Assembly: GCA_963767735.1 (NCBI GenBank)
Contig: CAVYES010000005.1
Coordinates: 384,001-448,000 of the forward strand
DNA from: Candidatus Bathyarchaeota archaeon
GTDB taxonomy: Archaea > Thermoproteota > Bathyarchaeia > Bathyarchaeales > Bathycorpusculaceae
Direction of reading: 5' to 3'
DNA length: 64,000 bases
Shown: in pieces, positions 1 to 64,000 of the stretch
How the letters are laid out: the number at the start of each line of letters is the position of its first letter
How positions within the stretch are numbered: the stretch's first letter is position 1
Program-made: the position numbers and the translations under genes
The notes under the pieces: model-generated
Seen by the model: the letters and a program-made list of their open reading frames with translations, nothing else
Told to the model about the DNA's origin: nothing
Databases searched by the model: none

Positions 1-16
1 CAAATAAAAGGTAATC

Positions 17-554
17 ATGCCAACTTTCAGCATAAAAACACCCAGCTTGGAAGATATGGTAAAATTCGGCAAGGCAATTGAGAATGAACAGATTCACGTC
101 TATTATATTCTTGGAGTAGTTAGCGCAATCCGTCCAGAGCACTTATTGAGATTAAGGGTAAAGCTGTTTGACAAAAACAACAACATGATTAATACATGGA
201 TGAAAACTTTCGGCAAAAAAACTTTTTCTTCTCATTCTACACGGCAGAGACTAAAACATTGATTGAGGAATTCATAAGCCATATACCTGATAATCAAGTG
301 CTTTTCCCGATTGGCAAACGCTATATTTGCAAAGAATCGAAAAGGCATCTAACAAAAGCGGTGTTAAAATCGTGCCTAAAATGATGCGTAAATTCACTAC
401 TAACTGGTTTAGAAGGCATGGCATGATTGAGGAAGACGTTAACGTTATTACTGGTCACACTCCGCAATCAATCATAGCTAAATATTACATGGACGTTTCA
501 CGCATTCATGAAGAATATGACCGAGCCACAACAGACTTGAAACTTCTTTCCTAA
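17..554 (+). CDS. Tyrosine recombinase/integrase catalytic (C-terminal) region, split over three frames
   Basis: ORFs 17..262, 196..384 and 327..554 join into one protein with box I Arg (SAIRPEHLLRL) and box II (KMMRK...ITGH...KYY). The first shift lies at an A/T homopolymer, so sequencing error is possible. The 5' part probably lies upstream of the window. Confidence 0.7.
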
Positions 555-677
555 TCTTTTCTTTTTTTAACCTATTTTTATGTTTAGCTTTCGATTGTAA
601 CATTGTTGCTACATATTGAAACGACATAATCTATATACCATCCATGAGCTGTACTTTACGGTACGAGATAATCTAAA

Positions 678-818
678 GTGGCTGAATGCCCTTATTGTCA
701 TAAAGAAGTTTTAAAACCTCAAAAAACATTAGAGAATAGGGTTTTCCTAATCGAAGCCTATACGTGTAATGAATGCAAGGGCAAATTTAAGATAGCAAAA
801 GAATTCACAATATGCTGA
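678..818 (+). CDS. Small Zn-ribbon protein (46 aa), Cren7-like size and architecture
   Basis: Not in the ORF track; translated manually from GTG: MAECPYCHKEVLKPQKTLENRVFLIEAYTCNECKGKFKIAKEFTIC*, two CxxC pairs. Confidence 0.6.
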   Translation: MAECPYCHKEVLKPQKTLENRVFLIEAYTCNECKGKFKIAKEFTIC

Positions 819-854
819 ACAGTTGATTAATTTCTATAAGTATTAACATCTTAA

Positions 855-874
855 GGCTGGGCAATAGCCCAGCC
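855..874. other. Perfect 8-bp GC-rich hairpin
   Basis: GGCTGGGC-AATA-GCCCAGCC just downstream of the small Zn-ribbon ORF. Confidence 0.4.
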
Positions 875-1502
875 AACTAAAGCCCATTTTATCACTTAAA
901 AAATAGTGCGTTTCTCGCTTATAACGCGTGTCATGGAATCATAATACTTAATCATGGCTGTTCGCGCCTAAATCATTGATTTAACATGGTGTTATCAATC
1001 TCCAGATTCATCGATTTGAACGACTTAGCTAAATGATTAATTAATGCAAAGCGCGCAAAATTGGCGCGCAATTTGCAAAACAACTCCTCTGCTGGTTCAC
1101 ATTATCGACCAGCCAAACGCCAAAGCTCCGCCTCTTTGATAATTAGGGTAAAAAAATAAAGTGGTCTTTTTAGGCTATTGTTTTAGGCTGATTGCTGACA
1201 ATTGTGGCTAATTTTGCGCGAGCAGAGGTTTTTTCTTGAGGTAAGCAGCATAGAATCCACCCCGCAAACCAAAGCAAAATTACAAAAGGCAACACCAACT
1301 TTACGGGAAACCTGCTTTTACGATTTCGCGATAACATTTTTTTCCCTCAACTTCCTATGTGTATGCTTGCCCTTTTATATTGAATCTTAACAAAATATAT
1401 AGACTATAAAAATAGTCTGAATGAGCCGTTTAAGCGCCTTTTTGCGGTTTGGGTAAAAAATTTTTGTGGTAAAAAAATGAATGGTATTTTTTATTTTTAC
1501 AT

Positions 1503-1721
1503 TTGAATCGCCTTGAAGCTATGGCTATGCTGAAAGAATTAGTGGCTGGTAACTTGGTAAACCCCGATTATGTGAACATAGTACTAAGAGATGACAACAG
1601 TCATTACCAGATTCAAATTAAATGCGATTATAACAAGGAAGAGATAGAAGAGTACGAAAAAAAACAGTTGACTATAATGGTAGATAAAGAACGAAAATAT
1701 CTTGTCATTTATAGGCCGTAA
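1503..1721 (+). CDS. Small hypothetical protein
   Basis: 72-aa ORF with protein-like composition in an AT-rich intergenic context. Confidence 0.55.
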   Translation: MNRLEAMAMLKELVAGNLVNPDYVNIVLRDDNSHYQIQIKCDYNKEEIEEYEKKQLTIMVDKERKYLVIYRP

Positions 1722-2009
1722 ATATAGGCGGCAACGGTCTGATAATGTGCTTACAATTATAGATAGAGAGCTAGCCTTATGTCACCTAAAGGCTACACCA
1801 ACTTCAATTTTTTTATTATGAGCGGAAACACACGCCCGTGTCAAATAAAGAGAAACCCTGTCCAATTGAATAGGAAACATGGGCTTTTTGAATTCACACC
1901 ATAACATATATTTTTAATATGCAAGCTTGTTCGTTTAGAAATGGTGATTTAAACGGCTGCCGGTAACTGCATAAAAGCTACCCTTCGCTGGAAAGGGTCG
2001 TGATTTTTT

Positions 2010-2780
2010 ATGATTGACCAAAGCGCCGTTCTTTTATTTATTACAGTGGCGTTGGCTAGTGCGGTTGAAGCGACTGAGGCTTTGACCATTATTCTGGCTT
2101 CAGGTATTACTCGGGGTTGGCGTTCGACATTTGAAGGCTCATTACTTGCCATAGCTTGTTTGGCTGTGATTGTGGCGGTTGCTGGTACTGCACTGATTTA
2201 TTATGTTCCCCTTTATGCTCTGCGAGTCGTAGTGGGAACTCTTCTTCTTATCTTTGGGTTGCAGTGGCTCACAAAAGCCATACTGCGCCAAACAGGTTTC
2301 AAGGCTGCGCATGATGAACGAGACATATACAACAAAGAGGTAGCTTCTCTTTCCACGGGGAAAAAAGGGATTCTTCACGGGCAACGAGACTCTTTAGCTT
2401 TTGCCGTCAGCTTCAAAGGCGTGCTTTTAGAAGGCATGGAAGTCGTTATGATTGTTATCAGCTTTGGCTTAGCCAACGGAAGCCAAAATCAACTGGGAAC
2501 TGCCGCCCTCGCCGCCCTTTTCGCGGTTGCGGTTATGACGGCGATAGGCGTTGTGGTCGCGAAACCTCTGACTAAAGTACCTGAGAACTATATGAAGCTG
2601 GGTGTAGGTAACCTGCTAACTGTTTTTGGCCTCTTCTGGATGGGCGAAGGCGTCGGCGTCCAATGGCCCATGGGAGACATATTCATACTGGTACTTCTTG
2701 CCATAATATTTTTGGCAACATTGGGATTGGTTGCTTACTTCAAAAGAGTTCATGAAAGCCAAATGGAGACTAAGCCATAA
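2010..2780 (+). CDS. COG4280-type multi-pass membrane protein, possible metal transporter
   Basis: About 7 TM segments, with internally repeated ExxE motifs (AVEATEA and LLEGMEV). Confidence 0.75.
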   Translation: MIDQSAVLLFITVALASAVEATEALTIILASGITRGWRSTFEGSLLAIACLAVIVAVAGTALIYYVPLYALRVVVGTLLLIFGLQWLTKAILRQTGFKAAHDERDIYNKEVASLSTGKKGILHGQRDSLAFAVSFKGVLLEGMEVVMIVISFGLANGSQNQLGTAALAALFAVAVMTAIGVVVAKPLTKVPENYMKLGVGNLLTVFGLFWMGEGVGVQWPMGDIFILVLLAIIFLATLGLVAYFKRVHESQMETKP

Positions 2781-3049
2781 TGCCCTCTGATAAAAGGTTG
2801 AAGCAACCTTGGAAAGCTATCAGAGCCTTTTTTGCCTTCTGGAAGGACTTTTTAGTCGGCGATTCTCCAGTGCTGGCTTTAGGCGTGTTAATCATCTTAG
2901 GTGTCGCTTACCTTTTCCGTGGCTCCTCCATCTTGGCGCCAGGAATCGCCATTGTTCTGGTACTGGTTTTGATTACATTTGCAGTATGGCAAAAAACTAA
3001 GACACGACGCCAAAGTCCAGTTAACGAAAAAAAGACTCAAATAACATAA
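2780..3049 (+). CDS. Small 2-TM membrane protein coupled to the COG4280 gene
   Basis: TAATG stop/start overlap; FWKDFLVGD motif followed by hydrophobic helices. Confidence 0.65.
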   Translation: MPSDKRLKQPWKAIRAFFAFWKDFLVGDSPVLALGVLIILGVAYLFRGSSILAPGIAIVLVLVLITFAVWQKTKTRRQSPVNEKKTQIT

Positions 3050-3131
3050 ACTCTGCAGGTTAGTTTCGCAAAAAATCTGTCGCCTGTCAAGCTTATTAGG
3101 TACCTGCCACAGAAACTCCAATGGGGACATC

Positions 3132-3497
3132 ATGAAAGATTACGACAACTTCTTCCTTCCAAGCGGTGACCTCAAGAAGGGCAAAGAGTTCTACCAAGAC
3201 CTGTTAGGCTTGCAGGTTAAGTTTGATTTCTCAGACATGGGCATGATTGCCTTCAAAGTCGGCGACAACGAACCCGCCATTATCCTGAAAGACACAAGCA
3301 AGTTCCCAGAGACAAAGCCGACAATTTGGTTTGTCGTGGACAGCGTGCAGGAAGAGTACAAGCGGCTAAGCGCCAAAGGCTTGAAGTTCATGTCCAAGCC
3401 GTTCGAGATTCACACGGGCATGGCGGTTGAATTCGAAGACCCCTATGGCAACAGACTAGGACTAACAGATTACTCTAAAGGTTCCGCTAAAATCTAA
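3132..3497 (+). CDS. VOC/glyoxalase family protein
   Basis: FYQDLLGL, IWFVVDSV and FEDPYGNRLGL motifs. Confidence 0.9.
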   Translation: MKDYDNFFLPSGDLKKGKEFYQDLLGLQVKFDFSDMGMIAFKVGDNEPAIILKDTSKFPETKPTIWFVVDSVQEEYKRLSAKGLKFMSKPFEIHTGMAVEFEDPYGNRLGLTDYSKGSAKI

Positions 3498-3819
3498 TTC
3501 TGGATTAAAACAAGGCTGTCTAAAAATGGATGAAAAAAAGAAAACAAATTAAAAAAGAAATGGCACGGGCAAAAAACAAGTAAAAGCTTTCAAGTGGAAA
3601 AACAGCAATTTGGCTTTTGAGGGGCATGTCGGAGCTAATGTAGGTCAGTAATGGAGAGACATTCTTTAAAAAACATGCTAAAAAAAATTAAGAGCCTCTT
3701 AATCGGTAGGTATTGGTTAAGTCCTTGTTAACTGGTTACTCTTAAAATACGTCTATAGGCGAAAATACACCCTAGCCATAAAATCGTGGCTTTACCTCTG
3801 ACTGTTAAAGGCGAGAAGT

Positions 3820-4251
3820 GTGAACAATAAGTCAAAGGCAAATGTCGTTGTTATTTCATTTTTTATAGCATTTGCCGTATTAATTTTAATATCTATGGCT
3901 TTTTCGGGTGCGACCCCTGCGCCAGGGCCTGTAATACAAGAAAGCCTGAATCTTCAAGTTCAAGGGGTCTCACAAAATAGTAGTTACTGTAACGTCGCTT
4001 TATCGATACTTAATACGAGCCCCAGTTCGGTAAGATTGACGAAGATCCAAATGCATGGAACAAGCGTTGTGACCTTCATCAATGGCACAGAAATTATTGA
4101 TCCACGCCAAATGAGCTTCGGTCTTAAGAGCGGTGATACTCTCCAAGTCAATCTAATAGCTCCAATTGCTAACTACACACCAAATGCGACCGTGGGCATA
4201 ACAGTTTACACACCACAGGCACAATATTACGAAGAAACTAACTTGCCCTAG
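3820..4251 (+). CDS. Membrane-anchored/secreted Ig-like hypothetical protein
   Basis: N-terminal hydrophobic helix, beta-rich remainder, several NxS/T sequons. Confidence 0.6.
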   Translation: MNNKSKANVVVISFFIAFAVLILISMAFSGATPAPGPVIQESLNLQVQGVSQNSSYCNVALSILNTSPSSVRLTKIQMHGTSVVTFINGTEIIDPRQMSFGLKSGDTLQVNLIAPIANYTPNATVGITVYTPQAQYYEETNLP

Positions 4252-4351
4252 CGCGTCTGTCTGCGAATATACACCAGGCAAAGCTCGCACAAGATACGAA
4301 GCCCCTTCACTCGCCTTGACCAATAGGCAAGGTTTTTACGTGCTCCTCCAC

Positions 4352-6013
4352 ATGGTAACTCGACGTGCCTTGCCCCAAAAAAACGCACCTTGGTTTAACT
4401 CGTGGCCCACCCAAGTGCCAAAACACATTGAGTTCCCACAGGTTCCTCTCCAAGAAATCCTTCACAAAAGCGCCAATGAATTTCCCCAAAAAACTTCAAT
4501 AGCTTATGGCGGGCGCGAAATCACTTATGCCCAGTTGGAGCTTCTTTCAAGCCAATTCGCTAATTCCCTTGTTAAGTTAGGCGTGAAAAAAGGCGATCGA
4601 GTTGCAATTTTTCTCCCCAATATTCCTCAGTTCATTATTGCCTATTTTGGAACGCTTGGAACAGGAGCGGTTGTAACGGCCATAAGCCCTCTGCATCGAG
4701 AGCGTGAAGTTGAGTATCAACTGAACGATTCAGGCTCGCAAACTATTGTGGCACTGGATTTGCTTTATCCAATTATATCTAAAGTTAAGGGAAAAACTAT
4801 GCTCAAAAACGTTATATTGACAGGCTTAGATGAGTTTTGCTATAAGAAAACCCGTCCTCCAGCAATTCCGAACACTTTTGCTTTTCAGGATTTATTAGAA
4901 AAAAACTCATGTGACTCACTAAACGTGCAGTTGAATCCGCGCGAAGACTTGGCAGTATTGCAGTACACGGGCGGCACCACTGGGATAGCTAAAGGCGCCA
5001 TGCTGACCCACACCAACCTAGTTTCTAACACGTTAGCCTTCGCCGCTTGGATACGGGGCACAACTGCCCAAGAAACCTTCCTGACAGCGCTGCCTCTCTT
5101 CCATATCTACGGCATGACAACAAGCATGACTGTGCCCATTAGCTTAGCGGCAAAAATGGTTCTTACGGCGAAGTTTGAGCCAGCTAAAGCCTTGGAAGCA
5201 ATCCAGACGCATAAGGTAACGGTTTTCTGTGGCGTCCCAACCATGTACTCGGCGCTGCTCTCCAACTCTGATCTCGGGAAATACGATTTAACCTCGATTC
5301 GCGTATGCATATCGGGCGCTTCACCGCTGCCGCCACAAATCCAAAAACAATTCATGCAAGTCACCGGCGGACTTTTGGCTGAAGGCTATGGGTTAACCGA
5401 GGCATCACCCGTTACCCACTGCAACCCCGTCGACAAGACAATGAAAACAGTGAAAGTTGGTTCAATCGGGTTGCCCCTGCCAGACACCGAAGCACGCATT
5501 GTTGATTTAGCGACGGGCGAAAAAACGTTGGCGCAAGGCGGAACTGGCGAGCTTGCCGTGAAAGGGCCACAAGTCATGAAGGGCTACTGGCAAAGACCCA
5601 AAGAAACCGCCGCTGTGCTGCGTGATGGGTGGCTTCTCACAGGCGACATTGCATACATGGACAAAGACGGCTACTTTTACATTACTGACCGCAAAAAAGA
5701 CCTCATAAAATACAAGGACTACAGCGTTTACCCACGCGAGCTCGAAGACATCTTCTACGAGCACCCAGCCATAAAACTCTGCGCAGTCGTCGGCAAACCA
5801 GATCCAGCAGCGGGCGAAGTTCCGAAAGCTTTTATAGTGCTAAAAGAAGGCACGGCTGCATCAGCAGAAGAAATCATGGCTTTCGTCAACAACAAAGTGG
5901 CACCCTACAAGGCAGTCCGCGAGATAGAGTTCAGAGCTGAGTTGCCTATTAGTTCAGCAGGTAAGGTTTTAAGGCGTCTGCTGCAAGAAGAAGAAAAAGA
6001 AAGAGCAAAATAA
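4352..6013 (+). CDS. fadD: Long-chain fatty acid--CoA ligase
   Basis: AMP-binding motifs YTGGTTGIAKG, EGYGLTE, TGD and GKVLR. The ORF track starts at 4316; ATG 4352 is more likely. Confidence 0.9.
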   Translation: MVTRRALPQKNAPWFNSWPTQVPKHIEFPQVPLQEILHKSANEFPQKTSIAYGGREITYAQLELLSSQFANSLVKLGVKKGDRVAIFLPNIPQFIIAYFGTLGTGAVVTAISPLHREREVEYQLNDSGSQTIVALDLLYPIISKVKGKTMLKNVILTGLDEFCYKKTRPPAIPNTFAFQDLLEKNSCDSLNVQLNPREDLAVLQYTGGTTGIAKGAMLTHTNLVSNTLAFAAWIRGTTAQETFLTALPLFHIYGMTTSMTVPISLAAKMVLTAKFEPAKALEAIQTHKVTVFCGVPTMYSALLSNSDLGKYDLTSIRVCISGASPLPPQIQKQFMQVTGGLLAEGYGLTEASPVTHCNPVDKTMKTVKVGSIGLPLPDTEARIVDLATGEKTLAQGGTGELAVKGPQVMKGYWQRPKETAAVLRDGWLLTGDIAYMDKDGYFYITDRKKDLIKYKDYSVYPRELEDIFYEHPAIKLCAVVGKPDPAAGEVPKAFIVLKEGTAASAEEIMAFVNNKVAPYKAVREIEFRAELPISSAGKVLRRLLQEEEKERAK

Positions 6014-6049
6014 GCAGAGCGTAACAGGATTTTGTTTAGTTACTTTCTC

Positions 6050-6124
6050 TTTTCGGTAGCCATAGCTCGGTGGTGCGGTGCCCATAGTAAGGTTATTGGA
6101 GGTCCAAATCCGCCGAAGGCTCCA
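6050..6124 (+). pseudogene. Degenerate tRNA(Thr)-like remnant, left copy
   Basis: ~75 nt with TCGGTAGC at the 5' end, TAGTAAGG in the anticodon region, and a GGTCCAAATCCGCCGAAGGCTCCA 3' end resembling archaeal tRNA-Thr (...GGCT-CCA). Stems are broken. Confidence 0.5.
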
Positions 6125-6194
6125 TCTTCCTCTGTAACAAAAGCTTTCCCTGCTGCAAAAATGCATATATATGCATATGCACATAGAATTGTAT

Positions 6195-6425
6195 ATGACC
6201 AAGGTTATATCCCTCTCCAAAGAAGCATACCAGGTTCTAAAAGAATCAAAAAAACCCGGCGAGTCTTTTTCCGACGTTGTCCTAAGAATCGCAAAAAAGA
6301 AGAAAAAGAAGTCGCTGTTAGAGTTCTCGGGCAAATGGGCTGGCGATGATATTGATGAGGTTTTTGCCCAAGTATTGAAAGATAGAGAGCAAGCAACTTC
6401 TCGGAAGGTAGACTTTGATTCTTGA
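6195..6425 (+). CDS. vapB: VapB-type antitoxin (COG1753/DUF217-like)
   Basis: MTKVISLSKEAYQVLKESKKPGESFSDVVLR signature; overlaps the downstream PIN gene. Confidence 0.85.
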   Translation: MTKVISLSKEAYQVLKESKKPGESFSDVVLRIAKKKKKKSLLEFSGKWAGDDIDEVFAQVLKDREQATSRKVDFDS

Positions 6426-6804
6426 CACGAATGTACTGGTTGCTCTTCTAAAAGGAGAAGCCGACGCAGACAAAGCAATGCAAAACATAGATAAAAACGG
6501 CGAGCGAGCGGCCACCACAATGATTACGGTGTATGAACTTTTGAGGGGAGCATACATCTCTAATGAACTAGAAAAAAATTTGGCTGAGGTCCACGAACTG
6601 TTATCCAACATTGAGGTCTTAGATTTGACGGTGCAGGCATGCGAAGAAGCCTCAAAAATTCACCGCGACCTGAGGAAATCAGGTTACTTGATTGGCGAAT
6701 TCGACGTGCTTATAGCTGCAATCGCACGAGCAAATGCTGAACCAATAATGACGCGAGATGACCATTTCGCTCGCGTACAAGGAATAAACGTGGTTAAATG
6801 GTAG
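6415..6804 (+). CDS. vapC: VapC PIN-domain ribonuclease toxin
   Basis: ILDTNVL, YELLRG, FDVLIAAIA and TRDDHF: the PIN acidic tetrad. Confidence 0.92.
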   Translation: MILDTNVLVALLKGEADADKAMQNIDKNGERAATTMITVYELLRGAYISNELEKNLAEVHELLSNIEVLDLTVQACEEASKIHRDLRKSGYLIGEFDVLIAAIARANAEPIMTRDDHFARVQGINVVKW

Positions 6805-6834
6805 CAGCAAAGTTTTGCTTCAGTAACTAGTAAT

Positions 6835-6866
6835 GGTCGCGGTTCCAAATCCTGCCAAAGGCTCCA
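6835..6866 (+). repeat. Degenerate tRNA(Thr)-like 3' end, right copy (att-like direct repeat)
   Basis: GGTCGCGGTTCCAAATCCTGCCAAAGGCTCCA aligns with 6101..6124. Confidence 0.6.
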
Positions 6867-6944
6867 ATCTACTCTTCTTTTAGCTTTGGGAGTCGAAATG
6901 TATAAGAGAAAATTTATGTTTTGAAATAGCTACGGTTCCTGTCT

Positions 6945-9227
6945 TTGCGCGTAAAAATTAACGTTACAGGTATTGTTCAAGGCGTCGGTTTCCGCCCATT
7001 CATCTACCGCACGGCAGTGCAAAACGGTTTGGCAGGGTACGTTCGCAACCGGGGCGACGCTGGAGTAGAAATTCTCTTGGAAGGAGACGTCCAAGGCATC
7101 CAAAATTTTATGCATGATTTGACGGAGAAGAAGCCGCCCCTAGCGCAAATTGACGCAGTAAAATCAACTGAGCTTTCTGGCAAAAACGAGTATGACGAAT
7201 TTACGATTTACAAAAGTTCCCAAGAAATGGAGCTTTCAGGCTCAATTATACCTCCAGACATTGCCATATGCGACGAGTGCCTAGCGGAGTTGCGTGACCC
7301 AAAAAACCCACGCTACGAATACTTCTTTATCACCTGCACCAATTGCGGCCCCCGCTTCACAATCATCGAGCGGTTGCCCTACGACCGAGAAAACACCACC
7401 ATGCGCGAGTTTCCACTATGCGGTTTTTGCCTAAAAGAATATGAGGATCCAGCAAACAGGCGTTTTCACGCGCAAACCGTTGCTTGCCCAACCTGCGGTC
7501 CAAAAGCTTACTTAACAACAAAAACGGGCGAACCAATCAAAGCCAAAGACCCGGTACATGAGGCGGGAAAACTACTGTCCGAAGGCAACGTGCTTGCAAT
7601 AAAGGGGTATGGCGGCTTCCACATTGCAGCCTCAACCATGCAAGAGAAGCCTTTGGAGGTGCTTCGAGCAACGAAGCATAGGCGCGAAAAACCCTTCGCC
7701 ATCATGGCAAAAAGCCTGGAGGCGGCTAAAAGCTTCGCCGAAGTAAGTTCGAAGGAGCAAGAACTGCTCTCTTCCCCACAAAGCCCAATAGTGCTGCTAA
7801 GCAAAAACCGCCGCTACAATCTTTCCCCTCTGGTTGCGCCGAACTTGCACAACGTCGGCGTCATGCTGCCCTACACTGGCTTGCACTACATGCTTTTCGA
7901 CCAAGTTGATGACTTATCGTTTGTGATGACCAGCGCTAACCCGCCGAACCAACCTATCGTGAAAGACAACAATGAAGCACTCAACACGCTGGGTGGCACC
8001 GTGGATTATTTTTTGTTTCATAACCGCAACATAGCCCATCGATGCGACGACTCAGTGATGCGTGCTCATGGGGGTCGTCAAGTGTTTCTTAGGCGAAGCC
8101 GAGGTTACGCTCCAGCGCCGGTCAGGCTTAAAGCTAAAGCGAAACGGTGCGTTGTCGGTTTAGGGGGCGAACTAAACAACACCGCTTGCGTGTTGCTTGA
8201 CGATAAAGCCTTCATCAGCCAACACATCGGCGATGTGGAAAACGTGGAAACCCGCGCGTTTCTTTTGGAAGCCACAAATCACCTCTACCAGCTAACCAAC
8301 TGCCACGCTGAAACCGTAGTTTGCGATTTGCACCCTAAATTCACCACAACTGCTTTAGCCCAGGAATTGGCGGAAGCGGATGGTTCAGCGCTGATTCAGG
8401 TGCAGCATCACCATGCGCACGCGGCTGGTTTAATGGCTGAACACGATGCGGAAGAGGCTGTCACTGTTGTTTGCGACGGCTATGGCTATGGAACTGACGG
8501 CGGGGCTTGGGGCGGCGAGGTCCTGTTTTGCACTCGTGAGTCGGCTGAGTTTAAGCGGCTTGGGCATCTGGAACCTCAACCGTTGCTCGGAGGAGATGTG
8601 GCTAGCCGTTACCCTTTGCGTCTAGCTGCTGGAATGCTCGCTAAAGCAGGCGTGGCGGTTGAGCCTTGGCTGAAGCAGAACAGTGCGCATTTGCCTTTCG
8701 GAGAAACAGAAGCCAACCTCATTCTAAGCCAACTTGCAAAAGGCATCGGAACGGTTCAAACTACAAGTTGCGGCAGAGTATTGGACGCAGTCTCAGCTGT
8801 TTTAGGCGTATGTTATGAGCGCACCTATGAGGGGGAACCAGCCATGAAACTGGAATCAGCCGCAATAGCGGGCAAAGATGTTTTGAACATAGCGCCCATC
8901 CTGGATGGCGACACGCTGGACACGGCGGTCTTGCTGAGGTTAATTTTTGAAAACAAACAAAAATTATCCGTTGGCGATTTAGCTTATTCTGCGCATGCTT
9001 ACTTGGCAAAAGGTCTAGGCTCCATAGCGGTAGCAAAAGCTTCAGCGCTTGGCGTTAGCGACGTTGGGTTTTCGGGGGGTGCTGCCTGCAACCAGATACT
9101 TGCAACAGTCATGCGCGAAGCCGTTGAGGCGGCGGGGCTGCGGTTTCTAGTTCATGAGGCTGTTCCCGCTGGGGATGGGGGCGTTTCGTTTGGTCAGGCA
9201 GTTGTAGGTGGGTTTTCTCGGTTTTAG
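6945..9227 (+). CDS. hypF: Carbamoyltransferase HypF
   Basis: Acylphosphatase domain (GIVQGVGFRPF), Zn fingers, QHHHAH and GDGGVSFGQ. Confidence 0.97.
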   Translation: MRVKINVTGIVQGVGFRPFIYRTAVQNGLAGYVRNRGDAGVEILLEGDVQGIQNFMHDLTEKKPPLAQIDAVKSTELSGKNEYDEFTIYKSSQEMELSGSIIPPDIAICDECLAELRDPKNPRYEYFFITCTNCGPRFTIIERLPYDRENTTMREFPLCGFCLKEYEDPANRRFHAQTVACPTCGPKAYLTTKTGEPIKAKDPVHEAGKLLSEGNVLAIKGYGGFHIAASTMQEKPLEVLRATKHRREKPFAIMAKSLEAAKSFAEVSSKEQELLSSPQSPIVLLSKNRRYNLSPLVAPNLHNVGVMLPYTGLHYMLFDQVDDLSFVMTSANPPNQPIVKDNNEALNTLGGTVDYFLFHNRNIAHRCDDSVMRAHGGRQVFLRRSRGYAPAPVRLKAKAKRCVVGLGGELNNTACVLLDDKAFISQHIGDVENVETRAFLLEATNHLYQLTNCHAETVVCDLHPKFTTTALAQELAEADGSALIQVQHHHAHAAGLMAEHDAEEAVTVVCDGYGYGTDGGAWGGEVLFCTRESAEFKRLGHLEPQPLLGGDVASRYPLRLAAGMLAKAGVAVEPWLKQNSAHLPFGETEANLILSQLAKGIGTVQTTSCGRVLDAVSAVLGVCYERTYEGEPAMKLESAAIAGKDVLNIAPILDGDTLDTAVLLRLIFENKQKLSVGDLAYSAHAYLAKGLGSIAVAKASALGVSDVGFSGGAACNQILATVMREAVEAAGLRFLVHEAVPAGDGGVSFGQAVVGGFSRF

Positions 9228-9276
9228 ACCAATTTCTTTTTATCGCCCTTTAATGCGTGTTTAATGATTGATAAGT

Positions 9277-9501
9277 ATGTGTTTAGCAATTCCTGCCAAA
9301 ATAATGAACCTTGACGGCAGCAAAGCCAACGTGGATTTTGGTCAAGGTGTACTGCGAGAAGTTAACGTGACGCTTGTTGACGCTAAAGTGGGCGATTACG
9401 TTCTGGTCCACGCAGGCTACGCTATTCAAGTTATCGAAGAAAAGGAAGCCTTAGAAACCCTCAGCCTCTGGAACAGCATCCTAGAAGCTACCCCAGAATA
9501 G
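9277..9501 (+). CDS. hypC: Hydrogenase maturation chaperone HypC
   Basis: MCLAIPAK N-terminus and GDYVLVHAGYA. Confidence 0.97.
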   Translation: MCLAIPAKIMNLDGSKANVDFGQGVLREVNVTLVDAKVGDYVLVHAGYAIQVIEEKEALETLSLWNSILEATPE

Positions 9502-9522
9502 ACAGCAGGTGAAGCGAGTGGC

Positions 9523-10611
9523 ATGGCTGAAAACCTAAAATTCAGAAACCCCGAACTTGCACACAATATAGCGTCCAAAATCCAAAGTTTGGCGCCGAAG
9601 GCTGGAAAAATAAAAATCTGCCATGTCTGCGGGACCCACGAGTGGACAATTACGCATTTTGGTTTGCGCAGTCTTTTACCCCAGAACGTTGAGGTTATTG
9701 CTGGTCCCGGCTGTCCCGTTTGCATTGTGCCAGCGGCTGAAATTGATGAAGCCGTACAGCTAGCCCAGATGGGCATCGTGGTTACATGTTTCGGTGACGT
9801 GCTGCGAGTGCCAGGAAGCAAAATGTCGCTTCTAGAAGCTAAAGCGGCTGGCGCTGACGTCAGAATTGTATATGCAACTTCCGACGCGGTGGAAATGGCA
9901 AAACATGAGCCTCAGAAGCAGTTTGCGTTTTTCGCTGTAGGTTTCGAAACCACGGCTCCATCAACAGCTGTTGAAGCACTCGGCAACCCACCAAAAAACC
10001 TCAGTTTTCTCGTTTCTCACCGTTTGATTCCCCCAGCTATGGAGCTGCTGCTCGGCGTGGGCGACTTGGAGATTGACGGTTTCATTGCGCCAGGACATGT
10101 GAGCGCCATTATCGGACTTAAGCCCTATGAGCTGTTTCCTAGGGTTTATCGGATGCCCACAGTTGTGGCTGGTTTTGAGCCTATTGATGTTTTGATGTCT
10201 GTTTACATGATTGTGAAGCAGTACAGCGAAGGGTCAGCTAAGCTGGAGAATGAGTATCCGCGTGTGGTTAAGCCTGAAGGCAACCCAAAGGCGCTGGAAA
10301 TAATGAATCAAGCATTCACTGTTACTGGCGGCAACTGGCGTGGAATCGGTAGGCTTCCAGACTCCGCATTGCAGCTACGTGAATCACTTGCAGATTACGA
10401 TGCACGATTAAAGTTTAACGTTCATGTAGAGCAGGGCAAAGATATCCTGCTTGGCTGCGAATGCCACCTCGTCATCATCGGAAAAATCAAGCCCGCCCAG
10501 TGCCCCATGTTCCTCAAAGCCTGCACACCCGAAAAACCCGTCGGCGCATGCATGGTCAGCAGCGAAGGCACCTGCAGGGTCTGGGCAAAAAACGTAGCCG
10601 TCGAGGCGTAG
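9523..10611 (+). CDS. hypD: Hydrogenase maturation protein HypD
   Basis: CGTH, GPGCPVC, GFETT, PGHVS and CMVSSEGTC. Confidence 0.97.
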   Translation: MAENLKFRNPELAHNIASKIQSLAPKAGKIKICHVCGTHEWTITHFGLRSLLPQNVEVIAGPGCPVCIVPAAEIDEAVQLAQMGIVVTCFGDVLRVPGSKMSLLEAKAAGADVRIVYATSDAVEMAKHEPQKQFAFFAVGFETTAPSTAVEALGNPPKNLSFLVSHRLIPPAMELLLGVGDLEIDGFIAPGHVSAIIGLKPYELFPRVYRMPTVVAGFEPIDVLMSVYMIVKQYSEGSAKLENEYPRVVKPEGNPKALEIMNQAFTVTGGNWRGIGRLPDSALQLRESLADYDARLKFNVHVEQGKDILLGCECHLVIIGKIKPAQCPMFLKACTPEKPVGACMVSSEGTCRVWAKNVAVEA

Positions 10612-10686
10612 GTCGCATTTTTTGTGGTTGAAAATTGGCACAAAAAATAGGTAGGGCTATAGGTGGGCGTTGCTGGTTCAGGGTTT

Positions 10687-10720
10687 GTTTTGAGTTGATT
10701 TTTTGGTTCAGCGTTTAAAT
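10687..10720 (+). repeat. Dispersed ~34-bp intergenic motif, copy 1
   Basis: GTTTTGAGTTGATTTTTTGGTTCAGCGTTTAAAT; 27/34 identical to 40626..40659. Confidence 0.55.
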
Positions 10721-10820
10721 TCTTGGCGGCTTGATTGGCGCCTCTACAAATAATGAGGCTTTTGACTGACGAAGCAAATTTGGGACATCTAGACAATCCA
10801 AATAGACTTTAGACCTCAAC

Positions 10821-10843
10821 CTACGCACCCTGCGTAGAAAAAA
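10821..10843 (-). terminator. Hairpin and T-tract between convergent hypD and hypE
   Basis: CTACGCA-CCC-TGCGTAG next to an A6 run (T-tract on the minus strand), just past the hypE stop. Confidence 0.35.
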
Positions 10844-10858
10844 TAAACTGCAAACATG

Positions 10859-11926
10859 TTAGCAGATTCTCGGCACTGGATCGCCTATGGGCCGTGCGAT
10901 TATCCTTTTGCCGCCGACCAAGGTTTGCATTGCCACGCCTTTAAACTGAGTTGTAGTTTCGCCGATTATCTGAGCGTTTTTGCCCTCATCCGTCTGCTTC
11001 AAAAACTCCAGTGCTTCTTGCGCCTTTTCCGCGACGACGCCGATTATGTATTTGCCCTCATTTCCAACTTCCAACGGGTCTAACCCAAGCATATCGCATG
11101 CTGTTTGAACGTCCTTTCGAATGGGAACTTTGTCTTCATATGTTAAAATGCCAACTTTGGATTTTTCAGCCCACTCATTAAGGGCATCAGCCAAACCGCC
11201 ACGAGTGGGATCTTTTACAGCAATAACCCCCCCTATTTGCGCGAATAATTGCTGAAGCATGCGATTTAATGGTCTTACATCGGATTTTATTTCGCTTCCA
11301 AAAGTCAGGCCCTGCTGAGCCGAAAGCACAGCTAATCCGTGGTCGCCGATTGTGCCTGTTAAGATGATTTTGTCGCCTGCCACCAAATTTGAGTCAAGTG
11401 TCCAGCGCGAGGTGACGCTTCGGTATTGCCTCGCGACTTTGATGTTGCTGTCTAAGTCCGGAGTTCTTTTGCCGATTCCTGAAACATTCATGACCAAACC
11501 GCCTAAGCTGCCCTTCTCCACCACCTTCGTATCGCCCGTAACGATGCCGACGCCTGCTTCAATGCAGGTTTCCCGCATACTCACCAAAATCCGCTCCAAA
11601 TCCGAAAGCAGCAAACCTTCCTCCAAAATAAACCCGCAAGCCAAAGCATAAGGCATCGCGCCCATAGCCGAAATATCGTTAACCGTGCCTGAAACTGCCA
11701 AGCGTCCAATGTCGCCGCCTGGGAAAAAAATTGGCTTAACTGCGTGGGAATCGCTCTTAAACACTATGTCGCCGATTACTGCAGCGTCATCCATCGCCTC
11801 TAGCGGCACCTCAGCAGCGTTGCCTATACCGCCGAAATATTTTACAATGTAGTTTTTGACCAAGTTATGCATGACTGTGCCGCCCGCGCCATGCAGCATC
11901 GTGATTTTCTCGTTTTTACCAGACAT
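10859..11926 (-). CDS. hypE: Carbamoyl dehydratase HypE
   Basis: HGAGG, GDTKVV, DPTRGG, NEG and the C-terminal PRIC motif. Confidence 0.97.
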   Translation of the reverse strand: MSGKNEKITMLHGAGGTVMHNLVKNYIVKYFGGIGNAAEVPLEAMDDAAVIGDIVFKSDSHAVKPIFFPGGDIGRLAVSGTVNDISAMGAMPYALACGFILEEGLLLSDLERILVSMRETCIEAGVGIVTGDTKVVEKGSLGGLVMNVSGIGKRTPDLDSNIKVARQYRSVTSRWTLDSNLVAGDKIILTGTIGDHGLAVLSAQQGLTFGSEIKSDVRPLNRMLQQLFAQIGGVIAVKDPTRGGLADALNEWAEKSKVGILTYEDKVPIRKDVQTACDMLGLDPLEVGNEGKYIIGVVAEKAQEALEFLKQTDEGKNAQIIGETTTQFKGVAMQTLVGGKRIIARPIGDPVPRIC

Positions 11927-12246
11927 TCCAAAACCGCCTTTTTAACGAGTGCAATAGCAAATACAATACAGGCAAACATATACGTTTTAGCTATAAGCAA
12001 CATCCGAATGGAAAAACGGTCAACTTTGCTAGGCAGAGAAAGATTCGAACCTGTACGTAAGTGGAGATTTCACCTGCAAATCCTAATTGTATGTGAGGTT
12101 CGAGACGCTCTGTCTCATCACCAACTAGTTTCTGTTGGTATAGCGCGGCGCGTCTTCCTTCGCATATTTTATGAATAAATATTTGGGGACAAATAAGACA
12201 TGAATTAGGTGAGCTACAATAGCAAATCAGAAGGTAACTGAGAGAG

Positions 12247-12486
12247 TTATTTGATTATTTCGCCGATTGCCGTTTTTTCGCCGACTTGTGTTACCTTTAT
12301 TTTCACGCGGTCTCTTGGCTTGGTTTTTGGCACAATTATGATGTAGCCCCGAATTTTTGACATTCCGTCTCCGCTTGGGCATAAGTCGGTGATGTTCACT
12401 TCTAATTCCTCGCCCAACTCGACGGGGGGTTGCTTCTTAGTATAGTTGATTTTGTATTGTCCGCCTCGTACTCTTCTGTGAACCAC
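12247..12486 (-). CDS. Single TRAM-domain RNA-binding protein
   Basis: PPVELGEELEVNI...GDGMSKIRGYIIIVP...KIKVTQV. Confidence 0.85.
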   Translation of the reverse strand: MVHRRVRGGQYKINYTKKQPPVELGEELEVNITDLCPSGDGMSKIRGYIIIVPKTKPRDRVKIKVTQVGEKTAIGEIIK

Positions 12487-12585
12487 GCAAAAACCTCGCT
12501 TATTTTGTGTGGTAAATGGGGACGAGGGCTTAAGTCTTACGCAGCTTATTCCTTATTTTAATGCGGTCACACAAAGCTGTGTGAT

Positions 12586-13074
12586 TTAATTCTTGTTTAT
12601 TTCTTCATCAGCCCTAAATTCTATTTTGCCACATTTTGGGCATAAGTAAACTATTACAGGCAGTACTTCTTCTCCAAGCTTGCCCGAGTCATCGCCAGTA
12701 AGCTTTGGCTGCTGTCCACCCCATCCATCAATTCTAAACTCAGTTCTAGTCCGGGTCATCTCAACGTTACATAAAGAGCAACAAGTAACTGGGGCGTTTT
12801 TCGCTAGGCATTCTTCGGTCTTTTTGTCATCTTTAAATTCACTTTCAGCTTCAATTTTTTCAGCCTCAAGAGGTGCGGACTCACTTTCAATATTTCCCAA
12901 AAACCTGCATTTTATCGCACATTCTCGTCTAGACCAGCAGAGGTAACAACAGGTCATCTTCTCGTAGTTTTGGCATCGAACCTGCCTGCTTGCCCTCCCT
13001 TTTTCACTGTCAGAGACAGCTGAACATAATTTCTCAATTGTTGAATATTCACAACTATTCGCTAAGTCCGACAA
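12586..13074 (-). CDS. Cys-rich Zn-ribbon hypothetical protein
   Basis: N-terminal Cys cluster plus a C-terminal CSLC...VYLCPKCGKIEF ribbon. Confidence 0.7.
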   Translation of the reverse strand: MSDLANSCEYSTIEKLCSAVSDSEKGRASRQVRCQNYEKMTCCYLCWSRRECAIKCRFLGNIESESAPLEAEKIEAESEFKDDKKTEECLAKNAPVTCCSLCNVEMTRTRTEFRIDGWGGQQPKLTGDDSGKLGEEVLPVIVYLCPKCGKIEFRADEEINKN

Positions 13075-13190
13075 ATTGCTTTCTTCCTACTGCACAACCC
13101 AAATTACAGTTTTGCCTATGTGTGTTTTGGTCGGAAAACAAAAAACATTGCCGCTTCTTTTCCATGCCTGAATTCACGTAACCGCGCGTT

Positions 13191-13261
13191 ATCAGTGAGG
13201 CGGGCAGGGAGGATTGGAACCTCCAACCCCAACTTAGAATGTTGGTGCCTTTTTCACTGAT
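13191..13261 (-). ncRNA. tRNA-Arg(TCT)-like element lacking the 5' acceptor strand (remnant or tRNA mimic)
   Basis: Minus strand has a perfect anticodon arm CCAAC-ATTCTAA-GTTGG and T-arm GGAGG-TTCCAAT-CCTCC followed by CTGCCCGCC. It is closed by ATCAGTG/CACTGAT plus AGGC/GCCT. Confidence 0.55.
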
Positions 13262-13442
13262 TTCAACCGTAACCGCCTGAACCGACAACACCAAAAACGA
13301 CACTATATAGTCTAATTCCTTTTTTTGGAAAAACTATAAAAGCTTAAACGCCATCCCAAAACTGTACACCTCACGCGTTCGAATTGTTCCTTCGCTGGAA
13401 CAGCAACTAGTCTGTTTAGACTAAAATCTTAGTTGTGATACG

Positions 13443-13457
13443 GAAAGCCATATAAAT
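13443..13457 (+). promoter_or_regulatory. BRE/TATA promoter of the r-protein operon
   Basis: GAAAGCCATATAAAT about 40 nt before the rpl22 ATG. Confidence 0.5.
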
Positions 13458-13495
13458 TGCTTTTACGTGTTTGTTTGCGCATCGGAGATGTAAAA

Positions 13496-13984
13496 ATGCC
13501 AAAATGGGGATACTCAATAATCAACGAAATGCTTGATCCAGAAAAAACAGCGAAAGCAAGCGGCAGAGAACTCAAAGTATCCCATAAAGCAGCAAGAGAA
13601 GTCTGCAAAGCAATCAAAGGCATGATGCTAACCGACGCAAAACAGTATTTACGGGATGTTGCAGCCAAAAAGAAGGCTGTTCCCTACACAAGGTACAACA
13701 AAAAACTGCCCCATCGCCATGGACTCGTAAACAGCTTTTGCGGAAGATACCCAATTAAAGCTTCACAGCAAATCCTCGATGTTTTAGGATCAGCGCAGTC
13801 TAACGCTGAAAATAAAGGTTTAGACGTAGACAGGTTGCGCATAATTCACGCAGCAGCCTATCAAGGCATCAAATTGAAGCGTTACATGCGAAGAGCGCAC
13901 GGTAGAGCTTCACCAAAATATGACACTACAACACATGTCGAAATAGTTCTAGACGAGAAACCCACCACTCAAGGAGAACAATAA
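13496..13984 (+). CDS. rpl22: 50S ribosomal protein uL22
   Basis: VSHKAAREVC, GRYPIKA and RAHGRA...THVEIVL. Confidence 0.96.
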   Translation: MPKWGYSIINEMLDPEKTAKASGRELKVSHKAAREVCKAIKGMMLTDAKQYLRDVAAKKKAVPYTRYNKKLPHRHGLVNSFCGRYPIKASQQILDVLGSAQSNAENKGLDVDRLRIIHAAAYQGIKLKRYMRRAHGRASPKYDTTTHVEIVLDEKPTTQGEQ

Positions 13985-14725
13985 ATGAGTATAGTCAAAC
14001 GTTTTATAACAGAATCAATCAAAAGAACAGAAATAGATGAATTTTTACAAAAAAAGCTTGACCGAGCCGGATACGGCGGAGTAAACATTTCCAAAACTCC
14101 GCTTGGAACGCATGTTGTAATTTACGCTATGCGTCCAGGTTTAGTCATCGGCAGAGGCGGAGAAACAATAAAAGAACTCGCCTCAGCCCTAGAGCAAAAC
14201 TTCAAAGTTTCCAATCCTCAAATTTCAGTTTCAGAAATCGAAGTTCCAGAATTCAACGCCTTTGTAATCGCGTCACGAGTTGCCTCAGCGCTTCAGCGAG
14301 GCGTTCACTTTAGGCGCGCAGGTTTTTGGGCATTAAACCAAGTTATGGAAGCAGGCGCACTTGGCGCTGAAATAGTTATAAGCGGAAAACTTACCACAGA
14401 ACGAGCACGTTTTGAAAAGTTCAGAGCTGGCTACTTCCCACGATGCGGAGAACCAGCTTTAGTGGCTATGAGAAAAGCTGAAGCTCATGTACAATTAAAA
14501 CCAGGCATTATCGGCGTAAGAGTAAAAATCATGCCGCCGGACGCATATTTCCCTGACAGAATCAAAATTCTCGAGGCAGCGCCCGAGGAAGAAAAAATAG
14601 CTGTTCCAACGCCAGCACCAACACCACCTCAAACTAAAGAAGAATCTCAGGCAGAGCCCGAACCAGAAGCAGAAGTGCAAGCAACAGAAATCGCAGATGA
14701 ACCAAAAGAGGAGGCAAAAAAGTAA
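13985..14725 (+). CDS. rps3: 30S ribosomal protein uS3 with acidic/Pro-rich tail
   Basis: KH domain RPGLVIGRGG and GAEIVISGKL. Confidence 0.97.
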   Translation: MSIVKRFITESIKRTEIDEFLQKKLDRAGYGGVNISKTPLGTHVVIYAMRPGLVIGRGGETIKELASALEQNFKVSNPQISVSEIEVPEFNAFVIASRVASALQRGVHFRRAGFWALNQVMEAGALGAEIVISGKLTTERARFEKFRAGYFPRCGEPALVAMRKAEAHVQLKPGIIGVRVKIMPPDAYFPDRIKILEAAPEEEKIAVPTPAPTPPQTKEESQAEPEPEAEVQATEIADEPKEEAKK

Positions 14726-15032
14726 ATGGCGAGAATGCGAATCAAAGAAATCGTCGACATGTCCCCTGAAGATAGAACAAAGCAAACTTGTTGATTTACG
14801 CGCAGAACTAGCCCGCATCAGAACCATGATTAACGCAGGCGGAGCAGTTGAAAACCCAACAAGAGTAAGAGAACTGCGAAAAACAATCGCTCAAATATTA
14901 ACAGTGGAAAACGAGAATAAATTGGGCATTAGGAAAGCCGCTAAGGAACCTGAGAAGAAACAAAAGAAAAAAGCAGAGAAGCCAGCAAAGAAGCCTAAGG
15001 CTGAAAAAGAAACTGAGGAGACTTCCCAATGA
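14726..15032 (+). CDS. rpl29: 50S ribosomal protein uL29 with Lys-rich tail (one frameshift near 14783)
   Basis: MARMRIKEIVDMSPEDRTK continues in another frame as KLVDLRAELARIR...ENPTRVRELRKTIAQILT. Confidence 0.9.
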
Positions 15033-15310
15033 AAGTAACCCCAGATATTATTCGTTATGAGTTTATTGGCACTGAAGGCAAAGTCGCCAGAAGCCCTCAT
15101 GAATGCTACGTTGGCTTAGGCGGCAAAGTCGTTGGCGAAACAAAAAACACTTTCACTTTCCTACAGGAAGGGCAAGCGAAGAGTATAATTAAAGAATCAG
15201 CCGTCTTCAACTTTAAGTTTGATGACGGCACAGTTGTAGAGATTGACGGTAAACTTTTAGTCGGCAGATCTGAGGATCGCCTTAAAAAAAGCATTAAGAG
15301 GTTATGGTAA
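15029..15310 (+). CDS. rnp1: RNase P protein component 1 (Rpp29/Pop4)
   Basis: EFIG, GKVVGETKNT and IDGKLLVGRSEDRLK; canonical position in the operon. Confidence 0.93.
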   Translation: MKVTPDIIRYEFIGTEGKVARSPHECYVGLGGKVVGETKNTFTFLQEGQAKSIIKESAVFNFKFDDGTVVEIDGKLLVGRSEDRLKKSIKRLW

Positions 15311-15630
15311 TGTCATTATCTTTTAAGCAACCTAAAAAAACATGCGATGACCGAAACTGTCCATTCCATGGGACTCTTGCAATAAGAGGGCGTGTGCTCG
15401 ACGGCATAGTCCACACGGCTAAAATGGATAAAACCGTTATAGTTGACAGAGAATTCTTACAGTTCTCATCGAAATTCCAACGGTACGAACGAAGGCACGG
15501 TCACATTGCATCCCACAACCCACCTTGTATCGATGTTAAAGAAGGCGACAGAGTAAGAATCGCCGAGTGCAGACCAGTCAGCAAAACCGTTTCTTTTGTT
15601 GTGGTTGAAAAATTAGGAGAGGAAAAGTAG
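15304..15630 (+). CDS. rps17: 30S ribosomal protein uS17
   Basis: CDDRNCPFHG and ECRPVSKTVSF. Confidence 0.96.
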   Translation: MVMSLSFKQPKKTCDDRNCPFHGTLAIRGRVLDGIVHTAKMDKTVIVDREFLQFSSKFQRYERRHGHIASHNPPCIDVKEGDRVRIAECRPVSKTVSFVVVEKLGEEK

Positions 15631-15631
15631 A

Positions 15632-16072
15632 ATGGCGGCAAAGGCAAAACAGAGAGCACTTGTAGCAAAAGGAATGCTTTCACACGGACAAAAAATTAGC
15701 CGTGGTCTTTTATCAGGTTCAGAATTAAAATGCGCCGATAACACGGGTGCACGAGTACTGCGCTTGATTCAAGCCATGGGTTATAAAGGTCGACTGCGAC
15801 GTTACCCATCTGCCACCGTAGGCGATAAAGTAACGGTTTCTGTTAGGCAAGGATCGCCTGACATGAGGAAAAAGATTTTCCAAGCAGTAATTGTTCGTCA
15901 AAGAAAAACTTTCAGACGTGTGGATGGTGTTTGGGTTCAGTTTGAAGATAACGCGGCAGTAATCATTACTCCTGACGGTGAAATGAAAGGTTCAGAAATA
16001 AGAGGTCCAGTAGCTAGAGAGGCAGCCGAAAGATGGCCAAGAATTGCAAGTGCCTCAAGCATAATAGTGTAG
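15632..16072 (+). CDS. rpl14: 50S ribosomal protein uL14
   Basis: CADNTGA, FEDNAAV and [12 protein letters not shown]. Confidence 0.97.
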
Positions 16073-16080
16073 GTGCAAAG

Positions 16081-16926
16081 ATGATGCAAGATACTAAACG
16101 AGTAAAAAATCCTGGTAAACAACGAAAAAAGCTTTTTAACGCTCCTGCTCACCTGCGTCACAAGCTTATGGCGGCTCCCCTATCAAACGAGCTTGCTGCT
16201 TCAAGAGGCGCAAAAACTCTTCCAGTAAGAAAGGGCGACACAGTTCGCATTCAACGCGGAGACAACAAGGGCTTTGAAGGCAAAGTTTCACGCGTTGACA
16301 CGAAAGTTATACCGAATCTACATTGAAGGGTTCACACGTGAAAAGGTTGATGGTACAAACATTTTCCTTCCAGTGCACCCATCCAAAGTTGAAATAAGAA
16401 ACCTCAACCTTGACGATAAATGGCGAAAAGACATTCTTGACAGAAAGAAGGAAATAGAAAAGCCTGAGAAAAAAGAAAAAGCAAAAGCAAAACCAGCAAA
16501 GAAAGTTGAAAAGGCTCCAGAGCAGCCGCAAGCAAAGGTTGAAGAGGTAGAAGAAGAAAAACCTGTTGAAGCACCGCTGTTGAAGAAAAAGCAGTAGCGC
16601 CTGAAATTGCAAAAGAAGAAGCACCAGCAGAACAAGTTCCTGAGAAAGTAGCAGAGAAGGCAGTGGAAAAAGCTCCAGCAGCAAAGAAAGCACCAGCCAA
16701 GAAGCCTGCCGCTAAAAAAGCAGCTCCAGCGAAAAAGAAGCCTGCCGAGGAAGAGGCTCCAGTAGAAGAAAAGGCGCCTGCTAAAAAAGCAGCAAAGCCA
16801 AGGGCAGCAGCAAAGAAAACAGCTGCATCGAAAGAAGCACCAGCAAAAGAGGCGGCGGCCAAGAAAACGGCGCCTAAGCCGCGTGCTAAACGTAAAACCT
16901 CTAAAGAAACTGAGGGAGGACAATAA
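16081..16926 (+). CDS. rpl24: 50S ribosomal protein uL24 with ~150-aa Lys/Ala/Glu/Pro tail (two apparent frameshifts)
   Basis: [15 protein letters not shown] and HPSKV motifs. ORFs 16033..16326, 16274..16597 and 16663..16926 join via shifts near 16305 and 16575. Confidence 0.88.
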
Positions 16927-16928
16927 TT

Positions 16929-17708
16929 TTGGGTAAAAAAGGAAAAACAGCAAGGCTGAAACGTAAGCCAGCTCCAAGGTTCTGGCCAATTCACAGAAAA
17001 GAACTGCCCTGGATAGTGAAGCCCTCATCTGGTTCTCACTCGCTCCAGAGTTGTCTACCATTAACGCTTGTTCTTCGAGACATTCTTGGCATTGCGCAAA
17101 CAAGGAAAGAAGGCAAATTGATACTTGCTCAAGGCAAAGTACAGGTTGACGGGAAAGTCAGGAAAAAAGATGATTTTCCAGTCGGCTTGATGGATGTTAT
17201 CTCCATGCCTGATGCAAACAAGTATTACCGTGTAATGCCGTCAAATAAGGGACTGGTTTTAAATCCAATAAGCAAGGAAGAAGCAAACTTCAAACTACTC
17301 CGCGTTGAAGACAAAACAACTGTTAAAAACGGCATGCAAATCGCACTTCATGACGGCTCAAACATGCTCATAAAAGTTGCAGACCCGAAAAAACCAGCAG
17401 AAGTCACATACGACACTTTTGACATTCTAAAAATCTCTTATCCAGAAAAACAAGTGGTTCTTAGCTTGAAAACCAAGGAAGGAAACTTAGCAGTGATTAC
17501 TGGCGGAAAAAACATTGGCAAACAAGGCAAAATAGTTGAAATAGAAAAGACTGAGGCTAAAAAACGAAGGCAAGCCCTAGTAGTTATAGAAGACGCGAGC
17601 GGTGTTCGTTACCAAACAATCTTAGACTTCATCTTTTCCATAGGTGAAGCTGAACCACTAATAGGTGTACACGGAGGCATCTGCAGTTGTCTGAGGAAGA
17701 AGCTTTAG
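16929..17708 (+). CDS. rps4e: 30S ribosomal protein eS4
   Basis: LKRKPAPRFWPI, VDGKVRKKDDFPVGLMDVI and ITGGKNIG. Confidence 0.96.
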   Translation: MGKKGKTARLKRKPAPRFWPIHRKELPWIVKPSSGSHSLQSCLPLTLVLRDILGIAQTRKEGKLILAQGKVQVDGKVRKKDDFPVGLMDVISMPDANKYYRVMPSNKGLVLNPISKEEANFKLLRVEDKTTVKNGMQIALHDGSNMLIKVADPKKPAEVTYDTFDILKISYPEKQVVLSLKTKEGNLAVITGGKNIGKQGKIVEIEKTEAKKRRQALVVIEDASGVRYQTILDFIFSIGEAEPLIGVHGGICSCLRKKL

Positions 17709-18229
17709 TTAAGAGCTGGGAAGAGCATCCAATGCTTAAGCCCCGAATTGAAAAAGTCGTGGTGAACCTTAACGTTGGAAAATCAGGTGAGCCACTTGAA
17801 AAAGCCAATAAAGTGCTCAAAGAAATAACGGGTCAGACGCCGGTAAAGAAAAAAGCCAAAAAAACTATCCGTGACTTTGGCATACGTGAAGGAGAATCAA
17901 TCGCTGTTGTCGTAACACTGCGAAAGCAAAAGGCAATTGATTTCCTAAAGAAAGTGTTGCCTGTCGTGGATAACAAGATTTCAAAGTCTTCTTTTGATGT
18001 GCACGGTAACTTTGCTTTCGGTCTTAAAGAGCACATTGAAATTCCAGGTGTAAAATATGACCCTGAAATAGGCATCTTTGGAATGGATATTTGTGTTTCT
18101 GTTAATCGTCCAGGGCAACGAGTGAAAATTCGACGCAAAGAGAAGCAGAGCATTGGTCACAAGCACATGTTAACACCTGAAGAATCAATTATCTTCGTCA
18201 AACAAACGTTAGGAGTCGAAATCGTTTAA
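17687..18229 (+). CDS. rpl5: 50S ribosomal protein uL5
   Basis: PRIEKVVVN and YDPEIGIFGMD. Confidence 0.97.
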   Translation: MSEEEALVKSWEEHPMLKPRIEKVVVNLNVGKSGEPLEKANKVLKEITGQTPVKKKAKKTIRDFGIREGESIAVVVTLRKQKAIDFLKKVLPVVDNKISKSSFDVHGNFAFGLKEHIEIPGVKYDPEIGIFGMDICVSVNRPGQRVKIRRKEKQSIGHKHMLTPEESIIFVKQTLGVEIV

Positions 18230-18244
18230 ACAGAGGCTGAATGT

Positions 18245-18409
18245 ATGGGAAAACAACAATTGAAGAAAACACGAAAATACGGCAAAGGTTCACGACCATG
18301 CGTCAGATGCGGCTCTTATGGGCCAGTTATTCGACGGTACAATTTATATTTATGTAGGCACTGTTTCAGGGAAGCAGCCCCAAAACTTGGGTTCAAAAAA
18401 TATGAGTAG
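18245..18409 (+). CDS. rps14: 30S ribosomal protein uS14 (Zn-binding)
   Basis: Below the ORF-track cutoff; manual translation [54 protein letters not shown]. Confidence 0.96.
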
Positions 18410-18422
18410 GAGCTAAAAAAAC

Positions 18423-18806
18423 ATGGACACTTTAACAAATGGTTTGATCACCATCGTAAACAATGAAATGCGAAACAAGCGTGAATGCATAATTAGTCCT
18501 GCCTCTAAACTTTTGGGGCGAGTCCTACGTATAATGCAGCTTAACGGTTACATAGGCGAATTCGAGTTTATCGACGATGGACGCTCTGGAAAATTCAAAG
18601 TTCAATTATTGGGCAGAATAAACAAGTGTGGACCAATTAAACCACGCTACCCAGCTAAAGTAGGCGAATTTGAAGATTGGGAAAAGAAGTACTTGCCCTC
18701 CAGAGACTTAGGAATAATGGTTGTTTCCACTTCAAAAGGCGTAATAGCACACAAGGATGCGGAAGAAAAGAACATTGGAGGAAGGCTGTTAGCCTTCGTG
18801 TATTAG
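18423..18806 (+). CDS. rps8: 30S ribosomal protein uS8
   Basis: [22 protein letters not shown] and GGRLLAFVY. Confidence 0.97.
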
Positions 18807-18817
18807 GGGTGTAATTT

Positions 18818-19363
18818 ATGCGGCTTCCAGAAATATCTAAAACTATTCAGGTTCCTGATAACGTAGACGTCAGCCTAGAAGGCAAAAAAGTCAACGTTAA
18901 AGGTGCCAAAGGGTCCTTAACACGCGACTTTTCCTTTGTTCCAATCGCAATAGAAGGCGAAGGCAAAAATATTCGCGTTTGGGCAAAGTGGCCACGCAAA
19001 AAGGAAGCCGCTCTTGTAGGAACAATAACCTCGCACATTCAAAACATGATTACTGGAGTAACAAAAGGCTACTCATACAAACTAAAAATCGTCTTCTCGC
19101 ACTTCCCAATTTCAGTAAAGATTCAAGACAAATTTATTTTGATTGAAAACTTTACTGGTGAACGCAGGGCACGCAGAATAAAAATAATCGGCGATGTCAA
19201 AGTGAAAATTGAACCTGAAGACATCATTGTTGAAGGCGTAAACTTGGAAGATGTAAGCCAAACCGCCGCTAACATTGAACAAGCTACAAGAGTAAGAAGC
19301 AAAGATCCACGTGTTTTCCTTGACGGCATATACGTGTATGAAAGAAATGAGGGAGTTGCCTAA
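18818..19363 (+). CDS. rpl6: 50S ribosomal protein uL6
   Basis: FSHFPI and KDPRVFLDGIYV. Confidence 0.97.
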   Translation: MRLPEISKTIQVPDNVDVSLEGKKVNVKGAKGSLTRDFSFVPIAIEGEGKNIRVWAKWPRKKEAALVGTITSHIQNMITGVTKGYSYKLKIVFSHFPISVKIQDKFILIENFTGERRARRIKIIGDVKVKIEPEDIIVEGVNLEDVSQTAANIEQATRVRSKDPRVFLDGIYVYERNEGVA

Positions 19364-19998
19364 TGACCGAAAAGATTGAAAAGAAACCATCACATATCAC
19401 AAAAAGCACTTAAAGTTAGAGCACGCGCTAAAAACAAGAAACCAGCATTCGTAAGAGCTGAAAGCTGGAAGTATGACAGGTTCAGCTATAAGTTGGCGAA
19501 GACCCAGAGGATTAGATAATAAGATTAGACGAAAAATCAAGGGTTGGCCAGCCAGGCGCAAGCGTTGGTTATAAGGGACCAAAAATCGCCAGAGGCTTGC
19601 ATCCATCAGGATACAGGGAAGTTTTAGTTTACAACGTAAAAGACCTATCCACTGTTGACCCTAATACTCAAGCCGCACGCATAGCGCACACAGTCGGCAA
19701 AAGAAAACGCGCCCTAATTATTGCCGAAGCCAAAAAACTTAACATTAAAATCTTAAATTTCAAAGCTTCACCAGAAGCCGAAAAGAAAGAAGAAGAAGCA
19801 GCTGAAGGCGAAGAACTGACAGAAGAGCAAAAGACGGAGAAAGAAGAGAAAGAAATAGAAGAAACCTTCAAAGAAGGCACACCAGTCGAAGCTGAAGATG
19901 AAGAGGCAGAGGAAGAAGAACAAGAAGAGGCACCGAAGAAAGAAAAAGCCTCAAAGAAAACCAAGCCTGAACCTGAGGAGGAAGAAGAGGAACAATGA
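19363..19998 (+). CDS. rpl32e: 50S ribosomal protein eL32 with acidic tail (several apparent frameshifts in the 5' half)
   Basis: KPAFVRAESWKY, WRRPRGLDNKIR and GLHPSGYREVLV...VGKRKR are spread across frames. Confidence 0.88.
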
Positions 19999-20450
19999 CA
20001 GACCTAACGAGCCAGAGACGGTTAGCGGCTCAAATCTTAAAGATTGGGCAAAACCGCGTGTGGATTGATCCTGAACGAATGGATGATGTTGAAGGCGCAA
20101 TTACACGCGAAGAAGTAAGAAAGCTAATTCATGAGAAAATCATCGATTCTCTGCCTGAGAAAGGCGTAAGCAGATCCAGAGCAAAAATTATCCGCGAGAA
20201 AAAGCTTAAGGGCAGGCGCAGCGGTCCCGGCAGCATCACTGGCGCTGGCTACGCTAAGGTAACTAAGAAAGAGGCATGGATGAAAAAGATCAGGTCTCTG
20301 AGGCGCAAGCTTCGCGAGTTGAAGGCAAGCAGAATCATAACTGAAAAAACATACAGCCAATATTACAGGATGGCTGGCAGCGGCAGGTTCCAGTCTATAG
20401 CTGAACTGGAGCGCAATTTAAAAGCTAATGATTTATGGAGGAAACGTTAA
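19995..20450 (+). CDS. rpl19e: 50S ribosomal protein eL19
   Basis: QRRLAAQILKIGQNRVWIDP and WMKKIRSLR. Confidence 0.97.
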   Translation: MTDLTSQRRLAAQILKIGQNRVWIDPERMDDVEGAITREEVRKLIHEKIIDSLPEKGVSRSRAKIIREKKLKGRRSGPGSITGAGYAKVTKKEAWMKKIRSLRRKLRELKASRIITEKTYSQYYRMAGSGRFQSIAELERNLKANDLWRKR

Positions 20451-20451
20451 G

Positions 20452-21303
20452 ATGGCAAAAAGCGGCAATTACCGTGTGCAATTAAGACGCAGACGGGAAG
20501 GAAAAACTGATTACCAAGCGCGTAAGGCTCTGGTTACTTCTAGAAAGCCTCGGCTTGTCACTCGAGCATCATTAAAGAATGTTACAGTTCAAATAACGAT
20601 GGCTAAACCGCATGGTGACGAGGTTTTAGCTTCAGCCAACAGCCGTGAACTCATCAAAAACTACGGTTGGAAGGCTCCAACAGGCAATATTCCCGCAGCC
20701 TATCTTACAGGTTTACTTTGCGGTTTAAAGGCGAAAGCTAAAGGCATTGAACAAGCAATCTTGGATATTGGCTTAATCTCTCCCACTAAAGGCTCAAAAA
20801 TCTTCGCTGTTCTAAGCGGAGTTTTGGATGCTGGCGTCGATGTTCCTCACAGTGAAGAGAAGATTGTTAAGGAACGCATGAAAGGCGAACACATAGCAAA
20901 GTACGCTAAAACGTTAGGCTCTGGCTCTGAAGAGTATACTGCCAAATTCTCAAAGTACACAGCGCAAGGAGTTGCACCTGAAAAAATCTCTGAACAATTC
21001 ACCAAAGTTAAGGCTCAAATTACAGATTCATTTAAGACTGGAAAACAGGTAGTTCCAGAGAAAAAGGCTCCTGTCCAGGAAAAAGCTCCAGTGCACGAAG
21101 AAGAGGTTGCTCCTGTGGAAGAAAAAAAGCCGTCTGCTAAAAAAGTAACAAAGCCAAAGCCTGCGGCGATTCTATCTAAACTAAAAGCACCTAAGGCTCT
21201 GAAAGCAACAAAGAGAAAGCGCCAAAAGAAGAAAAGGCAAGTAAGAAAGGTGAAAAGAAAGCATGAGTCGTTCAGGTCAAATGCAAAGAGAAAGACAAAC
21301 TAA
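20452..21303 (+). CDS. rpl18: 50S ribosomal protein uL18 with long charged tail
   Basis: RRRREGKTDY and NIPAAYLTG; the end of the tail may be frameshifted. Confidence 0.95.
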   Translation: MAKSGNYRVQLRRRREGKTDYQARKALVTSRKPRLVTRASLKNVTVQITMAKPHGDEVLASANSRELIKNYGWKAPTGNIPAAYLTGLLCGLKAKAKGIEQAILDIGLISPTKGSKIFAVLSGVLDAGVDVPHSEEKIVKERMKGEHIAKYAKTLGSGSEEYTAKFSKYTAQGVAPEKISEQFTKVKAQITDSFKTGKQVVPEKKAPVQEKAPVHEEEVAPVEEKKPSAKKVTKPKPAAILSKLKAPKALKATKRKRQKKKRQVRKVKRKHESFRSNAKRKTN

Positions 21304-21916
21304 CTTAGAAACATGGGTTCCAAAAACCCGTTTAGGCAAGATGATTCAGGAAGGCAAAATAACAACCATCGAAGACGTCTTCCTTAGCGGCATAAAAATT
21401 TCTGAAGCCCAAATCGTTGACTCGTTGATTCCTGATCTTCAAGAAGAAGTCATAAACGTTAACCTAGTGCAGAAGCAAACTGACGCTGGCGAAAAATCCC
21501 GTTTCAAAGCCATAGTTGCCGTTGGAAACAGAGACGGCTACATCGGCTTAGGCTCAGGAAAAGCCAGCCAAGTGCGAAACGCCATCGAGAAGGCTGCTGT
21601 GAATGCTCGCTTAAACATTATTCCAGTAAAACGCGGATGCGGAAGTTGGGAGTGCGGTTGCGGTAAACCTCATTCAGTTCCGTTCCAAGTTGAAGGGAAA
21701 TGCGGCGGCGTACGAGTGGTTATTGTTCCAGGACCAAGAGGCTTAGGCTTAGTTTCAAGCGAAGTAGCCAAAGTCATCTTCGGCTTAGCAGGCGTGAAAG
21801 ACCTGTGGATGAGAAGCTACGGTTCAACACGAACAGTGCCGTCTTACGCATGCGCGATCTTTGATGGTTTACGGAAGACCTATAATTTGATTACTCAAGT
21901 GGACTGGGTGAAGTAA
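21263..21916 (+). CDS. rps5: 30S ribosomal protein uS5
   Basis: WVPKTRLG, RGCGSWEC and PGPRGLGLV. Confidence 0.97.
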   Translation: MSRSGQMQRERQTNLETWVPKTRLGKMIQEGKITTIEDVFLSGIKISEAQIVDSLIPDLQEEVINVNLVQKQTDAGEKSRFKAIVAVGNRDGYIGLGSGKASQVRNAIEKAAVNARLNIIPVKRGCGSWECGCGKPHSVPFQVEGKCGGVRVVIVPGPRGLGLVSSEVAKVIFGLAGVKDLWMRSYGSTRTVPSYACAIFDGLRKTYNLITQVDWVK

Positions 21917-21917
21917 G

Positions 21918-22406
21918 ATGGCGCAGAAAACTGAAGAATGCAAATGCCTCGTCGTCGTTAGAATTCGCGGTCTCGTAAGCGCCCAGAAAGAAACACGAGA
22001 AACCCTGCAATTCCTGCATCTACTGCACACTAACCACGCAGTGCTCATAGACAGCCGCCCGGCATACAAAGGAATGCTGCAACGCGTAAACAGCTACATC
22101 ACCTACGGCGAACCCACAAAAGAAACCGTTGCCATGATGCTTCAGAAACGCGCAAGGTTAGCAGGCGACAAAAAACTAACAGACGAATACATCCAGAAAG
22201 CAGGCTACAAATCAGTCGATGACCTAGCAGAAGCCATAGTAAACTGCAAAGTGCAATTCCAAAAACTGCCCGATGTTCAGCCATTATTCAAGTTGCATCC
22301 GCCAAGCAAAGGCTACAAAGGCAAAACCAAAAGAGGCTTCAACGCAGGCGGCGAAGCAGGCTACCGCGGAGAAGAAATAAACGAACTAGTAAAACGCATG
22401 ATCTAA
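21918..22406 (+). CDS. rpl30: 50S ribosomal protein uL30
   Basis: VVRIRG, LHPPSKG and GYRGEEINELVKRMI. Confidence 0.96.
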   Translation: MAQKTEECKCLVVVRIRGLVSAQKETRETLQFLHLLHTNHAVLIDSRPAYKGMLQRVNSYITYGEPTKETVAMMLQKRARLAGDKKLTDEYIQKAGYKSVDDLAEAIVNCKVQFQKLPDVQPLFKLHPPSKGYKGKTKRGFNAGGEAGYRGEEINELVKRMI

Positions 22407-22602
22407 CCGCTGCTAAAACCCATTTCTTCCTCATTTTATTTTAACTTCGATTACTTAAATACTTTCAGGTTTTGATCTAAAAAGGACATTTGCATTGAGT
22501 AAAACTGCTGAAGCTGAGGACTTATCTCCTGTCGTCGTGGCTGTTTTGCGGGTGGCTGAATTGTAGGTGTCCGTTTTCGGCGTAGGTGTATTGTTGTTGG
22601 GT

Positions 22603-22749
22603 TTAGTTGTTGGCGTAGTTGGTGGCGGCTGGGAAATGGTTGGTCACTTTGCGTGGGTAGCTTCTGCTTTTGAAGTATCCTCTGGAAACTGCCTGGTCAA
22701 CTTTCTTGAGGAGTTCCGCGGAGAACCGCGAAGTTATGACCTCTTCCAT
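22603..22749 (-). pseudogene. Truncated ribbon-helix-helix (CopG-like) protein
   Basis: MEEVITSRFSAELLKKVDQAVSRGYFKSRS matches an RHH N-terminus; the expected second helix is replaced by unrelated sequence. Confidence 0.45.
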
Positions 22750-23023
22750 GCAAAACCGCCAATGTAAACATTTTGAATACAACAATAAACTTCATTGGAC
22801 AACAAAAAACTCCCGCTCAAACAGCAACTGCTAAAAAAACCGGTGCCACACACGATTTCAGCACCAAGCAACCTCAAAAAACGAAAACTCGCCCATAAAC
22901 GAAACCGCCACTTTCCACTCATTCATCATTTTCATGGGTAAACTGCTTCATGGCTGATGCGTGTTTTCTCACTGTTTATGTGCGATACGTTTTATAGTGG
23001 GAGTGGAGAAATTCGTTAGTTAA

Positions 23024-23500
23024 TTGGAGGGGGAAAGACACACGAGTGCAAAATGGCGTAGAAGCACAAAAAACCGTAATTGGCTAGATTTTAACCACCG
23101 CGCACCAAAAAGCAAAAAACAACGATTAATTCAACCCGAGCATGCTTACCGTCTAAAATCAATATCTGTTCACCCAAACTTTCGGCCATCTAAAAGCTTT
23201 GCTGAACGCAATTTTCAAGAGCCAAAACCGTTAATCGATATATTCCAAGAAAATAATTATATAACGGTTGTAGCGGAAATCGCAGGCTTTAATAAAGACA
23301 CCCTCAAAATTCATGTAAAGAATCAAAAAATTATTCTCTCGGCGAAATCGAAAGACCGCAGATACTATAAAAGTTTAAATCTTCCGAAGGTAGTGATTCC
23401 AGACATCATGTACACCAAATTCAAGAATGGTGTGCTAGAAATCAAACTTAAAAAAGCTGAAACAGCAATAAATAAAGAAGCTGATCAAAATGCCGCATAA
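23024..23500 (+). CDS. Hsp20/alpha-crystallin family protein
   Basis: PLIDIFQE...VVAEIAG...FKNGVLEIKLKK; overlaps the rpl15 start. Confidence 0.85.
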   Translation: MEGERHTSAKWRRSTKNRNWLDFNHRAPKSKKQRLIQPEHAYRLKSISVHPNFRPSKSFAERNFQEPKPLIDIFQENNYITVVAEIAGFNKDTLKIHVKNQKIILSAKSKDRRYYKSLNLPKVVIPDIMYTKFKNGVLEIKLKKAETAINKEADQNAA

Positions 23501-23915
23501 ACTAAGAAAAATACGGAAATTTAGAGGTTCAAGAACACAAGGCTACGGAAGGATAGGCCAACACCGAGATTCAGGCTCCAAAGGGCACCGAAAAGTTGGA
23601 CGACACAAACACCTATGGAGTCTTGTCGTGACTAAAGAACCCGGTTACTTCGGTAAAAACGGCTTCACCTCACCCCAAAGTCTTCACCGCCACGAAAACA
23701 CGATTAACCTCAAAAAACTCGAAGAAATAGCACTAACAAGCCAACAGGAAAAACCTCAAATCGACCTAACAGCCTTAGGCTACACAAAACTTTTAGGCAC
23801 AGGTAAAGTCACAAAACCTCTAACCATACAAGTGTCATCATACTCAAAATCGGCAGCTGAAAAAATCAAAAAAGCAGGCGGAGAAATCTTAGGCTCCCCA
23901 GTCAACGGAGAGTAA
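23490..23915 (+). CDS. rpl15: 50S ribosomal protein uL15
   Basis: RGSRTQGYG, KLLGTG and SAAEKIKKAGG. Confidence 0.96.
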   Translation: MPHKLRKIRKFRGSRTQGYGRIGQHRDSGSKGHRKVGRHKHLWSLVVTKEPGYFGKNGFTSPQSLHRHENTINLKKLEEIALTSQQEKPQIDLTALGYTKLLGTGKVTKPLTIQVSSYSKSAAEKIKKAGGEILGSPVNGE

Positions 23916-23924
23916 AGTTACTAA

Positions 23925-25358
23925 ATGCCCGGAAGATTCCTCAGCCTCTTCAAACCAATAGGAAGAGTTTTGCCCGAAATTAAAAAACCTGAGCGAAAGG
24001 TAAGTTTTAACGAGAAAATCTTCTGGACCGGGCTTGTCTTAATTATTTATCTTGTAATGGCTCAAATCCCGCTTTACGGTGTTTCAGCATCAGCCCAAAG
24101 CTCATTTAGTGCCTTGAGAGTTATTTTTGCCTCAAATAATGGAACTTTGATGCAGTTAGGCATCGGACCTATCGTTACGGCTGGTTTGATTCTGCAGTTG
24201 CTTGCTGGCTCCTCCATCATTGAATGTGACATGTCAAATGCTGAGGATAGAGGATTATTCACTTCTGCAAGTAAAGTGTTCACCGTTGTTCTCACTGCTA
24301 TTCAGGCTTCTGCGTACCTTATCAGCGGCATGTTCGGCACAATTACCGGAGCTGCAACAATAGTTATTTTCGTGGAACTCATCAGCGCCGGAGTAATTGT
24401 CATGTTAATGGATGAACTCGTTCAGAAAGGCTGGGGACTAGGCAGCGGAATCAGCTTGTTTATCATGGCTGGCGTTGCCCAAAGTGTTCTGTGGGACACA
24501 TTTTCGCCGACCACCGGTCTGTTTGTAGGTTCTCTTTCAGCTTGGCTAAGCAAAGGGCAGACGTTTTTGGCTTGGGCATTTGGAAGTGCATCTGGAGTTT
24601 ATCCGTCTTTACTCGGATTCTTTGCTACTATCGGAGTCTTTTTGGTCGTTATTTATTTGAATGGAGTCAGAATTGAGCTTCCAATGAGTTATGCTGGATA
24701 CAAAGGCTTCAGAAGCAGGTATCCAATTAAACTACTGTACGTTTCTAACCTTCCAGTAATATTTGCATCAGCATTGTTTGCAAACGTTTACTTCTTCTCA
24801 GAATTATTATGGAGCTCTCAGGGCCGTCCTGCTCCAGGTCACAGTCTCTTATTCTCAATAATAGGTCAATTCAACACAACAACTTCAGGTACAGGAAGTA
24901 GTGCTTCAACCAGTATCGTGCCTGTAGGCGGACTTGCTTTCTTTACCACTGCACCAGCAAATATTGAACAAGTTCTGCTTAACCCGTTAAGGGCTGCAGC
25001 TTACCTCGGTATTCTTGTGGCTTTCTGCGCCGTTTTCTCGCTAATTTGGCTTGAGGTTGGCGGTTTAGGCCCCTCAAAAGTTGCGAAGCAGCTTATGGAT
25101 TCGGGCATGCAGATTCCTGGTTACCGAAGGTCAGGAAGACCCATAGAAGCTGTTCTCAAACGTTACATCCCCGTAGTCACGGTTCTGGGCGGAATCATCG
25201 TTGGGCTAGTAGCTGCAACTGCAGATTTCTTTGGCGCCTTCGGAACAGGCACAGGCATCTTGCTGTCAGTAGGTATCATTTACCAGTATTATGAGTTGTT
25301 AATGCAAGAAAGAGCAGCCGAAATGTATCCAGCCTTCAGAAGAATCCTTGGAGAATAA
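23925..25358 (+). CDS. secY: Preprotein translocase SecY/Sec61alpha
   Basis: LGIGPIVTAG, GLGSGISLFI, YPIKLLYVSN and GTGILL. Confidence 0.98.
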   Translation: MPGRFLSLFKPIGRVLPEIKKPERKVSFNEKIFWTGLVLIIYLVMAQIPLYGVSASAQSSFSALRVIFASNNGTLMQLGIGPIVTAGLILQLLAGSSIIECDMSNAEDRGLFTSASKVFTVVLTAIQASAYLISGMFGTITGAATIVIFVELISAGVIVMLMDELVQKGWGLGSGISLFIMAGVAQSVLWDTFSPTTGLFVGSLSAWLSKGQTFLAWAFGSASGVYPSLLGFFATIGVFLVVIYLNGVRIELPMSYAGYKGFRSRYPIKLLYVSNLPVIFASALFANVYFFSELLWSSQGRPAPGHSLLFSIIGQFNTTTSGTGSSASTSIVPVGGLAFFTTAPANIEQVLLNPLRAAAYLGILVAFCAVFSLIWLEVGGLGPSKVAKQLMDSGMQIPGYRRSGRPIEAVLKRYIPVVTVLGGIIVGLVAATADFFGAFGTGTGILLSVGIIYQYYELLMQERAAEMYPAFRRILGE

Positions 25359-25489
25359 GCCAAAACAGGTTAGCCTTAAAAATCTCCTTTTTATGGTTTA
25401 ATTTATTTTAGTCTAAAAGAGATTCTGGGTTTACCTTTCGGCGGAAACATTTCATTTTTACTCAACCCTCCACTACTATAGAGTGCAGT

Positions 25490-26216
25490 TTGATTCGAGA
25501 AATGAAGGTTGAACAAGGAAGTATAGCTGATTGGCGTAAACTCAGCTTTTTTCATTATCGCGGGCACACCCTCGCCGTTCCGCGCAAGATTTTCAGATTA
25601 ACGCGTGGCGAGGAGTTGTGCGGTGTGATTGTTTATAGTTATCCTCCTCCAAGCTGCTACGGAAGACGCCTTGTGCTTCCACGCATGATCATCCAGGAAA
25701 TGAACAAACAACAAAGCATCATCAGCTGAGTGGTTATCCATCCAAAATACCGAACGATAGGCTTAGGCACCAAAATAATCCATGAAGCCCTTCCGATAGT
25801 AGCCACGATATATGTGGAGTTGATTGCTGTTATGGCAAAGTATTCGCCTTCTGCTGAAAAGGCAGGCATGCGAAAAATCGTTGAACAGGAATCAGTAGAA
25901 AGTGTTTCAGACGTCTCTATGATGCTTACTGGGTTGGGTTTCGACTTACCAACTTTTAGGCAGCGAACGTTATGTCAAAGAAAAACTTCAAACTCTAAAT
26001 CCTGCACACTTAGACAAGGTTAAAGAATCGTTAATTAAGAATCAGCATCCCATGCTCAAGAAGGAGTTTGCGGATAGCCGAAATAAGCCTTATGGAAAAA
26101 CATCGGATTACATGCAAAGCATTCAGAATGCAGAAATACCGAAAATTGGAAAACTCATAAAACTTGTCAGCGTACTTTCGCAAACGAAGGTTTACTTGTT
26201 TTGGGAAAGAAAATAA
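25490..26216 (+). pseudogene. Decayed GNAT-like acetyltransferase domain (type usually fused to an ABC ATPase)
   Basis: FHYR...CGVIVY...IIS*VVIHPKYRTIGLG (GNAT motif A) has an in-frame TGA at 25727, plus a frameshift near 25950; ends TKVYLFWERK*. Confidence 0.65.
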
Positions 26217-26428
26217 CAAGATATTACGAAAAGTCATTTTTAACCTGTTTTACTCAATTTTAGTTAGTAAGGTTTAGTGAAAAGGAGCGGGTATTGGAAA
26301 AAAGTTTGTTTTCTGAAAAAATTTCCTCTGAAAAGCAAAAACGGTTATTAACAAGGAAACAAGATACGCATACTGTTCCAAGAGGAAACTGCGGTGATTG
26401 TTAAGGAATAATGGAAGGAGAATGACAT

Positions 26429-27373
26429 ATGAAAGTACCCACTAAGATAGTTGTTATCCTTCTGTTAACTTTGGTAGCATTTTCCGCTCTAAGCGCATTT
26501 TCTGGATCAGTAAACGCCGCTGGAAACCTCACCTTTACGGCATCCATTTTACCCAAGACTTCTGGTGTTCATCAAACAACATCATATACCTTCACCATAA
26601 GTTGCACGGGTGAAGCCAACCTCGGAAGCGCAAACATTACCATACCTTCAGCATACAGTAATGTCAAAAATTTAGCCATAAGTCAAGAACCAGCCTCACA
26701 AAATTGGACAATAACCACAGCGACAATAAACAAAAATAGTTATATCCTTCTCTATGGGTCTGCTGAAGGCCTAAGCACGGGGCAGAGCATCACATTCACT
26801 TTTGATGCGACAAATCCTAACCCCTCAGGAAATTACAAATGGGTAATAGGCGCTAATGAAAACTCCGGTACAACCGGACTTAGTACTCCAGAATTTACGT
26901 TAGATATTCCTTACTCAATTGCAATTAGTTCACTTTGGGCTGCAACTTTAATCTTTTTCATCGCGACCGTTATTGCTTTCATAAACACAGGATTAAACCG
27001 GGTTCTAATCAACTATTTCATAGGCTGGGAACAATACCGGGTCATGCAGAAGGAAATGAACGAATACCGGTCAGAAACCATGGCTGCCATGCGAGCTAAC
27101 GACAAAAAACAAGTTGAAAAACTCAAAAAGAGAGAGTCACAAATAAAAAACATGCAGGCACAAATGCTCAAGCCCCAGATGGTTCAGTTTGGGTTCTCTT
27201 TTGTTTACATTATTATTTGGTTTTTTGTTTTAACGCCCACTTTTGGAACTACCTCTATGGTTTACGTGCCGGGCATCGGAGCGATTCCCGTTCTCTACTG
27301 GTATCCCATCGGCTCGTTCTTCTTGGGTCTGCTGGCATCACGCTTAATAGGCATAATGCCGATTGAAACTTGA
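26429..27373 (+). CDS. DUF106/EMC3/TMCO1 (Oxa1-superfamily) membrane protein with N-terminal secreted beta-rich domain
   Basis: C-terminal TM + coiled coil (MQKEMNEY...KLKKRESQIKNMQ) + KPQMV + WY motif; conserved position between secY and cmk. Confidence 0.85.
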   Translation: MKVPTKIVVILLLTLVAFSALSAFSGSVNAAGNLTFTASILPKTSGVHQTTSYTFTISCTGEANLGSANITIPSAYSNVKNLAISQEPASQNWTITTATINKNSYILLYGSAEGLSTGQSITFTFDATNPNPSGNYKWVIGANENSGTTGLSTPEFTLDIPYSIAISSLWAATLIFFIATVIAFINTGLNRVLINYFIGWEQYRVMQKEMNEYRSETMAAMRANDKKQVEKLKKRESQIKNMQAQMLKPQMVQFGFSFVYIIIWFFVLTPTFGTTSMVYVPGIGAIPVLYWYPIGSFFLGLLASRLIGIMPIET

Positions 27374-27396
27374 CGCAGAAAACGCGGGGTGCAAAA

Positions 27397-28002
27397 ATGG
27401 CGAAAAACGCAAAATTATGCTTTGCCGACAAAAAAATAGTAATCTGCATCTCAGGAATGGCCGGAACGGGAAAAAGCACCCTGTCAAAAAAGCTTGCTGA
27501 AAAATACCATCTTCTCTGCTATTCAGGCGGCGACGCGCTTAAAGAACTGGCGAAGGCAGAAGGCTACGACGTGTCGCGTCAAGGCTGGTGGGAGAGCCCT
27601 GAAGGCTTAATTTTTCTTAACGAAAGAGTCAATGACCCCAAATTTGACAAAGCTGTAGATGCTGAACTGCTCAAATACGCCCAGCAAGGAAATGTTATCT
27701 TAGATAGTTGGACCATGCCCTGGCTGCTTAATAATGGTTTTAAGATTTGGTTGATGGCTTCAATCGAGAAGAGAGCGGCAAGAGTTGCGGAACGGGATAA
27801 AATAACCGTTGATGAAGCATTCAAAGTACTTGAAGAAAAAGAAGCTAGAACAAAAGCAATTTACAAAAAGCTTTACGGTTTCGTTTTAGGTGAAGATTTT
27901 GCACCTTTTGACTTGGTTTTAGATACTGATAATTTGAATGCCGAAGAGGTTTTTGAAGTTCTCTGTAAGGTAATAAGCAACGTGGTTCTTTCTGTTCCTT
28001 GA
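27397..28002 (+). CDS. cmk: Cytidylate kinase (archaeal type)
   Basis: ISGMAGTGKST P-loop, RAARVAERD and DLVLDTD. Confidence 0.92.
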   Translation: MAKNAKLCFADKKIVICISGMAGTGKSTLSKKLAEKYHLLCYSGGDALKELAKAEGYDVSRQGWWESPEGLIFLNERVNDPKFDKAVDAELLKYAQQGNVILDSWTMPWLLNNGFKIWLMASIEKRAARVAERDKITVDEAFKVLEEKEARTKAIYKKLYGFVLGEDFAPFDLVLDTDNLNAEEVFEVLCKVISNVVLSVP

Positions 28003-28138
28003 GTCTAACTAAATAAATAACAGTTAATTGCTCTAAATAGAACTTTCCTCTATAACATAGTTACAGATTCGCTTAAAGCTATCAAAAAACAAACTAGCCC
28101 CAGTATAAAGCGCCGTTTAAGAGAGAGGTGGGAAATAC

Positions 28139-28522
28139 GTGAAAACATTAAATCATCTAGTTATGTTTCCATTTGTGGCAATAATTATTTTGTGCTTCAT
28201 AGCGTCAATTCGCCTAATTAACTTCCAATCCACAATCACATTATTAATTTTCAATGTACTTTTTATTTCCCTAGCGTTTCAATTGAACGGTACATTTACC
28301 CGAAAACTATTCCTTTTAGCATCAGGCAACATAATAGGTCTCTGCTGGAACTATATCTTTTACTCTCTCGACATTACGGGAACCATTTTTTTCGGTAAAA
28401 TCTTCAATATCATATATACAGTTTTCTTTCCCTTTTTATGTTCAATTTGGATCGTGGCGTTTTGGTCTCTTAGTCTGACAGTTCTCCATCGCGAGGGCAC
28501 AAACCAGGAGTTTCGACTTTGA
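28139..28522 (+). CDS. 4-TM hypothetical membrane protein
   Basis: Hydrophobic ORF overlapping the GT2 start (TTGA). Confidence 0.7.
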   Translation: MKTLNHLVMFPFVAIIILCFIASIRLINFQSTITLLIFNVLFISLAFQLNGTFTRKLFLLASGNIIGLCWNYIFYSLDITGTIFFGKIFNIIYTVFFPFLCSIWIVAFWSLSLTVLHREGTNQEFRL

Positions 28523-29799
28523 TTTCTGAAGTTTTGGAAACCCTTTTTCTGTTTTTAACTGCAATAATGATGGCTTACCTAGTCAGACATTACGTCTTTA
28601 CCATTACTGTATTAAGGGGAGCTAACAAAAACAAAATATCCGTAGCCATTGAGACGTCAGCGTTTGAACCTACGGTAACTCTCCTTATTCCAGCACATAA
28701 CGAGGAAAAAGTTATTGGGCGATTGCTTCAAAGAATTACTGAGCTAACCTATCCAAAAGATAAACTGCAAGTAATAGTTATCAACGATGCTTCATCCGAT
28801 CAGACTGGAGCAATAGCAGACGATTACAAAAACAAGTATCCGTTCATAGAAGTGCTGAATCGAGACAAAAGAAACGGTGGCAAAGGAAAAGCTTCAGCGA
28901 TGAATGATGGCTTTAGTAAATCAACTGGCGAAATAGTGCTTTGTTTCGATGCTGACTATTATCCTCAGAAAGATATTGTTGAGAAGCTTGCCGGAGAATT
29001 TATCGATCCCAAAGTTGGTGCCGTGCAGGGAAGAGTTGTTGTCTTAAATGAACCTCAGAACATGATCACACGGCTAGTGGCGTTGGAGCGAATAGGAGGA
29101 TACCGTGTTGACCAAGAAGCGAGAAACAATTTAGGTTTAATCGTACAGTACGGTGGAACAGTCGGCGGATTTAGGAGCAGTTTGTTGAAAGACTTACATG
29201 GTTGGGATGAAACCGTATTGGCAGAAGACACCGATTTAACTTTCCGCATTTACCTCGCAGGCTACAAAATTCCCTATAATATTGATGCAGAATGCTATGA
29301 AGAGGCAGTTGATAACTGGAAAGCTTACCGCCAACAAAGGTATCGGTGGGCGAAAGGGCACATGCAATGCTTCTTTAAACACTCGTGGAACGTTTTGAAA
29401 AGTAAAAACTTGAATGTTAAAGAGAAAATCGATGGTTTGTTGCTGCTAAACGTTTATTTTATACCTATACTAGCGTTGCTTTCGATGCTTATTGGTTTTT
29501 ACCTGATCCTTTCAGGTTCACAGCTTATAAGCACCTTATGGCTTTTCATTCCAATATCTATCTACTGCTCTATAGGCAACTTTGCTCCTTTTTTTGAAGT
29601 GGGAATCGGGATATACTTAGACGGTCGAAAAAGAGCTCAGTGGCTTATCCCACTATTGATATTTACTTTCTTTTACAATATGCCGATCTGTTTGAAAGCT
29701 TTTTTCAACGTGATGGCTTCAAAAATTATGAGCCGAGACGCGAATGTGTGGGTCAAAACATCACACTCGGGTAGTGGAAACAGTTATATTGCAAATTAA
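28519..29799 (+). CDS. Processive GT2 glycosyltransferase (cellulose-synthase-like)
   Basis: PAHNEE, FDAD, AEDTD and QQRYRW (D,D,D,QxxRW), plus TM helices. Confidence 0.92.
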   Translation: MISEVLETLFLFLTAIMMAYLVRHYVFTITVLRGANKNKISVAIETSAFEPTVTLLIPAHNEEKVIGRLLQRITELTYPKDKLQVIVINDASSDQTGAIADDYKNKYPFIEVLNRDKRNGGKGKASAMNDGFSKSTGEIVLCFDADYYPQKDIVEKLAGEFIDPKVGAVQGRVVVLNEPQNMITRLVALERIGGYRVDQEARNNLGLIVQYGGTVGGFRSSLLKDLHGWDETVLAEDTDLTFRIYLAGYKIPYNIDAECYEEAVDNWKAYRQQRYRWAKGHMQCFFKHSWNVLKSKNLNVKEKIDGLLLLNVYFIPILALLSMLIGFYLILSGSQLISTLWLFIPISIYCSIGNFAPFFEVGIGIYLDGRKRAQWLIPLLIFTFFYNMPICLKAFFNVMASKIMSRDANVWVKTSHSGSGNSYIAN

Positions 29800-29818
29800 T
29801 AATTAATGTAAGACATTA

Positions 29819-30088
29819 ATGATTCAAAATCAGAATCCAGATTCATTGATCGCCACTCTGATAATCACAATTGCCATAATAATTATTCTGTTTTTTATGC
29901 CCGCTCTAATAGAACTAAAAAAACCAAAAGATGCAGGACCAAGACTAATAAACGATAACATCCCAAAAATAAGAATCGGCACCCTCAAATCTCCAATAAC
30001 AGACGTCGAAGAAGAGCAGAAATTTACTTATCAATCAACGACCAAAACTGTGGACACTCTTTATATTCTTCCGGACTTGGAAGGTTAG
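29819..30088 (+). CDS. Small single-TM protein
   Basis: TM helix followed by PALIELKKPKDAGPRLI. Confidence 0.6.
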   Translation: MIQNQNPDSLIATLIITIAIIIILFFMPALIELKKPKDAGPRLINDNIPKIRIGTLKSPITDVEEEQKFTYQSTTKTVDTLYILPDLEG

Positions 30089-31131
30089 TTTTCAATCTTT
30101 TTGAATACTAACCCTGCGTTTTTCCACTGGTCCATAGCCAACGATAAATAGCCAGATGGGCTTCCCTGAAGGGAATAGAAAATATAACATAAGTAGTTAC
30201 ACTGTGTGCATTCAAGGTAAGCTTCGCGCAGTTCGTTGAATTCTTGGCTTTTCCACGTTTTGGGCAAATCAAATATTGAACCCGCGAAATTATGGCTGTG
30301 GCAACCAGCAATTCTGCCTAAAGGGTCAATGACTATGAAGTTGCGTAGTGCTTGGCATTTCCATGTTCTGTGGTCTTCCTCATAGAAACCTCGTAAGGCT
30401 TTTAGAAGCTTGTTTGTCATTAGAATTTTCTTATTTTTCTTTTTCATTTCAATTAGGGAATTGCAAAGCTTAACCATAGCTTGCTTATCTTCTATCACGA
30501 AATCATCGTTTTCTTTGCCAATCCTGAATAGTTGGTTTTCGTCCGCTGAAGCATCATATGAGTAAAGGCAATACCAGACTGGGATTCCTTTTGTTGTGAA
30601 ATAGTTAGTTAAATCAATTATTTCATACAGGTTTTTTTGTGAAATTGTCGGCGTAACACTGACATTTATTCCACTTTTGTGAAGTTTTTCTACGGTTTCC
30701 ATTGCTCTTTTCCATGCGCCTGGAACATTTTTTATTTCATCGTTTTTTGTTTCGTTCAAACTGTCTATCGAAATCGCTACAAAATCTGCATTTCGAAGGG
30801 CATCGATTTTTTTAGTAGCCATACTTCCGTTATCATAAACGGTTGTGATGAAAAGTTTTGAGGCGTAATCAATTATCTCATCTATGTCGTCCCTAAGCAG
30901 CGGGTCTCCGCCTGATATTACAAGCTCAACTATGCCGAGATTTTTTAGAATATCTAACCCTTTTTTTATGTCATCTGTCGCAAGCTCTCTCTGATCTTGT
31001 TCTTTCCAGACATTGCAACCTGCACAGCGGTAGTTACATTTTCTAGTGACCAACCATTGAGCATGATGAGGCTTCCCTGGAGCAAGTGAACGTATCATAA
31101 TAGATGCTGCTTTTTTGAGGTCTGTCGTCAA
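30085..31131 (-). CDS. Radical SAM protein with SPASM/twitch-like C-terminus
   Basis: CNYRCAGC, SGGDPL and C-terminal C...GRIAGC...CTQCNYLC. Confidence 0.92.
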   Translation of the reverse strand: MTTDLKKAASIMIRSLAPGKPHHAQWLVTRKCNYRCAGCNVWKEQDQRELATDDIKKGLDILKNLGIVELVISGGDPLLRDDIDEIIDYASKLFITTVYDNGSMATKKIDALRNADFVAISIDSLNETKNDEIKNVPGAWKRAMETVEKLHKSGINVSVTPTISQKNLYEIIDLTNYFTTKGIPVWYCLYSYDASADENQLFRIGKENDDFVIEDKQAMVKLCNSLIEMKKKNKKILMTNKLLKALRGFYEEDHRTWKCQALRNFIVIDPLGRIAGCHSHNFAGSIFDLPKTWKSQEFNELREAYLECTQCNYLCYIFYSLQGSPSGYLSLAMDQWKNAGLVFKKIEN

Positions 31132-31373
31132 ACAAATGTCCCTAGCTGCTTAATTGGTGTTAACAGTATTAAAATTGGAACTATAAAAACAATTATCCGA
31201 AACTGAATACCCGCTTCTTTGGTTTGCCTTAGATGCTCGCCCTCGCCCGTTGGAATCCATTCATCATATTTTATCCTGCCCGCTTTGACAGATGATACCT
31301 TATTCTCTGATACTGCAGCGATTGTTTTAGGAAAAATCTTATTTTTAAATTGAATCATCGGGAAACGCTTCAT
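31128..31373 (-). CDS. Small hypothetical protein with C-terminal hydrophobic segment
   Basis: ORF overlaps the radical SAM start by 4 nt. Confidence 0.4.
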   Translation of the reverse strand: MKRFPMIQFKNKIFPKTIAAVSENKVSSVKAGRIKYDEWIPTGEGEHLRQTKEAGIQFRIIVFIVPILILLTPIKQLGTFV

Positions 31374-31509
31374 AGTGTTAGGATGTTTTTTTGTGCTTCA
31401 ATATCTTTGAAGGAAAAGCTTATAATTGCAGCAAGTGAAACAACTAGTTAGGACTGGCTTCTTCTAGTTGAAGAAGCGTTTTAGTAATTATTTAGGAGAC
31501 TTTTAAGTA

Positions 31510-32391
31510 GTGTTAGCAGGTTTCTGGGAGCACATCAACGAGTTAAAGCATAGACTTAAAATTATTTTCTTTGCTTTAATTGCTTCAACTGCTTTTTTTG
31601 CGCTTTTTCCCTCCAATCCTGGCCACATGTTTACATCTAAGTTTTGGTTAACGGGGATGTACTCGCCTATTGTGTCTATTTTTTTGAATTGGATAAAGAG
31701 TTTTATGGCACCTCGTGGATTGCAGATTATCAGTTTGGAAATCGGAGCTCCGTTCGAAATCTATTTTCTAGCTTCAATAATTTTTGGGTTTTTGGTCAGT
31801 TCACCTGTGATAGCGTATGAACTGTACAAATTTGTTGATCCAGCATTATATCCTCATGAGCGTAAGTCGGTTTATCCGTTTGTCGCGGGATTCACCGGAT
31901 TATTCGTTGCTGGCGCGCTGTTTGGATTATTTATTTTGTCACCTTTCATAGTTTATACGGTGATTTTGTTTTCACAAATTGTAGGTGCGTTGCCTGTTCT
32001 CTCAGTCTCGGATTTTTACTCTATGATTCTCACGACGATAGCTTTAACAGGATTCGGCTTTACTGTTCCCGAAATTTTTGTTCTATTAGTGAAGTTTGGC
32101 ATGGTAAAAACAAGCTTAATCGCAAAACACAGAGTTTGGTTCTATTTCATTCTTTACATAATTACGGCGATTATTACGCCCGATGGTGGACCTTTGGCAG
32201 ATATTGCTCTCTTTATTCCCATGGCAGTGCTTTGGGAAGTTGCTCTGTTTATCGCCAAAAGATACGAAAAGGAGCCTCCAACATCACCGTCCGCAAGCAG
32301 TTTTGATACATCAAAAAAATGCTCATACTGCGGGCAGACAATAGACGATTCCGATGTCTTTTGTAAACAATGCGGAAAATCCCAACAGTAG
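31510..32391 (+). CDS. tatC: Twin-arginine translocase TatC with C-terminal Zn ribbon
   Basis: EHINELKHRL, FVDPALYPHE and AIITPDG; tail CSYC...FCKQCG. Confidence 0.92.
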   Translation: MLAGFWEHINELKHRLKIIFFALIASTAFFALFPSNPGHMFTSKFWLTGMYSPIVSIFLNWIKSFMAPRGLQIISLEIGAPFEIYFLASIIFGFLVSSPVIAYELYKFVDPALYPHERKSVYPFVAGFTGLFVAGALFGLFILSPFIVYTVILFSQIVGALPVLSVSDFYSMILTTIALTGFGFTVPEIFVLLVKFGMVKTSLIAKHRVWFYFILYIITAIITPDGGPLADIALFIPMAVLWEVALFIAKRYEKEPPTSPSASSFDTSKKCSYCGQTIDDSDVFCKQCGKSQQ

Positions 32392-32716
32392 CATTTACAA
32401 TGTTATGTTGGAGTGACTTTGGCAAAGCTAAATGGAGCGGCTGCTCAAGAGCATTTGGTTCATGTTGACTGGCCGTGCGGCTTGTGCGGTGCCAATGAGA
32501 AGCGTTACGGAAAAAAGGGTTAAGAAGATTGCTGCGTAACTTTTGGTTGTTGTCTTTGTCTTTCAGGATAAGTGTTGGTCGCTGGATTTAGAGTAGCCTT
32601 CATTATGAGAATATCCATTGTTGGGAGACATTTTGATGTGGGATTTCGTTTTTTGCTTCTCCGTAAAGTTGCTAAAGGGGATAGCGTTTATTAGTCTCGA
32701 AAAACATCTTTAGCAT

Positions 32717-32818
32717 ACCCGACGGTTAGGGTGGAAGTCTTTGTTGCATCAAATCAAGCATGTGCTTGTTTGGATGTTGCAATGGCTTTGATGCTTATAG
32801 TTCACCTTAAACGAGGGT
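32717..32818 (+). ncRNA. Candidate structured 5' leader/sRNA
   Basis: Nested stems ACCC..TTAGGGTG/CACCTTAA..GGGT, GCATCAAA/TTTGATGC and CAAGCA/TGCTTG, downstream of a TTTATTA box. Confidence 0.45.
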
Positions 32819-32859
32819 TGAATAAAGTGTCCGGGTCAAATTGATGGAGGATTGTTCAA

Positions 32860-33258
32860 GTGGCGGGAAATAAAAAGACAATACTTGTTGTTGATGATGA
32901 CAAATCGATACTTCGAACATTCACGCGTATTCTTCAAAAAAGCGGCTATGAAATTGATGTTGCGGAAACTGGAAAAGAAGCCATGGAAAAAGCAGAAAAT
33001 CACCATTTCGATTTAGCATTGGTTGATATCAGGCTTCCAGATATGGATGGCACAGATTTACTTGCCAAACTCAAAAAGCAATTACAGCATACCGTGAAAA
33101 TAATGATCACTGGTTTTCCATCTTTAGAAACAGGCGTTAAAGCGCTTGATGAAGGTGCAGATGCTTACTTGGTTAAACCTGTGAAACCTCAGGAACTATT
33201 GATGCTTCTAGACGAGAAACTGAAAAACCGGGAACCTCCCCCCGAAGCAACCACCTGA
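32860..33258 (+). CDS. Stand-alone response regulator receiver protein
   Basis: VVDDD, LVDIRLPDMDG, MITG and YLVKP. Confidence 0.93.
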   Translation: MAGNKKTILVVDDDKSILRTFTRILQKSGYEIDVAETGKEAMEKAENHHFDLALVDIRLPDMDGTDLLAKLKKQLQHTVKIMITGFPSLETGVKALDEGADAYLVKPVKPQELLMLLDEKLKNREPPPEATT

Positions 33259-33414
33259 GAAATTTGGTCGATAGCAACCGAACAACCTCAGAAATAAAAA
33301 TATTGCATTACCCGTTATTTTAACGGGCTCGGTGTTTTCAAAGACTTTAGACTAAATGCTCTTGCTATAAAGGTATTTTTTCAAAATGTTGTCAGGCTAT
33401 CCTTAGCTTCACAT

Positions 33415-34353
33415 TCAGCCTTCTGACAGGCTTTCAAGGTCTTGCACTATGTAGAAAAATGCCATCCAAGACCACTTGTCCCACCTGCGGATGCCTTCGC
33501 TCTTAACCTCCTTAACAGCCTGCCTATTGTTATCTGGCTCCTTACCGAAGAACAGTTTGCCGAAAACCTCAGCTGACCACACATCAATCGGGAAACCACC
33601 GTGGGGATTTATTATGTCGGCTGAATAGTCACCTATGCCTGGCAGTTCCAGAAGCTTCTTTTTTGCATCCTCAGGACTGAGCTTTTCCAGTTCCTGCAGC
33701 GTGGGGAAGCCTTCTTCCACAAGTTTCAACGCGAGCTCGATTATTCGTTTGGCTCTGTAGCCGACTTTGCATTCCTTTGCAAGCGCTGTGGGGTTAAGGC
33801 TCGCCAGCTTTTGCGGTAAAGGCCAGACGTAAACTGTTTTTTGGTCAAACTCTGCGGCGTCGCCGTAACTTTTTATCGTGCAGTCCATCATCTCGTTGCT
33901 TCTTTTGAGCGGAGCCATCTGAAGAAGTATCGCCAAAATTGCGTCGGGAAACACGTTGTCTCCTGACGATGTACTGTGCATGCCGTATAAGTCATCGACT
34001 ACGTACCTAAGAATCGAGTCTTCTCTTGCGAGTACATAGAACTCACGTAGATCATCGTCCGCTCCGATGCAGTGGATTAGCAGCTTTTTTATTTCGTCTT
34101 GCTTTTCTTCGGTGGGTTTGCTTTCTAAGAATATCCTTGCGATTATACGTGGATTGTTTGTTGTGCCTTTCGAGCTGAGCTTAAACCCGATGAGCGTATC
34201 ATCAAGGTGCATAGCAGTCCAAAGCGTTTTTCCGTCGTAGATTTCGAGAGGAGTGAACAGTGGCCAGCCGGCAGGTTTCCGAACTGAAAGATTAAAATTG
34301 TATGGAGAAACGGGTTTTATCTCGTAAGTTAACGAATGATTAAGGTTGACCGT
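33415..34353 (-). CDS. HhH-GPD DNA glycosylase (AlkA/Ogg-like)
   Basis: VGYRAK, LPGIGDYSA and FPIDVW. The frame stays open upstream of 34212 to an ACG at ~34353 after AGGAGA (probable mis-called ATG). Confidence 0.85.
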   Translation of the reverse strand, partial: TVNLNHSLTYEIKPVSPYNFNLSVRKPAGWPLFTPLEIYDGKTLWTAMHLDDTLIGFKLSSKGTTNNPRIIARIFLESKPTEEKQDEIKKLLIHCIGADDDLREFYVLAREDSILRYVVDDLYGMHSTSSGDNVFPDAILAILLQMAPLKRSNEMMDCTIKSYGDAAEFDQKTVYVWPLPQKLASLNPTALAKECKVGYRAKRIIELALKLVEEGFPTLQELEKLSPEDAKKKLLELPGIGDYSADIINPHGGFPIDVWSAEVFGKLFFGKEPDNNRQAVKEVKSEGIRRWDKWSWMAFFYIVQDLESLSEG

Positions 34354-34457
34354 ACAGATCTCCTTTTTTCTTGCGTTAAACTAACCATTGTTCCACTTTT
34401 AGCTTCCTGAGGTTTTAAGAATTGCTGTTGTGGCGGGAATAAAGCATGAAAAGAATT

Positions 34458-37340
34458 TTACTCGAGGTATATCGCTGGCTGGCTGGGCATTGCCATTATT
34501 GATCGGTGCTTGGGGTCATAGAGTGCTTGGTCACATTCACTGTACACCGATACTTCAGCGTTGAAGCGCATCTTCAGAAAATCAAGGGCACTGTCTATGA
34601 TTTCTTTCTCGTTTACAGCCTTAATTTTTAGCATGTTTGCTTTGCGTTCGCTTGGCAGCTTTGTTAACGCCTTCATTATTCTTGGAACCAAGCTTGCGGT
34701 GTCCTTCATGTGCGGCTTTAGGTCCTTGTCAGCGGCAAATTCTTTCATTAACTCGTTAATCTTGGCCTCGCCAGCCACGCTTTTGTCTAAAATTTTTAGG
34801 TAAACCTGCCATTTCCATGGTGAAGCTGTGTAGTAGCATATGCGTTTGGGTGTAATCTTCATGGCTTTTAGGATATTGGCAGTGTCCGCCATGACGTCAA
34901 CTATTAGGTTCTCATGCTCTTCAGCAGCTACATCAACTTTTGAGGCATCAAACAGTGGCCATTTTGCAACGCTGATGAAGTCTGCCTCGCCTGTTTGGCT
35001 CCAAAGCTCCTCGCAAATGAAAGGAGCGAAAGGTGCAAGCATTTTAAGCCAAATTTTCACTGCTTCGAGCAGCGCTTTAGCGTCAGTGTTGCCTTTTCGT
35101 TGGATATACCAGCGCAGGTCATTCCAAGTTTCAAACAAGGCAATCTGCAGGGCGGTTCGGGTTTTAAGCTCATCTAAGCTGGCTGTAACATCCTTAATTC
35201 TTTGTTGAAGTTTACTTTGTAACCATCGTTCAAGTGTGGTGTCTTCTTCTTTTTTGGCTGAAGAGATTACTGCGCTTGCTAAACTGCATAATGCTTCAAA
35301 CTTGCCTTGCAAGTCACCTACGTTTTCCCCTCGCCAATCCGGGTCATCCATGCCCTCTGCACCCAGCAGAAGTGCGCTGCGGGTGGCGTCGGCGCCATAC
35401 TTTTCAACTGCTCCCTTCATTGTTATGAAGTTGCCTTTGCTCTTGTGCATTTGTTTGCCTTCAACCATGAGCATACCGTTTACTCCTATGGCTTTGGGCC
35501 AGTGTTCAGGCGGAAACAGGGCTGCATGGTGGAATATGCAGAAGGTCAAATGGTTTGGTACAAGTTCTTTAGCTGAGTTTCTTAGGTCAAAGGGGTACCA
35601 GTACAAGAATTCATTCCGCATCGCTTCAAGCAAAGAAACGTTTATTCTGGCTGCCTTTTGGAGTTCGCTGGAGTTGCCTTTGCCATAGAAGATATAGTCG
35701 AAAACTTCGGGCGTCAAAGCTTCGGGCTCTATATTGTTCTGTTTAATGTGTTTGTTTATGGTGTAGAACGCCATGTAAATTGTCGAATCGCTTAATGTCT
35801 CGATTATCCAGCCTATTCCCCACGGCAACGGCGTTCCGAAACCTGTGGTTCTGGCGCAAGCCCACTCTCTTAGCCAGTCTATAACAGTATAGAACGATTG
35901 TTTGGCCGAGTCAGGATAAATCGTCATTTGCGCCACGGCTTCCTTAGCTTTCGCCTTCCATTGTTGGTCGGAGTAGTTGAGGAACCACTGGTCAGAAAGT
36001 ATCTTTACTATGCACTGGGTCATGCATCGGCAAATCACTTGCTCGGGCAAATCGTACATGCTATCGGCGACGCCGAGCTTACGGAAATCAGCTATAAGCG
36101 TGTCTTTTATGTCTCTGACGGATTTTCCGGCGTAAGGTCCACAATTCTGCTTTAGCACTCCGCTGTGAAATTCTTTTTTGTATAATTGTTTTGTAGCCTC
36201 ATCTGCTTTCGCATCGTTCTGGTCTTTAATGCTCATTTGCTGAACTATTTCAACGGCTGGGTACTCGCCGAAACCCTCGACATTAATTATTGAGATAGGC
36301 TTAATCCGCTTAACGACTTCAGGGTCAACACCAAAATCCTTGAGAACCTCGGGCTTTTCCTGCAAATCCTTGAGTGCCAGCCAATCATAGGGTGCATGGG
36401 CGGGTACGCTGTAGACGACTCCTGTGGCAGTCTTCGGGTCAACAAACCAGCCTGGCAAAATAGGAAACTTGCCCTTCGTTATTGGGTTTTCGAAAATTTT
36501 GCCAATAAGCTCTTTACCTTTAAATGAGCGTTTTACTTGGATTTTCTTTTCTTGTTCTTTGAGTTTCTCAGCTGCTTCTTGGCTGATTATCCAGTTTTCG
36601 CCGTTGACGGATGCTTCGACGTATGTTACGTCAGGATTTATCCACATGTTTGTTATGCCGTAGATTGTTTCGGGACGAAACGTTGCCGCTGGCAAAAACG
36701 TTTTCTCGTCAAGTTTGTATTTTATTAACGTGTATTCTTCTGGAGTTACGCCTTCGCCGACTTGGCGGTCATGGTCTCCTGTTGGGCTTTGGTCTTTTGG
36801 GCACCACACTACAGGATGCGTTCCCCTTGTGACGTAGCCTTTTTCTTTGAGGTTTTTGTATTGCCACTCAATAAATTTCTGGAAAGTCGGCATTACAGTG
36901 GTGAATTCACGGCGCCAATCAACGGAGAAACCTATGCTTTTAACCGCTAAACGTCCTTCATTAGTATAATACTGAGCCATATACAAGGGATCAACAAACT
37001 TTTTGAGCTCTGACTCTGGAACGCCGTCAACTTCACGAAGGACCCGAATGAAGGCTTCGTCGCCTCTTGCTACACGTTGGCTGGCTCCCAGAAGCGGTTG
37101 CCCCGTCCAATGCCAAGCCCAAGGCCAAAGCACATTGTAACCTTGCATCCTCTTGAATCTAGCATAAGCGTCAACACGTGAAGCCGTGAATGTGTGCCCC
37201 ACATGCAGTGGTCCGTTCATGTATGGGAATGGAAAAGTCACCATTATCTTCTTTCTTTTCGGGTCTGGGTCAGCCTCAAAAATATGCGCGTTTTCCCATT
37301 TGGCTTGCCATTTCTGCTCGATTTGCTTGGTTTGGCTCAT
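34458..37340 (-). CDS. leuS: Leucyl-tRNA synthetase (archaeal type)
   Basis: PYMNGPLHVGH, ATFRPET, SLSDST-like TLSDSTIY and KQMHKSKGN. Confidence 0.97.
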   Translation of the reverse strand: MSQTKQIEQKWQAKWENAHIFEADPDPKRKKIMVTFPFPYMNGPLHVGHTFTASRVDAYARFKRMQGYNVLWPWAWHWTGQPLLGASQRVARGDEAFIRVLREVDGVPESELKKFVDPLYMAQYYTNEGRLAVKSIGFSVDWRREFTTVMPTFQKFIEWQYKNLKEKGYVTRGTHPVVWCPKDQSPTGDHDRQVGEGVTPEEYTLIKYKLDEKTFLPAATFRPETIYGITNMWINPDVTYVEASVNGENWIISQEAAEKLKEQEKKIQVKRSFKGKELIGKIFENPITKGKFPILPGWFVDPKTATGVVYSVPAHAPYDWLALKDLQEKPEVLKDFGVDPEVVKRIKPISIINVEGFGEYPAVEIVQQMSIKDQNDAKADEATKQLYKKEFHSGVLKQNCGPYAGKSVRDIKDTLIADFRKLGVADSMYDLPEQVICRCMTQCIVKILSDQWFLNYSDQQWKAKAKEAVAQMTIYPDSAKQSFYTVIDWLREWACARTTGFGTPLPWGIGWIIETLSDSTIYMAFYTINKHIKQNNIEPEALTPEVFDYIFYGKGNSSELQKAARINVSLLEAMRNEFLYWYPFDLRNSAKELVPNHLTFCIFHHAALFPPEHWPKAIGVNGMLMVEGKQMHKSKGNFITMKGAVEKYGADATRSALLLGAEGMDDPDWRGENVGDLQGKFEALCSLASAVISSAKKEEDTTLERWLQSKLQQRIKDVTASLDELKTRTALQIALFETWNDLRWYIQRKGNTDAKALLEAVKIWLKMLAPFAPFICEELWSQTGEADFISVAKWPLFDASKVDVAAEEHENLIVDVMADTANILKAMKITPKRICYYTASPWKWQVYLKILDKSVAGEAKINELMKEFAADKDLKPHMKDTASLVPRIMKALTKLPSERKANMLKIKAVNEKEIIDSALDFLKMRFNAEVSVYSECDQALYDPKHRSIMAMPSQPAIYLE

Positions 37341-37460
37341 GAAACTTCTGATTAAGCTATTGGCTATTAAGAGTTTTGCTTATGTGCGCTCTGTCTCTAA
37401 TTTTGGTGTGGTGATGGTTTGCGCAGAATAGTGTGCGTGCAGTAATTTTGTGTTCAGGCT

Positions 37461-37494
37461 GTTTTGGGTTGCTTTTTTCGTTTAGGGCTCAATT
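37461..37494 (+). repeat. Dispersed ~34-bp intergenic motif, copy 2
   Basis: 37460..37478 is identical to 40625..40643 (19 bp, TGTTTTGGGTTGCTTTTTT). Confidence 0.65.
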
Positions 37495-37510
37495 AGTTTG
37501 CAGGTTGTGT

Positions 37511-37570
37511 GCATTTTTGTGCAGATTTGTGTCGAATTGTGCGGATTTGTGCGGAATTGTGCCGGATTAT
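37511..37570. repeat. Tandem 10-bp repeat array (GCGGATTTGT-like, 6 units)
   Basis: gcatttttgt gcagatttgt gtcgaattgt gcggatttgt gcggaattgt gccggattat. Confidence 0.8.
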
Positions 37571-37660
37571 TGAAGAGTCGCTCTGCGTGGTTTAGCGGCA
37601 AATTTTGAACAAGCCGTTCTAAGTTGCTTTTCTGTTTCAGAGCCTGAAACGTTTGCAGGT

Positions 37661-37750
37661 TGAGTCAACAAAAGTCAACAAAAGTCAACAAAAGTCAAAG
37701 AAAGTTAATAGATGTCAAAAAAAGTCAAGGAAAGTCAATAAAAGTTGAAG
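37661..37750. repeat. Tandem 10-bp repeat array (AAAGTCAACA-like, 9 units)
   Basis: Nine units in exact 10-bp register with a GTCAA/GTTAA core. Confidence 0.9.
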
Positions 37751-38090
37751 CTTCAGAAAGGTTAAGCCAACGTTTTACAAGTTGGAAAGATCGAAAGTTC
37801 ATGATCAACTGGGTACTTAGCCTTAACGCACCATCAAAAAATATTTAGAGACAGAACTCTTTATGTGTTGAACGCTTCCTAATTTCCGCATGAGAATGCT
37901 CATTTCAAGTGGGTTTGTACAATTTTGTTTTAGTTTTTGAGCTGCAAAGATGAGGGAAGAGGAGGGTACTTTTTACACATGGGTTTCTTAGCTAAAAAGA
38001 ACGCATTTCTCCGAAGCAGAAACATGACAAACTTGAAAAAGTCGAAAAAGTCTTATGTACTTGGTTTCCACAATAGGGAAGTGATGAAGC

Positions 38091-38471
38091 ATGCAAGATA
38101 CTACAGAATCAAGAATTAAGCAGGATCTTTTTGTTGAAATCCAAAATTTAGAGCAAAATTACGTGGTGATTGAGAGTTTTCTTTCAGGAAAAGACTATGA
38201 TGCAATGGCGATTGGCATGGCAATTCAAGCTTTCAAAGACAGCTTAAGTCGAGCAAGCGCATTTGTTCTTGCCCTATACAACCTGAAAGGTAAACGAGTT
38301 AGCATTCCATGGGAACCCCTCTTCACAAGTCTGGATTATGCTTTAGCAACGATTGCGGTTTCTTCCTCTCCAAAGCAGAAAGCGGCGGTTAAAACCATAT
38401 TGTCTATGTCTGAAGAGCAAATTGGGCAGGTTCTCTCTTACTTTTCAGCTCTGAAAGAGTCGCTGAAATAA
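38091..38471 (+). CDS. Helical hypothetical protein
   Basis: 126-aa ORF preceded by an RBS-like GTGATG. Confidence 0.7.
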   Translation: MQDTTESRIKQDLFVEIQNLEQNYVVIESFLSGKDYDAMAIGMAIQAFKDSLSRASAFVLALYNLKGKRVSIPWEPLFTSLDYALATIAVSSSPKQKAAVKTILSMSEEQIGQVLSYFSALKESLK

Positions 38472-38701
38472 GTAGAAATTATGTAGAAGCAGAAATAATT
38501 GGTTGTTTCTTTCGAGTATACTACCAATCATACACTTCGCCAAAGCAGTGGAAAAAAACGATCACGCCAACGAAAAAGGTGGCATCCGCAATAATTATGT
38601 CTGTGTCACTAAATTGATCATAAATTTTGATCTTGGCTGGGAAATGGGGTTTATGATTTAAATAATGAATTATTGTTAGCTTGGATAGAGGCGTACGTGT
38701 T

Positions 38702-39133
38702 ATGCTTGAACGTTTGATGCTTTACTCTGATGGAGGCGCAAGAGGAAACCCGGGACCAGCCGCCATCGCGTATCTTGCAGTAAATGAAGCAGGGCAGATC
38801 CTTAAGACAGATTCACGCTTCATCGGTGAAGCAACCAACAACCAGGCAGAGTACAAAGCGTTGATAGCGGCGTTAGAGTTCGCCGTGGTGTTCAAAGCCC
38901 AAGAAGTCACCTGCCACCTTGACAGCGAACTAGTTGGAAAACAGCTCAATGGCGAATACAGCGTGAAAAATCCGGAGCTGCGCAAACTATGGCATAAAAC
39001 CGTGGAATTGACGGCTGGCTTTAAGAAAATCTGTTTTGTTAACGTTCCAAGAACTAATCTCTACATTCAAAGGGCTGATGCTCTTGTGAATAAAACTTTA
39101 GATGAAGAACCCAAACCAAAAAAGCCCTTGTAG
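38702..39133 (+). CDS. rnhA: Ribonuclease HI
   Basis: YSDGGARGNPG, TNNQAEY, LDSELV and RADALVN. Confidence 0.93.
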   Translation: MLERLMLYSDGGARGNPGPAAIAYLAVNEAGQILKTDSRFIGEATNNQAEYKALIAALEFAVVFKAQEVTCHLDSELVGKQLNGEYSVKNPELRKLWHKTVELTAGFKKICFVNVPRTNLYIQRADALVNKTLDEEPKPKKPL

Positions 39134-39189
39134 CTAAAGTATTATATCAAGCCCTGCATTCGTAAGCATAAGGGACAAGGGGTGAGAAA

Positions 39190-39588
39190 GTGTTCGTTCA
39201 TGCCAGTATTCGTACTAGTAACATGGAGAAATCAATCGATTTTTACACCAGACTTCTTGGTCTTAAGGTGATGAGTCGCAGAGAGATTAAGCAGACTGAC
39301 GCTGAAATTGCTTTTCTTCAAGATGCAGAAGGCAAAGGCTGCACGCTTGAATTAACCTTCTACCGTAACCAAACCAATTTCAATCAACCTGATTATGAAA
39401 AAAGATTGTTTGACCATTTAGGCTTTGAAGTTGCAGACATGGATAAGGCTATTGCCGCTTTTCGGATGGAGAACGTGACGATTACTGATGAGCCCTTTAA
39501 GCTTGGAGCAAATGGGCCAGTAATTGCCTTTGTTGAAGATCCAGATGGAACGCTCATTGAGTTAATCGAGAGGAAAACTACAGGTTAA
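39190..39588 (+). CDS. VOC family, lactoylglutathione lyase-like
   Basis: HASIR, LELT, FDHLGFEV and FVEDPDGTLIELIE. Confidence 0.88.
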   Translation: MFVHASIRTSNMEKSIDFYTRLLGLKVMSRREIKQTDAEIAFLQDAEGKGCTLELTFYRNQTNFNQPDYEKRLFDHLGFEVADMDKAIAAFRMENVTITDEPFKLGANGPVIAFVEDPDGTLIELIERKTTG

Positions 39589-39883
39589 TCATAACTTCGT
39601 TGTTTTCAACTTTTAACTCGTACATTGGTTGTGGCTTTTTCGTTGGTCCTTTAGTAAAATTGCCTGTTTTAAGTTCATAGGTGGAGCCGTGGCAGGGGCA
39701 GATAACTGTTTCTCCTACAAGTTTTCCTTTCGATAATTGGCAACCTCTATGCATGCACTTATCGCCGAGGGCGTAGTAATTTCCATTTACGTTGGCGAGC
39801 AATATTTTTTGGTCGTTAACTGTTAAGCCCATCAGGCTATTTGGTTTTACATCGTTTATTGACGCTAACTTGACAAATCCCAT
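39578..39883 (-). CDS. Rieske [2Fe-2S] ferredoxin
   Basis: CMH...CPCH ligands. Confidence 0.92.
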   Translation of the reverse strand: MGFVKLASINDVKPNSLMGLTVNDQKILLANVNGNYYALGDKCMHRGCQLSKGKLVGETVICPCHGSTYELKTGNFTKGPTKKPQPMYELKVENNEVMINL

Positions 39884-39915
39884 AACATATCACCTCACAA
39901 AAACATTTTTTAAAG

Positions 39916-40443
39916 TTACTCGTAGAATCTTGGCCTAACTTTCTTACTGTACTCTTCCATAGCTTTGGCTCTTTCTTCTTCCTCTTTGTCTTTGGCTTCG
40001 GCCTCCTTTTCGGCGGGTTGAGCAACGGATTTATCAAAATCTCCATCGACATTTTTGTACGAGCCTTCAAGAGCAGTTACGTAAATTTTAAAATCGCCGA
40101 TCGCGCTTTCAGCCTGCCTATGCGAAGCATGCACCTGCTCAGAAACAAGAATTATCAAGTCTAACATACTCCGAAGAGTTTGCTTATCCGATTCTGGTGC
40201 ATGGTCGTAGTATCGTTGGAAGACACTTAAAAGATCCATAAACATTTCATCTATTTCTCTGGTCTCCCGTCTAAACACATTTTCAGAAGTAAGCGATTTA
40301 GTTTTCAGGTAAAGCATGAGATTCTTAAGAATAGCTGTATCACAACTGGACAAAACAAAAACCTCAGTTAAACTATGTTTAGTGACTGAATTATATTTTT
40401 TGGTATTGCGTTCAAAAGCATTAGCAGAGACTTTTTTTCTCAA
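39916..40443 (-). CDS. Hypothetical helical protein (start uncertain)
   Basis: The C-terminal ~130 aa is protein-like, with a charged tail. Confidence 0.55.
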   Translation of the reverse strand: MRKKVSANAFERNTKKYNSVTKHSLTEVFVLSSCDTAILKNLMLYLKTKSLTSENVFRRETREIDEMFMDLLSVFQRYYDHAPESDKQTLRSMLDLIILVSEQVHASHRQAESAIGDFKIYVTALEGSYKNVDGDFDKSVAQPAEKEAEAKDKEEEERAKAMEEYSKKVRPRFYE

Positions 40444-40625
40444 TCATATAGTGCCAAGTGCTTATCGGTTACCCGCTTGTAGAGTGAGTAGGTGTTAAAT
40501 CCTTAATTAAAAACAACTTCACCAGCGGAATGGTCATGAAAGCACGATTTTGAGAGAAGAATAACTTTACTAAATTGTTGATAGTATGTAGCTGTTGTTT
40601 CTGGGGGGCAAATTCTGTTCTTTGT

Positions 40626-40659
40626 GTTTTGGGTTGCTTTTTTGGAACAGGCCTTAAAT
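40626..40659 (+). repeat. Dispersed ~34-bp intergenic motif, copy 3
   Basis: GTTTTGGGTTGCTTTTTTGGAACAGGCCTTAAAT. Confidence 0.65.
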
Positions 40660-40670
40660 CAAGGTTAGGC

Positions 40671-40740
40671 TACGGTTAAAAACGGTTAATAGTGGTTAGT
40701 TCTGGTTTAAAACGGTTGTATTTGGTAGGAAAAGGTTTAT
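40671..40740. repeat. 10-bp-phased GGTT array (7 units)
   Basis: tacggttaaa aacggttaat agtggttagt tctggtttaa aacggttgta tttggtagga aaaggtttat. Confidence 0.7.
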
Positions 40741-41019
40741 GCCACTAACACGTTCAGTAAACTTCAAAACAGCCATAAGGAAAGGAAATCGAACACAAAT
40801 CCCACACTCATCAGCATAAGACTTCCCGACGCTTACGTCCATGCAACTGCCAGAAAACTGAAAGCGAAGGTTTTGACCCCCGTTAGGCTTCAAGAATATT
40901 AATGATGCTGTTTTGATAAAATAGCTGTTCACATTCATAGGCATATAGAATTATTAGTTAACACCTAGTTATGCCAAAGCTTATAGGTAGCTTTCTAAAT
41001 AGCCAAGAATAGAAGCAAA

Positions 41020-42399
41020 TTGACAAACACAAAACAGAAATATTTCTGCCTCTCGATAACGTTGGGCTTACTTGCAGTGCTGCTTTTGCTTGTGGCAAGC
41101 AGTTTCTTTGTTTCCTCTGCAGCCGCATCCGCCCAAATTGAAGCATCTGGAAACGGACCCGTAATCATAGCAAACTTTAACGTTCCAGTAGATCCTGGCT
41201 CATCCACTTTTATGGCGCGCGTTGTCTCCACCGCTAAGGACCAGCATGCAGCCGCCATAGTCATCGAGATGAATACGCCTGGCGGATACCTCAGCGACAT
41301 GCTCGATATAATAACCTCCATCACGGATGCGAACGCTACAGGCATCCCGACTTACACATTTATCGTGCCTAACGGTCTTGGCGCTTCAGCTGGCAGTTAC
41401 ATAGCCATGGCAACAAACAGTATTCTGATGGGACCCGGCTCTGAGATAGGTCCAAGCACACCTATTGTAGTCGGCGGTACAGCGTTGGAGCAGAACCACA
41501 CTGAAGACGCAATGATAGAAACAATGGAGAGCCTTGCAACTGATTGGGGTCGCAACGTCACCGCAGTTTTCAACATGGTTTATGCTGATCAGGCATTTTC
41601 AACAAACCAAGCAGTGGCATTTCACGTAGTCGACGGCACAGCAAACTCACTCTCAGATGCGCTTAGCCTATGGGGTTTGTCTGGAAATCCTCAAGTGACT
41701 CTGAGTGAAAATCTCTACGAGCAGCTGCTCAGCGCTTTAAGCAACACCACTCTGGACGGCATCCTCTTCCTCATAGGAATCATTGCAGTTGTGATAGACT
41801 TTTTCCACCCCACAATACTGCTAACTATACTAGGCGTTATCGCTATAGTTGCTGGTTTAGTTGGGGCAGAAGTTGTGGGCGCCTCACTCTTAGGTATAAT
41901 TATACTAATCGTCGCAGCTGCATTGATAATTGCGGAGTTGAAACTCGGGCATGGATTTGCTCTTATAGCCGGCGTAGTCCTCGGTGCAGTCGGAATATAC
42001 TTATTATCTTTTAACTTGCCCTATTCGCCGTCGCCTTTTGGCGATATCGCGGTAATAGAGCTTAGTCTGCTTGTAGTTTTCGGGGTTCTCGCTGGCTTGT
42101 ACGTCAGGTGGGTAATTGGACCAATTAGGCGCCGCTCCAAACTTACAGGTCCAGAATACATTGTCGGCAAAATAGGAGTAACCACTACTGAGCTGAAGCC
42201 TAAAGGAGAAGTCAGGGTAGTTGGAGAAAACTGGCGCGCTGAATCTTTATCTGGAGACATCGCACAGGGCGAGCAAGTCAAAGTTAAAGCTTTAAAAGGC
42301 TTAGTAGTCATGGTTGAAAAAGTTCAAGAACAAAAAGTACAAGCACCAAACGATTCATCAACTCAAATCAGCTCTGATAAAGGCCCATCGTCTTCATAA
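41020..42399 (+). CDS. nfeD: Long-form NfeD membrane-bound serine protease
   Basis: Signal peptide, NTPGG, ASAGSYI, GRN, TM bundle and C-terminal OB fold (GEVRVVGENWRA). Confidence 0.9.
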   Translation: MTNTKQKYFCLSITLGLLAVLLLLVASSFFVSSAAASAQIEASGNGPVIIANFNVPVDPGSSTFMARVVSTAKDQHAAAIVIEMNTPGGYLSDMLDIITSITDANATGIPTYTFIVPNGLGASAGSYIAMATNSILMGPGSEIGPSTPIVVGGTALEQNHTEDAMIETMESLATDWGRNVTAVFNMVYADQAFSTNQAVAFHVVDGTANSLSDALSLWGLSGNPQVTLSENLYEQLLSALSNTTLDGILFLIGIIAVVIDFFHPTILLTILGVIAIVAGLVGAEVVGASLLGIIILIVAAALIIAELKLGHGFALIAGVVLGAVGIYLLSFNLPYSPSPFGDIAVIELSLLVVFGVLAGLYVRWVIGPIRRRSKLTGPEYIVGKIGVTTTELKPKGEVRVVGENWRAESLSGDIAQGEQVKVKALKGLVVMVEKVQEQKVQAPNDSSTQISSDKGPSSS

Positions 42400-42522
42400 T
42401 ATAAGCGGATCGCATTACCTTGTCCCTTTATCACACCTGTATTAGAAAATATCGCATAAGACCATTTTTCACCTAACAGTTGCGAAAGCCGTATAAGATA
42501 ATTGAAGCTAACCAAGTCTTTT

Positions 42523-43266
42523 ATGGGGAATCTGAAGAAAACCTCAGCTATCCTAATTCTGCTCATTATAGTTCTTGCCATGTCAGCAGCCAATGCAGCC
42601 CACGCTCTTGGAGTAACTGCCACGGTGACGGTTGGAAACCTCCCTGGGGCAGTGGCTTATGATTCCGCCAAGGGAGAAATATTCGTAGCCAATGAGGGAG
42701 TCATATCTGGTACCAGCATGATTTCGGTCATATCGGACAGCGACAACGCGGTGGTTGCAACAATACCCGTTGGAGAAGGTCCCTATGGCGTTGCTTACAG
42801 TTCTGGCAAGGGCGAAATATTCGTAACCAATAATTACGACAACACGACCTCGGTCATATCGGACGGCAACAACACTGTAGTTGCGACCATACCCGTAGAA
42901 GCTCCCTTTGGCGTTGCTTACGATTCAGGCAAGGGCGAAATATTTGTAACCAATACTCTTTTCGAGCCTTCTCTTCTCAACCCTACCACCAATTTTATTT
43001 CCAACACGGTTTCGGTACTATCAGATTCCTCTGGCACATCTGCGTCTCCAACTCCAGCAACATCCGTGTCGCCAACGCCAACTGCACCAGAGTTCAACAC
43101 CGAGACCCTCATTTTAGAACTGTCAGTAATGGTAGCAGTGTCCTTTAGTGCGGTTGCATTGGCATATAAAAAATCGATCCGAACTATCTCTGATTCCAAG
43201 CAGACGAAAAAGTTGAGCTTAAACTCATCAGAAATAACAAATTTTAGGGACGAACCAGCGCGCTAA
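42523..43266 (+). CDS. YVTN-type beta-propeller repeat surface protein with PEF-type C-terminal sorting signal
   Basis: Three repeats of VAYDSxKGEIFVxN...SVISD, a Pro/Thr linker, then APEF + TM + basic tail. Confidence 0.8.
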   Translation: MGNLKKTSAILILLIIVLAMSAANAAHALGVTATVTVGNLPGAVAYDSAKGEIFVANEGVISGTSMISVISDSDNAVVATIPVGEGPYGVAYSSGKGEIFVTNNYDNTTSVISDGNNTVVATIPVEAPFGVAYDSGKGEIFVTNTLFEPSLLNPTTNFISNTVSVLSDSSGTSASPTPATSVSPTPTAPEFNTETLILELSVMVAVSFSAVALAYKKSIRTISDSKQTKKLSLNSSEITNFRDEPAR

Positions 43267-43367
43267 CTTTTCATTTTGCCTGAGCCTTTGGAGACTTGTC
43301 GAAATACTTTTGCTTTATAGCCCACATTTACCCGCAGAGTTAATAACTAAAGAAAAGCATATTTAAG

Positions 43368-44855
43368 TTGGAGCACTTTAGGTTTTGGAGAGTAATAGCT
43401 ACATTGTCTGTTTCTTACAAGATTGACACTGAAGTTCCTCCCAGCTACTATCAAAAACTATTCGACTTCATATACGCGCAATATTTGACGCCTCAGAAGC
43501 AGCGTTTCTCCAATCTCTCCAAAGAAATAACTCCAAGCAGCAGCCGCATCTCCTACGTTGTCTTAGGCGCGCAGGGAAAACAAATATTGCGTGTGGAGAT
43601 TGTAGGCACTGACTCTGTGAACATGACCATAACGCCCTTGGAATCGCAGGTTTCCGAAGAAGTAATTGCGGAAGCCCGACAGGACGCGGTTATTGCTACG
43701 CAGATGTTTGAGGCAAAAGCCCGCAAAGCCACATGGTACTTCGCGTGGCAGGAAGGCGAAAAAATCGTTCCCGAAAAGGTTAAGCTTCACGAAAAAAGCT
43801 TCCAACGCATCTTTTTGGAAACCCAAGTTCTCCTCTCCTTCGTATTCATAACCTTAGGACTGGGATTATTCATTGTCGTTTACACGTATTATCACCAGTA
43901 TTTCTGGATCGCCCCGCTAATCCTGATCGCGTCACAATCCGTGTTTATTTTCTACTCTGACAGAATCATTGCCAGATCAGGCGACTGGACCATCACCAAA
44001 GACAATCCATTCATACATTTCTTGGAGTACCAGCCGCCTATCGGTTCATTGGGTACGCTTGACGACTACAAACAAGTCCCGCCCGAGCAACTGGTAGCTA
44101 TCAAAAAGGAAGTCTACGAAGAAATTATAGCTAAGCACGGAGCAATCGACTGCAACGAAGCGGAAAGCGTCTTCTCCAAATACAACGTATCCTGCAGACA
44201 GGGCAGTTTGTCAGCCAAAAAAATCAATGTCTACGAGCTAGTGAAGAAGGTGGCGGACCGCTTTGGCTACAAAGTACCTAAAATCGTCATTTCAAACACC
44301 ATGGTTCCCAACGCAGCCGCTTCAGGACCCAGCCCCAAACGAGGCATAGTCCTCATAACAACTGGTTTGCTTGTGCAGCTTGATGAACCTGAAGTCGTAA
44401 GCGTCTTGGGGCACGAGTTTGGTCACCTCAAGGGCAGAGATCCGCTTATCCTATTTGGATTATTAAGCGCAGAGTTCATATTTCGCTTCTACGTTTTGCT
44501 CGCGCTGTTCCCAGAAATATTTTTGTCTATACTGTTCTTCGTTTACTTTTTTGCAGTCATGACGCTCATATTCTTCATAGCCAAATTCTTCGAAGCCCGC
44601 GCTGACCTAACGTCTGCCATAATGATGGGGCAGCCCCAAGTCTTAGCGCACTCACTGGAAAAAATCGGTTTCCAGCGCCTCTTATTCGAACGCACACCCA
44701 GTTTCCGCCTCCAAGAATGGGTAGGATTAGACAGCCACCCCCCCATATACTGGCGAGTAGACCGCTTAGAAAAACTCACTGAACCCGTACAAGTCAAACA
44801 CCCTCTTATCCAATCCATCAAAGAAGTACTCAGCGGATTCCGCGCAACCCTATAA
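43368..44855 (+). CDS. M48/HtpX-like membrane zinc protease with long N-terminal extension
   Basis: PNAAASG, HEFGH, EARAD and SHPP motifs. Confidence 0.88.
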
Positions 44856-44892
44856 CCACCTACATTCAACATCTTTTATCAAGAACGTTTTT

Positions 44893-46857
44893 CTAAACGA
44901 TTGAATCTTGAGAGTTAACCTGATTCTCAGTTTTATTTGGTTCGTTGGGTTTCACGTTTTCACTGGTTTTTTGGTTCATCTGTCTTTTTTTCTTGGCGTA
45001 GACAAGCACTACTAAAAAGGTTGCAACTAAAAGAATTGTCAAGCCAACGTATGGAAATAGCGATCCGTTTTTATTAATTGTTTTTCCCTTGCTCGTTTGA
45101 GGTTGAACCAGATTACTAAAAGTGTTGACTGTCAAGTTTTTGAAAATTACGGCGTTATCTACGTTGTTTGTTATTAACATTACCATTTCATTGCTGTTAG
45201 TTGCGTTGTAAGGAGATACCGTGCTTTCGATAAGGGTGCCATTTGTATTGTATAAGTTAGCAGCTATTCCGTTGTCTGATATGGTTGCTGTGATGTTGTA
45301 CCATGCGTTTTCTTTTATGTCCTCAGAAGCGTTCATGAAACCCGTGTTGTATCCAACACTTTGTGTTATGTTAGACATTTCATAATCGTTTAGTGCACTA
45401 ACGTTTAAGCTGTAATTTCCGCTGTTATTTTGAAGGATGAAACAAAACTGATTGTTTATTGTTTGATTAAAATCGCTTGGCAACATTAGAGGCGCCAAGC
45501 CTTGTGGAATGTTTACAGGTATTGTCATTGTTTCCTTAGGTATCTGTATCGTTCTCATTTGGTTGATTCTTCCAAATCCCATCGTTTGTGTGCTTGCCGG
45601 AATTGTTATTGTTTCTGTTTGAACATTGGATCCCGTTTGCCCAGCTTGAAGTATAGTAAAATCGTAGCTGAAAGAAACAACTGTCCCTAATGGGATGTTA
45701 AGAAAATCGTTAACGCCTAGCAGTGGTTGGGCCACGTAAGATGCAAACGCTGCTTGCCCATAGATGTAGTTATAGCCGATGGCGTTAAACTGAACAAATG
45801 ATTCAGGACCGGCAAAAACTACAAGCGTTTCGCTGTCTGCACCGGCATAATTTGAAACGCCACTCCAACTTGTTCTGATATAGTACGTGCCTGATGAAGT
45901 GAAGTTCCATGTCAACATGTACCCGCCGCTGTCATTTGTTGCTGTGGTGAAATAATTATAGGCCGATCCGTTATTCACATATACAGAGACGTTTTCCATC
46001 GCGTATGTAGGTGAAATTGAACCTGAAATAGCAAGAGCACGCGGATTTTCTCCGATGCTTGATTGTATTTGAGACATATTAGCACTTGCCGGTTCCTGGG
46101 ACAGACCAATAGTTATAGATGAAGGAAGCATCGGAGTGTTCAAACTTGCTGAAACTTGTCCTGGAGATGATTGCTCAGTGCCATTAAGAGGAATAATGAC
46201 GGGCACTGACCCAGATAGGGATGCTGATTGGTCTCCAACTTTCCAGTCTTCAGCAGGGGTGCATTCAGCCGTCCAATAAGTTTTATTGTCATAGACGAAA
46301 TCGGTAGGTGCCATTCCAGCAGTATGAAAGACCGGCGTGTAGGGGAGATAAACTCCAACATTCATGTGACCGGGGGTTATGTCTATATAATGAATCAAAA
46401 CCACATCTAAGCCTCCAGCCATCATTATAGAAGCCGCAAGGAGCGACAACGCAACGCAATCTCCAGAATTGTTTACAAGAGTTTCAACCGGATATTCCGG
46501 TTCGTTAACAGCATACGGGATTTGGTGAACCAACGTTAACACCGCATCAGCGAACCGTTCGTCGCTGTAGGAGAGATTACTGGTGATGTTTTGAATGCTC
46601 TCCGCAATGGGTTCGACAGCTTGAGGCGTAACAAAATTTGCGTAATCACTATCGCTATTTACTGCATGGCTCATATTACCATAATAATCGTAGAGCGAAG
46701 GCGTTACTGAAACATACAGCCTATGGCTGAGGATCCCGTATTGAGCTTGAAAAGTACTGGTTTTTTCGCAGTTCGCTACTAAAGAGGTAGGCGTTATGAA
46801 GACCAGTAGAAAAATGCAAATCAGCACGATTATGGGTTTACGAAACTTAAAATACAT
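44893..46857 (-). CDS. Secreted transglutaminase-like cysteine protease-domain protein with C-terminal TM anchor
   Basis: YPVETLV...GDC, GHMNVGV and AECT triad pattern; Ig-like domain; many NxS/T sequons. Confidence 0.75.
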   Translation of the reverse strand: MYFKFRKPIIVLICIFLLVFITPTSLVANCEKTSTFQAQYGILSHRLYVSVTPSLYDYYGNMSHAVNSDSDYANFVTPQAVEPIAESIQNITSNLSYSDERFADAVLTLVHQIPYAVNEPEYPVETLVNNSGDCVALSLLAASIMMAGGLDVVLIHYIDITPGHMNVGVYLPYTPVFHTAGMAPTDFVYDNKTYWTAECTPAEDWKVGDQSASLSGSVPVIIPLNGTEQSSPGQVSASLNTPMLPSSITIGLSQEPASANMSQIQSSIGENPRALAISGSISPTYAMENVSVYVNNGSAYNYFTTATNDSGGYMLTWNFTSSGTYYIRTSWSGVSNYAGADSETLVVFAGPESFVQFNAIGYNYIYGQAAFASYVAQPLLGVNDFLNIPLGTVVSFSYDFTILQAGQTGSNVQTETITIPASTQTMGFGRINQMRTIQIPKETMTIPVNIPQGLAPLMLPSDFNQTINNQFCFILQNNSGNYSLNVSALNDYEMSNITQSVGYNTGFMNASEDIKENAWYNITATISDNGIAANLYNTNGTLIESTVSPYNATNSNEMVMLITNNVDNAVIFKNLTVNTFSNLVQPQTSKGKTINKNGSLFPYVGLTILLVATFLVVLVYAKKKRQMNQKTSENVKPNEPNKTENQVNSQDSIV

Positions 46858-47431
46858 ACAAACCCAACAAACTTTTTGACATCATTACACTTTAAATAAA
46901 ACGCGTAATAGAAGCGTTACGTTATTTATATTTTTTGTGTTTTGGTCTTTGGGCCAATCTTAGTTGAACTTTGGTCTTTTTTCAGAGAGCATATTTGTGA
47001 ACAAAAACGTTTGAGAAAAGAACTTCCTTTTGCGAATCATCCTTGTTCTGCCCCACCACAACTCACATGTTCTCTCATAAAAGAAAAGCTTCTCGCACAC
47101 TTCTACACACATTTCTTAAAAAAATTGTAGAGAAAAACATTTGCCAATGCGTTTTAGGTTTCGACAGCGCCTTTCAGGGGAAGCCTTCGCATCAACCTTA
47201 AATTTGTTAAGGCAGCCATTTAATTTACATTTCTCTTCGAAGCTAAATATTACTGCTTTGCAAACGGTACTCAAAAACGAAGACCTTTGAAAACTCGAAT
47301 TCAGACTAGTTTTAAAATTGCTAATGCATAAAAAAAATGGTTTGACACTCGGATAACATAAACTTACTGCGATTAAAAATGGTTTTCACAATTTAAAGCG
47401 CAAGCTCGCACAGGAAAAAACATAGCTTGTG

Positions 47432-47806
47432 TTATTCAAATTTCTTGCCACATTTTTGGCAGTATTGGGCATCAATATTTCTTTTTGCTCCACAGTTTAG
47501 ACAAGCACCCGGATTTGCTGTGGGCAGTTGTTTCTCTGCGTCTTTTATTTTCTCTCTGATTTGCCGTTCTGCGATGTAACCTGTAATCAGCAGAACAATT
47601 CCAGCAATTAATACAGGAATGGCGTAATTTTGATAGGGAGTAAAAGCTAAACCAATCTGACCAATCAAGGTAGTTTTATAGTACAAATATCCATAAAGAC
47701 CCAATAAAAGAAAAAGCCCGCCGAAAACATAGCCAAATGAGCTAACTATTCTCCAATTCTGATGAGTCAAATGTAATCTTTTGTCGCGATTCGCATTCGT
47801 TTTCAT
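47432..47806 (-). CDS. 2-TM protein with C-terminal Zn ribbon
   Basis: CLNCG...YCQKCGKK. Confidence 0.75.
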   Translation of the reverse strand: MKTNANRDKRLHLTHQNWRIVSSFGYVFGGLFLLLGLYGYLYYKTTLIGQIGLAFTPYQNYAIPVLIAGIVLLITGYIAERQIREKIKDAEKQLPTANPGACLNCGAKRNIDAQYCQKCGKKFE

Positions 47807-48046
47807 CTAATTCATCACTATGTATCCGTATGAGCTTTTACTAGGCTGAAGAAAAAATCGATTTATACATGTTTGCTTTTTCGAGAGGCAAAATGCAGTT
47901 TTCAGTCCAAAGCGGTTTTTCCAAGTCAGTGCTTTGTTCAAAGAATCTTATTTTCTTATCATAACTTTTAGCTGATAGTTTCAGGTTTATTAGATTCCAC
48001 TAAGCGCTAATGATTTTTTCATTAACTTTACTACAAGAGATTTTAG

Positions 48047-48119
48047 TAGCCCGGGAGAGATTCGGACTCTCGTCGGCGGGTCCAAAGCCCGCTATGCTTG
48101 ACCACTACACCACCGGGCT
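48047..48119 (-). tRNA. tRNA-Gln (TTG)
   Basis: AGCCCGG acceptor with A1-U72, anticodon arm GCGGG-CTTTGGA-CCCGC, T-arm GAGAG-TCCGAAT-CTCTC; no intron. Confidence 0.93.
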
Positions 48120-48422
48120 GCAGTCTTTTTTATTGTTGATGCTGAGTTTTAGGACATTTTTTATCCTAATAAGCGTTCTTCATAAGAAATGAGGGTTGGC
48201 ATTTTGTATTTCATTAACATTTTCTTTATGCTAATCTCCATATGCCATGTGTGGATGGTGTATAAATTTGTTAGATAAACTGTGCAATAACTTTATTAAG
48301 ACCACAAAGCTTAAATAAAAGTGGTATTCCATACCTTAGTCTGCGCGGGCCGGATGTACTGTTTTTCTAGCCAGATTGGCCTATAGTGACGGTTCTACGC
48401 ATGTTCCAAAGGAGTAGAAAAA

Positions 48423-49361
48423 ATGAGCAAAAAAGAAACTAAAACACAAACGCGCTTGTCTGACAAGTGCGCAGAGTGCGGTAGCGAAAACCTAGTTCAC
48501 GATTACGACACCGGAGAAACCGTTTGCGGAGACTGCGGCTTAGTTTTGTACGAGCAAATGATGGACAAAGGACCCGAATGGCGCGCTTTTACTCAAGAGG
48601 AGAAAGCGTCAAGAAGCCGAGTTGGAGTTCCCACATCATACTCTGTTCATGACAAAGGCTTATCCACGGCCATCAGCCAAGTGGACCGAGACGCATTCGG
48701 AAGAAAACTACCGCTATCCACAAGGCTGCAAATGTGGCGCCTTAGAAAATGGCAAATACGCAGTCGAGTACACTCATCTGTCGACCGAAACCTAGCTCAA
48801 GCAATGGCAGAACTCGATCGTCTCTCCGACAAAGTTTACATTCCACCACCAATCAAAGAAAAAGCCGCTGTAATTTACCGAAAAGCCTTAGACAAAGGCC
48901 TTGTTCGGGGCAGATCAATTGCCGCTATAGCCGCTGCTGCACTTTATGCTGCTTGCCGCGGAAGCGGAACACCGCGTACTTTGCGGGAAATTGCTGAAGC
49001 TAGTCTTGTCGATAAGAAGGACGTCGCAAGATGCTACAGGCTATTACTGCGTGAGCTTGATGTTCACATGCCTATTGCTGACCCACTTACTTACGTGTCT
49101 AAAATCGCTGAAAAAACTGGAATTTCAGGCAAGACACAGGGTGCTGCCATCCAAATTCTCAGGGAGGCTAGACGCAAACGTGCTGCTGCCGGAAAAGACC
49201 CGATGGGCTTAGCTGCTGCCGCCTTATACATTGCTTGCTTGCAGAACAACGAGAAAAAGACCCAAAAAGACATCGCTGAAGCCGCCGGCGTAACTGAAGT
49301 AACAGTTCGCAACCGTTACAAAACGCTTAAGAAACAATTGAACCTTGAATTGCCAGATTAA
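48423..49361 (+). CDS. tfb: Transcription initiation factor IIB
   Basis: Zn ribbon, GPEWRAF, two cyclin repeats and VTEVTVRNRY. Confidence 0.98.
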   Translation: MSKKETKTQTRLSDKCAECGSENLVHDYDTGETVCGDCGLVLYEQMMDKGPEWRAFTQEEKASRSRVGVPTSYSVHDKGLSTAISQVDRDAFGRKLPLSTRLQMWRLRKWQIRSRVHSSVDRNLAQAMAELDRLSDKVYIPPPIKEKAAVIYRKALDKGLVRGRSIAAIAAAALYAACRGSGTPRTLREIAEASLVDKKDVARCYRLLLRELDVHMPIADPLTYVSKIAEKTGISGKTQGAAIQILREARRKRAAAGKDPMGLAAAALYIACLQNNEKKTQKDIAEAAGVTEVTVRNRYKTLKKQLNLELPD

Positions 49362-49591
49362 ACATTTTCTTTAGATGAAGAATCAGTTTCTTCTTTTTCT
49401 TTTTCAAGCGTCATAACAACGGTTCCAGTGTACCCACAATTTTCACAGTAATACTGTTCGCCCGTTAACCAAACACTCAGATTGCTCGTCAACTTTAACT
49501 TTGGACTACAACATCTCGGACAATAAATCTGCGTTCTTTTACGATGCTTAATCGATTTGAATACTTCGCGAACGTCATCTAGCTTTTTCAT
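49358..49591 (-). CDS. Small Zn-ribbon protein
   Basis: YCPRC...YYCENCGY. Confidence 0.75.
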   Translation of the reverse strand: MKKLDDVREVFKSIKHRKRTQIYCPRCCSPKLKLTSNLSVWLTGEQYYCENCGYTGTVVMTLEKEKEETDSSSKENV

Positions 49592-49620
49592 TAAATTGCA
49601 CCATTGTTATTGACTCGCGT

Positions 49621-49929
49621 TTATTGGACTTCGATATTTTCTGTGGGGTAACCCATTTTGATTAAGAATTCGCGTATTCTGTCTCTGTGGTCGCCTTGAA
49701 GCATAATTTGGCCGTTTTTGCTGGTCCCCCCGCATGCACAGTACGTTTTTAGTTTTTGTGCAACATTTGCCAAGTTTATGTTTTTATCTTCCATGCCGTC
49801 GATAACGGTGGTTGGTCTACCAAATTTACGTGTTTCAAGCCTAACGCGTATTCTCTGCTGCTCTTTTTCGATTTCTCCACAAACGCATAAGTCCTTTGGA
49901 AGCCCGCATGTTGAACAAACTTCAGCCAT
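49621..49929 (-). CDS. Translation initiation factor aIF1 (SUI1)
   Basis: CGLPKDLCVC, LKTYCACGGT and LQGDHR. Confidence 0.95.
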   Translation of the reverse strand: MAEVCSTCGLPKDLCVCGEIEKEQQRIRVRLETRKFGRPTTVIDGMEDKNINLANVAQKLKTYCACGGTSKNGQIMLQGDHRDRIREFLIKMGYPTENIEVQ

Positions 49930-50148
49930 GACACTCAACAGTGAATTAGCATCTGCAATATATAAAAGTTTCAAATCCACCCTGGCAACTTTCTTAGGTT
50001 ACTTTCATGTAGCGCCACTAGTAACCGCTTTAAAGCTTGGTCACTTAGCAGCAAAGCAGAAACTTGCACTGAATCGCAAAATTGCCATTTATTCATTCAT
50101 ATGGGCGTGCGCCAAGAAATGAGAAACTATAATTCAGCATGTTGCGAG

Positions 50149-50224
50149 GGCTAGTTTGTTTTCTCTGCTGATACTTTTACGCTTACCCCCGAGTTTGCTG
50201 CTTCTTTTACTTCTTCTAGCGTCA
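50149..50224 (-). pseudogene. Orphan duplicate of the arsM 3' end
   Basis: 64/76 nt identical to 51834..51909; translates to TLEEVKEAANSGVSVKVSAEKTN*. Confidence 0.85.
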
Positions 50225-50353
50225 AAGTGTAAGATGCTCAGAAATTCTAAAGTGGAGGCGCCAATCAGGATTTTCGTATGTTGACGCTCCCGATTACCTT
50301 CGGGAAAATGCCCATCCGAGTTTATGCCATATAACATGCTAAGGTGACGAGAG

Positions 50354-51145
50354 TTGATACAAGAACAAACCTTTTGTGTATGTGAACCAGAAAAATGCGA
50401 TACCTTCCTGTTCATGAGCAAAAAACTCGGGATGGAAGTATTGCACCCTGGCGGGCTTCAAGCCACGAAACTAATGGCTGAGAAATGTAAAATCTCCCGT
50501 GACATGACCATCCTGGATGCGGGTTGCGGCAGCGGAAGCAGCAGCATTTTTCTGGCTAGGCGGTACGGTTGCCGAGTCGTCGGAATAGATGTTGACCCAA
50601 CCGCTCTAATGAAGGCACACGAAAAAGCATGCAGCAAGAATCTGCTCGACAGGGTTGCCTTCAGGCTTGCGGACTTGAATTCATTGTCACTTCAAGACAA
50701 CATGTTCGACGGAGCGATCTTCCAGGCTTCATTGATTTTCTGCGAAAAAGCCCGTGTGTTGCATGAAGTTAGCCATAAGATTCGTTCTGGCGGTTTCTTG
50801 GGTGCCGTCGAGTTGGCTTGGAAGGTAAAGCCTCCAGGCGAGATTTTAGCGAAAGTGAAAGGTATTCTTTGCGAAGCAGTCGTCAACGCTGAGTCTCATG
50901 ATGACTGGAATGCGTTGTTTGAGCGCTCAGGCCTTGATGTTAAAAGCAGCGAAATGCATGATTTGGATTTTGGCTTTCGTTTTATGCTAACTAATGAAGG
51001 CCTTTTCTCGACTATGCGGATAGCTTCAAAGTGCATTTTCAAACAAGAAGCGCGTAATAAGACTCGGGCGATAACAAACCTTTTCAAGGAAACAGAGGCA
51101 TACTTAGGATACGGCATCTACGTGTCCAGGAAACCAGCAAGTTGA
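50354..51145 (+). CDS. Class I SAM-dependent methyltransferase
   Basis: LHPGGLQAT, ILDAGCGSG, VVGID and YLGYGIYV. Confidence 0.9.
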   Translation: MIQEQTFCVCEPEKCDTFLFMSKKLGMEVLHPGGLQATKLMAEKCKISRDMTILDAGCGSGSSSIFLARRYGCRVVGIDVDPTALMKAHEKACSKNLLDRVAFRLADLNSLSLQDNMFDGAIFQASLIFCEKARVLHEVSHKIRSGGFLGAVELAWKVKPPGEILAKVKGILCEAVVNAESHDDWNALFERSGLDVKSSEMHDLDFGFRFMLTNEGLFSTMRIASKCIFKQEARNKTRAITNLFKETEAYLGYGIYVSRKPAS

Positions 51146-51765
51146 TAGAGGCAGTTCTTAACATACGAATCCCCGAACTTTGGGTCACACCAGTAACTGA
51201 GAAGTACGACGCGGAAGTTTCCTGCCAAATAGGCGGGCACTCTACGAAGACTGGTTGGGGCATCGTTACCATCAAAGGAGACGACAACATCATAGACAAA
51301 ATGGTGGAGGAAATAAGGAATCATTCGTCTGTCGGCAGAGTTGAAGTCAAGGACCGCCAGCCAGGTATGGTTTCGCTTCTGGTGGATGTGGTTCGATGTC
51401 GAGCGTGTAGGGTGCTCATCACTTCTAAAGCCTTCATGGTGTATCCAGTAGATATCAGAAAGGGAAGAATGAAGTGGCTCCTCATTACAGACACGAACAA
51501 AACAGTGGGAAAACTCTCTGAAGTGCTCAAACAGGTTGACTGCGACGTCAAACTCGAAAGAATAACCCTCCTAAGCGACAAAGGCGTTCTCACCAACAGG
51601 CAGGAAGAAACCATTCAAGTAGCCTTCGCGTCAGGATACTTCGACTTTCCACGGAAGATAGGCGGCCAGAAACTGGCGAACCAGTTGGGCGTGTCCGTCT
51701 CAACTCTTTCCGAGGTGATGAGGGCTGCTCAGCGCCGCATATTCGCCGAATACCTTCAAACCTGA
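51142..51765 (+). CDS. Bacterio-opsin activator-type (HTH_10) regulator
   Basis: LTNRQEE...GYFDFPRKI...LANQLGVSVSTLSEVMRAAQRR. Confidence 0.9.
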   Translation: MIEAVLNIRIPELWVTPVTEKYDAEVSCQIGGHSTKTGWGIVTIKGDDNIIDKMVEEIRNHSSVGRVEVKDRQPGMVSLLVDVVRCRACRVLITSKAFMVYPVDIRKGRMKWLLITDTNKTVGKLSEVLKQVDCDVKLERITLLSDKGVLTNRQEETIQVAFASGYFDFPRKIGGQKLANQLGVSVSTLSEVMRAAQRRIFAEYLQT

Positions 51766-51835
51766 GCTCGACGCACTAAACACCATGACTTCTAACCTAA
51801 GCGGTCCATCAAGAGCCGGTCGCATATGCCAGTGG

Positions 51836-52660
51836 CTAGTTTGTTTTCAATGCAGATACCTTTACACTTACCACAGAGTTTGCCGCTTCTCTTACTTCCG
51901 CTAGCGACATATCCAAACTCTTAACGATTTCTTGAGTTGCAGATTCGCTTATAATATATTCGAGCGGATACGTCTTTTCTTCAATTACTCTTACTTCCCG
52001 GAAACCAGCGCTTCGGATCAGTTCAAGGTATTTCTCTTTGATTTCCGCGCCTGAAATGCATCCTGCATAGGCTTCAACGTTTTCGCGTATGGATTTCGGC
52101 AGCCCTCTTAAGAGAACTATGTCCGAAACCATCAATCGCCCCTTAGGGGAAAGCACTCTGAAGGCTTCTTCAAAAACTCGCTTCTTATTTGGCGAGAGAT
52201 TGATTACGCAATTTGAGATTATAACATCAACCGAATTATCTGCAGCTGGAAGATTCTCGATTTCTCCAAGTCTGAACTCAACGTTTGTATATTTTCCTTT
52301 TCTCGCGTTCGCTCTTGCCTTGTCGATCATTTCAGGAGTCATATCTACGCCTATTACTTTGCCATTCTTGCCCACTTTATTGGCTGCCAAGAAACAGTCA
52401 AAGCCTGCTCCTGCACCCAGGTCAAGAACTGTCTCTCCCTCTTTTAGCGACGCCAACGCAGTTGGATTGCCACAGCCAAGACCCAGATTTGCTCCCTCGG
52501 GAACAGCGGTCATTTCATCTTCACTGTAGCCTATCATGTTGCTTACTTCCTTGCTGGTGGCTGAGCAACAGCTAATTGGCGACGCGCAACAAGAGCCATT
52601 GGTTTTGGCAACTTTTGCGTAGCGGTTTCTAACAAGTTTTTTAATTTTTTCTTCCTTCAT
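51836..52660 (-). CDS. arsM: Arsenite S-adenosylmethionine methyltransferase
   Basis: N-terminal CC pairs, LGLGCGNP, SNCVINL and AGCISGA. Confidence 0.95.
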   Translation of the reverse strand: MKEEKIKKLVRNRYAKVAKTNGSCCASPISCCSATSKEVSNMIGYSEDEMTAVPEGANLGLGCGNPTALASLKEGETVLDLGAGAGFDCFLAANKVGKNGKVIGVDMTPEMIDKARANARKGKYTNVEFRLGEIENLPAADNSVDVIISNCVINLSPNKKRVFEEAFRVLSPKGRLMVSDIVLLRGLPKSIRENVEAYAGCISGAEIKEKYLELIRSAGFREVRVIEEKTYPLEYIISESATQEIVKSLDMSLAEVREAANSVVSVKVSALKTN

Positions 52661-52668
52661 AAAATCAA

Positions 52669-52920
52669 TCAAGCCTCTTGTTCAATTGCACCTTTAATCA
52701 TGGGACCAATCGTTTTGCTTACCGCACCAGCTAACCTTTCAGCCTTAATCATCATAATGCAACACACTACGCCTTCTTTCTCCCAAGCCACAACAGCTAT
52801 CTTATCGTTAGGCTTGAAGTTCGCCTTCTCTCTAAGATCCTTAGGCAAAACAATTTGCCCTTTGATATCAATTGTTACAACTGCATCAATTCTACAGGCA
52901 TCGCAATCACAAGCACTCAT
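52669..52920 (-). CDS. AbrB-fold, HgcC-like (HgcAB-associated) protein
   Basis: C..CRIDAVVTIDIKGQIVLPKDLREKA...VCCIMMIKA. Confidence 0.75.
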   Translation of the reverse strand: MSACDCDACRIDAVVTIDIKGQIVLPKDLREKANFKPNDKIAVVAWEKEGVVCCIMMIKAERLAGAVSKTIGPMIKGAIEQEA

Positions 52921-53099
52921 CCTAATCACCTTGACAAGAATAAATAATGTTATATTATTTAAATATTTCTTATTTTTCAGAAAAATCTTGAAAGTTTCCT
53001 CCACTTAATAAAATGAAGAAAATGAGAAAAGTCTTATTGATAAGCAAACATAGAAGTTTAGGAAAAATCATTTCCTCTGTCTCCATTCATCATCTCATA

Positions 53100-53429
53100 C
53101 TAGCTGCAGGTCATGTGCTCAAAAACCTCTTTCGTGAGAGCATCCACAAGTTCTGGCGTCAAGTCATCTGCAACATCATAAATTCTTTGGTCAACAATCG
53201 AGTACATTCGTTTGGTTCCATCCTTTCGGCATCTAACTATTCCCGCGTCTTTGAGGATTTTTAGGTGACGTGAAACTAGAGGTTGAATGAGGTTTAAATG
53301 TGGAACAATTTCGCATACACACTTTTCGCCATCCCGCAAAAATGAAAGTATTTCAAGTCTGATTGGATCGGAGAGCGCATGGAAAACTATTGATTTGAAA
53401 CGATTCTGATTTTCCACTTTTGCAGACAT
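53100..53429 (-). CDS. arsR: ArsR/SmtB metalloregulator
   Basis: ALSDPIRL, EKCVCEI and VSRHLKIL. Confidence 0.92.
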   Translation of the reverse strand: MSAKVENQNRFKSIVFHALSDPIRLEILSFLRDGEKCVCEIVPHLNLIQPLVSRHLKILKDAGIVRCRKDGTKRMYSIVDQRIYDVADDLTPELVDALTKEVFEHMTCS

Positions 53430-53501
53430 GAATTACGTTAGAGTCAATAACAATATTTAAAAGTTGCTATGAATAAGAAAACAGGCAATAAGGCGACAAA
53501 C

Positions 53502-53792
53502 ATGGCCCAAGAAACCTGGCACGGAATCCCCCGAAGCAAAATACCTTGGTACCCAACAATCGACTATGAAAAATGCGTAAGCTGCGGAAAATGCGTAGAT
53601 TACTGTAAACTTGGAACATATGAAATAGAGGAGAAAAACGGAAACAAGAGACCGACAGTCAAAAACCCAAACAACTGCGTAGTACTCTGTAACGGTTGCG
53701 ACGCTATATGCCCCACTGGCGCGATCAAACACCCCTCGAAAACAGAGACCCGACAAATAATCAGAAAGTTGCGAGAAAAACCTTCCAGGTAA
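53502..53792 (+). CDS. 4Fe-4S dicluster ferredoxin
   Basis: CVSCGKCVDYC and CVVLCNGCDAICP. Confidence 0.88.
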   Translation: MAQETWHGIPRSKIPWYPTIDYEKCVSCGKCVDYCKLGTYEIEEKNGNKRPTVKNPNNCVVLCNGCDAICPTGAIKHPSKTETRQIIRKLREKPSR

Positions 53793-53798
53793 AAGGGC

Positions 53799-54878
53799 AT
53801 GTGCGTACCTACTTCACAACCTAAACCTCACCTTTCATTGTTGAGCAAATTCCTTACCGTCTGGATATTTTTAGCCATGGCACTCGGGGTCGCAATTGGC
53901 TACATTTATCCGAAGGTATCCAGCGCCATAGGCTCTCTAAGCATCGGAACCACCTCAATACCCATAGCGATAGGCCTGATTTTGATGATGTACCCTCCGC
54001 TTGCAAGAGTACGCTATGAAGACCTAAAAAAAGTGGTGACAGCTAAAGGCTCAAAAACCATGCTCACCGAGTCGCTTACTCTAAACTGGGTAATAGGACC
54101 CTTGTTGATGTTTGTTTTAGCCTGGGTGTTCCTCGGTGCCTATCCTGACCTGCGAAACGGCATAATCCTCATCGGTATAGCACGATGCATCGCCATGGTT
54201 ATTGTATGGAATAACCTTGCAGAAGGCGACAATGAATGGACCGCCATACTGGTCGCAATAAACTCCATTTTCCAAATAATAATGTACTCTGTTCTAGCGT
54301 ACTTCTACATAACTATAGCGAGCTCTTGGATTTCAGGCTCAGGGCAAGTCGTCAACATTTCCCTAATACAAGTAGCAGAGTCAGTGGTCATCTACTTAGG
54401 AATCCCCTTCTTCGCAGGAATCCTAACCCGATACTACTTCTTAAAAGCCAAAGGAAAAGAATGGTACGATCACAAACTAATGCACAATCTAAGCCACCTC
54501 TCACTGATCGCGTTGCTCTTCACAATTGTGGTCATGTTCTCACTCAAGGGGCAATACATAGTAAGTCTGCCGTTGGATGTTGTAAGAGTCGCCATTCCGC
54601 TCTTAGTCTACTTTGTAATAATGTTCTCATTAGCATTCGCTATAGGGCACTACTCTAAACTGGGTTACAAAAGAACAACCTCGCTCTCTTTCACCGCTGC
54701 CAGCAACAACTTTGAATTAGCCATAGCCGTAGCCGTCGCTGTTTTTGGTTTAGCTTCTCAAGAAGCCTTTGCAGCAGTTATAGGACCACTAATTGAGGTG
54801 CCAGTTATGATAAGTTTAGTGAACGTCGCTCTCTGGATAAGAAAGAAATATTATGCGGATAAGGAGAATGAAGGATGA
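53799..54878 (+). CDS. acr3: ACR3 arsenite efflux transporter
   Basis: [22 protein letters not shown] and GPLIEVP. Confidence 0.96.
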
Positions 54879-55279
54879 AAAAAATATTATTTGTCTGTGT
54901 AGAAAATGCAGGCAGAAGCCAAATAGCAGAGGCCTTCGCCAACAAGTACGGAAAAAACAAATTTACCATTTCAAGTGCTGGGAGCAAACCCGCTGATAAA
55001 GTTAATCCAGTGGTCGTTGAGGCATTAAAAGAAAAAGGCATTGACATCTCGCAAAATAAGCCCAAGAAACTTACTTTCCAGATGGCCAAAGACTCAGACT
55101 TTATTATAACAATGGGTTGTAATGAACAAGGGATATGCCCTGGACAATTCCTCAAACCAACAGCTGATTGGAAACTTGATGACCCAAAGGGAAAATCTAT
55201 CGAGAAAGTAAGAGAAATCAGAGATGATATTGAGAACAGAGTCCAGAAACTGATAGCTGAAGAAAGCAACAGTAATTAA
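54875..55279 (+). CDS. arsC: Arsenate reductase (LMW-PTP fold), copy 1
   Basis: [11 protein letters not shown]...CP and DDP. Confidence 0.9.
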
Positions 55280-55296
55280 ATCCTGGAGACACAAAT

Positions 55297-55473
55297 TTGA
55301 AAATATATGTAGGTCTGAAAGAAAAAACTAAGCCTGCAATATTTGAATCGGAAACAGAACCAAACAGGAAGACTTACCCTCAATATGATATCATTTACGG
55401 TCCTTTCAAATCAAAAGAAGATGCGGAAAAATACGTCACAACAATGGGTGAACTCGCCTGCGGGGACAGCTAA
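55297..55473 (+). CDS. Small hypothetical protein (58 aa) in the ars operon
   Basis: Below the track cutoff. GGAG RBS, then TTG: MKIYVGLKEKTKPAIFESETEPNRKTYPQYDIIYGPFKSKEDAEKYVTTMGELACGDS*. Confidence 0.65.
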   Translation: MKIYVGLKEKTKPAIFESETEPNRKTYPQYDIIYGPFKSKEDAEKYVTTMGELACGDS

Positions 55474-55498
55474 AATTTTTCAGACTTGGTGAGACCCG

Positions 55499-55828
55499 AT
55501 GAGTGAAGGCCCAATTAGAATTAGAAGCTGGGACGAATTCAAACGTTTAGTCAGTGAAAAGAAGCCCGCCTCATTAGTGTACGTCCTTGAACAAAATGCC
55601 CTCTCACCAAACAAGGAACTAACCAGCCTAAGAATCATAATGCTCCACGATATGCGTTACTACATTTTCCTTGACTTTCCAAAAGGGGACAAGTTGAGAG
55701 AAACAGGAATTCCTTTACACAAGGATAACAAGGGAATTCTTAATTTGGATGAAGACGAAGTCAAGGTTATTTTGAAGAAGCAGTTTGAGAAAGAGAAGAT
55801 AGACGTTTTTTCTTTCTGGACCACTTAA
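55499..55828 (+). CDS. Hypothetical protein in the ars cluster
   Basis: 109-aa ORF with a GGTGA RBS. Confidence 0.7.
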   Translation: MSEGPIRIRSWDEFKRLVSEKKPASLVYVLEQNALSPNKELTSLRIIMLHDMRYYIFLDFPKGDKLRETGIPLHKDNKGILNLDEDEVKVILKKQFEKEKIDVFSFWTT

Positions 55829-55908
55829 AAAGGCGAAACAACATATGTCTATAAAGAATATATTGATGGTCTTTTTATATTCCAAAGGAATCGTTTGGAG
55901 TGAGTTGT

Positions 55909-56379
55909 ATGGCTAAAACTAAAGTCTTGTTTTTGTGCACTCATAATTCAGCTCGATCACAGATAGCTGAAGGATTGCTCAGACACCTTTATGGTGATAA
56001 GTATGAGGTTTTTAGCGCTGGAACAAATCCTACCAAGGTGAATCCCTTAGCCATCAAAGTTATGGCTGAGATAGGGATAGATATTTCTGGGCAATACTCT
56101 AAAAACCTCGATGTTTTCAAAGATGACGATATCGACCTGGTTGTATCAGTCTGCCGCGGCGACTCAAAAATAAATTGTGCCATTTGCGCCTCTCCGATAG
56201 TTATGGGCAGGCCTGAATTGATTAGGTCAAGATTGCCCCGAGCAAAAGATTATTTGGATAACCCCTTTGCAGACCCAGCCGAAGTCGAGGGAACGGAAGA
56301 AGAAAAACTAGCCGCCTTCCGTCGAACAAGAGATGAAATGAAAAAGTGGATAATCGAGAAGTTTAGTTTAACGGAGTGA
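55909..56379 (+). CDS. arsC: Arsenate reductase, copy 2, with Cys-containing insertion
   Basis: CTHNSARSQ, VC...CAIC and ADP. Confidence 0.88.
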   Translation: MAKTKVLFLCTHNSARSQIAEGLLRHLYGDKYEVFSAGTNPTKVNPLAIKVMAEIGIDISGQYSKNLDVFKDDDIDLVVSVCRGDSKINCAICASPIVMGRPELIRSRLPRAKDYLDNPFADPAEVEGTEEEKLAAFRRTRDEMKKWIIEKFSLTE

Positions 56380-56386
56380 GCATGCA

Positions 56387-56821
56387 ATGCAAAAGACCAA
56401 AGTCATTTTCTTATGCACGGGAAATAAGGCGCGAAGCCAAATGGCTGAAGCATTTCTGAGGAAATATGCTGGTGATCATTTTGAAGTTTACAGTGCAGGT
56501 TTCAATCCTGAACCTATTCACCCCTACACTTTTCAGGTGATGAGAGAGCTGGGATATGACTTAAGTGGGCAACATTCCAAGGACTTGGCTCAATATCTTG
56601 GGAAGGAAAATTTTGGGATAGTTATAACGTTATGTCAGAAAGCAGAAGAGGACTGCCCCACCTTTCCAGGTGTATCCACAAGGCTATTTTGGCCCGTCGA
56701 AGACCCAGCGGCATTTCAAGGAACAGAAGAGCAAGAATTAGCCAAATTTCGAGAAGTCAGAGACCAAATAAACGAAAAGATAAAAACTTGGCTTAAAGAA
56801 AGAGGCATAACAGAAAACTGA
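56387..56821 (+). CDS. arsC: Arsenate reductase, copy 3
   Basis: CTGNKARSQ, LC...DCP and EDP. Confidence 0.9.
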   Translation: MQKTKVIFLCTGNKARSQMAEAFLRKYAGDHFEVYSAGFNPEPIHPYTFQVMRELGYDLSGQHSKDLAQYLGKENFGIVITLCQKAEEDCPTFPGVSTRLFWPVEDPAAFQGTEEQELAKFREVRDQINEKIKTWLKERGITEN

Positions 56822-56911
56822 AAACCTCAAGATAACCATTCACCCTTTATCGCCCCGAAAAATTGGAAGAACACACATAATCGGGTTGAATTATATCAAT
56901 TCACTCTCTCT

Positions 56912-58205
56912 TTAGAGACCTGTTGAAATGGATGCCGTGAGCGCAGATTGTTTAATGCCTTTTTTTCTAAATGCAATTGCCGTAACGATTATAACTAAAA
57001 CAATGATTACGGCCGCTGCTAGATAGATAATTTCTGCTGGAAATGACGTAGCTGGCAGAGTGTGTGCTGAGAAAGCATATGCATTATGATCCCAAGAGCC
57101 TACGTAAACGCGGCCATCAACTATTGCAGGTGAAGAACTCACCCCGCCACCCGTTGCATAATTCCATATTTTTGCACCCGTAACTGAGTCAAAACAGTAG
57201 ACGTTGTGGTCCCATGATCCTATGTAGATATAACCGCCTGCGACTGCAGGAGAGGAGTCCACCTCGCCACCGGTTGTGTAGTTCCAAATTTTGTCTCCAG
57301 TTAAAGCGTCAAGACAATAAACACTATTATTGCCTTCGGATCCAATATAGACGTAACCGTTAGCAACTGCGGGAGAAGAGCCTCCTATTCCTCCAGTTAC
57401 GCGGTTCCACACTTTTGTGCCGGTTGATGCATTAAGACAATAAACGTTACCGTCTTCGGATCCTATGTAGATGTAACCGTTAGCAACTGCGGGAGAAGAC
57501 TCCACCACACCTCCAGTTGTATAGCTCCATATTTTGTCTCCAGTTAAAGCGTCAAGACAATAGACGTTATTGTTTGTAGACCCTATGTAGACGAATCTAC
57601 CGACGAGTGCAGGAAGACTCCACAAGACCCCCAGTCTTGTAGCTCCATACTTTTGTGCCAGTTGAAGCGTTAATGCAATAAATATTGCCGTCCCAAGACC
57701 CTACATAGATGTAGCCGCCGACAACTGCAGGAGAAGACTCAACAGTATTTCCGGTTGTGAAATTCCACACTTTAGCGCCAGTAGAAGCGTTAAGGCAATA
57801 AATATTGTGGTCATAAGAACCTACATAAACGAAGCCACCAGCAACTGCGGGAGAAGAGCCTATCGGTCCTCGGGTTGCGTAATTCCATATTTTTGTGCCG
57901 GTCAACGCGTTAAGGCAGTAGATAGTCCCATCATCAGATGGCATGTAGATGCAGCCATTGGCAACTGCGGGAGAAGAGCCTATGGGTTCTCGGGTTGTGT
58001 AGTTCCATAATTGAACTAAGGAAATTGCTGTAAGTGTGCTGGTTGAGTAGCCGGTGTGAGATAAATCATGATGAAACATTGGCCATTCATCTGGGGAAGA
58101 ACTGGCGAAGCTCAAGTCTGGCTGCATAAAACAAGAGAATAAGATTAGAAATAGGGTAATGAGACTGAAAAGCATTCGCTCAGGTTTTTTCATTTCGAGG
58201 ATCAT
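56912..58205 (-). CDS. PQQ-type beta-propeller repeat surface protein (one frameshift near 57605)
   Basis: WPMFHHD followed by ~40-aa repeats SSPAV..G.VY.GS.D..YCL.A.TG...W and a C-terminal TM; two ORFs join. Confidence 0.85.
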
Positions 58206-58391
58206 CCTGAAGCACAGAATTAGATTGCATATTTAATTTCTTAGCTGTATAAGGCTGTCGGCCAATTCTGATTAACCATCTTCCAAAAATTAAGCCCCCT
58301 TCAGGAAGGGTTTCTTTATTGTGCTCGAAGCGAAGGAAAAACGTATTACAATCATGAAGTTTGGTCGTGTTCGCGTTTTTTCTTAGTAGCT

Positions 58392-58565
58392 TTAAGCCTG
58401 AGCAATTGCGTTTCGTAGTAATTTCGCTGTTTTGATCAACACGTTGACTTGTTTTTCTGTTAGATGTTCAACTTTTTGATTCTCAAGGCTTTGGACATAT
58501 TCGTCTAACGCCTTGGCTGCTTTATCTCCGCGCAACGTGCTGCTATCGCATATATTAACTGTCAA
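58392..58565 (-). CDS. Small helical hypothetical protein (57 aa)
   Basis: Manual translation MTVNICDSSTLRGDKAAKALDEYVQSLENQKVEHLTEKQVNVLIKTAKLLRNAIAQA*; amphipathic. Confidence 0.4.
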   Translation of the reverse strand: MTVNICDSSTLRGDKAAKALDEYVQSLENQKVEHLTEKQVNVLIKTAKLLRNAIAQA

Positions 58566-58893
58566 TATTTATCGCCAAATAGCCATACGCCAAACCTCAA
58601 CATAACCTTTTCAAACGGTACTCAGAACAACTGTAGTACAATTGAGCAAATTAGATTGACAAAAAGACGCAATTGCAGATAATAAACTGCTGAACTTTAA
58701 CAATAAAATGTCAAAGTGGTTGTAGCCGTGTAGCACAAAACAATTTTTTATCTCGTCACATGAAAAAATCCTACTACTCCACTTGATTTAATCTCGTTGA
58801 AAAGTTCGCCTTAGTCATGCGCAATGTTTCCTGTTTAACTGCTTGTCCATTTTTTCCCAACGCGCTTTTTCATTGCTACTGAGGTTACTTTTT

Positions 58894-59943
58894 TCATTTT
58901 GGTTGTTGCTGTGAGATGCAGTGAATTGCCCCAAACCCACATATCAAGTCAACACAGTTTACGCCTACGACTTTTCTTTTCGGGAATAGTTCTTGCAGAA
59001 TAGATAACGCGAGCTTGTCGTTTTCTGATTCAAAGATTGGTACTAAAACTCTCTTGTTTCCTATGTAGAAGTTTGTGTAGCTTGCGGGAAGCCTTTTTTT
59101 GTTACACTCGACTTTTCCAGGCATTGGCAGCTTGACGATGTTTAGTTTCTTGCCGTCTTGATCGTTGGACTGGCACAGTATTTCATAATTTTTTCTTAAA
59201 ACGTCTGCATTTTCATCGTTGCCCTCTTCATAAGCGCACACAACCGTCGTCGGGTTAACAAACCGTGCAAGATCGTCCACATGACCATCCGTATCATCTC
59301 CAGCAATGCCGCATCTTAACCAAATGACATGAGTTGCCCCAAGATACTCTTGCAAGAATTTCTCGATTTTTTCTTTGCTAAGGTCAGGATTTCTGTTCTT
59401 ATTTAATAGACACTGTTCAGTCGTAAGCAGAGTCCCTTTTCCATTGACATCTATGGATCCGCCTTCCAAAACTATGCCCGGCTCAAAACATTTCAAGCCC
59501 ATCTGGTGGTTAATTAGGTGAGTGATTTGCCTATCTTTTAAGAGTTCTTCGTATTTTTCTCCCCAAGAATTAAAAATCCAGTGCACCATTGCTAACTCTT
59601 GATTCCTGTTCCTGACAAATATCGGACCGTAATCTCTAAACCAAACATCCGCATAATCAAATTCAAAAAAACGTATTCTACTTAAATCAATCTCTCTTTT
59701 CTCAAACAAACTTGTTATCTTTTTCTTCATGACTTCATCTTTCACAAGAAGATTAACGAATTCATCCTCATGAAGTAGCTTCACGATTTGAACGTAAGTT
59801 TCCTCGACTTTCTCGACGCCCGACGTAAACGTTGTAGGATCATGCGGCCACGCTAACCATACTGCCTCATGCTTAACCCATTCTGCGGGCATGCTGTATC
59901 CAAGTTCGGCGGGAGTCCCCTTTGTAGTGTTTTCAATATTCAT
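58894..59943 (-). CDS. aguA: Agmatine deiminase
   Basis: MPAEW, WFRDYGP, LEGGSI, DTDGHVD and GAIHCISQQ. Confidence 0.95.
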   Translation of the reverse strand: MNIENTTKGTPAELGYSMPAEWVKHEAVWLAWPHDPTTFTSGVEKVEETYVQIVKLLHEDEFVNLLVKDEVMKKKITSLFEKREIDLSRIRFFEFDYADVWFRDYGPIFVRNRNQELAMVHWIFNSWGEKYEELLKDRQITHLINHQMGLKCFEPGIVLEGGSIDVNGKGTLLTTEQCLLNKNRNPDLSKEKIEKFLQEYLGATHVIWLRCGIAGDDTDGHVDDLARFVNPTTVVCAYEEGNDENADVLRKNYEILCQSNDQDGKKLNIVKLPMPGKVECNKKRLPASYTNFYIGNKRVLVPIFESENDKLALSILQELFPKRKVVGVNCVDLICGFGAIHCISQQQPK

Positions 59944-60860
59944 TACTGTGCCTCAGAATTTTTTTCGGATAGTTTATCGTAGGTGTCTGGTCGCCGATTT
60001 TTTAGGAACCCCCAGCCTTCTTGAATTTCTTTATTTTTACTAAGATCCACCTTGACAACCAGCACTTCCTCCTCGGTATCGCTGGCTTCTTTTAGCACTT
60101 TTCCAAAAGAGTCACAGACGAATGAACCGCCCCAAAACTTTAGTTGCCCTTCCTCGCCTACCCTATTCACAGCCGCAACATGAACCCCGTTCATTATGGC
60201 GTTGGCACGTTGCACTGTTTTCCAAGCATCATGCCAGTTCCCGTCCGATGAAGTATAGCCTTTAATCCAGCCAATCGCTGTGGGGTAGAAAATGATTTCT
60301 GCGCCCTTGAGTGCGTTGATTCTGGCTGGTTCAGGGAACCATTGGTCGTAGCAGATAAGTACGCCTACACATGCATACTGAGTTTTGTACACCGAGTACC
60401 CCGTGTTGCCTTGATCAAAATAGTTTTTTTCGTAGAACAGAGGGTCATGAGGTAGGTGCACCTTGCGGTAGGAACCCGAGATTTCGCCGTTCGCATCAAT
60501 TATCACAGCTGAGTTGTAGTATTTTCCGTTTGAGCTTTTTTCGAAGATAGGCGCAATTATAACGATCTTCTTTTTTTTCGCCAGCTCCGAGAAAGCTCTT
60601 GTTGATTCTCCTGGAATCGTTTCAGCTAATTCACTGACATCCTTTTTTTCTTCTTGCGGAAAATACTTGGTTCTATACAGTTCTTGAAGACAAACAATTT
60701 GAGCTCCCTTGCGTGAAGCCTCTTCAATTCTTTTAATAGTCTTATTCAAGTTTATGGCAACGTCATCTGAAACAATCGTCTGAATAAGACCAATAATGAC
60801 GATTTTTCTTTTTTCTTCTGTGGCCACAGCCTTTGGGTATGTAATGTCCGTCGAAATCAT
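59943..60860 (-). CDS. aguB: N-carbamoylputrescine amidohydrolase (nitrilase family)
   Basis: E-K-C triad (LQEL, YRKVH, ICYDQWFPE) and YPTAIG; coupled to aguA. Confidence 0.9.
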   Translation of the reverse strand: MISTDITYPKAVATEEKRKIVIIGLIQTIVSDDVAINLNKTIKRIEEASRKGAQIVCLQELYRTKYFPQEEKKDVSELAETIPGESTRAFSELAKKKKIVIIAPIFEKSSNGKYYNSAVIIDANGEISGSYRKVHLPHDPLFYEKNYFDQGNTGYSVYKTQYACVGVLICYDQWFPEPARINALKGAEIIFYPTAIGWIKGYTSSDGNWHDAWKTVQRANAIMNGVHVAAVNRVGEEGQLKFWGGSFVCDSFGKVLKEASDTEEEVLVVKVDLSKNKEIQEGWGFLKNRRPDTYDKLSEKNSEAQ

Positions 60861-61052
60861 TGTGTTTCCTTAATTGCAACTACGTTGCTGGATGTAATAA
60901 CTTTTTTGAACCTAAACTGGAACATTAAGTCAGATCGTAAAAGTTTTTTAGTTGATCAAGGCGAAATTTATGCGTCCCAGTTTACTGATATATATTTTAT
61001 TTAGGAACCCTTAATTTCGTGGTTATTCCTACTAGTTAATGGTTCTGTTTTT

Positions 61053-62315
61053 TTGGGTAAAAAACAAGATGTTACGCTGAAACCGCAACTTTCCCTGTTT
61101 GAGGCTATAGCCACTGGTCTAGCTGCAATCCTTGGCGCAGGCATATTCGCAGTTATAGCTCCTGCTGCCGGTCTAGCTGGACCTGCAATACTTGTTTCTT
61201 TTTGCATTGCAGCGTTCGTGGCGCTTTGCAACGCACTCTCGTCCGTTCAGTTAGCAGCTGCATTTCCTCGCTCAGGAGGCACTTACGAGTTTGGACGCCG
61301 CATGCTAGGCGAAAGATGGGGCTTCATTGCTGGTTGGATGTTTCTGGTCGCGAACACTGTCGGGCCAGGTGTGAGCGCTTTGGCATTTGGTAGTTACCTT
61401 AGCGCTGTATGGCCAGCTATTCCCATGCGCATCGCGGCAATCGGCATTGCCACGGTTATAATTGTGCTTGATGCCTTGGGTATTCGCAGGTCAGTACGCA
61501 TAACCAGTGTAATAGTTATTTTATCTATTGCTTCATTGTTAGCTGTTGCTATAATTGGGCTGCCTTCAGCTCATTTATCTAATTTTCTGCCGTTTGCTCC
61601 AGGAGGAGTTATCGGCGTTCTGCGTGCAACTGGATTGCTTTTCTTTGCCTACACAGGATACAGCCGAATCGCGACACTAGTGGAAGAAGTGAGAAATCCA
61701 AAAAGAACCATTCCAAAAGCCTCGATGATAGCTCTGGGCACGGTTGCTTTACTTTATCTGTTTGTTGCTGGAACAGCAATTGCAGTCTTAGGCGCATCCA
61801 GAGTTGCCAGCTCATCTTCGCCTTTAGAAGCCATGATGATTGCTGTTGGAAGCGGCTTTGGCGTGGCTTTGGTTGCTGGAGGCGCTTTGCTTACCACATT
61901 CAACGAAGGACTTTCTGACCTTTTAGGTGTCTCCCGGGTTGCCTTTGCAATGGGCAGAGAAAGCGATTTACCTCAAGGATTAGCAAAAATGGGCGAGGAT
62001 AAGAACCCTTGGAGAAGTGTAATCTTTGTGGGTGCTATAACTTTGGTGGTTGCTGCTTTTGCCCCGTTAGAAACTGCTGTTGCTGTGTCCAGTTTTGGAA
62101 CCTTACTTTACTACTCCATAACTAACGTTTCTGCACTCAAGCTGCCTGGTGCTCAGCGCCGTTTTCCCCGTCCTCTCGCGGTAGCGGGGCTTATTGGCTG
62201 CTTGGGATTAGCTTTTTTACTCCCACCAGAATATGTTGCAATTGGTTTGGTGATTCTCGCGTTTGGTTTAGCCTTTCGTTTTGTGCGCCAAAGAATTCAG
62301 CGGCAAAATAAATAA
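61053..62315 (+). CDS. APC-family amino acid/polyamine permease
   Basis: GAGIF, PRSGGTY and FFAYTGY; about 12 TM segments. Confidence 0.9.
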   Translation: MGKKQDVTLKPQLSLFEAIATGLAAILGAGIFAVIAPAAGLAGPAILVSFCIAAFVALCNALSSVQLAAAFPRSGGTYEFGRRMLGERWGFIAGWMFLVANTVGPGVSALAFGSYLSAVWPAIPMRIAAIGIATVIIVLDALGIRRSVRITSVIVILSIASLLAVAIIGLPSAHLSNFLPFAPGGVIGVLRATGLLFFAYTGYSRIATLVEEVRNPKRTIPKASMIALGTVALLYLFVAGTAIAVLGASRVASSSSPLEAMMIAVGSGFGVALVAGGALLTTFNEGLSDLLGVSRVAFAMGRESDLPQGLAKMGEDKNPWRSVIFVGAITLVVAAFAPLETAVAVSSFGTLLYYSITNVSALKLPGAQRRFPRPLAVAGLIGCLGLAFLLPPEYVAIGLVILAFGLAFRFVRQRIQRQNK

Positions 62316-62383
62316 GCGTGTCAAGGCATTTTGAAGAAAAGTTTCTTAAAGCATCTTTGCAATAAGGAATAAGGGTTATTGGG

Positions 62384-62842
62384 ATGCTTCAGACAAGCTT
62401 GGATGATTTGGATAAGCGCATACTTAAGTTGTTGCAATTTAACGGTCGGCTTTCATTTGCAGATCTTAGCCGTGAACTAGATGTCGCTGAAGCTACGGTT
62501 AGATTTCGGGTTAGCCGGCTTGTAAGTAACGGTGTCATAACTAGATTTGCAGCTTTGCTTAATCCAGCTAAAGTTGGTATGAAAGTTAGCGGCGCAATCT
62601 TGCTCAAAATTGATCCAGCCTTCTTGGAAGAAGCCTGCAAGCAACTAGTTTCATTTAGCGAAACGCAATACCTGTTTCAAAGCACTGGTGAATACGATGT
62701 GGTTTCGGTGATTGTGGCCCGAGACATGGAACATCTTAATAGCTTGATAAAGAAAACCAAGATCATTCCAGGGGTAAAAGATGCACGAGTATCAGTTACA
62801 ACAAGATTTTTGAAATTTGACCCCAGTATCATCTTGCTATAA
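62384..62842 (+). CDS. Lrp/AsnC transcriptional regulator
   Basis: LDDLDKRILKLL HTH and TGEYD. Confidence 0.92.
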   Translation: MLQTSLDDLDKRILKLLQFNGRLSFADLSRELDVAEATVRFRVSRLVSNGVITRFAALLNPAKVGMKVSGAILLKIDPAFLEEACKQLVSFSETQYLFQSTGEYDVVSVIVARDMEHLNSLIKKTKIIPGVKDARVSVTTRFLKFDPSIILL

Positions 62843-63009
62843 TCTAATCCAGCTACACCAGGGCTTCGGTTTTCTTGCTGAATCCGCAAGAATTTTCGCT
62901 TAATGCTAAGTTTTCCGTAAGGTTAATAGATAGAGCATTGTAACCTAATGTGGGAAAAGAGCTAAGTCCTAAAGGATAAGCAACCGCTTCAAAAATCAAA
63001 CTTGGTGAA

Positions 63010-63567
63010 ATGGTGAAAGAGAATACAAACCAGAATAAAGACGAAAAATTCGAAAATTCGGAACCAAAGCCGGATTCGCATTATTTTAAAATGTCATCGC
63101 CTTTAAGCCTCGACGAAACTGACAGAACAATACTGCAGATACTTCAAGATGACTTTCCCATTGTACAAGAACCTTGGCTTGAAATAAGCAATAGACTCAA
63201 CGTCAGCGAAGGCGAAGTTATATCGCGTTTAAAGCGTCTCATTGAAGCAGGTGCCATCGTAAAGATAGGTCCAGTCTTTGATGGTTCAAGAATCGGTTTA
63301 AAGGCAGCTACTTTAATCGCAATGAAGGTACCGAAAAACAAAGTAAATGATGTTGCACGCGTCATAAACGAGTATGATAACGTTTCCCACAATTACGAAC
63401 GTGAGAATGAATATAATGTGTGGTTTACTCTTGCAGCGTCAAGCAACAGCGAATTAGCCATGATACTGAGCGACATAAAGCAAAAAACGGGCATGACCGA
63501 CTTTGACGTTCTTGACTTGCCCACCATTCGCCGCTTTAAAATAAACGTACATTTCCAGCTAACCTAA
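63010..63567 (+). CDS. ahbA: Siroheme decarboxylase alpha subunit (AhbA/NirD-like)
   Basis: LQDDFPIVQEPW and VSHNYER...YNVWFT; an alternative start lies at 63091. Confidence 0.85.
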   Translation: MVKENTNQNKDEKFENSEPKPDSHYFKMSSPLSLDETDRTILQILQDDFPIVQEPWLEISNRLNVSEGEVISRLKRLIEAGAIVKIGPVFDGSRIGLKAATLIAMKVPKNKVNDVARVINEYDNVSHNYERENEYNVWFTLAASSNSELAMILSDIKQKTGMTDFDVLDLPTIRRFKINVHFQLT

Positions 63568-63591
63568 ACAAATTTTTAAGGTGAAAGAAAC

Positions 63592-64000
63592 TTGGATGAA
63601 ATTGACCGTAAACTTTTAGCTGGCATGGAAAAAGGCATCCCTTTGACAGCAGAGCCCTTCAAAGAAATAGCACTCCAATTAGGAATCACATCGGATGAAG
63701 TGGTTACTCGCTTAAGTAATCTTAAAGAGAAAGGCATGATCAGGCGGTTTGGGGCTTCATTAAAACCTAGCAACATCGGTTTCTTGGCAAATGCCCTTGT
63801 GGCTTGGAAGGTGCCTGAAAACCGCGTTCAAGAAATCGGAGCATCTTTGTCAAAATACCGAGAAATCTCCCATTGCTACGAGCGTAAAGTTGTCAATGGA
63901 AGATGGGATTACAATCTTTACACGGTTATACACGGAAAAGAACGAGAAGTTGTTCAACGTATGGTTAAGGAAATCTCAGGTGAAATCGAAATAAACGAAT
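63592..64000 (+). CDS. ahbB: Siroheme decarboxylase beta subunit (AhbB/NirH-like), runs off the window
   Basis: Manual translation MDEIDRKLL...GIPLTAEPF...ANALVAW...ISHCYER...WDYNLYTVIH. Confidence 0.85.
   Translation, partial: MDEIDRKLLAGMEKGIPLTAEPFKEIALQLGITSDEVVTRLSNLKEKGMIRRFGASLKPSNIGFLANALVAWKVPENRVQEIGASLSKYREISHCYERKVVNGRWDYNLYTVIHGKEREVVQRMVKEISGEIEINE

Follow-up and report, generated by a model that had tools for sequence, protein, structure and literature searches.

A vapBC pair between decayed tRNA-Thr copies in a Bathyarchaeia genome, probably an integrase-less cassette once moved in trans

How toxin-antitoxin pairs travel between genomes is an old question, because these pairs, to our knowledge, have no mobility genes of their own. 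The question is raised in compact form by a vapBC locus from Bathyarchaeia, an archaeal class that is globally abundant and still uncultured. The locus lies in a stretch of 64,000 nucleotides (the window) from a Bathyarchaeia archaeon with a genome of 3.04 Mb, here called G000. An earlier note on this DNA had placed the pair between two tRNA-Thr-like repeats, and we confirmed both by exact matches at window positions 6101-6124 and 6835-6866 (C5:390101-390124 and C5:390835-390866). We consider it probable that the pair is a fossil, CIME-like cassette of about 0.7 kb, devoid of an integrase of its own, whose movement once depended on a tyrosine integrase acting in trans.

The vapBC pair and its flanking tRNA-Thr copies

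The pair is found between a fadD-like gene and hypF (Table 1). The synteny of these two flanking genes is kept across the genus, and the region upstream of hypF is conserved in relatives from about position 6893 on. The ORF list and Pfam gave only vapB and vapC between the left repeat (L) and the right repeat (R) and no integrase ORF, which bears out the earlier observation that none lies inside.

Table 1. Features of the vapBC locus and its flanks, in window positions
Feature	Position	Strand	Place or role	Evidence
fadD-like acyl-CoA synthetase gene	4316..6013	+	left flank, outside cassette	PF00501 E 9.4e-99, PF13193
L, decayed nearly full-length tRNA-Thr(GGT) copy	6050..6124	+	putative attL-type joint	
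promoter/operator-like element AATGCATATATATGCATATGCACAT	6160..6184	no strand	candidate function	
vapB antitoxin	6195..6425	+		PF02697 E 1.8e-16
vapC PIN-domain toxin, 129 aa	6415..6804	+		PF01850 E 9.7e-24, profile positions 1-118 of 120
R, partial tRNA-Thr(GGT) copy (positions 41-77)	6830..6866	+	putative attR-type joint	three substitutions
hypF carbamoyltransferase gene	6945..9227	+	right flank, outside cassette	HypF domain set

VapC ranks first among the PIN matches of the genome, and its translation has acidic residues at D4, E41, D97 and D115/116, which we take to be the catalytic positions of PIN toxins. The start given for vapB is an ATG at 6195 that is conserved in alignments of the cassettes (the listed ORF begins upstream, at 6171), and the gene overlaps the start of vapC by 11 nt. 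With its PIN toxin and an overlapping small antitoxin gene upstream, the pair has the gene layout of a type II VapBC system. Upstream of vapB, the 16-bp perfect palindrome ATGCATATATATGCAT is found within AATGCATATATATGCATATGCACAT, together with an A/T-rich, TATA-like core about 25 nt 5' of the vapB ATG. This element is identical in six of seven aligned cassettes, the seventh (from G046) having two adjacent base changes, at an overall cassette identity of 68%; it is also identical in G000, G004 and G018. We regard the element and its palindrome as a putative promoter/operator of vapBC.

The repeats had been described as resembling tRNA-Thr, and our searches trace them to the organism's own tRNA-Thr(GGT) at C5:215938-216014, the only one of the three tRNA-Thr genes in the genome that matches them. 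Of the 37 bases of R, 34 agree with positions 41-77 of this gene (E 5e-8 in a search of the complete 3.04-Mb genome), and the 3' end of L matches at 24 of 25 with one gap. Over its whole length L aligns with positions 7-77 at 78% identity across 73 columns (E 3e-8, and 7e-7 in a second search), so the left copy does reach nearly tRNA length as first noted; its start, near window position 6050, was placed by homology with G004. By chance, a degenerate pattern made from the repeat would be expected to occur 0.02 times in the window. From these alignments, both repeats are evidently derived from tRNA-Thr(GGT).

That neither copy is an intact tRNA was also correct. ARAGORN called no tRNA at L or R, its sole call in the window being a tRNA-Gln at 48046-48119, and an Rfam search of positions 5900-7000 at E<=10 returned no tRNA match, only chance-level microRNA/sRNA rows. 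In both copies, pairing in the acceptor and T stems is disrupted by sequence changes, and in neither do tRNA models see the cloverleaf of a functional tRNA gene; the acceptor stem of L keeps Watson-Crick pairs at 2 of 7 positions, plus two G-U pairs. The vapBC genes are intact while both of these putative att copies carry mutations. Direct repeats derived from a tRNA 3' end at both ends of the cassette are the layout of a tRNA-integrated element. An intact target tRNA at the cassette end is absent here, where L is broken and chimeric (see below), and one is found at one end of the homologous cassettes of G013, G046, L047, L050 and L054. A scan of viral contigs with the exact 32-nt att gave 0 matches.

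Similar units elsewhere in the genome and in the genus

The motif had been expected beside other toxin-antitoxin loci, and tRNA fragments are indeed enriched there. Nine of 23 fragments in this genome have a toxin-family gene no more than 1 kb away, where 0.77 would be expected, a count reached in 0 of 5000 random placements; it includes two fragment pairs that flank one cassette each, leaving 7 distinct loci (6 without the window), and one fragment, C6:387470-387580, that may be an unannotated intron-bearing tRNA gene. Among these loci is a second vapBC cassette of 786 bp in total, in which an intact tRNA-Pro(CGG) is followed by an RHH-type antitoxin, a PIN toxin and a perfect 44-nt repeat, and a paralogue of this cassette (79%) is found behind tRNA-Pro(TGG). 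C8 has hicAB and mazEF-like pairs bracketed by tRNA-Thr and tRNA-Ser fragments; an MNT-HepT pair lies between two tRNA-Ala fragments with an integrase adjacent. Because its repeats are perfect, the tRNA-Pro(CGG) locus was used in a search for joints in the assembled Logan contigs of public runs with this DNA (20 listed, holding at most 0.37 of the sampled words). The locus was present in four runs, in short contigs that stop at the repeats and have some loose ends of no assignable origin. No joints were seen in them, and no excised form, circle or read across an empty site appeared; the result is uninformative on excision.

Similar units are also found across the genus, where some homologs of the predicted att-vapBC-att unit adjoin the real tRNA-Thr(GGT) gene, others precede hypF, and others form rows together with hicAB or MNT-HepT cassettes. 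The unit evidently recurs at different loci with the same boundaries. When seven cassettes were aligned (G000, G004, G013, G022, G019, G009 and G046), similarity began at the left att and ended at the right att, with unrelated flanks outside and similar short spacers between att and gene. The order is tRNA, 2.4 kb, att, vapBC, att in G013; tRNA, hicAB, att, vapBC, att, hypF in G046; and integrase, att, vapBC, att, MNT-HepT, att in G019. Among ten metagenome contigs found with a search pattern that demanded the left att, nine have the right att copy and three have vapBC directly after a full tRNA-Thr. Segments of at most 1.1 kb bounded by tRNA-Thr or att carry toxin-antitoxin-family genes in 14 of the 15 cases identified in the genus sample, the exception being in G055. 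Orientation is constant within a family, with vapBC sense to the att in 7/7 and hicAB antisense in 6/6. A VapC homolog search of genome contigs confirmed only one locus. Most of the homologous vapBC cassettes stand in arrays at, or probably at, the tRNA-Thr locus, so part of their spread could be vertical inheritance.

Some VapC toxins cleave tRNA, and the earlier note had offered as an alternative that L and R are transcribed decoy substrates of such a toxin; as tRNA-Thr mimics they might titrate or regulate it. R begins 26 nt 3' of the vapC stop and could belong to a 3' untranslated region. We nevertheless find this explanation extremely improbable, because cassettes with unrelated toxins (hicAB, MNT-HepT) have the same tRNA-Thr repeats at their ends, and because L and R have stem-disrupting changes and match no tRNA model. 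Another vapBC cassette has tRNA-Pro repeats instead, and L is upstream of the promoter-like element of vapBC. Similarity between loci also stops exactly at the repeats, as it would at recombination joints.

A candidate integrase and the history of the fadD-hypF site

Behind the real tRNA-Thr(GGT) gene lies an insert of 6.2 kb with a perfect 46-nt repeat at its end. Adjoining this repeat is a Phage_integr_3-type integrase with 86% identity to the intact 280-aa integrase of G019. It is the cognate integrase nearest to the cassette, 180 kb away, and a pseudogene with two in-frame stops; with this gene broken and the att copies mutated, the system is frozen in this genome. ORFs touching the att had at first suggested an SSV-type self-splitting integrase, and this was rejected, since the ORF starts about 20 nt from the att, aligns full-length with the G019 protein, and is complete. 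A supposed N-terminal integrase piece in G019, an ORF of 158 aa, is an unrelated membrane protein with homologs elsewhere. Cassettes are found in tandem with integrase elements in G019, L048 and G013.

One alternative is that the cassette never moved as such: an integrase-bearing element would have entered a tRNA-Thr copy and later been trimmed to its addictive vapBC pair. The accessible text of a review of archaeal tyrosine recombinases, from which the word 'toxin' is absent, treats integrase-less integrated elements as decay products, presumably from loss of the integrase gene (PMC8371274). The integrase of this genome's tRNA-Thr element is itself decaying, and toxin-antitoxin pairs resist loss, which could account for their survival in nearly all of the small segments. 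However, seven cassettes have common boundaries and similar short spacers despite their different flanks, which argues against repeated independent decay. A row of att, vapBC, att, MNT-HepT, att, or one of tRNA, hicAB, att, vapBC, att, would call for a separate precise reduction of each cassette, and at tRNA-Pro(CGG) the perfect 44-nt repeats enclose just 786 bp. Sister species also carry cassettes of two clades at one site, as described below. We found no forms intermediate between an autonomous element and a cassette. A single ancestral reduction followed by later spread would equal the mobile-cassette model, and we judge a pure deletion remnant to be unlikely.

Among the refuting observations named in the earlier note was the absence of an empty site in relatives; cassette-free fadD-hypF sites are present in relatives, and no tRNA-like sequence was found in their intergenic regions. 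The site in G000 is not a clean insertion, as a minus-strand gene of about 70 codons is gone compared with these relatives. In the same intergenic region of G005 and G018 there is an AbrB-PIN pair, around which no tRNA fragments were found. The vapBC tree has two clades with 100/100 support each, one of G000, G046, G013 and G022 and the other of G004, G018, G019 and G009. The cassettes of G004 and G018 occupy the same fadD-hypF site as that of G000 and belong to the other clade, so that sister species evidently carry cassettes of two different clades at one site. Between G000 and G004, vapBC is 60% identical at the nucleotide level and the flanks are 84-87% identical.

L itself carries traces of these events. 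In this genome its 5' acceptor strand is of type 2 (TTTTCGG, from GCCTCGG) and its 3' end of type 1 (CGAAGGC-T-CCA). The orthologous L of G004, which is 97% identical to the tRNA, is clearly chimeric, with a 5' acceptor strand ACCTCGG (type 2 being GCCTCGG, as in G046 and G068) and a 3' strand CGAAGGC of type 1, and in G046 the att behind a type-2 tRNA has an end of type 1. These comparisons identify L as an apparent chimera of two tRNA-Thr alleles, as a recombination joint predicts, with an assignment based on 2-3 diagnostic bases per side, which G004 shows clearly and the decayed copy of G000 less so. Type-1 3' ends are found on both L and R, which one integration does not predict, and at least two events are therefore needed.

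Host homologous recombination, by crossing over in the 40-77-nt repeats or in neighboring genes, could also have exchanged, deleted or copied cassettes between arrays; the repeats would then be old integration scars, and an integrase would play no part. The repeats are of sufficient length for this, and metagenome contig L056 shows, at the cassette, a discontinuity of the kind that homologous exchange would leave, being 96-98% identical to G000 in fadD and vapBC and only 83% identical in hypF. Exchange of modules by homologous recombination between tandem elements is mentioned in the accessible text of the review (PMC8371274). Yet this process leaves the first arrival at the tRNA, the orientation fixed by family and the duplications of the att unexplained, and an integrase gene abuts the arrays in G019, L048 and the tRNA-Thr element of G000. 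We consider this explanation improbable, more so than the deletion remnant.

In the mobile-cassette model that we favor, the pair belongs to a family of cassettes of roughly 0.7 kb in one Bathyarchaeia genus, each of which would comprise vapB and vapC with a promoter/operator of their own between two copies of the tRNA-Thr(GGT) 3' part. A tyrosine integrase, encoded on larger elements with the same tRNA as their target, would use these copies as att sites. A circular cassette with one att could enter or leave the tRNA-Thr gene or an existing att copy with integrase supplied in trans, and the addictive toxin-antitoxin pair would favor its retention after insertion. At the fadD-hypF site, insertion of a cassette with an att of a foreign allele may have broken a second tRNA-Thr copy upstream of hypF, which then decayed into L. 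The earlier proposal of a non-autonomous cassette mobilized in trans thus gains support from the tRNA origin of the repeats, the fragments beside other toxin-antitoxin loci and the recurring att-vapBC-att units; the mobilization itself we infer from the architecture.

Relation to known mobile systems

Vibrio superintegrons are rows of small cassettes split by recombination sites and served by one integrase in trans, and their toxin-antitoxin cassettes stabilize the array. The archaeal arrays are alike in that small, single-function cassettes stand in rows between recombination sites, with an integrase that presumably acts in trans. In contrast to integrons, there is no IntI, attI or hairpin-forming attC, and recombination sites are att copies of tRNA origin in double-stranded form. 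A promoter-like element comes with each cassette, a tRNA gene serves as the platform, and the Phage_integr_3 integrase is on a separate element. Taken together, the system is nearer to the tandem accretion of CIMEs at a tRNA gene than to the integron-like system on tRNA scars that had first been proposed.

CIMEs, known from the Streptococcus ICESt1/ICESt3 family, keep attL and attR and have no genes for integration or transfer, according to the part of the source that defines them (PMC5704250). The same holds for the cassette described here. In both systems, units that lack an integrase stand beside integrase-bearing ones in tandem arrays at a tRNA 3' end, and the arrays grow, here presumably, as newcomers enter an att copy. 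The present cassettes differ in their archaeal host, in their far smaller units (0.5-1 kb), in a cargo that nearly always consists of a single toxin-antitoxin pair plus its operator, and in cassette families that recur across species. No conjugative partner is evident here. The definition of CIMEs further implies decay of an autonomous element.

For archaeal tRNA-integrated elements, the term 'gene capture' reportedly goes back to She et al. Judging from the available parts of three papers (PMC8371274, PMC6563490 and PMC3718332), such elements share the Phage_integr_3 tyrosine integrase, the att at the tRNA 3' end and tandem integrations with our system, and vapBC is common among archaeal tRNA-gene inserts. 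Unlike in SSV-type elements, the integrase here is not self-splitting. In the parts that bear on size and mobility, the smallest cryptic integrated element of Thaumarchaeota is given as 2.6 kb with its integrase present (PMC6563490), and vapBC mobility in Sulfolobus islandicus is attributed to flanking IS copies (PMC3718332). We found no description of att-bounded cassettes in archaea that carry only a toxin-antitoxin pair in the open-access literature searched, supplements aside.

A broader reading, to which we give about even chances, is that in this Bathyarchaeia genus at least four toxin-antitoxin families (VapBC, RHH-PIN, HicAB and MNT-HepT) exist as minimal circularizable cassettes of one att, a promoter and two genes. 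Such cassettes would parasitize the integrases of larger elements, dock at tRNA genes, cross species, as the chimeric alleles suggest, kill or repair the target tRNA according to their att allele, and seed secondary docking sites at a distance from the functional tRNA. If this is true, these archaea would have, in their minimal toxin-antitoxin cassettes, a tRNA-based analog of integron cassette arrays. For the locus in G000, the vehicle can be read from the tRNA-derived att on each side, which is common to integrase-bearing elements. The cassette model accounts for the tRNA fragments dispersed through these genomes and for their broken tRNA copies, and small natural att cassettes are a possible genetic tool for Bathyarchaeia. 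The recurrence of the cassette in related archaea suggests how toxin-antitoxin pairs may spread.

Genes, operator and source of the repeats

Between the fadD-like gene and hypF, the only open reading frames with a family match that the two repeats enclose are vapB and vapC (see table). The earlier note, which had placed this pair between two repeat strings with no integrase inside, was correct on each point. It had also likened both repeats, left (L) and right (R), to tRNA-Thr, and we could trace this resemblance to the organism's own tRNA-Thr(GGT), one of three tRNA-Thr genes predicted by ARAGORN in this genome (G000; 3.04 Mb in 10 contigs). R matches positions 41-77 of that gene at 34 of 37 bases. 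For L, 24 of 25 bases agree with the 3' end of the gene, with one gap, and the whole of L is 78% identical to positions 7-77. As R was recovered at E 5e-8 when all G000 tRNAs were searched against the whole genome, chance is excluded. Neither repeat is an intact tRNA, as previously proposed: the sole ARAGORN tRNA of the window is a tRNA-Gln, and no Rfam tRNA match was found in 5900-7000 at E<=10. Ahead of vapB lies a 25-nt element containing a perfect 16-bp palindrome, ATGCATATATATGCAT, and this element is identical in six of seven aligned vapBC cassettes, which are 68% identical outside it. From the sequence, the near-invariant element probably serves as the operator for VapB and coincides in part with the archaeal TATA box of vapB, whose transcript would be leaderless.

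Locations of the cassette features and of related loci (plain numbers are window coordinates; the window is C5:384001-448000 of G000)
Feature	Location	Detail
fadD-like AMP-binding gene, left neighbour	ends 6013	
L, repeat string	6101-6124	
25-nt element	6160-6184	
vapB antitoxin	conserved ATG at 6195	PF02697, E 1.8e-16
vapC PIN toxin	6415-6804	PF01850, E 9.7e-24
R	6830-6866	repeat string 6835-6866
hypF, right neighbour	starts 6945	
tRNA-Gln	48046-48119	
Integrase fragment	330-515 (+)	Phage_integr_3-type, E 3e-5
tRNA-Met(CAT)-like gene	G000:C5:383415-383540	apparently two introns
tRNA-Thr(GGT)	C5:215938-216014	source of repeats
Integrase of 6.2-kb element at tRNA-Thr(GGT)	G000:C5:209817-210638 = L001:2818-3639	two in-frame stops
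tRNA-Pro(CGG)	C7:67829-67903	intact
tRNA-Ala fragments	C5:107.8-108.7 kb	enclose MNT-HepT
Toxin gene island (L005)	G000:C6:342000-350200	
tRNA-Cys fragments	C6:343100-343136; C6:359702-359747	first inside L005
fadD-hypF region of G003 (L044)	G003:C1:1669500-1674200	
hicAB between tRNA-Thr copies (L033)	G068:C1:2554500-2555800	
Metagenome contig (L056)	892-2422	

Recurrence of the cassette and integration at tRNA-Thr(GGT)

The aligned cassettes come from G000 and six same-genus relatives. G004 has vapBC with tRNA-Thr copies at the fadD-hypF site, as in G000, while the order is att (a copy of the tRNA 3' part used as integrase attachment site), vapBC, att in G022 and G009; tRNA, 2.4 kb, att, vapBC, att in G013; tRNA, hicAB, att, vapBC, att, hypF in G046; and integrase, att, vapBC, att, MNT-HepT, att in G019. 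Similarity extends from the left att through the 25-nt element and both genes to the right att, and the flanks beyond the atts are unrelated; judged by these alignments, the vapBC cassette recurs as a discrete unit. A metagenome scan for an att end plus the operator returned ten contigs, all with a vapBC homologue (largely forced by the pattern) and nine with a right att copy; the cassette comes straight after a full tRNA-Thr in three and lies upstream of hypF in three.

tRNA-Thr(GGT) serves as an integration target. Its positions 32-77 recur as a perfect 46-nt repeat 6.2 kb beyond the real gene in G000, and a Phage_integr_3-type integrase gene begins beside that repeat; as this gene starts ~20 nt from the att, we rejected a self-splitting integrase of the SSV type. 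Over 274 residues the G000 integrase shares 86% identity with an intact homologue in G019 (280 aa), which has W and E where the two stops fall, and the element also encodes Alba, HTH_45 and DUF5752. The 77-nt tRNA gene is full-length in most of 60 genus genomes as well as G000 and 100% identical in about 40, and extra copies of positions 27/31/33-77 occur 0.5 to 25 kb away in many genus genomes. Separately, a fragment of another integrase, an 86-aa open frame, lies ~0.8 kb downstream of the tRNA-Met(CAT)-like gene, which stands just outside the window on its upstream side; this probably represents a further decayed integrated element.

Integration by a tyrosine integrase leaves a duplicate of the att segment common to element and target. 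We propose that the cassettes carry one att and would be inserted or removed by the integrase of a neighbouring or co-resident element, and the sequence observations fit such mobilisation in trans. Homologous recombination between att copies may also play a role: L056, from a close relative of G000, shares 96% identity with G000 in fadD and 98% in vapBC, yet identity falls to 83% in hypF, a pattern that we read as a recombination break at or beside the right repeat. In public sequencing runs, G000 DNA appears only as short contigs ending at the repeats, and no excision product was seen among them. With mutations in both att copies and an inactivated integrase gene, the cassette system looks frozen in G000, although vapBC is still full-length.

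History of the fadD-hypF site

fadD and hypF are adjacent on one contig in 19 of 24 same-genus genomes, and the vapBC insert is common to G000, G004 and G018 only. The suggestion of an empty site in relatives held in part, since most are cassette-free here, but the insert replaced a small gene and was no simple addition. Seven cassette-free regions share, by eye, a minus-strand stretch, with a hydrophobic ORF of ~70 codons in G023 and G007; the seven intergenic regions read (290-385 bp) contain no tRNA-like sequence, and that of G016 is only 42 bp. Other cargo also occurs at this site, namely a 490-aa AAA_15/AAA_21 ATPase with a duplicated fadD 3' fragment in L044, and an AbrB-type antitoxin with a PIN-like toxin in G005 (L025), of which the antitoxin alone is left in G018; no tRNA fragments were found around this cargo in G003, G005 or G018.

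Two alleles of tRNA-Thr(GGT) were distinguished, type 1 (GCCTTCG...CGAAGGC) in G000 and most genus genomes and type 2 (GCCTCGG...C(C/T)CGAGGC) in G046 and G068. L of G004 has a type-2 5' end (ACCTCGG) and a type-1 3' end, and L of G000 (TTTTCGG...CGAAGGC) is its decayed equivalent. G046 and two metagenome contigs have a type-2 tRNA-Thr directly upstream of hypF, cassettes in between, and a type-1 end on the att after hicAB. We infer that the G000 lineage, too, formerly had a tRNA-Thr copy upstream of hypF. Integration of a cassette bearing an att of the foreign allele would then have mismatched the acceptor stem of this copy, which, now useless, would have decayed while the gene at C5:215938 served the cell. 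The vapBC tree has two clades, each with 100/100 support, one uniting G000 with G046, G013 and G022 and the other G004 and G018 with G019 and G009. The flanks of G004 and G018 are nonetheless the closest to those of G000 (84-87% identity vs 60% in vapBC), and the cassette at fadD-hypF has therefore been exchanged at least once.

Toxin-antitoxin cargo at tRNA-derived repeats

Our census of segments of <=1.1 kb between two identifiable tRNA-Thr/att copies found toxin-antitoxin-family genes in 14 of 15 across the genus sample, although some HicB matches fall just below the Pfam cut-off and also rest on 73-81% nucleotide identity to G000 hicAB, and G004 and part of G013 were assigned by nucleotide homology alone. 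These are vapBC (G000, G004, G013, G022, G019, G009, G046), MNT-HepT (G019), HicB-like or hicAB (G046, G002, G068), MNT with hicAB (G052), PIN (G050) and MNT (G063); the exception, in G055, holds a zinc-ribbon ORF alone. Among the larger att-bounded inserts (1.8-25 kb), those examined carry an integrase in G057, metabolic genes in G010 and mixed cargo in G075.

Other tRNAs of G000 have similar neighbours. Behind tRNA-Pro(CGG), a 786-bp insert closed by a perfect 44-nt tRNA copy, from anticodon loop to CCA, encodes nothing but an RHH-type antitoxin (78 aa) and a PIN toxin (134 aa); a 79% paralogue with a decayed repeat follows tRNA-Pro(TGG). On C8, hicAB has a tRNA-Thr fragment on one side and, on the other, an inverted tRNA-Ser fragment that precedes a mazEF-like pair; a Phage_integrase gene adjoins the tRNA-Ala fragments on C5; and on C3, tRNA-Ser is followed by a ParE-family pair with an IS200-type gene and then a 20-nt repeat. 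The predicted enrichment of such fragments beside toxin-antitoxin genes was borne out in G000 with 50 toxin loci (PIN 31, HicA 5, HepT 6, PemK 3, ParE 5). Nine of 23 tRNA fragments lie <=1 kb from a toxin-family locus vs 0.77 expected (0/5000 random placements reached 9), the nine being seven distinct loci that include L and R and one possible intron-bearing tRNA gene; the list comprises merged whole-genome tRNA search rows, with one ARAGORN-called tRNA gene removed and L added. For tRNA genes the count is 7/45 vs 1.52 (4/5000 placements reached 7). Five PIN genes and single PemK-type and ParE-type toxin genes cluster in island L005, together with an internal piece of tRNA-Cys.

The closest concept is the bacterial CIME with accretion at tRNA genes (PMC5704250). 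Archaeal tandem integrations have been described, and elements that lack an integrase presumably arose by decay (PMC8371274); the smallest cryptic element reported for Thaumarchaeota is 2.6 kb and integrase-bearing (PMC6563490), and Sulfolobus vapBC lie within tRNA inserts or have IS copies on their flanks (PMC3718332). The open-access literature searched yielded no description of archaeal att cassettes that carry toxin-antitoxin genes exclusively. The features particular to this case are a cargo that is almost always toxin-antitoxin, the arrangement in arrays and the chimeric tRNA joint. In L033, two full-length type-2 tRNA-Thr(GGT) copies enclose hicAB, and the att of this cassette family may therefore be an entire tRNA gene; if so, the target would be repaired wherever the crossover falls.
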